Positions 1 to 64,000 of a stretch of DNA of 64,000 nucleotides are shown here, piece by piece. The DNA is from Phallusia mammillata (taxonomy: Eukaryota). The position numbers and the translations under genes were made by a program. Numbering within the stretch: the stretch's first letter is position 1; every line of letters begins with the position of its first letter. The stretch lies in NCBI GenBank assembly GCA_965637545.1, contig OZ281500.1, forward strand, positions 8,680,001 through 8,744,000. Reading direction: 5' to 3'. Below the pieces are notes generated by a model, which ran no database searches, had not been told where the DNA came from, and saw only the letters and a program-made list of their open reading frames with translations.

Positions 1-735
1 CTTAAACGAGTTGAGCAAATATTGACGCGCTATTCTTGGCTGATTTGTTATTCGGATGCATTTTTATTCCACGCAAATCTTTACATATCTCATATTACGG
101 CTACGGGAATTAGTTCAAAAATAAATAACTTTAAATCTTGAAAAATAACTACTTAACTGTACTCAACGTCGAACTTAAGAATATGGTACACGGGTTTTGC
201 TTTGGCATACAATAGACGCGGAGCAGACAACACAACTACCGCTACGTCAAGGGTGGTGCTGCATGCGCGAGTCACAGCACCCGGTCTCCTATTTCTCCCG
301 GCATGCAGCTTTTCCAAGTGTGCATGCGCACAACTGCATAACGTCATGAAACTGTGTGCTGTAAAGCCAAATACCCTGGTGAAGCCCCATCATAGATAAC
401 TTAATGGTCCAAAAAAAAATTGCCGATGCAGGCGGAAATTTTGCTTATTACGTTCTGCTCAACCATAAAAAAGTATTGTAATGAAAGTTATTTGCAAAAT
501 TGTAGTAGAAATATAGTAAAAACGTGCATTTTTGTTTCTCACCATTCGGATCATATGTTTCTATTCCGTCGTACGATCAGTTGCACCACTGTACGACGTC
601 TTTTCTCAAACGAGGTGAGCAAATATTGACGCGCTATTCTTGGCTGATTTGTTATTCGGATGCATTTTTGTTCCACGTAAATCTTTACATATCTCATATT
701 ACGGCTACGGGAATTAGTTTAAACTACTTAAATAA
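1..735. repeat. Direct repeat of ~130 bp (1-135 vs ~607-735), spacing ~606 bp
   Basis: aaacgagNtgagcaaatattgacgcgctattcttggctgatttgttattcggatgc...ggctacgggaattagtt occurs twice with only a few mismatches. Confidence 0.85.
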
Positions 736-760
736 AAAAAAATCTTGGGCGTACTGCAGC
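1..760 (-). pseudogene. Degenerate class A GPCR-like remnant, partly duplicated
   Basis: One minus frame (about 400 down to 1) reads WGFTRVFGFTAHSFMTLCSC...DVAVVVLSAPRLLY (TM4-like)...FIFELIPVAVI*xM*R (TM5-like Pro), with several stops. The second copy adds EKRRRTVVQLIV (TM6-start-like) in another frame. This is pattern recognition only. Confidence 0.3.
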
Positions 761-1072
761 CCCGCAGCACAAGCCGCCCCTGAACGCAACTAAATCTTCG
801 TGTAACTTTATACCGAAATTTTTCATTGAAATTTGCTTGACTTTTTCCTTTTTTTTCTATTTTACGTAAGTGGCCATAAATCCAACTAAAATTATTTCAA
901 TCAACACGATTTACTTTATTTCAGCCTAAAACATGAAAGGAAAAAAACACACGATAGCAACACTAAAACACGATAAACAACCACACCTGACAATAAGACA
1001 AAAAGTTCTTCAACGCCTTAGGTAAAACCACGTTTACATAAAATCCCTTTTGAGAGCAAGCAAACTAGTGAA

Positions 1073-3741
1073 CTAAGTATCAGGTGCGTCTTTGCGATCT
1101 CTATACGCCTTGGCTACTAAGTCACCAACTTTTTTAATATCAGCCTCTTCTATCACATCACCTTCATCTCCATGTTCTAGGAAGTAATAAAAAATAAAAC
1201 GTTTTTAATATTGGTATGCTTGTTTCAATTAAACCAGCGGCTCTCAAGCATGGGTACGAGCAAGACGCATTTCTGCCATCTTATTATTACATTTCAGATC
1301 TTGCAACTATATAAGTGAACATTTGACAGGTGAATGAGTTTTCTGCGACAAAAAGTATTCTTTTACTTTATTTTTAAGGAACAAAACAGGCGATTGTTCT
1401 CACACATTTTTTATTGTCTTAATCTTGTTTGTGTAGCAATAAGTTATACTTGAGTCATTCACATGCTGTGTAATGTTAGGAAACTAAACAAAATACGTCC
1501 TACATTATGCTGTGGGAATACTTTCGCAGGAAATAAATTACATTTTGTTTGTTAACTTCAGGTTTAGTTTCGCAAGGGCCTATTTATAGTTTCACAGATG
1601 TATCAAGCTTTGGCCGCGAGTGCTCGAGGAACTTGCGAAGGACTGTTATGACAAAAAAAAGTAAGGAAGTTTGAGAACATTGTCGTAGCCAAATTTTTGA
1701 TGTTGTTTATTGGGAACTTTAATTTAGTGTAGTTTTGTATCAGATCACGGCCAAAATATCAAATAAATCTACAACTGCCACAAATGACAGAGTTGTAAGC
1801 ATAAATCCACATATATTTAGATTTCTCCAAACAAAAATAATGAAAGCTTTACTGTGTCCCGTCGAACCATCGTGTTTGGTATAACACCTTTACTCAAACG
1901 GGATTGTGGACCGCAAATTATTTGGCCCCTCCCGTAACTTGAGAACCACTTAAATTAAACAATTTGGACTTTGGTGTCTATCCATTTCACTTACGTCGTA
2001 GTTTCTGGCCTTCTTCTCCATTAACGACAGGATTCATCCACGTCGAGGAACGTGTCACACTCGGCTCCATTCTGGCACCTTGTGGCACAAAAATGTAGAA
2101 CGCTACCTCTATTACGTCATCACGCGTCATCGCAGTCTTCGACCGCATTTTCTTGCGTTCCCGGTTCATGGTACGACTCTGCGTGAAATTTATTTAACTT
2201 ACACATGAAATGTTTTGCTTTAGTTAATTTACGTTTCTGATGGTACAACTACAAACCGAGTGGAGACTACAAAGTTTGTGCGTTGTAAATGGGTCTTGTG
2301 CGTTTGTCGTTTATGTATTTTCTGCGTTCTCTATTGCTTCTTGCCGCGCGCAAAACTTTAAACGAACTTGTATTGCTCTCATTTCTAATTTCATACGTTA
2401 TTCATCGATGTTGCTCAACAGTTATAACAAAAAATGAAATAAGTCAAACTTTTCTGATTGAATCCCATGCGTCGGTTACTTCCTCTTGTGACGGAAACAA
2501 ACTGCAGTCGTTGAAGAAAGCTGGCAGCTCACTCGATTCCATTTCATTCCAAAACTCGCGTTTCTTAAACATCAGTTCAAATTCTAAAACAATCACAAAA
2601 TTGGTATGTTACGTTTGGGGATAAGAGCAAACTATGTGTGTCAGGTTGATGATTTAAGACAATTACTTTTCTTTTGGTCCAAATAACTATCCAGCTCATC
2701 GTAAGTCAAGTATAGAGATGGTTTCATCTTGCCATGGCGTTCTTGCGTTCTTCTCAATATGCCGCGGTACTCACTTACTGCTGAAGCCATGTCTGTGTAA
2801 TCGCATTGTCTTATCTGCACGTGAGAAACGTGTAAATTACCAACTAACGTGGGTAAACAAACCTATGACCATATGGAAACAGTAAAATGTACAAGGATGT
2901 CAAAGAATCAAATCATAAAGCGCTTCCAAACAACATGCAACCGATTTGGTTAACATTCAGCTAAAAATGAATGTCTGCACCTTTTACTTAATATGCTTTA
3001 GTTTGTTTCGTAGCAACCAGCCCCGAACTTGTCTTTGTATTGCAACAGCACTTTCCTGAATCAGCTCCCTGAAGGGCAATTCAGGTGCAGGGTGAAATAC
3101 CTAATATGAAAAATTGTTTGTAAATGAAAAAGCTCATGTTGGTTAAGAGATCCAACGGTTTTTTTATAATTACAATCATCATTGTTTGTAATCATCAAAG
3201 TTTTTTAGGGGAAACTCTTATCCGTCATTACATACCTCATATACTTCATTGTGTGGTCCGACGCGATTTAGCCTTTGCATCTCACGGCGTTCCGTAGCTC
3301 GCATGCTGTTCCTGGAATCCCGAAGACGTTGTTTGCGTCTTTCGCTTTTTTCTTTCAGAAGAACTTTAAACATACAAAGGTGTAAAAATTAACAAGTATC
3401 ACAAAAAAGATATTGCTAACGCTCTTTTACTTATCATTGCTGGCTTTAGTTTGCTGCAATCAGCAGTTGTATAATCGACGCAAAATTATATGGATATAAC
3501 CTTAAATACTGAAACATTTTCTGTAAACGTGAAAATTGGGTTCAATATTTGATTCTTGAACATTATATCATTAAACCTTTATAAGATCGCGCCCATTCCA
3601 ATGTTTCTTTGCTTATTCCTGCACATTTCCTTGCAGCTCTTGTTCGTGCTAAATGATGTCTGTAAGCTCTCTGCATCTTCACGGCAGCATTGGTGTGGGT
3701 TTCGTTGGCTTGTTCCGCTGCTTCATTGGTTGTTTCGCTTT
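1073..3741 (-). pseudogene. IQCM: 5'-truncated duplicate of the IQCM-like gene (last 7 exons only) with a premature stop
   Basis: Exon-by-exon homologous to 10436-14904: the IQ exons AAVKMQRAYRHHLAR and AVAIQRQVRGWLLRNKL, then FPSQEEVTDAWDSI and STWMNPVVNGEEG. The IQ2 exon ends ATT AAG TAA AAG (stop at 2984-2986), where the other copy has ATT GAG GAA AAG. No upstream exons were found beyond 3741. Confidence 0.8.
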
Positions 3742-4759
3742 CTGCAAAACATCAAATTTAAATCGGACTAATCACTTACAGACGATAAATGTTTGTATGT
3801 TAAAATTTAGGTACATTTAGTGGTTATTACAATGTTACGTATAAACTAGAAGAGTGGCTTTCTGATATACTTCCATTTTATATATTCTATATGATATTTA
3901 CCAATTTACTATACACATCATTTGATCTACATGTATGATTGTTTTTGTACACAAAAACAAATGGGTCCCCACACGCGTGTTTGTGCGGATTGACAGTAAA
4001 CAAATGTTGCGTTGATTTTTAGATTCTTAAGGACAAATTTTTAGAAAGCATTAACCCAACAATAAAAAAAAATGTTGGTATTCTTTTTGCACTAGGTCGG
4101 GTTTTGAACACATTTTTTTTAGAAAGCTGTAACAGTTGTGTTACAGACACTTTAAATTAAAAAGCAATTTGCTACAAGTGTATACATAACAAATTGTTTT
4201 TCATTTAACTTTGTTTCGCAAAACGAGTACCATTGACCTGTAGTAACCTCTCAGGGTGCACACGCCAAACGACTGTTTGACCTTTTGACACCGTTTTCAA
4301 TAACACGCCGTCCTGAGTGTTCAACAATACCGTTAAGCCTAATTATTACATGTCTTGAGCATTGACTCCTAAATTGATTGTCAAAAAAAAAAACGCTACC
4401 TTATGACGAAAGAAAGTACTGAACACTGTTTGTAATACCTACTAGTTGACCTTAAGTAACCCGTGATCATGCGGCGGCCAACCTGACAATGAGCATTTAA
4501 AAAAACATATATTTTGCAAAAAAGTCAAGTTCATTTTTTCATGTTTACTTTGATTAACAAAGTTTTGCTTGACATGTACGAAACCGAAGCACGGTTATTA
4601 GGTTTAAATCACGTCATAGGTGTAAAACCTTCGTCAAAACCAAAAATGTGAGTGATAACTTAATAAAACGACATAGCATTGCTGTGCAAAACAGCTGATT
4701 TCTAATCACTGAAACGACGTCTCGTAAAACGTCTGTCCGACGTCAAGCTGAGCCCTCCC

Positions 4760-5350
4760 GCTATCGTAAACCAATTACTCTCTTGGTACTTCTGCCTACA
4801 GTGTCTTTCTTGACCAAACGAGCGTTAGACACATTTACGTTTCGGGGGCCTGTGGGTGAACCGCTGGGTAATTCGGGGTCAAACTTATAGAGGATCAAGT
4901 TCAGATTGATAACTAACATATGTCCAAATTTGAATAAATTTGAAGCACTCCTTCTTTACCACACGAGCGATAAAAACCAGCGTTAAAAATTTTACGTTTC
5001 GGGGACCTGTGGGTGAATCGCTGGGTGATTCGGGGTTAAACTTCTGGAGGATCAAGTTTGGATTAATAACTAACATATGTCCAAATTTGAAGCACTTTTT
5101 CTTTACCACACGAGCATTACAAACCAGCGTTAAAAATTTTACGTTTCGGGGGCCTGTGGGTGAACTGAGGGATCAAACGGGGTCAAAATTCACATGGACC
5201 ATCTTTAGACCAATATCTGTAATGTGTGTCAATTTGAAAAAGTTTGAACCATTCTTTCTTGACCAAAACGTGGGAACAAATCCGCGTTAGACGGAAAAAA
5301 AAATACGGACAAAAACAATATGTGTCCCCTTCAGGGAAGGGGACCCATAA
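4760..5350 (+). mobile_element. Probable non-autonomous Helitron/Helentron (DINE-1-like) element containing the 150-bp repeats
   Basis: Internal tandem repeats are followed by aaaacaatatgt-gtcccctt-caggg-aaggggac-ccataa (8-bp GC-rich terminal hairpin at 5324-5344). This architecture is typical of DINE-1-type elements. The 5' boundary is uncertain. Confidence 0.4.
4820..5290. repeat. Tandem repeat, ~3 copies of a ~150-bp unit
   Basis: The anchor ttacgtttcgggg(g/a)cctgtgggtgaa occurs at 4835, 4992 and 5139 (spacings 157 and 147). Units 1 and 2 also share ataactaacatatgtccaaatttgaa. Confidence 0.9.
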
Positions 5351-6699
5351 ATAATACATGAGTAAGTATAGTTTGGTACTGAAATTAACCCGTACAACCC
5401 CGAGATAACTGTACCTACTGCAATCATTATCCAAAATTACAAACGAAATTGACTAATATACAATATTGTTCACAGAATATATATTTCATTGGAGGTTTTC
5501 GCTATAAATAGTTTCTTATTTACCACTCGAAATATTTATGCGCTTGCAATAATTATTTTTTAAATATAATTATTATAGAATTTATTTTTTTGATAAAAAT
5601 TAAGCTATGTTGAGTAGGTTTACCATATCGGAGTGGGTCAAATTCCTGATACTTTCAATAAAAACCTTGGCGACAACATCCTGCAGAAAGCAAAAGGATG
5701 TTGTCGCATTCTGCAAATCCCAACACCATTTGTTAACTGTAAACGTGTAAAGTGTAAACTCCTATATGGTCGACTCTATATTTAGTCTACCATCATATTG
5801 AAAGAAACGTCACAGATTTGTTTCCTTACAAGTTAGGTTAAAACTGTGATTAACTGTGACCGAACATTTTCTTCTCCTTTAGGATTATTGTAATCATTTT
5901 GACAGTATATGATTGCATTTTTTTTATCGTTGCCTATTTTTTTAAAATTAACTTCATAAGATCATCAACATTATTTATAATTTAGCGTAGCAATCCATGT
6001 TGCCCGGTATAGTCATTAATACCTTAATTTAAAATTATTATGAGCCAAACTTGAACAAAATCAACTATATTATCATTAATTATTATAACCAATGGATTTT
6101 TTTATTGGGATAATAAGCTCAACAAGAGTATCATGTTTAACATATATGGTCGGTTGAGTGCAGAAATTGTTTTTATCAGAGAAAAAGGTGTTTGGGGCTC
6201 AAAAAAGGTTGAAATAGACTAATCGCAGTACGGTAGCAAAATGTCACTCACAACTTTGTAGTAGTTAGTATTTTTATTTACAGTGGTTTTTAATAACACA
6301 GCAATTAATATTTTTAATAACATATTGATTTTATTTGTCAAATTCAAAATTACACCCTGATTGGGTGTTTGGCTTTGTTTATGCTAAATTATGTATACGC
6401 TCAAATAAAACCATGTTTTGAATCCTTAATAAAACACATACACTTTTGTACAAATCTTGCGTCCTAAATGTTTGGACTTCAAGCGATGTTAAAACGTAAT
6501 AACTTACATATAACGAACTTTCAAGGCGTTTTTACTTAAAGAAATCTTCTACACTATTTGCGGTTTCACTAAACATTTCTAAAAAATACGTGAAATAGAA
6601 TTTCAATCTTTTGAGACTATTACGGAGTTAGAACGTGCGATTTAGGCGAAAACTTTATCGTATGCCAACTTTCCTGCTGCGGTGCAAAACTATATATGC

Positions 6700-7608
6700 T
6701 TAACCATGTAGGTTATGCGCCAGCAGAATATACATGTCAGTTTCAACATTAACTAACACTTCAGCATCAGCAACATCTTCAATCTTCCAAGCTGCATTTA
6801 CCTTTTGACGAAACTGCTCGCTAAGATCGATGGAATTAACAAGATCAGAAGTTATTTCCATACCAGCTGTTCTGCATTCCTTCAGTTTTTGTTCAAGATG
6901 GTTTTGAGTGCTATCAAATGATTTTAATTGACCAACAATGCACTCTAAAGTTGATTGGTAATAATTGTTCACGTCACCAACATAAACCTTGTCGTCGGAC
7001 GGTATAGCTTCGAAAACGTCCTTATATTTGCGCACTGGGTAACTGTATACCTTTTCGTTGTAAACTCCACTAAATACGTGCTTCTCAAACAATTTGGTGG
7101 CATATTTCCCCATTTCAACTTCGTTGCCCAGCGGCAAAGAACTGGGTTCAATTCGTGGTAGGCACGGGCACAACACTGCAAGACACCCATTCTTCTTCAG
7201 CACTCTTTGGGTCTCCAAATAAAATTTCGGCAAATCAAACCAGTATGCGGATGTGGCACTTAATACTAAGTCGGCAACATTGTCTGGCACCGGTATGCTT
7301 TCAGCGGACCCTTGGACATAATACACATGACTCAACTTGTTCTGCATTTTGGCTTCAAGAATTTGATTAGAGCTAATATCAACGCCCTTAACCCGTTGGA
7401 AAAACGGCGCAAACAGGTTTGTGGCCTGACCACTTCCACATCCAACATCCACCAGTAATTCAAACTTAGATTCTTCTTGCCCTGACTTGGTTAACTTGTT
7501 TGTTGCCTTCACATAGTCCATTACGATGTTAATTATGTCTTGTGAGTATCCAGGTCGGTGTTTTGCGTACAAGTCGGTGATGGCTTGACTTTCAAAGCCG
7601 CGCAACAT
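6700..7608 (-). CDS. Intronless class I SAM-dependent methyltransferase (Methyltransf_11-like), 302 aa
   Basis: Uninterrupted ORF with an N-terminal YAKHRPGY motif, motif I LLVDVGCGSGQAT, post-I VKGVDIS, GSAESIP, DLVLSATSAYWFD and QRVLKKNGCLAV. Confidence 0.92.
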   Translation of the reverse strand: MLRGFESQAITDLYAKHRPGYSQDIINIVMDYVKATNKLTKSGQEESKFELLVDVGCGSGQATNLFAPFFQRVKGVDISSNQILEAKMQNKLSHVYYVQGSAESIPVPDNVADLVLSATSAYWFDLPKFYLETQRVLKKNGCLAVLCPCLPRIEPSSLPLGNEVEMGKYATKLFEKHVFSGVYNEKVYSYPVRKYKDVFEAIPSDDKVYVGDVNNYYQSTLECIVGQLKSFDSTQNHLEQKLKECRTAGMEITSDLVNSIDLSEQFRQKVNAAWKIEDVADAEVLVNVETDMYILLAHNLHG

Positions 7609-7982
7609 GTTCGAACGTGAAAAGAGGCTTTACCACAGATATAAGTAATATATAACTTGAACGGTTTTCTGAGGTAAACACCTAAAAACAAAAAAGGATA
7701 CAATTTACGGGGTTTAAACGATGTTGCATTGGAAGATTACTTTTCAATTATTTCTGTGTTCCTGCATAAACGTTTCAAAGGCAAACGATTAAATCAGCTT
7801 CCACATCCAGAATGGGAGAAAGTGGAGGGGCGATAAAGTCAAAAAGTTATTTATGGCAGCGCCAAATTTTAGTTTTACCGTAAACCTTTTTCCCTTTAAG
7901 TTATAGAATTTATTTTATGGCAAATGTGCGAAGTCATAGCGTACTCTAACCGAGCTGCTATGCTTTTTCTCAGGTACTAGGG

Positions 7983-8273
7983 CGGTGGTTCTCAACCCGT
8001 TTTGGGCCATGGACCACCGCCCCAGCAAAAATAATATCATGGACCATTTAGTTTTTAAGCAAGATTGAAGTACGCATACAAAACAACCATTTGGGCTCAA
8101 CACATACTTTTTAAAAACGATTTTCAAGAAGTGAGATACATTTATAAACAGCTTGCATTTTGATACTCCTTCAACATGTAATATGCAATCATCTCTAGTT
8201 TATTACTAAATTTAGTGGACGTCCTGTGGATCACCAAAAAAGGCATCCATGGACCACCAGTTGAGAACCACTG
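7983..8273. mobile_element. hAT-type MITE (~290 bp)
   Basis: TIRs c(g)gtggttctcaac ... gttgagaaccactg. The 8-bp TSD reads tactaggg / tactagcg (1 mismatch). It belongs to the same family as the ends of 11131-13315. Confidence 0.8.
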
Positions 8274-10435
8274 TACTAGCGGCTGTGATTCTACGTTAAA
8301 AACGACAGTATTGACAGGAGGAAGTATATGCGCAATGATGAACAAAGACCTTATGTTTGTGCAGAACATTCGAGAAAAACAAAATAACTCAATACTTCTT
8401 AGGCATTGTACGAAACGGAAATGTTATATCTTAGAAAACATTTTGTGACGAGTTAAACACATTTCCCGTTGTTGTATAAAATGCTCTTGCACACGAAAAT
8501 GCACACGTTAATGTAAACATTGTACACAATATATCATGGCCGCTACACTGGCAACCCCAAGTACCTGAAGCAACTAATTGTGTCCTATTGATTTTTACTT
8601 TCTCGGTGTTTTAGGTAAATAAAAATTGCTTGGTAATTACGACAATTAAGTTAAACTTTCAATGTCATTCTCTTCGTTTGTTGCTTTTCAACAGTCAGCA
8701 CGCATCTATAGACTTAGAACTGTGATGTCAGAAAACGAGCATTCAGGTTTTTTTTAAGGTTTGGTTTGGGTGACCGTTAAGTAGCTTTAAGAGACCGCAA
8801 GTGTTTCATTTAAATACCAAAAAATAGTACTGTAGTTGCAAGTCCAAATTTTGGGAAACTGCTGGAGAAATTTGAAATTTTTAAAACACCTTAAAAAAAC
8901 ACTGCGAGCATTGACGAAACCCTTATGAGACAAGAAAACAAACAAATGCAATCGGTGATGGAAAAACGTAAACTGACTCACATGGTGTACATTGAGTCTC
9001 TACATATAATTTACATCCATGTACTTTCGCCTAATAAAGTTCCCACACCATTGTTGTTTCACCAAACATTGCTGAAAAAAAAAAAAAAAACTATGAAAAA
9101 CGTTTTTAAAACAACACACTACTGAGACTAAATCCAAACTGAATATTTTCTTAGTGCAATTTTGATTTAATTTTAGATAGAAATTAAATGATAATGATAA
9201 TTATAGGACACAGCTGCCAAGCCCTTTGTAAGCATTTTTAGCCACAATTCACTGACATCACAAGTTGTCCTGGCCTGCTAAACAAAAAAGGACATAAGTA
9301 ACAAAACTTGTCAACATGAAACTGCAACAACCCGAATTATCTTCAAACTTTTGCCTTTCCTATTATTATTGCCATCAACCAGATTATTAGACACATTTAA
9401 AGGCAAAATTTAATTTAATCGCTCGTGGACCGTGGTAACACATTGCAAAATAATTCGTCAAATCTCATGACAGAAGTTTTTGCACTACCTTTCGCATCAC
9501 AGAATTTTCTGTTGTCTATGAAATCCGCTGCTAAGTTTTTCTTCATCACATATGAAAGCTTATAACCTCCTATTCCGTGTGTACGGTAGTTGTCTTTTGT
9601 CTGCTTGACTGTCCAGCGCAGAGGCTATCTGGGCTTCTTATCGCCAGAGGCAAGTCAAAAAGTTACGCTTCATTGAAGGGCGAAAGCCTGTTCCGGGCTT
9701 TGTTATGGACCCCTTTAACGGGCAGGTAAGATGATTTATGCGTTCGGTCTTTTTAGTTTTGCTGTTAACATGTAGGTCTGCTACCGCGCCATAGGTACAC
9801 ATTGATTTGCGCACTACAAGAGTTGGGCACCAAAACATGAGATTTGAAAAAATGTCCTTGTATTCGTTTCATTTGCTAAAGGTAGTGTTTGTTGCTTAGA
9901 ACTAAAAACGGATTGAGCATATTTTAATGACACTTTAAAATAGTAGGCGACCGAGCTCAAATATTTTGCTTAAACTTGCCACATTATCCATCTTACGCCT
10001 TTGTTTTTATCCAGGAGCTTTTATTATTTTGGGGTTTCGTGTTCGGTTCAGGTCTAAAAAAATATACATATTTTTAGCTTCAGGTTTTGTTTCTGGGTTC
10101 CGGTTTGATTTCCTGAGTTAAACAATCCTAGAAGTTGCATATGGGGTAACTAGGCTAATACGTAATTACTGATCTATCCCCTTGCACTGTCGGTATTTTG
10201 ACAACCCAAAAACGTTTTCTCTCGTTTCTTTTTTTAAATAAGTGAGCGCATAAATCCAACTACAATTATTTCAATCAACACGATTTACTTTATTACATTC
10301 TAAAAAATGGATGCAAAGAACACGATAGCAACACTGAAAACACGATAAGCAACCACACCTCACAATAAGTTCGTCAACACGGTAGGTGAAAAAAGTTTAC
10401 TTAAAATCACTTTTGAGACAAAGCAATCTAGTTAA

Positions 10436-13400
10436 CTAAGTTTTAGGTATGTCTTTGCGATCTCTATAAGCCTTGGCTACCAAGTGACCAACTTTTTTCA
10501 TATCAGCCTCTTCTATCATATCACCTTCATGTCCATGCTCTGGAAGTAGTAAGAAAAATAAATAAAACGTTTTTAATGTTAATATGTTTGTTTCAATTAA
10601 ATCAGCGTTATCAAATATGGATACGCGGTCCCTTACGGGTCCGCAGAGCAATTTCAGAGGAACCGCGAGGATTAAGACGTATATTTCTGCAATCTTATGT
10701 ATTTTATATCAGATCTTGCAACTGTATATAAGAAAACATTTGACACATGAGTAAGTTTTCACTGCCTGAGGAGCACTAAATTAAACAATTTGGCCTTTGG
10801 TGTATATACGTTGCACTTACGTCGTAGTTTCAGACCTTCTTCACCATTAACGACTGGATTCATCCACGTTGAAGAACGCGTCACACTTGTCTCCATTCTG
10901 GCCCCTTGTGGCACGAAAATGTAGAACGCTACTTCCATTACGTCATCAAGCGTCATCGCAGTCTTCGACCGCATTTTCTTGCGTTCCCGGTTCATGGTAC
11001 GACTCTGCATTAAATTTATCTGATACAACTACAAACTGAGTGGAGACTACAAACTTAATTTTTTTGTGGCTTGGTCTGCTTGAAACATTCCCCTCCAACC
11101 GCGCGCAAAATTTTGAACGAACTTGTAGAGCAGTGGTTCTCAACTCATTTCATGCCATGGACACCTTGTCCAGCAAAAATAATATCGTGGACCATTCCAT
11201 TTTCAGCAAGATTGAAGTAAACATACGCAACAAGCTTTTTGGCTAGAAAACTTACCTCTTTGAAACCTCTTTTATAAAATGGGTTAAAATTATTAACAAC
11301 TAACATTTTGACCTTCTTTTTATGTTTTATATGTAATCATATCCAGTTTATCACCAACCCAATCAAAAATTTAAGTCGGCGTATCTCCGGCCAACTGTTG
11401 ATTTGACCAGTTCATGTCTGGATTATGCCACACTCGGCCACGTGGTCCTTGACGATTGTCGAAGATAATTTAGTTTTAAGCTTGGTTTGTTATGCGTGGC
11501 CACCTGAAGGATTTTTTAAGCATGGCCAGATTTATTGATTTGGGGAAAAGTTGAAGGATTTTTTAAGCATGGCCAGATTTATTGATTCGTTTTTTTAATT
11601 TTGTCTTAAATTTCAACAGTGTTCAATTTAACCTGCGTTAAAACTTGGTGTTGGTTTTGAAACGCTTGGCAAAATGCATGTGATGAATATTAAAACAACA
11701 TGGGTTCGTTTCAGTTTGATCATAGGACAACTCATAGTCTGCATGTGACGAATAAATCAAAATGTAGTGCGTTAAAATGGCGTCGTTTTTTGGTGAAAAT
11801 ATATCATTATTTAGTTCAAGCTACATCAGCAACTAACTTTCGGGTGACGAAACGCGCAATGTTTTTTAAAAGCTGTCGGGTAACGTTGAAACAAATTTAA
11901 ATAGACTGTACAGTTTATCAAATAAAAAACAGCAACTAGGTATTGTTTGGAGACTTTGAAAAACTTTGTGTGCAACCACAGTCTTGTCCAAATTGTTCCT
12001 TTGTGACGTCAAACAATGTCGTATCGTGTAATTGGTTGACAAAATCACGTGAGTATGTATTTGAATATGATCAAAGTCTATATAAAACACAAGTTGTCCA
12101 ACCTATTGTTACGCAATAAAGCTTATGTAGCCATTTGTGTCCAAAATGATACTGTGGCTAGAGAAAAATAACACATAAATTGTCTGATTTTTACAAACTG
12201 GAGAGCATCAAATCAAATGTTAGAACCCAAAAGTTTTATTCGATTTTACTTATCAAACTCGCGTTAAATCCCACCAGTTTGTAAAAATCAGACAATTTAT
12301 GTGTTTTTCCCTATACCTGCTGTATTACTTTGGACACAAAATGGCGTCCATGCGGCTCTACGCGTAACAATGGGTTGGACAAAGTGTGGCAGTTGGAGAG
12401 AGAGGTGTTGCAGTGTCACTGTTATGACTTTTTCAAAACCTTGTCATCAACTTTTAAGACAGCTTAAATGGAGTCGTCGTTTGCTATACAACAATGGCGA
12501 AGAGTGCAGGCTGTGGTATTAATGGAATTTATTTAGAATCTTCAACCAAAAAACGTATCAGCATAGGTTTGGGAAAGCGTATCAGCATAGGTTTGATGTA
12601 CATCGTCTGTTATAAGTGGTAAGTTCTTGGTTTGTATGTTCAAGTTCCTTTAACTAACTGTGTTGAAACAAAATATACTAAAATAGTTTTATGTGTGTAA
12701 TAAGTTGCAGAATTGGAACGTCTACTTTTAAGCAAGTCGGTTGAGCCTTTTATTTTTCTCATCACATCACAAGTTTCAGAAGTCTAAACTAACTTGCAGT
12801 CATTCTGTTTACAGATGTTTTATTACACGGTGAGCAAGAGCTGGGGAATGGAATGAGGACGTGCACTACGGCATTACTGGCAACATTGATTAAAAGCGAA
12901 ATGTTTTTTTCAATACAAAGTGTACAAATAAAATATGTTGTGTTATTTTTACCATGCGCCGGGGTAAAGAAGTAATTTTCTCGTGTTTAGGCTTGGGACA
13001 TGCAAGGGTTATCTGAATTTTAATGTATTTAAGTTTGGAACACCGAAGTGTTATCGTACTTGCGCAGTGCATAATGCACGTGTAGGCCATCGAAAGGCCG
13101 ATGTCAAATTTCAGGGGTATACACAAGTGTCTATCCCAATTTTATCAATGGACTATAACAACTGACCATGTATGACTGATCGATAATTTATGGATAAATC
13201 AAGCTTGGGGTAGTGATAAATTTCTGATTGGGAAATTCAGTAGACGTTCTGTGGGCCACCCAAAAAGTCATCATGTACCACTTCTGGTACATGGACCACC
13301 AGTTAAGAACCACTGTGGTAGAGAGTTACAACATATTAGGTCCCCTCTATAAACAAAATGGACTTGCGAATCAGTGCTGATCGTAGTTTTAAATTCATAC

Positions 13401-16400
13401 TTTATTTATCGATGGTGCTTAACAGGATACGTTGTAACAACAAATTAAAGAAGTCAAACCTTTCTGATTGAATCCCATGCGTCGGTTACTTCCTCTTGTG
13501 ACGGAAACAAATTACAGTCGTTGAAGAAAGCAGGTAGCTCACTCGATTCCATTTCATTCCAAAACTCGCGTTTCTTAAACATCAGCTCAAATTCTAAAAA
13601 AATCACAAAGTAAAGTATATGTTGCCTTTACAGATCAGAGCACAATATATGTGTCAGCTTTATGATTTGAGACACAATCTTCTTGTGCGAATTTTACAAC
13701 TTATGCACTTACTTTTTGTTTGGTCCAAATAACTCTCCAGTTCATCGTAAGTTAAGAATAAAGATGGTTTCATCTTGCCATGGCGTTCTTGCGTTCTTCT
13801 CAATATGCCACGGTACTCACTCACTGCTGAAGCCATGTCTGGGTAGCCGCTTTGTTTTATCTGCATGTAAGAAATGTGTAAATTGCTAACTAACGTGGGT
13901 AAACAAACCAACGACCAGAAGGAAACAGCCAAATATACAATGGATACTAAAGAGTTAAAATTTAAAGTACCTCCACACCAGAGTTGCAAGCGGGCCCGAA
14001 ATTTGAGACCGAACCCGGTCCGAACCCGAATCGTTTTGAAGAAGCCTGTTGGTCCGAATTAGGCCCGTGTGATACAAACACCAAAGTCTGAACCCGGCCT
14101 GAACGCGGCCCGAACCCGAACCCGACCCGAAAAGCCCGGCCCGACTTACAACTCTGTTGCAGACAACATGTAATTCATTCAGTTAATTGTCTGCACCTTT
14201 TCCTCAATGTGCTTTAGTTTGTTTCGTAGCAGCCATCCCCGAACTTGTCTTTGTATTTCGACAGCACTGTCCTGAATCAGCTCCCTAGAGGGCAATTCGG
14301 GTTCGGGATGAAACACCTAGAATGGCATTGATGTTCGTAAACGGAAAAGGTTATGCTTGAGATTTTAAAATCACAGAACAACGGTTAATTTTGAGTAACA
14401 ATCATCGTTGTATGCAAGTAATTTAACTCTTATACGTTGTTTCATACCTCATATACTTCATTGTGTGGTCCGACACGATTTAGTCTCTGCATCTCACGGC
14501 GTCCCGAAGCCCGCATGCTGTTCCTGGAATCTAGAAGACGTTGTTTGCGCCTTTCGCTTTTTTCTTTCAGAAGAACTTTAAACATACAAAAGTGTAAAAA
14601 GAAATAAGTAACACAAGAAATATGTTGCAAATGCTCTTCAATGTGGCATTGCTGTTTAAGAACATCAAATATTTTAACGTTTCAAAAAAACGTAAAAAAT
14701 CGGTTCAATATTTAATTCTTGTACACTGTATTGTTAAACCTTTATAAGATCGCGCCCATTCCAGCGTTTCCTTGCTTATTCCTGCACATTTCCTTGCAGC
14801 CCTTGTTCGAGCTAGATGATGTCTATAGGCCCGCTGCATCTTCACGGCAGCATTGGTGTGGGTTTCGTTGGCTTGTTCTGTTGTTTCATTAGTTGTTTCG
14901 CCAGCTGCCAAACATCAAATAAAAAAGGAAGAAAATTAGCCTACTTATTTAAAACATCGATGTTTTGTTGTTATTTTTGTGCAACATGTGAAATATTACT
15001 GTAGGTAAAGCATAGTTTTGTTCAAAATCAATCCCTACAACAGAAGGTTATGCTGTCAAAATTCACTGCAAGCATTATTCAAAACTCAAACGGAATCGAT
15101 AAGTAAACACAATTGTTAACAGATTAAAAATTTTACCAAAGATGTTTGGCATCATTTGTTACAATTTAAAATGTAAAATACATATTTTCTGTGAAAAAAA
15201 TGTGTTTTTAGTTCGAGTCTTTAAACAGGGTTTCGTACAATTCGGATAATACTCCCAGTATAAATTTGTACAAACACAGACATAAAAAGCCATTTATATA
15301 CTCAGTATATACATAAGACATAGCCAAAAAACTTACCCCGTGCGTTGTCACTGAATATCGCCTGAACATCAACACTACGATCAATTTGCTTTTGCCGAGT
15401 ACTGGCGACCATTTCCACAAACGGATCTCGAACTTCCTTCTCGTCCGGGATTGGACGACCCGAGGCGGGCCGAGACAACGAGGTCACTGCTGCGATTTCT
15501 TCTCTCGTAATCAAACGCGAATCCGATTCCACTGCTGTTTGCAAATCGTCCCCAACACTGTTTACAGGCTCAGCTTCGGCATCAGCGGAATTAGAAACGT
15601 GTTTAACATCTTCTGTACTTGGGATTTCTGGATCTGTCACAACTGCAACCGAATCTTCTTTTAGGACTTCTTCAGTTTGTATTGACTCCTTTTCTTTTTG
15701 CAATTCGCGTTCGACCTTTTTAGCTGATGTGATCACGATTCGAATAACGTAGCCGTCGTGAAGGATCTCCCTATCGCTCTCTATCGATGACTCGGATGTT
15801 GCTCTGTCGCTGCGGCCCGATGATGGACATTCTGATTCGTAATCGTATGATGCATCACTTTGATCTTTGACCTCTATTGTTGCGGGTGTGCTCACTGCAC
15901 TGTTGTCCTCGTCTCCCTCCTGCTCCTCCTTCTCTTCCTCCTCCTGCTCCTCGTTCTCTATCTCCTCTTGCTCCTGCTCTTCCTCCTCTACATTTTCGCT
16001 TTGTTCGTTTTCAGGGATACCTTCCAAAGTAAAGTCTCTGTTCTTCTTTATGCCTTTCCTGCGAATATCCTGGGCTGAATCATTTTTATCGAGGTTTGTT
16101 GTTTGTTTCTGTGTGGCGGTTTCGGGTACCACGTTGACGGCCAAAATAAGTTCGCTGACAACTGACTTAACAGCCTCGTGTATTTCGGCAACAACTTGCT
16201 CTCGATTAAACTCTTGTTCCGGAAGACCAACTTCCATGTTGTCTGTAGCAATAGCACTGTCAGAGGAGGATTGAACGTCGCTTTCATCATCAACACCGTC
16301 TGTGGTATTATTTCCCCGTTCCCCTTCATTACCATTTATTTCACTTTCTTGTACAATAAAATAGCCATCTTGGTCGGGTTCTATCTGGACTAAATCTTGG

Positions 16401-19400
16401 TCTTCAGGAAGATCATTATCCTCTTTTGCAGTCTGTGATCTTCTTGAGTCCTCAGAGCCGTTATCAACACCGGACGAGTTTTGTGTGGTCACCGAAGACA
16501 GCGATGATCTCGGACTTGCGGCGTCCAATGTGTTTTCATCCGATGCGGTAGAAACACTAAGGCCGTCGTTGTTGCAAATATTTGATGGTGGTTTTGAGAC
16601 ACCAAGCTGATCTACATCGCTGCGACCGACAAAGGAAGGATCTGACCTACAATAATGGCAAAACATTGAAGGTAAAACTCTAATTTTTTTTATTTATGCA
16701 AAAACATTTGCGTCATAAGGTTAGGGCTGAGGACATTTAATGACTGATTGGAGCAAAACTTACAAATGAATAAGTTTAAATGCGTTTTAGGTTTTTTATC
16801 GCTATATGAAAATGAGTGGGGTCAAAAAGTTGTTGTTTTCTCAGTGGGTCAAAAAGGTATTTAAGCTAAAAATACACTGCTAATCAATTACATCATAAAC
16901 AAAAAAACGTTAATTATGATCAGTATAATTTTCAGGTGGCACGAAATATTTGAAACACAAAACACTATGGATTTATTTCTGAACGTAACACCGACCGTGG
17001 CGACAAAGCAAACTCCAAAACGTCCGGAGACCCAACTTGCAAAGCAGCGGCCCCAGTTGAAGACGGTTGTTCATCGGAATAGGATCTTTCATCCGATGAG
17101 TCCAAATTAGCTGCACGACTGACAAGATCAGCGTAAGTAGTGGCACCGCCCTGGCGACTGGCATCCTGCAAACCGTCTAGAGGTCCTCCTGAAGACATAA
17201 AAGACAATACTGAATACCTATATTTTCTTGTCTCAGACTCTTAGAGCAATTAATAATACGAAAACGTTATGGTTGTGTTTCCGTACCACTTAGCCATTTG
17301 GAAAGCCAGTTGTCTTGTTCTGCTTCACTTTGCTCCTCCGCTGTTTTGGCCACGCTGTGATAATCTAAATATAAACACTGACATTAAAAATCAAGCAAAA
17401 AACAAGTGATTCGGTTCAAACTTTTCAAAGTTTCCACTTGCTTGTAAAGCACATAAGCAAAGAGAAAAAACAACAGTCAAAATTTGGCCCTACAAAATTT
17501 CATTGTTGGTAACATTATTTCAGTTCTCAAGTCGCGTGTGTACTTTTACATAGGTCATAACTCCAGTACTCGACAAGCGAACTTGACTTACCCTCCAAAC
17601 TTAGGACCTCTTCAAAATCCAAATCGTCGCCGGTTTGATCCCCCTTGTTGTCGGTTGCTATAGCTACGACCGCCGTGGTTCCACAGTAAACACCGCCTGC
17701 GACCGACAGACAAACATTACACAAAGGCACGGCCATGTTGAATAAAGAGATTTAGAATAATAGAACCATGCTATATTGTGGTAAGGTAAATAATGGCTGA
17801 TTTAAATCAGTCTTATTGACTTGCGTTTGGTTTGTATTAAGGGCCGATTAAATTTTGCAGCGTTACCTGAATGTCATCCCTACGGAAAATATATGTTAAC
17901 CGTAATATACTTTAACATTGTACACATTGATAATTAGCATGTATAGTTACCGGGCGGTGCATATGTGGTAGCGGTGAGATCGCTGGGTACGTGCATCGGT
18001 GCCACAATACTGACGAACGATAACTGTGGCATTGGAAATGTACCTTCGCACGTCGACACCTCGTGAATGTGGTCGGGCTTTTTTCTGCGGCCAGCTGACC
18101 ACAAAACATGTACAGTAAAAATTTGGGCCAATATGGTAAGAAAGCGTGCAGTCAATACATGATCAGTAGTAAGCTGCACACAGTGTTCACTGTTTCGACC
18201 CCAGTTTGTTGGGAGTAACAGAGTAAAAAGTCTAGCACGTAGGACTGCTGTCTTGTCACCAGCTGCACTGACGAGACGATATTGGTCGAAATACTGTGCA
18301 GTATCTGCAGCTTACTTATCTAGTATTATTGACTCGATTTCATTAGCCAGCATGTTGTGGTAATGCCAGAAAGTAATTTAGCCTTGTCATTTAGCATCAG
18401 CAATATGACAAGAGTCATGGTACGGTTGTAGTACCTGTTGGACGAACAGGTAAAGGGCCTCCAGTCCGCTGTTTTGCTCTCAGCTGTGCAACGTACGAGC
18501 TTGCAGACGACCGTCCTGAATTTGAGCCGCGGTCCCTAAACTTTGCCACAGACCTAAAAACACAAGCGGTTTAAGTGTTACGGTGGATTATTGCAATAGC
18601 TGTATGACAATAAGCAGAGAAATGAGTTTCCGTAAGAAACCAATTATTTTGCCTCGTTGGCGGATACGTCCAAAGAACTTTGTCACCACTATTCCATTGA
18701 TTAAGTTAGATACCAATCCGCTGAATAAGGGAATGATTACCAACAACACAAAAAAATAAGAAATTAACGACAAAATCACAAACCTGAAGAAAGAAATTTT
18801 AAACAATCGATTAGAAAATGAGGAAGAAAATGAGGAAATTTGAAACAAGGACAACATCACAAACTGTCCAACATTCACACGGTTAATTTTACCTCACTCG
18901 CATCGACTCCGCTACAGTCCTGTGACGAAGAATTCCAGTTGAGTGGTGACTGGCGGCTCCGATTGACTTCGAAACCTCTGATTGGGCGGGATAAGAACCC
19001 CACGAGGCTGCTGTTCTCGGCCGACTCGGCCCCTGGGCAGTTCCAGCACTACGCAAGCCATGGCCACGATCATACACACCAGCATGGTAATAGTCAGGGT
19101 CTGGGGTTTCGTCTGTGGGCCAACGAGCACCGGGCTTGTATTGACGATAAACCGCAGTCACTGAAAACACACAATAGTCAAATGACGTTTAAGGCCGCAA
19201 TGCTACCTGCTGGTCGTCAACAGTACAACTTAAAATTTTGACAATTGATATGTTTTTCTAAGTTACCCCCAGATAAGTATCGCGGACTAGACTGTGGTCT
19301 CGGCGAAAGCTGCGTAGCTGTTCCGTTTGAAATAACGCTCTTGGCTGATTTTGGTCGCGATAGGCTTGTCCCTGTACCAAAGCGCCTTTAAATTAAAGCC

Positions 19401-20845
19401 AAATTGTCACGCAAAGAATACAAGCAAACTACGCACTAGGTGTGTTGTGTCGTGCATGAAGGTCGTTCAAAGTTTCGATGTCGCCCTGGAAAAAAATAGG
19501 GTCCCAAACAAAAACTCCAAAGTTACAAACAAAAAATCAAATCAGTCACCATGTTGTCTTCCATCGTCGGTTCTGTGGATTTTGCTCTTTCTGCTGCGGT
19601 TAGTGGTATCAGAACCTTGTGTTGAATCTTGTCGCCGTCGTGCAGAGCAAGGACCATTCCCGAAGCCGACTTTGGAACTTGTGAATCACTTGTCGCTACA
19701 GGAATCATCGGATATCGCCATCCATGCTGAGGGGCTGACAAAACCTGCCAGAAAGTATCTTTCCATTTAAGGTGTTTGGTAACGTTGAATGTTTGAGTAT
19801 AATAAATACTGTTTAAATTTGTGTGTTGTTTTATGAACAGAATCGAAATTCATACCATACTACAGTATGTAGGAAGCATAGGTAAACGGTCAGTGTACCT
19901 GTTCTTTGATATTGTTCATTCTCTTTCCTGTACTGTCGGCCAAGTCAAAAACCGAAGAAACTGTTACGTTGGATCTCTTTGGTTGGACGACCGTCATCTT
20001 TTCTGTTGGAGGTTTAGGAATGCGATGTGGATTGCCGCTAGACAACAAAAGTGTGATAATAAAACATCGCAAAAACATGTAATTTGCATTGACAACTTCA
20101 AAATATCGTGACAGAAAAGTACCAAGCTGCACATGAACAAAAAACTAACTGCATATTTTCGCCGAACAATAAACAATACTTTTCTTTGTCAGTGAGTTAT
20201 TGTACTTACTTTTCTGGCGCATTTGAAAACGATCTTCCGTCGTGGTCGTTATCGTGGGACATGACAAGTCGCGCCGGAGCTGAATTCGATCTTGCCGAGT
20301 TCATGTTTTCGGGAGCATTACAGCTTTCTTTATCATCGGTTTGGGTGACTGAAGAATCCTTATTTAGAAATTCCTCCAGCGACAAATCACGATAGGCCGA
20401 CATTTTCGACTACACATTTACAAAAAAAAAAATTACTTGCACTTCAAACTAAAAAAAAAACAGAAATCACCCATCAACCGATGATGCTGTCAAAACATAT
20501 GTATCTCAAAGTCTTAAGGACGAATGACCCACAGAAGTGTTGATTTTGTATTGGGACTTTACACGCAAGAGACGTCATGTTGGCTAGTCTAAAAGGAGCG
20601 CTCTAGCTTATCTAATGACTCAGTTGTATGACCAACCAAAAAACTCTTACCTTGAAAGCTCCATGACTTTTAGGAGGATTCCGGCGATGGAGGAGGTTGG
20701 CTGTTTTTCGCACTCGAGTCTCAGTGTTGTTCTCTGGAAACTCAAGAAAGTGCTGTCGGGTGCCGTGTTTGTGATTGACGTACTGTCGCATGTAGTTTTC
20801 TTGCTGACTCGCGTGCTGACAAAAAATCCGGGCATAATGTAACAT
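10436..20845 (-). CDS. IQCM: IQ motif-containing protein M-like gene, ~18 coding exons, with a long acidic/low-complexity N-terminal extension
   Basis: Phase-consistent GT-AG exons: 10436-10539, 10821-11004, 13460-13593, 13713-13860, 14197-14316, 14448-14575, 14740-14904, 15337-16646, ~16997-17188, 17287-17364, 17592-~17696, 18435-18553, 18893-19160, and further exons to ~20.8 kb. The C-terminal ~330 aa match recalled human IQCM motifs: RVGPHNEVYEVF, IQRQVRGW, ELESYLDQTKKFELMFKKREFW, FFNDCSLFPSQEEV, STWMNPVVNGEEG, KKVGHLVAKAYRDRK. The start codon is uncertain. Confidence 0.85.
11131..13315. mobile_element. hAT-type non-autonomous element (~2.19 kb) in an IQCM intron, with MITE ends around ~1.9 kb of internal sequence
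   Basis: TIRs cagtggttctcaac / gttaagaaccactg with TSD ttgtagag / tggtagag. The paralogous intron in the pseudogene copy (~2370) lacks the insertion. Confidence 0.75.
12094..12382. repeat. Long imperfect inverted repeat (foldback), nested in the hAT element
   Basis: A perfect 31-bp arm pair lies at 12171-12201 / 12274-12304 (acacataaattgtctgatttttacaaactgg). Imperfect pairing extends outward to ttgtccaacc-attgttacgc / gcgtaacaat-ggttggacaa. Confidence 0.85.
13979..14156. mobile_element. hAT-like MITE (178 bp) with (c)ccgaa subterminal repeats
   Basis: TIRs cagagttg(c)aag / cttacaactctg and many ccgaac motifs. It is absent from the paralogous intron at ~2925. The TSD is degraded (5/8 match). 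Confidence 0.75.
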
Positions 20846-21569
20846 TAAAATATCTGCTGCGTATATTGCAGCAAAAATGTTTGGGTAGTTTGTACTAGTG
20901 GGTAAAAGAAAACAAAGGATTCTTACTGCCGGAATTTGATACTATATCCCTAAATAGAATATGTAACAACCAAACGAAGATAAATTTGTAAAGAATTATT
21001 ACGTCACTATGTCGTCATAATCTTGTTCCGGGATCAAGCACTTTCTACATTCGCAAAGCAAGCGCAATAATGGCCGCGTTTAATGTTCACCACACAATAG
21101 CACGCTATATAAGAGCAGGACAAAAGGCAATCCACATCGTCTGGAACTCGACAACACAATGCTCTGAAGTGGAAACAAATATATCGAACCGTGATATAAT
21201 AGTTTCAGTGGCGTGTACGCGGTCGCCGGGACGCTGGCAAGTGTTAAAATACTTGAGACCAACAACAAAGCAGTAGCAACACAAACAGGCGCCTAAATGC
21301 CCTGATTGTCAACAACAATAGGCAAAATGCCTGTAAAAAGGCCTGAGCAGAGGGCTCCACTATTTTCATTTCGTAAAAATGTGCGTTAGCGACATAAACA
21401 AAACAGAGAACAATGGGTTTGAAACATTAAAACTGAACCGATAGTTTAGTAAACTCGCAAATATTTAACTAAAGGCGTTACATTTATTCGAGTCCACGCA
21501 ACAAAGCACATGAACTTCCGGGCTCTGGCTTACACATCCTGTGTATTATTAGCATAAAAGTTGTCTCAC

Positions 21570-23055
21570 CTGCACACAATACTCCTTAAACATAACCAGC
21601 TTTGCAATTCTTGCAGGGTCTGTGATGACTTCAGGTGCTGAGGGTGGCCCTGAAACATGTTCTGACGGAATGGTAATGTGTATCTTTTTGACAGTTGATT
21701 CTGCATCTTTTTCTACCTTTGATTTCTTATTTATTAATTTTGATAGAGGGGTAGGTGAGAGCTTTGCCCATGAAAGCTCATGTTGAACCTGAACAATACG
21801 AAATTTATTACAATCTAGGCATTTTATTTCTGTAAAAGATACTTGCATCATTCAGAGCAGATTGAGGTCTTGCTCTTGGAGTTGGCTTAAGGCCGTATTG
21901 AAGTGCCATATCCCTTGAGTCAGTGTTCTCCTGCATAGGGCTTGCAAACTTTTTTAGACGAGGTGGAGCAGTCATAGGTCGATTCAGTCTCTCAATTCGA
22001 TTGCCACCAAAATATTCTTGATCTACTAGTTCTCGTGCAAAATCAAAGTCTTCCTCATAAAATCCCTTTGATAATACAACATATTTGTTACATTTTGGTA
22101 TGCAATAAACAAAGGCTTATTAACAATAAACACTTTTCTTTGTTTGAGCTTCTACAGCATTTTTGTGATATAAATAGTTTGGTAAAAACACATTTTAGAT
22201 GCATAAAAGGACAGGCAGTGTATTTAAACCAAACACAACAAACCTTGTCTCTAATGGTAGCTGAATCAACACTGGTTAAATCTTGTGTTGGACTTGGAGC
22301 AAACATAGATGAACCACTGTCTATATTCATACTGGATGCCTCTTCTTTTAAGGCATGTAATTCTTTCAGATGACCATCAATTGTCTGAAAGAAAAAAAAA
22401 ATTAACAACATGCTTATTTTTAAGTTATGTCTTCAATTTACCTTTAACTGTGTTTGTGAAATATTTAAATGCTTTCGCTTTTTACCCAAAGCTGCACGCC
22501 TTCTCGCAATATTTTTTTGTTTTTTCTCAAAGAGTTCGTCAGTAATTTTGCGTGCAGATGGAAAATACTGAAAAACAACATTATCAGCTATAATTTTTGA
22601 AAAGTTAAAACAGTAAAGCTCTTACTCCATCTGATCGAACCAGAACATGCTTGTTTGATTGAAACCACAAGTAAACTTTTCGAAGTGCCAAAAGTTGCTG
22701 TTCAGCTGCCTTGGCAGAAGCATTGCTGGTAGGTGAATCATATGAAACCTCAAGTAACATCTTTTCAAGAACAGAAAAGAAAACTCTGTCTTGTGTTTGT
22801 TGCCCTCTGATATTTTTTCTTCCTGGTAACAGTTTATTTCATGTTACATTATTAATTTATGAAAAGGGTTTAAAAACAACGGTTTGAAAAGAAGTTTTTT
22901 TCCAAATTTGTTCTTACCTGTAAGTGCCCGAACAGCTAGATCCTCTTTAAATCTTTGCAAACTATTCACCATAGTGTTAAACTCAGTAACTTGCATTAGA
23001 CGACAACTCTTCAAAATTTTTAGTTCCTTATCTGGACCAATCATTGTAATGGTGT
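21570..23055 (-). CDS. Five spliced exons of an unidentified protein; either a separate gene or the 5' part of the IQCM-like gene
   Basis: Phase-consistent exons at ~22917-23055, ~22626-22822, ~22253-22385, 21847-22045 and 21570-21788 read MIGPDKELKILKSCRLMQV...RVFFSVLEKMLLEV...LRKVYLWFQSNKH...GFYEEDFDFARELVDQEYF...VMFKEYCVQ. The model needs one GC-AG intron (21789-21846). No family was recognised. Confidence 0.65.
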
Positions 23056-25105
23056 CTTTATAACACTCAAATAAATATCCAAATAGAAAGAAAAAGTGTT
23101 GATTTTTCACCTCTTGCTAAAAACAATCAAACAAAAACAAACATTTTTTTCACTCAAAAGTAAATAGTCTATGAAATGAGTTGTGTTTAATAAAAACAGT
23201 AAGAGTGATTCTAAACAAATTTGGCACAATGTTTTCAACAAATTATATTCAACAAATTATATTCAACATTAAAATTTGCTTTCTGGAGTTTTTCTCCAAC
23301 AAAATATCAGAACTGTAAGAGAAAACTATGATTAAGGCATTCTAAATGAGTTGGTACAGATGTTTTTTCACCTGTAGATTTTTTTCTCAGACAGATTTTT
23401 TTCAACTTCTGCTGTTATGGTTCGCAAGTCTTTAACTCACTCTCTCCAATATTTAACTTTAAGTTTTACCAAATTTAGCATTAAAGACTAGGAAAACCTA
23501 AAAATTCATGGGGGGGGGGGATTCTTCTTCTACTTTAACATTTGTGGTATGAATTATGGGTACCCTAATGTTTTAACCAATTTAAGTAGAACAACAATTC
23601 TAATTCAATTTGTATTTTTTTCTGTTATACTCACACTTTAAGTGCTGTTTTCTGGTAAATTCTTATAGCTTGGGAAATTTATACGATCATCCTCTTGTCC
23701 ATTTTTAACAGAACCCAGCCCTAATCAACACACACACAGCAATTCAGTTGTAATGGCAAACCGCTACACCTAACCAAAGTCTATATAAAACTTTGCACCT
23801 AACTTACTTCACAGCTGTGGGTTCCTAACAACGCTCTTTGCCGCCAAATGTGGGCAAAGAAATAGTAAAATATTTTTAAGTAAAGGTTTGAGCATAGAAG
23901 TCTAATAACTTCTAAATGGTTTGAAAGATGGGGTGGGTAGCAGAATGTGCTGGAAAATTATTTTCCATTGGTAACTATATAAATAATACAAGAAACCATG
24001 GACAAAACCTGACTTTATCTGATTTCAAAAGGTTTCCTTTTTAGGCATCTCTATGAAGAGATCGCAGAACCATACGTCCTCTTTTTGGAAGATACGTTTT
24101 TCTTTGCTAGTAAAAGTAGTTTGTACTGTGGTCGTACTACAATGCCTAAAATGCCCTTTTGCTTTTTGAGTTCTTTATTTTACTTGATATCTACATGTAA
24201 TTGTTAACTTGTTATTCAACTCTTGTCAACAACATACCATTAGCTCAACGTTTCAGTATAGAATCTATAGATGAAGTTGAAATGTCGGAATTATAAATGA
24301 CTACTGCCAGAAGCCTTCGCTTTTTAGGGGTACCCTATCCCTGAGCAGAAATATAACAGTCACTTTCCAAGTTTAAGACAAGGGCCTCGTATACAACTTT
24401 AATCCGCTTCTGCTTCAGTTTTTTTTTTTTTAAATGGCCAAATGTCGTCGTGTGGCTTGTGAGATACATAAATTCATTCACTGTTATTTACCCTCACGAC
24501 CTGCATAGTACGTCGAAACGTCGGAATAAAACTACTTGCCACAAGAGCTCTATAAACTGGACATTTCTAAGTTCGTTAAATGTTTTAAAACGAATGATAA
24601 ATGTTTGAATAAAGGATATAAAAAGACGTAAGTTAATGAACAAGCAATAACCTTAACGTGTTTTGGCACGTGCTAAAATGCTTGAGAAACAGCTTTATCA
24701 ACTGTATTTGTGTTGTGCCCATGCAGTCATGGACAACACAATTGGAGTTAATTGTCAAATTAGCATATATTTCTTATGTTTGCTTTCCTTTTGCCTAAAA
24801 TTAACTGTTTTGAGAAGACACTTTTTCATAAACCATTCTTGACTACACAGAGCTGCTTGCCAATTAATAATTAATTGGAGAACAACCAAATGTCGTGAGC
24901 TGTGGCCCGTCTACCAAATGCTGTGCCTTTACCTCTTGTTTTAACCTCTTGATAAATATAAGCTCAAATGGTCTTGTACATAAAACTGATAACTCCAAAG
25001 TACATCAAAAACAGGTATAAAAGTTCGAAGTCGTAATCTCATGTAAAAAATGTATTTCAAAAATCGCGTACAAAAACAAAAGTGCTTAAAGCTGAAAAAA
25101 ATAAA

Positions 25106-26338
25106 CTACTCATCCTCTTCCATTCCAACAACATCGGGACCGTAGCTCGGAGTCCAATAATAAAAACGACGAATGCCATGTGACATTTCGGCTAAAATGG
25201 TACGACCGTCCACGACATACGGTCTCACGTCAGTGTTTTTCTGTTGCAGTCTGTTGGAGTCAATCAAGCCACCCATGGCGTCGCATGCTTTCTCGTCCAG
25301 GTCGTTACCCCACACATACAGATTGGCCAGTGATGAGTTGGTGTTCATGGACGAAGCGACGGCCACGATGCCTTGACCACCAATACAATTGCTGACCAGT
25401 ACCAAAGCCTTTAGGTTGTTGTTTGATGCAGCTAGGGCGGAGCTAATGTACTGGGCACCGTCGTTTTCTATGCGATTAAAGCCCAGGTCAAGAATTTCCA
25501 GTGGAGTGTTTCTCCGCAGTAGCTTGGCAATGTGTCCTGCGCCATCACGAGTGATTCGGTTGCAGCTGAGGTTCAAATAAGCCATCGAGTAGTTGTCGTA
25601 AAGGCCATCGCAGAGTCGCTCAACTCCAAAGTCACGCATGTCAAATTTGGCAAGATGTAACTCCCGCAGACTAGTATTCACCTTGATGGTTTTGCCGATG
25701 TGTACCACCGTTTCTTCTTCCAATGAAAAGAGGATTGGCCTGTTCATGTTCAGGGCACGAAGATGCTTGTTCTGGTTGAGAACAGTTGACAAAGCAATCA
25801 CACACTCTGTGCCCAAATCACAGTCTCCCAGATCTAGCTCCCTTAGCTTGTTGTTGATCTGCAGTGCTTGGGCAAAGTACATGCCACCGCGGTTTCCAAT
25901 CTTGTTACCGTTCATTTTAAGTGATCGGAGAGTTTTGGAAGTGTGTAAGGCTTCTGCAATGTACTCAGCACCTCTTTCAGTTATGTCATTGCACATAACA
26001 TTTAATTCTCTTAGCGAGGGGCTGTCTTTAATGAGCCTGCTAATATGCCTTGCCCCTTCATCAGTAAAGTTGTTGTATCGCAAATCAAGAGAAGTCAATG
26101 CAGTGCTGCGACTAAGAATGGTTACAACCGCTTCAATGTCAGAATCACCCAGTCGGCTATCTGTCATAAGCTTGTTGTTTCCCGCAAGGTCAAGTTTCAG
26201 CTCCTCAGTTGTTGAAATTAAAAATTCAGTAGCTGCCTTTGTTAATGCCTTGACAACATAGTTGTGTGGAGTGATATCTCTCTGCTGACAAAGCACAACA
26301 TACCTGTCTCTGGTCTCAGTTGCAGCTGAAGATGCCAT
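25106..26338 (-). CDS. LRRC34: Leucine-rich repeat-containing protein 34 (RI-like LRRs), single coding exon, ~410 aa from ATG 26338
   Basis: Uninterrupted ORF matching recalled LRRC34 motifs: LDLAGNNKL, GNKIGNRGGMYFAQALQIN, LDLGDCDLG, LNMNRPIL..EETVVHIG, LYVWGN, NTDVRPYVVDG, FYYWTPSYG. Confidence 0.95.
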   Translation of the reverse strand: MASSAATETRDRYVVLCQQRDITPHNYVVKALTKAATEFLISTTEELKLDLAGNNKLMTDSRLGDSDIEAVVTILSRSTALTSLDLRYNNFTDEGARHISRLIKDSPSLRELNVMCNDITERGAEYIAEALHTSKTLRSLKMNGNKIGNRGGMYFAQALQINNKLRELDLGDCDLGTECVIALSTVLNQNKHLRALNMNRPILFSLEEETVVHIGKTIKVNTSLRELHLAKFDMRDFGVERLCDGLYDNYSMAYLNLSCNRITRDGAGHIAKLLRRNTPLEILDLGFNRIENDGAQYISSALAASNNNLKALVLVSNCIGGQGIVAVASSMNTNSSLANLYVWGNDLDEKACDAMGGLIDSNRLQQKNTDVRPYVVDGRTILAEMSHGIRRFYYWTPSYGPDVVGMEEDE

Positions 26339-27406
26339 TACCCCCAAAATATCAGAAAATGTTTCAAATATTAGCTGTGGCGCAGTAAATGCCCTCCAAA
26401 CCAAAATCAGTGGTTGATGCTTACTGTGTTTACACTGTTGCTAGGCGTTGTCATGAAGTACGCCACTAGTGGCTGCAGATATTTAATTTCATTGGGGACC
26501 GTTGATAATCACATCACAGCACCGTCTTTGCTAAACAAACGTGGTAGACCACAAACATTAACATTGGTTTTCAAGATATCTAACGGGCACTGAATAATCG
26601 TTAAAGCCATTAACAAATTTAGTGTAATAAGTTTGTAGTTTATCCGCTTTCAATATGTGAGCTAAATTACTCAAAATTAAGAAATGTTTACAGGTATTTA
26701 CACCTGTATTTACAGGTAATTTTTAAACAGATTTTGACAGCAAACCTTTTCCATACACAAGGCTTTGTAACAACTCTTCCAATCCGCAAAACAGTGCTTA
26801 TTTTTTTATTTCAAGACACGTGGTGGAACACCAACAATACAACAGAAATCGTAGCGACGTTCGTCGGAAAATTGCACAAGTTTGCCAATCAGATTCACAA
26901 AGTTAAGCACATAGAAAAAACATGCACTTTGGTCAATAGCCACGACTTTACTCCAGTTTTGTAAAAATGCCTCATTTGACTATTTACTCTTGTCTAGTTT
27001 AAGACTTGTTGGTCATTTCGGTGCTAACACCTGTCCAGTGGGGCATGAGTTCAGAAATTTGCTGTACCAAATTTGTCGCCACGATAAACAAGAGGTAGGC
27101 AAAAGATCAATGGACCAATTTAGAAACATGCCAGAAATGTCAGCTAGTACTTCCAACTAATAATCGCTATTATATCACAATCGGACATTCCCACTGTGTA
27201 CAATAGGCAAGCACCCTTGGCTCATGGTAAAGTCAAGCGCAGATATATGAAAATGTCAGGTCAGAGAAAACAATCGTTGCGCTTTTTGGGAGCACTCAAA
27301 TACGTGGCAAAAATATGTATAAAATGTAAAACAAATTCAACACTCTGGCGTCGCACGATAAAACTAAAAGTAGGTAGAATAGGTGTGGAAATGACAGGAT
27401 TTAAAC

Positions 27407-37481
<10,075 letters not shown>

Positions 37482-38189
37482 ACTTAAAGTTGTTCATACA
37501 TCCAACACCATTTGAGATAATCCTGTGAATTGTCTGCTTGCTTCAAGTTCAAATGTAAATGAACTAAGACATTGTTACAAACAATCTGTAACTAACAGAA
37601 CAACATTTTGTAAGTTACACATATGTGTTCTGTATGTATAGTTGTGTTGCAAATTTTTAGCAGTAAAAGTAAAATAATACATTCAGTTAGACTAGCATGT
37701 GTCTTTAAAAAACCTTAATACATCGACCAATTACCAACACTACTGTATTATTTGATCACATACATCAGGTTGGTCTTTACCTACACGCTACACCTAGATT
37801 CGGGTGTACATCTGAGCAGTGTACACTCAGCACTGCACAGTACACACTAACAGTCTAACATTTGTACCAAAAAATCTATTAAATCACGTTCTTTGCTTTA
37901 TAACTTACAAGACAGCTGGCCTGGAAATAAAAGTATTAACTGTTTCCATGACATCAAACCAGAAAGTACGCAAAAATTGTAAAACAACTGATCAGGTCAC
38001 CTATCCCCAAAGCGTACCGCCGAACTGTCAGAAAACAAACGCTTCGGGCGAAAGAATTCAAGTAAAAAATTCCACAACGAAATGGTTTGCACGACATCGC
38101 CATCACGCGGACAGCAACAATGCCGTTTATTTGGTCACTGCAAGTTTGTGTTTTCAAAAGATTTTGGTTTCAAATAAAGGACAAAGAAA
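37482..38189. promoter_or_regulatory. Divergent (head-to-head) region between the WWC-like and FAM187A-like genes
   Basis: The two start codons are ~700 bp apart on opposite strands. Promoter function is inferred from position only. Confidence 0.4.
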
Positions 38190-41713
<3,524 letters not shown>

Positions 41714-42245
41714 AATCAACATTTGTGTTCAAAAAAGAGCAAAACACCTTTGAACACTTTTTTACTAATCTCATATTAGGGAGAGTCCCTACAAGACGAA
41801 TGAGAGACGCCGTTTTGGTTCCCTTTTTTACATAAAAGAACTAATTCCATTTTAATTGCGGAAGTATGGTCGCCAAATGTCAGTAGTAGGTGTTATTTCA
41901 AACACTTCTTATTTGTGTGTTATAACGGCAACATTGGTGGTGCAAAAATGTGAAACAAGTTGTATTCTTTTTGCAAACTAACATATTGAGGTGTTACTTT
42001 GGTTAGTTTTTGAACGTTACTGGTGTATTATTGTATGAATTTTATTGGAGCAGATATGAGGAATAAAACTGACAGACTTACTCCAATAAGGCATATTACC
42101 AACAATTCCATGCTTTTCTAAAATCGTAAAGACTATGGCAACATAGTGCACCTCAATTTGAAAAACTTTAAATAATATGTTCAACCAAGTAACCAGTGCT
42201 GTTGTATCAAGTTATATAGAGTCGGCTGCTACTATTGTAATAAAA

Positions 42246-42820
42246 ATGCCGCTGCCAGTTGCACAAGTCATGGAGGCCATCAGCACCATTGCCAGGGAGG
42301 AAAACATAAGAGTTTCTGTGACCCAGGCTCTTCGAGGTGGTGCATTGGCTGGTGGTGGGGCTGTGGTTGGTGCACTTTTGGGTGGACCAGCTGGAATGGC
42401 AATAGGTACAGTGATAAAAATTTAAATCTTACCTTAAACCATAATGACAATCAGACTTAAGATAAGTTGTATGGTGGTGTTTTGAGGCCAAACTTTTACC
42501 TAACCTTCTTATTTGTTTTTGAAGATATACAACTAATTTTTAAGTGTGTATGTTCTGCAGGTGGAACAGTGGGTTCCATTTTAGGTGCCACAACCTCCAA
42601 GGACTTCAAACCCCTAATAACTGTCCTGAAAGAGCTTCCAGCACACAAGCAACAAGAACTTGCTGACAAAATACAAAATGTTGTGGCCTCCTTCAACCCT
42701 CAAGATGCTTTAATGTTGGTGGCTTTGATCCAGGGAAGCGCAAGTGTACATCAAGAAGTTTTTGGGGCAGTTAGAGACTATTTTGATAAAAACTTGAGTG
42801 GAATGACTGTAGAGTGTTAA
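42246..42820 (+). CDS. C19orf12: C19orf12 homolog (glycine-zipper membrane protein), 2 coding exons (42246-42405, 42561-42820)
   Basis: The protein reads GGALAGGGAVVGALLGGPAGMAIG|GTVGSILGA..SKDFKPLITVLKELPAHKQQEL...DALMLVALIQGSASVHQE, matching recalled C19orf12. Confidence 0.92.
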
Positions 42821-43187
42821 CTGATCCAAACATATACCTGTTGATTTTTTTCAATATAATTGTCTTTGATGTATATACCCGATGTTTTACCTGACTTGGT
42901 CAGCATTGTAATAAATTGCACTAAAAGTAATGTACAGTATGACAATTTTTTTGTAAGGTTTAAAATAAAAACATGGTATGACCATATTCACACTGCTCTG
43001 ACAGGTGTTGACATCTTTTGTACCATTATTTCAAAAAAAGGTAGACTGGACTACTTTTCTGCACTCAAACATAGAAGGAATATGTGTAGCACAACATGTA
43101 GAGTTTATTAGAATAATAACACTAAAGCAAGCAGCACAAAAATAATTGACAAGGCTTCATACAATCGTAGCATGCAATGGTGTGTTT

Positions 43188-46100
43188 TTATGAAGAGGAA
43201 ATCCTTCCAACATTTACAAACACTGTTTGTTTCAACCAATCTGCTTCTGGCTCGCCCTGTTGCTTGTCACCTTTCAACAGTGCCACGATTGTTGTGTTCC
43301 CGTAATGCTCATGCTTGTACTTAAATGTCACCCAAACCTCATCCCCATGCTGTAGGTCCTTATCTGGAGTACACTGGAGATAAAATCCAATCCTGTTGCC
43401 CCGTCGGTAAGCAATTACCCTAAACAAAAGTTATGGTTGCTTATTAACGGAAGGAACTTTAAATGAGACATGGCAAAAAGGAATGCAATGAAATTAATCA
43501 TGGCAAACCAAGCCACCTTGTGTAGCCACAACATTGATTTTGCAACTGCTACTGTGATTAAAAAAGAAACTGATTACAAGAAAAGAGCTTTTAGAGTCAT
43601 GGAACATTTACTAAATGATAAAGAGAAAACTCATGTTCTAATGCCAATTTGATTTAAGTCACTTTCACAACTCTAAAGTACAGTTTTTTTATCAGCGTTT
43701 TATTACTGTTTCATGTCAGTTTCCTCCTGTTTTCACCCTGTGCAGTGTTATTAAAATGATTTCGATAGGTAGTGTATTAGCCTAAAGAAGATGCTCTGAA
43801 TCGCAAAATGAAATCAAAACATCAGATTAGTTGTTTATAATTGCCAGTTGAGCAAGAAGAAAACTTTGAAACATGTTATGCATGCTGTCAACATAGCACA
43901 CGTTGTAGGATTTAATATATTTACTCAGGGTCATCTTCAAATTGAGCTTGTCCACCTTCAGGAGCTATAAATTCAGCAGCTTCATCATACTTTGACAGCA
44001 CAAGGTCACTTGTTGGCAATTCTACCTGTATAAACAAAAGTAAGCTATTTTTTACTTCTTGGATAAAGTTGATTAAACATAGGCAGTAGCACTGATACCA
44101 AAGCATTTTGTAAAATGTGGGCAGTACATAGTCAACTTACATGATACATCAGATCAGGTTTGTGGGTGGAACACTTCATGTTTTTTAAATTTAAATTTAG
44201 ATAGGCTTTGGTACATAACAAACAGGAAACAGCACTATGACTATGATTAGTCATACAAACGCCTTAAAATGCTAGCTATGTGTTGTAAGTGATGCCAAAA
44301 TGCGAGACCCAAGCTATGGTTGAATGTGCCATGTAATTAACCCACAGTTAATCCAATAAAATAAAAAAGAGACAAATGAAACCAGGTTTAAAAACTGTCA
44401 CAGGAGCAGAAATGGACTGTAATTAACATTTGGGATTTGTTTGGATTGTCACATGTTGGTACCTCTAGCAATCTACACCAATGCTAACTATTTAAACAAG
44501 TTTTAAAAGTCCACAATAATAAAAATGATTTCTCATGTATTTTATCCACCTGGCAGTTACTTCTTTGGGTTTTTTCTTCCTCAATGTGTGGTAGCAATGT
44601 AACATGTAACACATGTTCAGTTGGGTTTACTAGAGTCAAGATTATTTTACAAGATTCACCAGGAACCAGTTTGGGAACTTTGTTAATCCGGATCTCAGGA
44701 ATTTGATTTCTGTCAAATTAACATGCTTTAATAAACAACTGTAAAATGTGTTGTACAAGACCAACTGTAAACATACTTACACAGCAACAAGATGAATTTT
44801 AAATTTAATAGAAGATGCATTGTATTCTGGCTTGATTATGTTGTGGTCACAGCCCTGATAAGAATTTTAGATTAAGTACGTTAATACAACACGTCTATTA
44901 TGTCAGTTTATATAACTAACCTTGCACCTTAGAGATTGCTTAATAAACATGCGCGTTTTTTGAGGCCAAAAATCATTTACACTTTCTGATTGATGTTCAG
45001 GATGACTGTGTCGTTGGGTAACAGAAGAAACTACAAAACAGCGTGTTATGCTGTAAAACATACCGACAAAATATGTGTGATAGAAAATTGACTGAATTTA
45101 ATGGTTTTAACATTTTTTTAATGGCATGAACATTGTTTATTTCTACAATTATGACAAGCAAGCTATACAAACTTCTGCAACAAAACAAGCAAATACTGAA
45201 AGTTATTACCAGGAATTCACTGTAAACTGTTTAAAAACATTTACCACAACAGGCATTTGAAAGCAAACAGTAAGGCTTCTGTGTCATGGAGATATTTACA
45301 TACAAACAAAAATTTGCATCGTAAATAGAATCAATGAAATCATCATGCTTGGTGTTTCCTCTGAGAAAGCAACCCTTAATATGCTGTTTTTTTAATTTTA
45401 ACTTTATAATGATAGAAGCTGATGGGTTGCACCTTTTGCAAAGTTTACTACTTTATGATATATATCTTCTGGCAGTGGTTCCAAATCCTCCAGGGCATAT
45501 GTTTTTGCAGGTTCAATGGTGACTTCTTTAAGTGAGGGGCTTTCGCCTAATTTTGATGATACTTGTGTGAGTGGAGAAGGCTTCTTGCCACCAATTCCAA
45601 GTCGTGCACCACCATACTTGTTCAGCTACAATACCACAATTCAGAAGCATATTTTTTTTGTTTTTTTTTTACAACTTACCTGCATGGCTACAGCAAAGTA
45701 ACCACGCTTTTTAGATGAGCGCTTTGTTTCCTGATCCAATTTTTCTTGTTGAGCTACATACTTGTAATACTCCAGCAGTTGATTGACCTGCAATTGAGAT
45801 GTTATGACAATGCACTTTTGTTCAAACATTGTAAACAGCTACACATTTTTTTAATTCTAAAATCACACTTATGATATTTTTTGTAGAGATTTGTAAATTT
45901 GTTTACCCTTTGCACATCTGGGTTTGCTTTTTCTGTCCATGCTCCATTTACTGAAAAAGTACAATATGATAGGCACAACAAAAATGTGGCAATTTTATTA
46001 CTGGTATCAAACTAACCAATGTCCTTATCGGGCATCCCAATTCCTCGCGTTGACCACCTGCAAAATGTACATGCCTGGTAATAAACCTTTTTTGCTGTGG

Positions 46101-46571
46101 ATTTTGTGGGATCATCTGTCACTTGAATTGCTGTGCTTGTTGCCCTGGTGGACAATGGGTGCAAACATGCTGGACACTGCCAGGAGTTTGCAGACCTAAA
46201 AAAGTTACAACATTATAAGTGCTGAATATGAAGAAATAGTTTAGTAATAAATGTACACACTTGTTCCTTTTCAATGGTGCTTCTGCAGGAGAAAGACTGT
46301 CCAATGTTTGCGGGCAAAAATGTGAATCTATCTGAAATTGATTCATATTTGAATGCATATTTACAATATTTGTAAGAATTGGGCTAGCAGACCAGACACC
46401 ATATCAATACCATGAAAACTACATAATCATAAATACCTCGTGTTGCAAAACATCTGCTGATCTCAGAGATAAACAATACATGCAAAAGTACAGGTTTGCC
46501 AGTGAGTCACACTCATCGGAATTCTCATCTATCAGGTATTTAACCTTGGATATTTGCAGTAAAGTTGCCAT
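43188..46571 (-). CDS. DCTN4: Dynactin subunit 4 (p62), 11 coding exons
   Basis: Motifs include MATLLQ..LANLYFCMYCLSLRS..QHE|IDSHFCP, QCPACLHPLSTRAT, YYQACTFCRWSTR, LLEYYKYVAQQEK, IKQSLRCK|GCDHNIIKPEYNASSIKFKI and FEDDPE|VIAYRRGNRIG..WLKQTV. All splice phases are consistent. Confidence 0.95.
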
Positions 46572-47417
46572 GACGAGTAGCTACTGTAAAAGTAAGATTT
46601 TGCTGTTGTCATTAATTTGCTTTGAAAACTTTGTCCAATAGTGTTACGGTGTTTTACGGCCTATTTGATTGTATCAAAATACTATGACACGTCTGTCCGT
46701 TCAACAGTTTAGGCCTCCACCTCCACCATGTCAAACCACATACAACATGTAAACTGCATTTGTTGCTCATTGCGTCCCTCTAGCGGTTTATCACTAACAT
46801 ACGTTCAACCACAAAAAAGAAAGTACCGTATAAAGAGTTCTTTGACAACAGTATGCTGTAAGTCCCAACGTTTTTGTAATCTGTGGTCGCGTGTAACTTT
46901 AAGGTTACGCATTTCAAGCTTGTACGATCCATAAAAAAACAGTTTCGATAAGATTGGGAAACATTGAAAGTTCACAAACAGGCTTGTGCCGATATTTTGC
47001 ACAATGTGCATGTTACAGCGAGAATTTTCTTGTATGCGCTTTCTTTCTCTGTTTCTAGTTCACCCCAGTGATCTGACTATATGTACTGTGACGTAACAAA
47101 CCGCCTGCCACGTATGGTATAGAAATCTCCAACGTAACAAATGCGTATGATGTCATTAGTGGTGCAATCTTGTGCTTACCACGTTTTACAGTTTCTTTCT
47201 GTTCTGGGAGAAGACTTTTAGTAGTCGCAGTTTGTGGTTGATCTAATTTAGTTTTTTTTAGATATTCATTTCTAACATTACCGTGTATTCTTGCAGCTAC
47301 AAATCATGAATGCTAAAGTTAACTTACAATGCTGAAACGTCCGCCAAAGTGTGTGTATTTTAACCTGGATTCCTAACAACTTGGTACGTACATTGATTGT
47401 GTGTAATTGTATTAGTT

Positions 47418-47735
47418 CAGGGATGGGCAACCTGCGTCCCGCGGGCCACATGCGGCCCATTGATTAAAGTTGTGCGGCCCGCAGAGACACTTGGATTTCA
47501 AATGTACTGGCAAACGAATCCAATGATTATATTTTTTGAGCAGATTAGTGTGCCCGGTGCTATTTTTCTGCGACCTGGCAATATGCTGCTAGAATCAAAT
47601 CCGACTTTTAATTGTAGTAAGGCATTTTTGGTATGGAACAAAGTAAAATCACCTTGTGTAATATAAAGGTGCGGCCTGCGATCTAATCATCGCAATTGTA
47701 TTTGGCCCCACAGTGACAAAGGTTGCCCACCCCTG
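47418..47735. mobile_element. hAT (Charlie-like) MITE, 318 bp
   Basis: TIRs cagggatgggcaacct / aggttgcccacccctg, with a perfect 8-bp TSD tattagtt at 47410-47417 and 47736-47743. Confidence 0.9.
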
Positions 47736-47777
47736 TATTAGTTCAATGTCGTGATAATGTTCGTGTTTGGGTTAAGA

Positions 47778-47843
47778 CAGCGGTTCCCAACCTGTGGGTC
47801 GCGACCCCAGTTGGGGTCGCGACCCACAGGTTGGGAACCGCTG
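47778..47843. mobile_element. 66-bp perfect palindrome made of two hAT-like termini
   Basis: cagcggttcccaacctgtgggtcgcgacccca-gt-tggggtcgcgacccacaggttgggaaccgctg has 32-bp perfect arms. No TSD was detected. Confidence 0.8.
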
Positions 47844-48654
47844 CCCTAGTGCGACAGTCGGTGCAGATCCAGGCTGCACAGATTATTAAATAAATTCCGG
47901 CAGCTACAGTGCACGTCAAAATGTGTGTATATTTTCCAAAAACGCAACAACTAACTAACATAGCCTACAGTCCACACAATTGGCGTTTTAAATAATTTTT
48001 TGTTAAATTCCCATGCAAGCTGTCCCCTTTTGTTAAACTCCCAAGCTGTGTTTTAACAAATACTTATGTAAATACAGCAACATTTAACATAACTAAAGAT
48101 TTAACTTGTCCAATGTTACTTTTTTTATTTTTACCAACATTCCCAGTATAACTATAAGCGTTAAACCGTCGAAGAAAATGAGGGAAGTGCCCCAATCACA
48201 ACTTATTAAAGTCATCACATGTTTACGGAACAAGGGCTTTGGGTAAAGTCTAATAATATTATGTCAACCCTGTTCATCATGCACGTCACTGGACATTGTG
48301 CAAAAACAATCGGATTCTCGTCTTTGTGTCAAAAATGTACAGATGTCGAAATGACGTGCACATTTAAGCTTGCACATAAAAACAAAAAACGCACGTACGC
48401 ACCCCCGTCTCGAATGTTCCTGAATAGACTACACAACCCGATTAGTTTTCGTGCAGTCTGAACTATGAAAATGTGTTTTCAGTAAGTTACGTATTGATCA
48501 GGGGTGTAGGCTATACGCCTCTGTTTGTTACCTAAAATGAAGAATACAAAATAGACCACTTCTTGTGACAGAAAATCCATTTGTCTGACTAATTTTTGCT
48601 TATACACTCGCAAGATCTGATATTACATAAGATTGTAGAAATACTTTTAAGCTC

Positions 48655-48805
48655 CTCTATCGCGGTCCCTCTGAAATTGCGTGGAGGACCCCAGTTAGAG
48701 AACCGCATATAGTGGCTCTGCTTGGACCGCGAGGGAGTGCGCAAAAAAATTGCGAAGGGACCGTTATGACAAAAAATTAAAAAAGTTTGGGGACCGCTGG
48801 TCTAA
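48655..48805. mobile_element. Degraded hAT-like MITE fragments
   Basis: ttgcgaaggga(c/ct)gttatgacaaaaaa..aagtttg(g)g(g)ac is similar to ~1635-1680, and cgcggt(c)cctctgaaattgc is similar (inverted) to ~10645-10668. Confidence 0.4.
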
Positions 48806-49650
48806 ACAAACGTGTGCAGGCAGGGGGGTGGTACAAATTAGATTATACTACATCAAGTAATTATGCACATAGGCTAAATCCTGGTCATAAATTATGTAAA
48901 ATATAGAAATGCGTTGCTATATCCTGAAACACTCTAGTCTACGATGTAAACAAAATCCCCAGGTAGTCACGTGCCCATCACAAGTACCATATTGTCTGTT
49001 TGAGCAACTAAACGACAGAGGCTATAAAAAAGAAAGGATTTTAACGCACATCCAGCTGTTGGTTTCAGACTTAACACAGCTGCTGTCACAGTTACGAATC
49101 GCCCTTTGATTTGACACATCTTAATTAACACTTGCACACTTAGCCTTTTACACCACTCAACCAGTTGGCAAATTATGTCAACCTCAGTAGACGTCGAGGT
49201 GAAACGAGTACGCCTAACACCCTCCCTTGAACCTACGATCGATCGACATTCCCAATACTACTGCTGTTACGGCGTGTTGCGTAACCGATTGCACCAGCGA
49301 GAGTCATTTAAAGGAGTGGTGCTACAGAATACAAATGCATTTCACTTGAGGCCGAAATGAAATATTTGGCCGAAACCAAGTTGACAAAATAAAACGCCGC
49401 GGAATAGTATCCGCGCCAGATGTTTTTATTCTTTATGATTTGGGTGTTTTTAGCTTGTCAAACAAACTTACATCACACATTTCAAACTCGTCAGTCTATC
49501 AAAAATTTCACTGAGTTGTCTAACATAACAAAACCACTCCGGGAGTTAGCAAAATCTTGTATGCACCCACAGTGACAACGTAAGTTTCTCATGGTCAACG
49601 CCATGGTGGTACATAATTTTGGCAACTTGATTGTTCGACAGTGTCACAGA

Positions 49651-51490
49651 TCAACCAGTTACTTCCATATACAAAGTTTGTACTTCAGCTCCTCGTATTA
49701 ATGCCCTTTTCATACATTTTTCAACATGCTCTTCTTGAAGCGTTACACCACCTGACCAAAACATAGTAGATTTACAGTGCAAATAAAAGTATATTACTGA
49801 CATACCTGGTCGTTCCATATAAATAATGCGACCTTGCTGGTCTGTGACTATTGTCAACTGCCCTTCAGTTAGTTCTTCCTCCATTGAGGTTGGGTCCGCA
49901 ATAATGTTTGACCTACAATTTCATAGATTTTTAAGAATCAGATTTTTTGCTGCTTTAAGAAGTCTAAATTTCTACACTGTTCAAGAACTTACAACACACC
50001 TATCAAATACACGGAACGTTGTTGAAACAGGACAGCTACAAAGCTTTAATGTGGCAGTGCATTTCAGATTAACTTCAACACTTTCACATTCCTCATTAAT
50101 TTTCACTTCAGGCAGTTTGACTGAAAAAAGTACATATTATCATTGAGCTTTAGGGTTTACAAAAATGTGTCAACTAACCAGTGTTAAACAAATAAAGGGA
50201 AGTTACTGATACTGGTGTGATAAAAACAAATATTACCATTCTGCAGTGCTGCCATCAATGATATTACTGATGCATCGACAATGTTTCCATCATAGTCAAT
50301 ACAGATTAAATCACAATATAGAATCCAAACCAATTTGTCATTCTCCACACAAAGATCATCAAGACATATTAAATTGGTGCTAAAGGCAATGTATATTTTT
50401 ATTTTAATCTGTAGTCTTATAAAGCTTATTTATCATTACCTTTGTATCAAGTTATCTAAAAACTTTGTGACCACTTGTGCTTGATCGCATGGTGGACCAG
50501 GTTTAAATTTCGGAGAACAAAGAGGTGAAAGTTCAACATTGGGAACTACATATCAGAGAAGCATTAAAAACAATAAACTGTACAAGGATGATATCATACC
50601 AACGATCCCCTTTCCAGGATGACTAGCATTCGGTTCAGTTAGTTCAGCTTTTATTCCACACACCACAGTAGTATTTCCAACTTTGACAAGTGAAGAGCCA
50701 CTGGCAGTGGATATTGACCCTTAACGAAAAAAGGTATTGCTAAAGAAATATTGCCACCAGAATTTATCACCAGTATGCAATATATTGTATCAGTCTTTTT
50801 AGTTTTTAATAATATAAATGATATCATTTATCGAGCAATCCATTTAAATCTTACTACTATATTGTTTAGCAGCCCTTAATTGGTTGAAAAAAAATAAGTT
50901 AAAAGCACAGTTTCAAAAAACATTTTTTTAACCAAAACGTAAGAAACACTTAAACAATGACTTTCACGACTTAACAATCTTACCAACATTTAAAACCATT
51001 GGTCTCATTTCCATCAGCATTCTTCCATCAGGTCGGATTCCTTCTTTCTGTAAAGAAAAACAAATCTTTTTTCACCTGAACAAAAAAAAATCAAGCTAAA
51101 TTTATCAACATTTCATAAAACAACTGTCATTCAACTGTTGTTAGTGTTAGGAACAGGTTGGCTTTTTGATATTGCATTAAGCCATAAAATAATGTAAGTA
51201 CCAAATGTAAATGTAATATGATCTATGTTTTAAAAAAACTGGAAACGCCCATAACACAAACATGTGCACACTTTTATTTCTTACCAAATGCAATTTGTAG
51301 AAATCATCAGATTTATCATTTCTATAAAAAACAAAATGGGAAAAGTAATACTATATATTTTAGGTAACTAAAGTGTTCACTGTTCACCAGCTATAAAATT
51401 ACATGAGCTAGTCACACTTTATAAAAGTAGACTTTACATTTCAGTAGTTACATATCTTTACTTCTGCACTTACATGAGGAAATTCATCAT
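49651..51490 (-). CDS. EXOSC8: Exosome complex component RRP43 (RNase PH-like)
   Basis: Exons read [96 protein letters not shown] and [12 protein letters not shown]. The exact first exon or exons are uncertain. Confidence 0.93.
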
Positions 51491-51949
51491 AAATAATTTT
51501 GGTTTCCAATTAAATAGTGTTCAGGGTATCTGTCCAAATAAACATGCAAACTGCTTTAAGCAAACTTACCAATTTCGCGGTATATATTATGCATCTAATT
51601 TGACATAATATCATGCATACTATTATCATTAGAACATTAAACAGTCGATTGTTAACTTTGTGTATGTTACGTGTCACGTGTGCATACGTTTGTTTAATAC
51701 ACAAACAATATTGAAAATACAGTATAGTTTAAAAAATCAACCCCTACAGTCGCAGTTGTCCAGTGCTTGATTTGATTACTGTTCGCATAATCCCAGTGTT
51801 TAAAACCCTAGGCCAAACAGAACCAACCGGTAACAATATGAAATGTATGTTTTTGAATTTCTGAATTCTGATCAGTAAAATTTAGGGTAGAACTGGCAGT
51901 TTTGGAAACTACAGCATAATGTGTTTAGGTAGTTGTCGCAAGATTATTT

Positions 51950-52250
51950 AATTTCTATTAACCAGCAGAGTGCTGATTAAGCCCTAATATTGTCATCGAT
52001 TTCGCAAGCCGTGTACGTGACGTAGCGAACGAACTAAGAACAAAGCATTAAGCAACCGACTTCGATCTGTGATGCTGTTGCGTTGCGCAACAACGTCCTA
52101 ACTGCTTTTCTGTTGCGTCACAGCTTTTTTCGTCATGTGACGTGTTGCACCAGAAAAGTCGCGATGTCTGGAGAAAAAACGCAAAGCAAACGTCAAAGAC
52201 GCAATGCATTGTGGGAAGAAAAACTGTCCAATGAGATGGAAGTAACATCA
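51950..52250. promoter_or_regulatory. CpG-richer island upstream of EXOSC8; candidate bidirectional promoter
   Basis: Local CpG enrichment with repeated (g)tgacgt motifs (~52017, ~52137). It lies just upstream of the EXOSC8 start and of plus-strand splice-like signals. Confidence 0.35.
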
Positions 52251-52427
52251 AGCAACTGCGAGTTTAATGTTAATCCGCTATAATGTTTCCACAATATTTC
52301 ATAATTTAATGCAAATTTGAAAAACAAATTTTCTACGGCTTAACTTAAAAATTGCTTTTGTGTTTCTTTTGCATACAATTGTGCTGAAAAACACTTTATA
52401 ATGTACAAAGATATCATTTTATATCAG

Positions 52428-53532
52428 GCGGATGAATACATGACGTCACACTGTTTACCACTATGGGAACTGTTCATCTTCAGTGAAGCAACCCGAATCC
52501 ACCATTTCTGCTGTTGCAAGTTGTGAATAGGTTGTTGGTTTTCGTCTTTGTAGTTGTTGTCGGTCAGCTAACAAACCAAGTGAAAGATGTTGTCAAGGAA
52601 TTGAATTAGAGGAATATTATTATCACGGCTTGAGAATGGTACAGGTTTGCGTGACTTGGTGTAATGGCTAATAGGCTTGCGCTGCGCTTGTGTACGGATC
52701 GCCAGAATTTGCTCTTTTCTTGAGTGCTTGACACCAAAGATAACAAGATAAATGGTAAGCAGTGTTTATGATATGATTTAAACTGTGTAATTTTTAAACC
52801 TTCGCTTTGGAACTTTTTTTAAACAAAAATAACTTAATTCTTAGGTAACTTGAATGAATGGAGAATTGCCCTTTTATTTTCTTGTCTACGTGGTGTTAGT
52901 TGCTTAGCTTCAAACATACGTACTAGGCGATCAGGGCAGGGACTGTGTGTCTGTATTCCAGTTTACCATAAGAAAGGCAAGATTTGCATGTAAAGGAAGC
53001 AGTCCAACTTTTTTGTCATTGAGGTAAAAACGATTTTTACTTTGTGTTCTTTAAGGAGTTTAGCTTTTAGACTTGTACATCTGTGTCACACAGTTTACTC
53101 ACTGTGTTTGTAAGAAAAACTGATGTAGTCATAATTCAATATTTTTGTCATATTGCAATAGACTATCAAATGGTGATTTCGATACAAAACCTATATGTTC
53201 ATGAACAAACTAGGCAGCCTAGTTTTAACAACTTGTAAAAAAAATATATCTTAAACAAAATTACACCAAACAACAGCCAAAAATTTTTAAATGTGCTTTA
53301 ACAAACATTTTGGTTTCAGTGTTTGCGGCTTTGTCTGTCTGGTTTGGTTTTCTTGAAGAAACAACTGTAGATGTTTTTTTTCTCATGGCATTGGTCATTA
53401 ATACTAGTGGAAAAAATCAGTCCTGAATTCAGCAGTATATGTTCAACATCACACAAAGATTCTGAAGAAACACATGTCATCACATTAGCTTTATGCAACA
53501 CAAAGAGTTTTGTCACATTGCAAATGCTAAAG
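52428..53532 (+). ncRNA. Candidate exons of a spliced non-coding transcript heading toward the tandem array
   Basis: AG|...|GT-bounded blocks at 52428-52754 (donor gtaagc), 52845-53023 (gtaaaa) and 53320-53532 (gtatct). No continuous ORF runs across them. There is no expression evidence. Confidence 0.25.
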
Positions 53533-54499
53533 GTATCTTTGGTAGTATGCACATTGGAAATTTGTTCTAAAGAAGGTCGGTAAAATTTACCAATGTTGGA
53601 AATTCCAAAAAAAAACTAGAATCCTCTTGGGTTGCATTATTGAAACAACATGTTTTTTGTGTGGAGTCAAACATTGATTATGCAAGTTAAAAATATTTAC
53701 ATTTGATTGTTTTTGAAGTGCTGATTTATTTCCATTACATAAGATACCATAGCACACATTTTTAACTTGTCCTTTCAACAAAAGCCTATAAATTTCACTC
53801 ACTACAAATCTTATGTCTGTTACTTGAAAAATGTACAAAATTTGTTTTAGGTTGTATTGAAAGAAATTGTTCTTGCATAGTGGTCAAACACTTTTCAGTG
53901 ATATTAGAAATCCTGTTTTAAATTACAAAACAACTAAATGCTTAATACAATGTGATGATGGTAGGTGAATGTCATTCGGTACTATGTGTGGTCATTTTAT
54001 GTTTTAAGGACATAACAGGCTTTGATTGCAGACGAACATTGCTTCCGTTTTATTTTATCAGTGAAAAGTCATTCTTCTGTATGTATGGAGGTCGTAAGCA
54101 TAAAGATTCAATACTTTTCTTCTGCTTGCAATTGTGTACGTTTTAGGGTGGTAACTCTTATTGCAGGAATAAAAACGTGGAAGATGCAATCGGCTTTCCC
54201 TGTGCACAAAACTTAGGTCTAAAAATGTCAGCAACTGCAGGAAATAGAATTATTCTCCCAAATGCGAAATCTAATTTATTCAAAGAAAATAAAACAAATT
54301 AACAACCAAACAAATGGTAATATGTATACAATGTATGAAGGTATGAGAAACCCTATCTGTGTTGCAGGATTGAGTGGAGTTTTTCAGTGAAACGTATGTT
54401 GTGTCAACATTTTTGTGGTGGAAAAATGGTGCTCAGATAATATTTGTAAGTGTGGGATTAAATTGTTTTGGACAGTAGCAGAAGTTGTGTGATACCTTA

Positions 54500-57400
54500 A
54501 TCAACCTGTGTTCAGACTTTTGAATGTTCAGTAGGCAAAAATCATATGTTACAGGCATAATAAAGTGATCTGCAATAATTTTTTCCACTGGCTTAAAAAA
54601 AGATTCACCAAGACAAGAGCAAGGCACATGCAAAGTATGCTTCACTGTCCCTACTATCCCAAACAGACTGTGCTTTAAAGCGAGGATTGACGAAATGTGA
54701 ACCACAACTATCGTACCACCCCCCCAAAAAACACTCAAAATTCAGCAGTTTGGTTTTTAACATAGTGTGCCAAATGTAGAATGTAAGAAATATTTTAACA
54801 GGTATTTCCACAAGCAAGGATGTGTGAAAATGTTTCATATCAAGGTTTGGCGGTCAGATTCGATCTCTGTTGCTTAGCTGCTTTGCAGAAATTCTTTTCT
54901 TGCCACATTGTTAACAGGCTGCATGAGAGTTGTGCTACAGCATTTATCAAACAAGCCACTCCAAAGAGTAACCACTGGTAAAAGTGTTAGTCTGTAAGAT
55001 GTAATATTAAGGCAGGTCCAATAATTGTGTTTCAGGCTTAAACTCATTGAGAACCTGTGCTCGGAAGCAATTAATACTTTAAACCGAACAACTATGTACC
55101 TCTGCTTATACAAGCCATGATTTTAATCAAGACATTGATTCTACATTAAGACACACAAATAGGTTTCAGTTGTTGCCTATCTATGTTCAACATGTAGCTG
55201 TTTTTTTGTTTAAACATAAAATATGTTCCGTAGGCAATAACCATATGTTACAGGCATGATACAGTTCTTTGCATTCAATTTTCGTTACACTGACTGAATA
55301 AACATCGCCCCAAACAAGAGCAATGCGCCTGAGAAGTATGCTTCACTCCAGATTGTTATCGGTTCCAGGAAGTCTAAACTTAAAAGTGTTTTGTGACTGC
55401 GTGTAGGGAAGGTTGTGGTTCTTGTTGCAGGGCCTGTTTTCTATAGGATGAAACTGATCTCTTTATCCCCAACAAACTTCAAATGTAAACAAGGAACCAG
55501 CGAAAGTGTGCATCACAACTACAGCGCTAAGTACATTTGTACTACTTGTAACACCCTAAAATAACATTCAAAATTTTCCAGTCTGTTGTGTCAATATACT
55601 GCGCTAGATGTAGGATGTCAGAAATATTTTACAGACATTTCCGAAAGCCCGACCGCTGGTGTGTGAAATGGTTTCGTATCGAGGTTTGCCCGTCAGGTTT
55701 TGGTTTCTGGTGTTTTGGAATTAGCCGGTTTGTAGAAAATATTTGCTCGCCATTTTGTTTACAGGTTGCATGAGAGTTGTGCTACAGCATTTATCAAGAA
55801 ATCTACTTTAAAGTGTAACCACTGGTAAAAAGCATTGAATGAAATATTTAGGTAGGAACAATAACTGTGTTTCAGGGTTAAACTCTCCCCATTGGCAAAA
55901 GTACGGTCCCTGTGGTAAAGACATGCAAAGTTGCTTACGAAGACTTTCACCATATTTTTTTCATTGGCACCTGCCCGAAAATGGAATCGTTGTGCTTTAA
56001 CATACACATCATTCAAAACATTGTGGTTTGATCTTGCACTTTTGCACATTGTATGTATTTTGGGTATACATATTTTTTTTCAAATCCTGTTTTAAATGCA
56101 CATCGCTGTTAAAATGAAGTGAGATTTACTATTTGTACCCCTAATTGTGATAGGTAGGACAGTAACCATGTATTACAGGTATAATACAGACAACTACAAG
56201 TGATTCCACTAAACGCAGCGAAAGAAAACACTCGGTGTCTGCGATATAATTTGGTAAAGGTGGATGAAAAATTGAGTCCAGATAACTGTTGGCAACCTGA
56301 CCGCATTGTTGTTACTTTGTTAAGTTGTGATTTTAGTAGGTTAGTAACTCTTGTTTCAGAACTAATTTTCAATCTGTTGAAAGTATTTTTACAATTGCGA
56401 CTCCTGCACTCTGGTGATTGAAAATGCGCTTGAGATGATGAGATAAGACGCAACAACTACTCGCTCAAATCCATATAAATTGTAATGTTATGTAACTAGA
56501 TGTAGGATATCCCAACATATTTTGCAGATATGCATTATCCAAACTCATTACACGACTCTGGGAAAGCATTATACTAGGAAGTTTGCTAACCTAAAGATAT
56601 GTTTTCATACTTTTAATGGTTCCAAGCTTATAGGATTTATGAATGTGGTTAGTTTGCGCAATACTTGCACTCTTTTTTTGTGTGATGTGTAAAATATCCG
56701 ATATAGTGTGAAACTGTGTAATGACTGTTGTGAAAATGTTTTGGTAGGGCCAATGACTGTGTTTCAGGCATCAACTATTCCGGTTTGCGAGAACCTGTGC
56801 TTTGCAGCCAACTATGTACCTCTGCTTACTTGAGCCAGGATTGCGATCAAGACTTTGATTCTGCACTAAGACACTCACATATCAATAGGTTTTAATTGTT
56901 GCCAATCTATGTTCAACACGAGACTGTATTTTTTGTTTTTACGTAAAATATTTTCTGTACGCAATAACCATATGTTACAGGCATGATACAGTTTTCTGCA
57001 GTCACTTTTTTCCCTCTGACTGAATAAACATCGCTCCAAACACGAGCAATGCGCCTGAGAAATATGCTTCACTCCAGATTGTTATCGGTCCCAGGGAGTC
57101 CAGGGAGAAGTGTTTTGTAACTGTGTGTAGGAAAGGATGTGGTTCTTGTTGCAGGCCTTTTTTTGTATAGGATGAAACTGATCTATTTATCCCCAACAAA
57201 CTGATTGTAAGCACGGAATTGGCAAAGTGTGCACCACAACTACAGCGCTAAGTACATTTGTACCACCCAAAAAAGGGTCCAAAATTTCCAGTCTGTTATG
57301 TAAATATACTGTGCTATATGTAGGAGGTCAGAAATATTTTTACAGGCATTTTCAAAAGCCGGACAGCGCATGTGTGGAAATATTTCATATTGAGGTTTGC

Positions 57401-60400
57401 CCGTCTAGTTTTGGTTTCTGATGCTTTGCAATTACGCGATTTGTAGAAAATATTTGCTCGCCATCTTGTTTACAGGTTTCATGAAAGTTGTGCTACAGAA
57501 TTTATCAAGAAAGCTACTTCAAAGTGTAACCACTGGTAAAAAGCCTTGAATGAAATATTTAGGTAGGAGCATTAACTGTGTTTCAGGGTTAAACTCTCCC
57601 CATTGGCAAAGGTATTGTTTCCGTGATAAAGACATGCCAAGTTACTTATGAAGCGTAATATCCCTTTCACCATACTTTTTTCCTTGACACCTACCTGAAA
57701 ATGGAATCATTGCACTATAACATACACATCATTCAAAACATTGTGGTTTGATCTTGCACTTTTGCACATTGTACGTATTTTGGGTATACATGTTTTTTTC
57801 AAATCCTTTTTTTAATGCACATCGGTGTTAAAATGAAGTAAGGTTTACTATTTGTTCCCCTAATTGTGCTAGGTAGGGCAGTAACCATGTATTACAGGTA
57901 TAATACAGACAACTACAAGTGATTCCACTAAACGCCGCGAAAGAAAACACTCGGTATCTGCGATATAATTTGGTAAAGGTGGATGAAAAATTGAGTCCAG
58001 ATAACTGTTTTCAACCTGACTTCATTGTTGTTACTTTGTTAAGTTTTGATTCTGGTAGGTTAGTAACTCTTGTTGCAGAACTAGGACATGTTTCTACAGT
58101 TGCGACTCCTGGGCACTGCTGATCGAAAATGCGCTTGAGATGTTGAGATAAAACGCAACAACTACTCACTCAAATCCATATAAATTGTAATGTTAAGTAA
58201 CTGGATGTAGGATATCCCAACATATTTTGCAGATATGCATTATCCAAACTCTTTACACGATTGTCGGAAAACATTACATTAGGAAGTTTGCTAATCTAAA
58301 GGTTTGTTTTCATACTTTTGAAGATTCTAAGCTGATAGGACTTACGAATGTGTTTACTTTGCGCATGCTTCTTGCAGTCATTTTTGTGTGATGTGTAAAA
58401 TGTCCGATATATTGTGAAACTGTGTAATGACTGGTGTGAAAATGTTTTGGTAGGGCCAATAACTGTGTTTCAGGCATCAACTATTCCGGTTGCGAGAACC
58501 TGTGCTTTGCAGCAATTAATACTAACAACTATGTACCTCTGCTTACTTGAGCCAGGATTGCGATCAAGACTTTGATTCTGCACTAAGACACTCACATATC
58601 AATAGGTTTCAATTGTTGCCAATCTATGTTCAACACGAGACTGTATTTTTTGTTTTTGCGTAAAATATGTTATGTAGGCAATAATCATATGTTACAGGCA
58701 TGATACAGTTTTCTGCAGTAACTTTTTTCCCTCTGACTGAATAATTATCGCCCCAAACAAGATCAATGCACCTGAGAAATATGCTTCACTCAGATTGTTA
58801 TCGGTTCCAGGGAGTCCAGGGAGAAGTGTTTTGTAACTGTGTGTAGGAAAGGATGTGGTTCTTGTTGCAGGGCTTTTTTTGTATAGGATGAAACTGATCT
58901 ATTTATCCCCAACAAACTGTGATTGTAAGCACGGAATTGGCAAAGTGTGCACCACAACTACAGCGCTAAGTACATTTGTACCACCCCAAATAATGCTCCA
59001 AAATTTCAAGTTTGTTATGTAAATATACTGTGCTATATGTAGGAGGTCAGAAATATTTTTACAGGCATTTTCAAAAGCCGGACAGCGCATGTGTGGAAAT
59101 ATTTCATATCGAGGTTTGCCCGTCAGGTTTTGGTTTCAGATGCTTTGGAATTACCCGGTTTGTAGAAAATATTTGTTCACAAGTTGCATAAGAGTTTTGC
59201 TACAGCATTTATCAAGAGAGCCACCACTGGTAAAGAGTGTTAGATGAAATATTTAGGTAAGAACATTAACTGTGTTTTAGGGTTAAACTCATCCCGTTGG
59301 CAAAGATATTGTTTCAGCGATAAGGATGTGCGAAGTTACTACCGAAGCATAGAATCCCTTTCACCTAATTTTTTCTGTTCAAGAAATCAAATCATTGCGC
59401 CTTAACAGATACATCATTTGACACATTCTGGTTTGATCTTGCACATTGTATGTATTTTGGGGATTCTTATTTTTTTTCAAATCCTATTGTTAGTGCACAT
59501 TTACGTTAAAATGAAGTAAGGTTTACTATGCGTTTTCTTAATTGTGCTAGGTAGGGCAGTAACCATGTATTACAGGTATAATACAGACAACTACAAGTGA
59601 TTCCACTAAACACGCTGAAAGAAAATTAAATGACTCGATATCTGCGATTTGATTTTGTAAAGGTGGATAAAAAATTGAGCCAAGATAAATATTTGCAACC
59701 TGACTGCATTGTTGGTACTTTTTTAAGTTTTGATTGTGGTAGGTTAGTAGCTGTTGTTGCAGAACTTATTTTCAATCGGTTGGAGCCATTTTACAATTAT
59801 GAGTCTTACACACTGCTGATCAAAAAAGCGCTTGAGATGATGAGATAAATTCATATAAATTGTAATGTTCAGTCACTAGATGTAGGATATCGCAACATAT
59901 TTTGCAGATATGCATTATCCAACCTTTTTACACGACTGTCGGAAAACATTACATTAGGAAGTTCACCAATCTAAAGGTTTGATTCATACTTTTTATGATT
60001 CGATGCTTTAATGGATTTGTGAATGTGTTTACTTTGCGCAATACTTCTTGCACTCATTGTTTCGGGGACGTGTGAAATGTTTGATAAATGGTGAAGCTGT
60101 GTAATGACTGGTGTGAAAATATTATGGTAGGGCCAATAACTGTGTTTCAGGCTTCAACTTTTCCAGTTTGCCAAGACCTGTGCTTTGCAGCAAATAATAC
60201 TCTTAACAACTACGTTCCTCCACTTACATGAGCCCTGATTGTGATCAAGGCATTGATACTGCATTAAGACACACATACACCAATAGGTTTCAATTGTTTC
60301 ACATCTATTTTAACATGTGGCTGTTTTTTTTTGTTCTTACATAACATATGTTTTGTAGGCAATAACCATATGTTACAGGCATGACACAGTTCTCTGCATT

Positions 60401-63400
60401 AACTTTTTTTCCACTGACTGAATAAACATCGCCCCAAACAAGATCAATGCGCCTGAGAAATATGCTTCACTCCAGATTGTTATCGGTTCCAGGGAGTCAA
60501 AACTTAAAAGTGTTTTGTAACTGTGTGTAGGGAAGGTTGTGGTTCTTGTTGCAGGGCCTGTTTTCTATAGGATGATCTCTTTATCCCTAACAAACTTCGA
60601 TTGTAAGCAAGGAATCGGCGAAGTGTGAACCTCCACTACAGCGCTAAGTACATTTGTACTACTTGTATCACCCCGAAATAACGCTCGAAAATTTCCAATC
60701 TGTTATGTAAATATACTGTGCTAGATGTAGGATGTCAAAAATATTTCACAGGCATTTCTCAATACCCGACCGCTGATGTGTGAAAACGTTTCATATCGAG
60801 GTTTGCCCGTCAGGTTTTGGTTTCTGATGTTTTGGAATTACCCGGTTTGTAGAAAATATTTGCTCGCCATCTTGTTTACAGGTTGCATGAGAGTTGTGCT
60901 ACAGAATTTGTCATGAAAGGCACTTCAACGAGTAACCACTGGTAAAATGCGTTAGATGAAATATTTAGGTAGGAACATTAACTGTGTTTCAGGATTAAAC
61001 TCTTCCCATTGTCAAAGATTGTCTCAGCAATAAGGATGTGCCAAGTTATTACCGAAGCATTGAATCCCTTTTTCCCTATTTTTTCCATTCGATCTGGCCC
61101 TAAAATTGAATCATTGCGCCTTAACATATTTATCATTCAAAACATTGTGGTTTGATCTTGCACATTGTATGTATAATATTTTGGCTGTATATATTTTTTT
61201 CAATTTCTGTTTTTAATGCACTTTGGTGTTAAAATGAAGTAAATAAGGTATGCTATATGTTCTTTTAATTGTGCTAGGTGGGGCATTAACCATGTATTTC
61301 AGGTATAATACAGACAACTACAAGTGATTGCACTAGACAACATGAAAGAAAATTACATGACTAGGTATCTGCGATTTAATTTGGTAAAGGTGGATGAAAA
61401 ATTAAGCCAAGATAAATATTTTCAACCTGTCTGGATTGTTGTTACTTTGTTAAGTTTTGATTGTAAGTCCTACACACTGCTGGTCATAAATGCGCTTAAG
61501 ATGATGAATCAAAATGCAACAACTACTCACTCAAATCCATATAAATTGTAATGTTAAGTAACTAGATGTAGGATATCCCAACATATTTTGCAGATATGCA
61601 TTATCTAAACTCATTGCAAGGCTGTCAGAAAACATTACATTAGGAAGTTTGCCAATCTAAAGGTTTGTTTTCATACTTTTTATGATTCGCTGCTTAATAA
61701 GATTTGTGAATGTGTTTACTTTGCGCAATACTTTTTGCACTCATTTTTTTCGGGGACATGTGGAATGTCTGATAAATTGTGAAGCTGTGTAATGACTGGT
61801 GTGAAAATATTATGGTAGGGCCAATAACTGTGTTTCAGGCTTCAACTTTTTCCGGTTTGCTAAGACCTGTGCTTTGCAGCAAATGATACTCCTAACAACT
61901 ACGTTCCTCTGCTTACATGAGCCCTGATTGTGATCAAGACATTGATACTGCATTAAGACACACATACACCAATAGGTTTCAATTGTTTCACATCTATTTT
62001 AACATGTGGCTGTTTTTTTTTGTTCTTGCATAACATGTTTTGTAGGCGATAACCATATGTTACAGGCATGATACAGTTCTCTGCAGTAACTTTTTTCTTC
62101 CACTGACTGAATAAACATCGCCCCAAACAAGATCAATGCACCTGAGAAATATGCTTCACTCCAGATTGTTATCGATTCCAGGGAGTCAAAACTAAAAAGT
62201 GTTTTGTAACTGTGTGTAGGGAAGGTTGTGGTTCTTGTTGCAGGGCCTGTTTTCTGTAGGATGAAACTGATCTCTTTATCCCAAACAAGCTGCGTAAGCA
62301 AGGAATTGGCGAAATGTGCACCACAATTACAACGCTAAGTACATTTGTACTACTTGTAACACCCAAAATACAGCTCGGAAAATTTCCAGTCTGTTATGTA
62401 AATATACTGTGCTAGATATAGGATGTCAGAAATATTTTTGCAGGCATTTCCAAAAGCCTGACCGCTTATGTGTGAAATTGTTTTCTGTGGAGGTTTGCCA
62501 GTCAGGTTTTGGTTTCTGGTGTTTTGGAATTAGCCGGTTTGTAGAAAATATTTGCTTGCCATCTTGTTTACAGTTTGCATGAGAGTTGTGCTACAGCATT
62601 TATCAAGAAAGCCACTTCAAAGAGTAACCACTGGTAAAATGCGTTAGATGAAATATTTAGGTAGGAATATTAACTGTGTTTCAGGGTTAAACTCTCCCTA
62701 CTGGCAAAGATATTGTCTCCGCGATAAGGAATCCCGCCACCATACTTTTTTACCTTCAAAACCAAATGGTATGAAATGACCAATGTCTTCTCCACCTGCT
62801 ACATTTCATTAGTTGTGTTGGTTTATTGGATTAAACGGTTGACCTCCAAACGCCTGGCATAAAATCGAATGATTGCGCCTTTACATACACATCACTGAGA
62901 ACATTGTGGTTTGATCTTGCACTTTTGCACATTGTATGTATTTTGGCTATACAGATTTTTTCCAAATCTTGTTTTTAATGCACATCGGCGTTAAAATGAA
63001 ATAAGGTTTACTGTTTGTTCCCCTAATTGTGCTAGGTAGGGCAGTAACCATGTATTACAGGTATAACACAGACAACTACAAGTGATTCCACTAAACGTTG
63101 CGAATAAAAATTACTTGACTCTGTATCTGCGATTTAATTTGGTGAAGGTGGATGAAAAATTGAATCAAGATAACTGTTTTCAACCTGACTGCATTGTTGT
63201 TACTTTGTTAACTTTTGGTTTTAGTTGGTTAGTAACTTTTGTTTCAGAACTAATTTTCAATCTGTTGGGTGTGTTTTTACAATTGCGAGTCCTGCACACT
63301 GCTAATCAAAAATGTGTCTGAGATGATGAGATGAAATACAACAACTACCCACTCACATCTATATAAATTGTAATGTTAAGTAACTAGATGTAGGATATCC

Positions 63401-64000
63401 CAACATATTTTGCAGATATGCATTATCTAAACTCATTGCATGGCTGTCGGAAAACATTACATTAGGAAGTTCGCAATCTAAAGGTTTGATTTCATTCTTT
63501 TTATGATTCGCTGCTTAATAAGATTTGTGAATGTGTTTACTTTGCGCAATACTTCTTGCACTCATTGTTTCGGGGACGTGTGAAATGTCTGATAAATTGT
63601 GAAGCTGTGTAATGACTGGTGTGAAAATATTATGGTAGGGCCAATAACTGTGTTTCAGGCTTCAACTTTTCCGGTTTGCCAAGACCTGTGCTTTGCAGCA
63701 AATAATACTCCTAACAACTACGTTCCTCCGCTTACATGAGCCATGATTGTGATCAAGACATTGATACTGCATTAAGACACACATACACCAATAGGTTTCG
63801 ATTGTTTCACATCTATTTTAACATGTGGCTGTTTTTTTTTTTTTGTTCTTACATAACATATGTTTTGTAGGCAATAACCATATGTTACAGGCTACAGTAC
63901 ATGATACAGTTCTCTGCATTAACCTTTTTCTTCCACTGACTGAATAAACATCGCTCCAAACAAGATCAATGCGCCTGAGAAATATGCTTCACTCCAGATT
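54500..64000. repeat. Higher-order tandem array of at least 11 ~850-bp monomers, arranged as ~1.7-kb A/B dimers and continuing past the window end
   Basis: The anchor tgtgttt(c/t)ag occurs with its (c/t)ag at 55033, 55873, 56765, 57584, 58471, 59278, 60148, 60990, 61836, 62682 and 63656 (spacing 807-974). The anchor gaggtttgcc occurs at 55681, 57392, 59111, 60798 and 62490 (spacing 1687-1719). Confidence 0.95.

What the first reader, a model, noticed from the sequence alone, without database searches (positions are those of the whole stretch)
54500..64000. A 1.7-kb higher-order tandem array whose most conserved features are splice-like signals, not an ORF
Seen: at least 11 monomers of ~850 bp alternate between two strongly diverged types (A and B). 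The blocks still shared by A and B end in plus-strand acceptor-like motifs: aaccat(a/g)t(g/a)ttacag|G, ctagatgtaggat...atttt(a/g)cag| and ataactgtgtttcag|G. A tidy mini exon-intron set recurs in the dimers, for example exon 55635-55683 (49 nt), exon 55765-55824 (60 nt), a 51-nt intron gtaaaa...tttcag, then an exon from 55876. Spliced in phase this gives a consensus like AFPKARPLMCENVSYR-GCMRVVLQHLSRKPLQRVTT-GLNSPHWQRYC, but most copies carry stops, at different positions. Inference: this is not an ordinary satellite. It may be an amplified, spliced non-coding locus (a host for intronic small RNAs or a piRNA source) or a decaying array of a small multi-exon gene.
Basis: partly seen in the sequence, partly recalled or inferred. 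Interest (0 to 1): 0.75.

Follow-up and report, generated by a model that had tools for sequence, protein, structure and literature searches.

The report
Transcribed non-coding macrosatellite with splice-like motifs
A 16-kb, one-locus tandem repeat in a sea-squirt-type genome codes for no protein and shows no splicing in the RNA-like contigs examined, yet evolution has protected about 70 same-strand copies of a short element that looks like a splice signal, so it most likely works as a protein-binding repeat RNA rather than as a gene or plain junk.

Summary
A tandem array runs from window 54510 past the window edge to about 70858. It holds one partial unit, nine 1.7-kb dimers and a stub, and occurs only at this locus of the 240-Mb genome. 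Each dimer is an A half plus a B half that share only three short colinear blocks.

No protein is encoded. pN/pS is 0.8-0.95 in every frame tested, there are no Pfam hits or homologues, and LRR-like patterns are not enriched.

Seven or eight plus-strand elements per dimer, GTAGG-N14-20-CAG (24-28 nt), vary far less than the rest: 15% against 34% of columns (p=1.6e-7). The same holds among the youngest copies. The proposed "introns" are better conserved than the "exons".

Splicing is not supported. Contigs from four probable RNA runs cover the array colinearly with the genome, at roughly a tenth of the depth of a non-coding unit just upstream. None shows an intron-sized joint.

My best reading (about 0.4) is a long unspliced repeat RNA whose paired UAGG...CAGG elements bind hnRNP A/B-type or 3'-splice-site proteins, laid out like Drosophila hsr-omega. 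Rivals are a weakly spliced lncRNA, a DNA-level element, and a neutral repeat.

The parts
54510..64000 (+). Tandem array. It continues beyond the window to about 70858 (L001:1-6858). Total about 16.3 kb: one partial A monomer, nine 1.7-kb A+B dimers and a stub. It is unique to this locus.
   Evidence: single-locus status
54510..55012 (+). d0, an old diverged partial A monomer at the array edge (profile positions 216-858, about 70-78% identical to other A halves).
55003..56734 (+). Dimer d1 (A half about 55003-55870, B half about 55871-56734). The next dimers in the window start at 56735, 58441, 60118, 61806 and 63626.
55230..55253 (+). Element M2 in d1: GTAGG...TAAC...TGTTACAG|G, 24 nt.
55403..55430 (+). 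Element M3 in d1, 28 nt.
55610..55634 (+). Element M4 in d1, 25 nt.
55684..55764 (+). It begins with an invariant donor-like GAG|GTTTGC and is GU-rich. Conservation is 0.92, higher than the flanking 'exons'.
55825..55875 (+). Conservation is 0.91. An RNA-like contig spans it unspliced.
   Evidence: (X15 contig 55772-56037)
56154..56178 (+). Element M6 in d1, preceded by ATAGGTAGG at 56150. Other copies have TGTGCTAGGTAGG here.
56336..56359 (+). Element M7. It meets the pattern only in d1-d3, has changed in d5 and lies in a stretch deleted in d4 and d9, so it is not constrained.
56502..56527 (+). Element M8 in d1, 26 nt. It lies in the best-conserved 30-nt window of the unit (0.989).
56744..56767 (+). 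Element M1 (in d2), 24 nt.
56200..56421 (+). Longest recurrent open frame (about 70-84 codons in most copies). It is not under coding constraint (pN/pS 0.95) and has no family or homologue.
52908..54509 (+). Single-copy unit directly upstream with no long ORF. One high-depth contig covers it in each of three runs (depth 38-94). My back-calculation puts their left ends near 52913-52922. Their right ends are at 54289, 54393 and 54731. Strand is inferred, not shown. An AATAAA sits at 54288-54293. This is the probable proximal part of the same transcription unit.

Best explanation
The array is a locus-private, non-coding macrosatellite built by nested tandem duplication. A sub-repeat of about 170-380 nt carrying one short element was multiplied fourfold into a monomer of about 850-900 nt. 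That monomer doubled into an A+B dimer of 1.7 kb, and the dimer was amplified to about 9.5 copies, the middle four recently.

The array is transcribed, most likely on the plus strand, as a continuation of the non-coding unit that ends just upstream. It persists as unspliced RNA at roughly a tenth of that unit's level.

What selection keeps is a 24-28-nt element present about 70 times in one orientation: a UAGG core, a GU/U-rich tract (often with a TAAC), and CAG|G.

I infer that these elements act in the RNA as multivalent binding sites for hnRNP A/B-type proteins, which bind two YAG cores, or for proteins that bind 3' splice sites. They would be decoy splice signals. The locus would then work as a protein-sequestering or scaffolding repeat RNA, in the manner of Drosophila hsr-omega.

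Shown: the array and its hierarchy, its single-locus status, the absence of coding constraint, the motif constraint, and colinear contigs across the candidate introns. Inferred: that the runs are RNA, the transcribed strand, the link to the upstream unit, and any protein binding or function.
For: Structure and uniqueness: searches give the hierarchy. Searches show that the array and both flanks are single-locus.

There are no Pfam hits and no homologue.

Constraint on the element: identity 0.942 against 0.848, with 1 of 1758 circular shifts reaching it. Variable columns are 15% against 34% (p=1.6e-7), and 1.1% against 6.7% among the 95-99% identical recent copies (p=0.0014). This holds for each base class and after removing CpG columns. 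All eight paralogous classes keep a GTAGG-to-CAG span of 24-28 nt.

Strand bias: GTAGG occurs 63 times on plus and 7 on minus. TAGG occurs 113 times on plus and 25 on minus.

Transcription without visible splicing: runs with only 20-32 Mb of contigs hold 22-49% of the stretch's sampled words. The single-copy upstream unit sits at depth 38-94, which low-coverage DNA could not give. Array contigs of 170-350 nt are colinear with the genome across the candidate introns. The only joints are one unit long. Depth in the array falls together with depth in the upstream unit across the four runs.

Precedent: hsr-omega has a unique proximal part, then more than 5 kb of locus-private tandem repeats. The nonamer ATAGGTAGG and its variants TGTGCTAGG, TTAGGTAGG and CTAGGTAGG are the conserved feature and are bound by hnRNP A1 homologues (10.1101/695486). 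The array holds 23 of exactly these nonamers on plus, none on minus, and only 1 in the 77.6 kb outside it. The two RRMs of hnRNP A1 bind a bipartite motif of two AG cores such as UUAGGUC and UCAG (PMC5503513).
Against: - No protein binding or localisation data exist. The hnRNP reading rests on motif resemblance noticed after the fact.
- The runs are only guessed to be RNA, contigs are unstranded, and contigs drop rare variants, so low-level splicing is not excluded.
- Donor-like sites (GAG|GTTTGC and CTG|GTAAAA) are also invariant or nearly so. That fits real splicing at least as well.
- Other conserved blocks lie outside the element, for example consensus 298-367.
- The spacer between the two cores is longer than the 9 nt studied for hnRNP A1.
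- No heat-shock element lies near the putative promoter.
- The constraint could also act at the DNA level.
- The substitution asymmetry that would indicate plus-strand transcription is only borderline (A>G 0.108 against T>C 0.071, p=0.051).
Confidence: 0.4

Rival explanations
1. A genuinely spliced long non-coding gene made of repeated mini exon-intron cassettes. The conserved acceptor- and donor-like sites are used, but the spliced product is rare, unstable or tissue-restricted, so assembled contigs show only the precursor.
For: Acceptor-like elements and two donor-like sites are among the best-conserved positions. Exon-like (49-87 nt) and intron-like (51-81 nt) spacings are plausible. The 3' part of the element closely resembles a real 3' splice site in this window, tgtgtatgttctgcag|G in the C19orf12-like gene. 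Earlier notes of this scan describe two other loci in the same genome as spliced non-coding mini-exon arrays. Those notes are leads only and were not tested here.
Against: No intron-sized joint appears in 160 laid contigs from four runs and four studies. Contigs cross 55825-55875, 55764/55765 and the d2 equivalents unspliced. Whole 'introns' are conserved, not just their ends (0.918 against 0.841 for 'exons', p=0.0027). Conservation downstream of the AG falls to background with no general second peak for donors.
Confidence: 0.25
2. The constrained elements act in DNA. The array would be a multi-copy binding platform for a sequence-specific factor (an insulator, enhancer or chromatin organiser, as with CTCF sites in the human DXZ4 macrosatellite), and its transcription would be incidental.
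For: A 24-28-bp element with two fixed cores and fixed spacing suits a multi-finger DNA-binding protein. The array lies between a divergent promoter region and the next gene. Constraint is shown but its level, DNA or RNA, is not.
Against: The element combines features typical of RNA signals: UAGG, a TAAC 12-13 nt before the AG in about half of the classes, a pyrimidine/GU tract and CAG|G. The array is represented in probable RNA runs. No known DNA motif was recognised.
Confidence: 0.15
3. A neutral macrosatellite. The uneven conservation comes from non-selective causes such as local mutation-rate differences, short conversion tracts or alignment anchoring, and the RNA signal is read-through noise from the upstream unit.
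For: Tandem arrays homogenise unevenly. CpG columns evolve faster (0.645 against 0.867), so mutation rate does vary along the unit. One element class (M7) has been lost or deleted in most copies. Array coverage is only about a tenth of the upstream unit.
Against: The depletion of variable sites holds within every base class and without CpG. It is seen at three time depths: A against B, the old dimers, and the recent copies. It peaks within 10 nt of the AG, far shorter than conversion tracts. Coverage persists at least 5 kb into the array, and about half of the words over 10 kb are held.
Confidence: 0.15
4. A decaying array of a small multi-exon protein-coding gene. This includes the suggestion from a neighbouring first-stage note of a dead LRR receptor-like gene.
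For: A frame of about 75 codons stays open in most copies.
Against: pN/pS is 0.82-0.95, no different from the other frames. An open frame of that length is expected about once per unit by chance (my estimate from stop frequency). Pfam finds nothing at E<=10 for ten ORFs, and there is no homologue by word search. No paralogue exists elsewhere in the genome at DNA or protein level. LRR-like patterns number 3-6 per frame against 5.6 +/- 3.0 in controls. Indels are mostly not multiples of three.
Confidence: 0.03

Closest known systems
Drosophila hsr-omega (93D) lncRNA gene
   Same: Both have a unique proximal transcribed part followed by many kb of tandem repeats found nowhere else in the genome. 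In both, the repeats diverge fast while a short UAGG-containing motif is kept. The array carries the very nonamers listed for hsr-omega (ATAGGTAGG, TTAGGTAGG, CTAGGTAGG, TGTGCTAGG), all on one strand. In both, the repeat part is seen as unspliced RNA at a lower level than the proximal part.
   Different: There is no sequence homology and the phylum is different. The unit is 1.7 kb with sub-repeats of about 250 nt, not 280 bp. The conserved element is longer and also includes a 3'-splice-site-like half. No heat-shock element was found. The omega intron, ORF-omega and mir-4951 landmarks were not found or not testable. Stress induction, nuclear speckles and hnRNP binding are untested.
Human macrosatellites (DXZ4, D4Z4 and similar) and repeat-rich lncRNAs (NORAD, FIRRE, PNCTR, satellite III transcripts). 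Named from my own knowledge, not checked here.
   Same: These have kb-scale units in a chromosome-specific tandem array, are transcribed, and carry repeated short protein-binding motifs as the functional payload.
   Different: There is no sequence relation. Several of those macrosatellites carry ORFs or CTCF sites. Here no ORF is constrained and the motif looks like an RNA splice signal.
Spliced non-coding mini-exon arrays noted elsewhere in this genome by this scan (s1-539812, s1-410958)
   Same: Same genome. They are multi-kb arrays of repeated exon-intron-like cassettes with kept splice signals and intron modules but unconstrained 'exons' (unverified notes).
   Different: Those are reported as spliced, with a GCAUG intron module. 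Here contigs are unspliced, GCATG is not notably enriched (3 per unit), and the array shares no detectable DNA similarity with any other locus.

Membership tests
Macrosatellite (locus-specific tandem array with a kb-scale unit) | Head-to-tail copies of a unit of about 1 kb or more | tested here: met
   Nine 1.68-1.83 kb dimers plus partial copies, spanning 54510-70858.
Macrosatellite (locus-specific tandem array with a kb-scale unit) | Confined to one or very few chromosomal loci, not dispersed | tested here: met
   Own-genome DNA and six-frame searches with three parts of the unit hit only this locus.
hsr-omega-type architectural repeat lncRNA | Unique proximal transcribed region followed by locus-private tandem repeats in one transcription unit | tested here: inconclusive
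   The layout fits, and one X15 contig runs from the unique part into the array (53501-54731). However, the runs are only presumed RNA, contigs are unstranded, and no single transcript was shown.
hsr-omega-type architectural repeat lncRNA | Conserved UAGG-type nonamers concentrated in the repeats | tested here: met
   23 of the listed nonamers lie on the plus strand of the array, 0 on minus, and 1 in the 77.6 kb outside. The GTAGG cores are constrained.
hsr-omega-type architectural repeat lncRNA | Stress inducibility, nuclear retention in speckles, and hnRNP binding | not testable with these tools
   No HSE lies near 52-53 kb. No expression-condition, imaging or CLIP data were available.
hsr-omega-type architectural repeat lncRNA | Sequence landmarks of the Drosophila gene (omega-intron junctions, ORF-omega, mir-4951) | tested here: not met
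   No Rfam family, miRNAs included, matches 50000-64000 at E<=1. The splice-junction landmarks were not compared, because their sequences were not at hand. Orthology is not claimed.
Spliced lncRNA or small-RNA host gene | Introns removed, shown by split reads or contigs at GT/AG pairs | tested here: not met
   No intron-sized joint in four runs. Contigs cross the candidate introns unspliced. This is contig-level evidence only, so rare splicing is not excluded.
Spliced lncRNA or small-RNA host gene | Recognisable small RNAs (snoRNA, miRNA, tRNA) in the introns | tested here: not met
   No Rfam hit, no ARAGORN hit, and no folding beyond shuffles: mean -12.9 against -14.0 kcal/mol for 90-nt windows.
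Protein-coding gene array or LRR gene relic | Purifying selection on a reading frame, or similarity to a protein family | tested here: not met
   pN/pS is 0.82-0.95. There is no Pfam hit and no homologue, and LRR patterns are at background.

The most novel reading that the evidence does not exclude
A chordate functional counterpart of Drosophila hsr-omega or of human satellite III transcripts: a single-locus repeat lncRNA that displays about 70 bipartite UAGG...CAGG decoy splice signals and buffers or organises hnRNP A/B-type splicing regulators in the nucleus. If so, the same solution (a unique 5' part, private tandem repeats and a UAGGUAGG-type motif) arose independently in flies and tunicates.
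Probability: 0.2. Interest if true: 0.8.

Novelty: new variant of a known kind. Interest (0 to 1): 0.55.

Why it matters
If the elements are RNA-level protein-binding sites, this would be one of very few repeat-built architectural RNAs outside flies and mammals. It lies in an ascidian-type genome, a group used for embryology, where FISH and knock-down or deletion tests are practical. It would also show convergent use of UAGG-type motifs in private tandem repeats.

The statistical result stands even without that reading. Purifying constraint falls on a short splice-like element inside an otherwise freely diverging macrosatellite, and it is visible at three time depths. That is a clean example of selection acting within a tandem array. 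Together with other arrays noted in this genome, it suggests that repeat-built non-coding genes may be a recurring feature of tunicate genomes.

Tried and rejected
- TRF missed the array because its period limit is 500.
- Rfam at E<=1 and ARAGORN found nothing.
- Pfam on ten ORFs from both strands found nothing meaningful.
- The word-based protein search with the best ORF found no candidate, not even the query itself, so it cannot be used to find the array in other species.
- An LRR pattern count in six frames against Markov controls showed no enrichment. This rejects the dead-LRR-gene idea from a neighbouring note.
- A C/D-box reading by eye found no properly spaced C and D boxes. I did not formalise this check.
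- The ultra-short intron reading, with GTAGG as donor and CAG as acceptor 24-28 nt apart, is rejected. The branch-like TAAC would lie only about 11 nt from the donor, and no contig omits the elements (table 4).
- The recursive-splice-site reading fits only M6, which has CAG|GTATAA.
- GCATG (an RBFOX-type motif) occurs 3 times per unit and is not notably enriched.
- A heat-shock element scan found none near the putative promoter, and window-wide counts are below chance.
- The first sliding-window folding script timed out. A lighter version showed no excess structure.
- The genome-wide pattern search for the long form of the element found it only in this array. My pattern was too strict to capture all classes.
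- Literature searches for tunicate macrosatellites and satellites returned nothing relevant.
Each exon alone is under 20 residues, too short for the protein tools, so the exons were analysed only by alignment and pN/pS.
Full report
**What is there**

The window is G000:C7:8680001-8744000 of a 240-Mb genome in 312 contigs. Earlier notes of this scan call it tunicate-type, and one names Phallusia mammillata. I did not verify the species.

Self-comparison shows a tandem array with a 1.68-1.83 kb period from about 54500 to the window edge. TRF missed it only because its period limit is 500. I fetched 30 kb more of the contig and built a profile from nine aligned dimers. With these, the array runs from 54510 to 70858 in window-continued coordinates. 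Its parts are:
- a partial, older A monomer (54510-55012);
- nine dimers starting at 55003, 56735, 58441, 60118, 61806, 63626, 65456, 67274 and 69109;
- an 80-nt stub.

The older dimers are 83-89% alike. Dimers d5-d8 are 95-99% alike, which marks a recent central amplification.

In the dimer consensus (1758 positions) the two halves share only three short colinear blocks: 1-59/849-907, 213-272/1146-1203 and 609-713/1516-1626, at 65-76% identity.

**It is private to this locus**

Own-genome searches with a 332-nt A block, a 661-nt B block and a translated ORF hit only this array. Both flanks are single copy, apart from a dispersed repeat about 1.5 kb downstream. This is a macrosatellite-type local array, not a dispersed satellite or a transposon family.

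**It does not code for protein**

- No ORF exceeds about 115 codons.
- The one frame that stays open in most copies (56200-56421 in d1) has pN/pS 0.95.
Stops are scattered among the copies.
- Ten ORFs from both strands have no Pfam family at E<=10.
- The word-based protein search found nothing.
- LRR-like patterns are at control level. This removes the dead-LRR-gene suggestion from a neighbouring first-stage note.

Reading the alignment, I found that each dimer carries seven to eight plus-strand elements of the form GTAGG-N14-20-CAG, 24-28 nt long. Four lie in A (M1-M4) and four in B (M5-M8), with M1 matching M5, M2 matching M6, and M4 matching M8.

All instances share T-N-T-R-T-T-N-C-A-G followed by G or A. 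About half have TAAC 12-13 nt before the AG. The 3' half looks like a genuine 3' splice site of this genome: tgtgtatgttctgcag|G in the C19orf12-like gene.

Constraint among six effectively independent dimers:
- Substitution-only pairwise identity is 0.942 inside the elements against 0.848 outside.
- Only one of all 1758 circular shifts of the mask, the true one, reaches that value.
- Conservation peaks in the 10 nt before the AG (0.961) and falls to background within about 25 nt on either side.
- Variable columns are 27/177 inside against 536/1581 outside (p=1.6e-7).
- Among the recent copies d5-d8 the counts are 2/177 against 106/1581 (p=0.0014).
- The effect holds for A, C, G and T separately and after removing CpG columns.

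The constraint therefore appears at three time depths: A against B, the old dimers, and the young dimers.

The proposed introns as wholes are better conserved than the proposed exons (0.918 against 0.841, p=0.0027).

One caveat applies. I first noticed the elements inside conserved blocks, so the definition is not fully blind.

**RNA evidence**

The run search returned several runs whose whole contig sets are only 16-33 Mb. These were flagged as "RNA?", which is a guess. Runs from five studies hold part of the stretch. The best of the guessed-RNA runs hold 22-49% of the sampled words of 54001-64000.

I laid four runs from four studies on 53501-59500, with these results:
- In three runs the single-copy stretch just upstream of the array is one high-depth contig (depth 94, 51 and 38). 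By my arithmetic from the contig lengths, its left end lies near 52913-52922. Its right ends are at 54289, 54731 and 54393.
- Such depth on single-copy DNA, in runs whose contigs total about an eighth of the genome, argues that these are expression libraries. This is my inference.
- Inside the array, contigs of 170-350 nt at depth about 3-20 are colinear with the genome. Examples are 54609-54949, 54921-55266, 55772-56037, 56185-56468, 57698-58009 and 59146-59459.
- These contigs cross the proposed 51-nt intron, the 55764/55765 acceptor and several elements without skipping them.
- The only joints are one repeat unit long (skip 1717, back 1714, back 1674). They carry extra letters and are most simply cross-copy or copy-number effects.
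- Bins of higher depth coincide with segments shared by many copies. At 55754 the contigs carry the base of the other copies, so these peaks are pile-ups.
- Array depth scales with the depth of the upstream unit across the four runs.

So the array is probably transcribed, together with or downstream of the upstream unit, and what accumulates enough to assemble is unspliced. Contigs cannot show strand or rare isoforms.

**No small-RNA signature**

There is no Rfam family at E<=1 and no tRNA. Windows of 90 nt fold no better than shuffles.

**Context**

- Upstream lies a minus-strand RNase-PH-domain gene (RNase_PH_C at 49654-49884). By my reading of the sequence it has an N-terminal exon near 51.0 kb, and a GC-rich region with CRE-like motifs, probably a divergent promoter, lies near 52.0-52.2 kb.
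- Downstream lie a Penelope-like retroelement (weak RT and GIY-YIG matches, just under Pfam's cut-offs; ext 79909-81012) and a plus-strand UBA-domain gene. Its first coding exon, near ext 84.9 kb, looks TDRD3-like to me by eye.
- The array is therefore intergenic, directly behind a 1.4-1.8 kb unit with no long ORF.
- Plus-strand composition (G>C, T>A) and a borderline excess of A>G over T>C (p=0.051) weakly suggest plus-strand transcription in the germ line.
- CpG columns evolve faster (0.645 against 0.867), which suggests methylation.

**Interpretation**

A dead gene is excluded as far as these tools can go. A plain neutral satellite is hard to square with constraint that is focal, independent of base class, and still visible in the youngest copies.

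Two live readings differ on whether the splice-like signals are actually used.
- *For real splicing:* both acceptor- and donor-like sites are kept, at sensible spacings. This scan has also noted two other arrays in the same genome as spliced non-coding mini-exon genes. Those notes are unverified and I did not test them.
- *Against real splicing:* every contig is unspliced, whole "introns" rather than only their ends are conserved, and there is no general donor peak downstream of the acceptors.

I therefore put first the reading that the elements work without being spliced, as RNA binding sites.

Each element carries two YAGG cores (UAGG and CAGG) at a fixed distance. UAGG is strongly strand-biased in the array (113 against 25). 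hnRNP A1's two RRMs are known to bind a bipartite pair of AG cores; their best ligands are UUAGGUC and UCAGUU, and the SELEX site is UAGGGA/U (PMC5503513).

The overall layout also matches a described gene type. Drosophila hsr-omega has a unique proximal region, then more than 5 kb of tandem repeats private to the locus. Those repeats diverge quickly but keep the nonamer ATAGGTAGG and its variants TGTGCTAGG, TTAGGTAGG and CTAGGTAGG, which are bound by hnRNP A1 homologues. Its long nuclear transcript carries the repeats (10.1101/695486).

Exactly these nonamers occur 23 times on the plus strand of the array, never on the minus strand, and once in the 77.6 kb around it. This resemblance was noticed after the fact. 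It concerns how the locus may work, not common descent. No heat-shock element was found, and nothing about binding, localisation or stress response could be tested.

**Verdict**

My estimates:
- protein-binding unspliced repeat RNA: about 0.4;
- weakly or conditionally spliced lncRNA: 0.25;
- DNA-level element: 0.15;
- neutral repeat: 0.15;
- gene relic: 0.03.

It is a new variant of a known kind, namely macrosatellite and repeat-built lncRNA loci. Interest is moderate to good, because the constraint signal is unusually clean and the hypothesis can be tested directly in an experimental chordate.

Noticed in passing
window 52908-54731: A single-copy unit with no long ORF is the most deeply covered stretch in three probable RNA runs (depth 38-94). 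By back-calculation from contig lengths, the contigs start within about 10 nt of each other near 52913-52922, just after an acceptor-like ttgcttag|c at 52907/52908. They end raggedly at 54289, 54393 and 54731. An AATAAA lies at 54288-54293. This is a candidate lncRNA, oriented away from the RNase-PH-domain gene.
   Followed up: partly
window 57517 (in dimer d2): A contig of run X15 leaves the array here and continues for 255 nt into a dispersed repeat with at least 98 copies in the genome. This is probably a polymorphic transposon insertion in that sample's array, or a chimeric contig.
   Followed up: partly
window 55563/57281, 58522/56809 and 59500/57827: Three joints are exactly one repeat unit long: a skip of 1717 seen in two studies, a step back of 1714, and a step back of 1674. 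Each carries 4-16 extra letters. They may reflect copy-number or haplotype variants of the array, or assembly-graph effects.
   Followed up: no
array consensus (all dimers): CpG columns are much less conserved than the rest (0.645 against 0.867). This suggests germ-line cytosine methylation of the array. From my own knowledge, methylation in ascidians mainly marks transcribed gene bodies.
   Followed up: no
window 49654-51053, minus strand: An RNase PH (exosome-subunit-like) gene, with an RNase_PH_C match at 49654-49884 and an N-terminal exon of the GIRPDGR type near 50990-51053. Its 5' end faces a GC-rich region with CRE-like motifs at about 52000-52150 that looks like a divergent promoter.
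   Followed up: partly
window 42177-42820, plus strand: A two-exon C19orf12-like gene (Pfam PF20721). Its intron 3' end, tgtgtatgttctgcag|G, served as a local example of a real acceptor.
   Followed up: partly
L002:4731-7012 (window-continued 78731-81012), plus strand: A Penelope-like retroelement: two long ORFs, the second (L002:5909-7012) with weak reverse-transcriptase and GIY-YIG matches just under Pfam's cut-offs.
   Followed up: no
L003:862-6243 (window-continued 84862-90243), plus strand: A UBA-domain gene with an N-terminal exon, RG-rich exons and a Tudor-like exon. By eye it looks TDRD3-like. It is the next gene downstream of the array.
   Followed up: partly
window 54140-54371: Degenerate look-alikes of the array elements lie in the unique sequence just before the array: ggtggtaactcttattgcag|g at about 54150 and ctatctgtgttgcag|g at about 54358. 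The array may have grown from local sequence, or older copies may extend further upstream.
   Followed up: no
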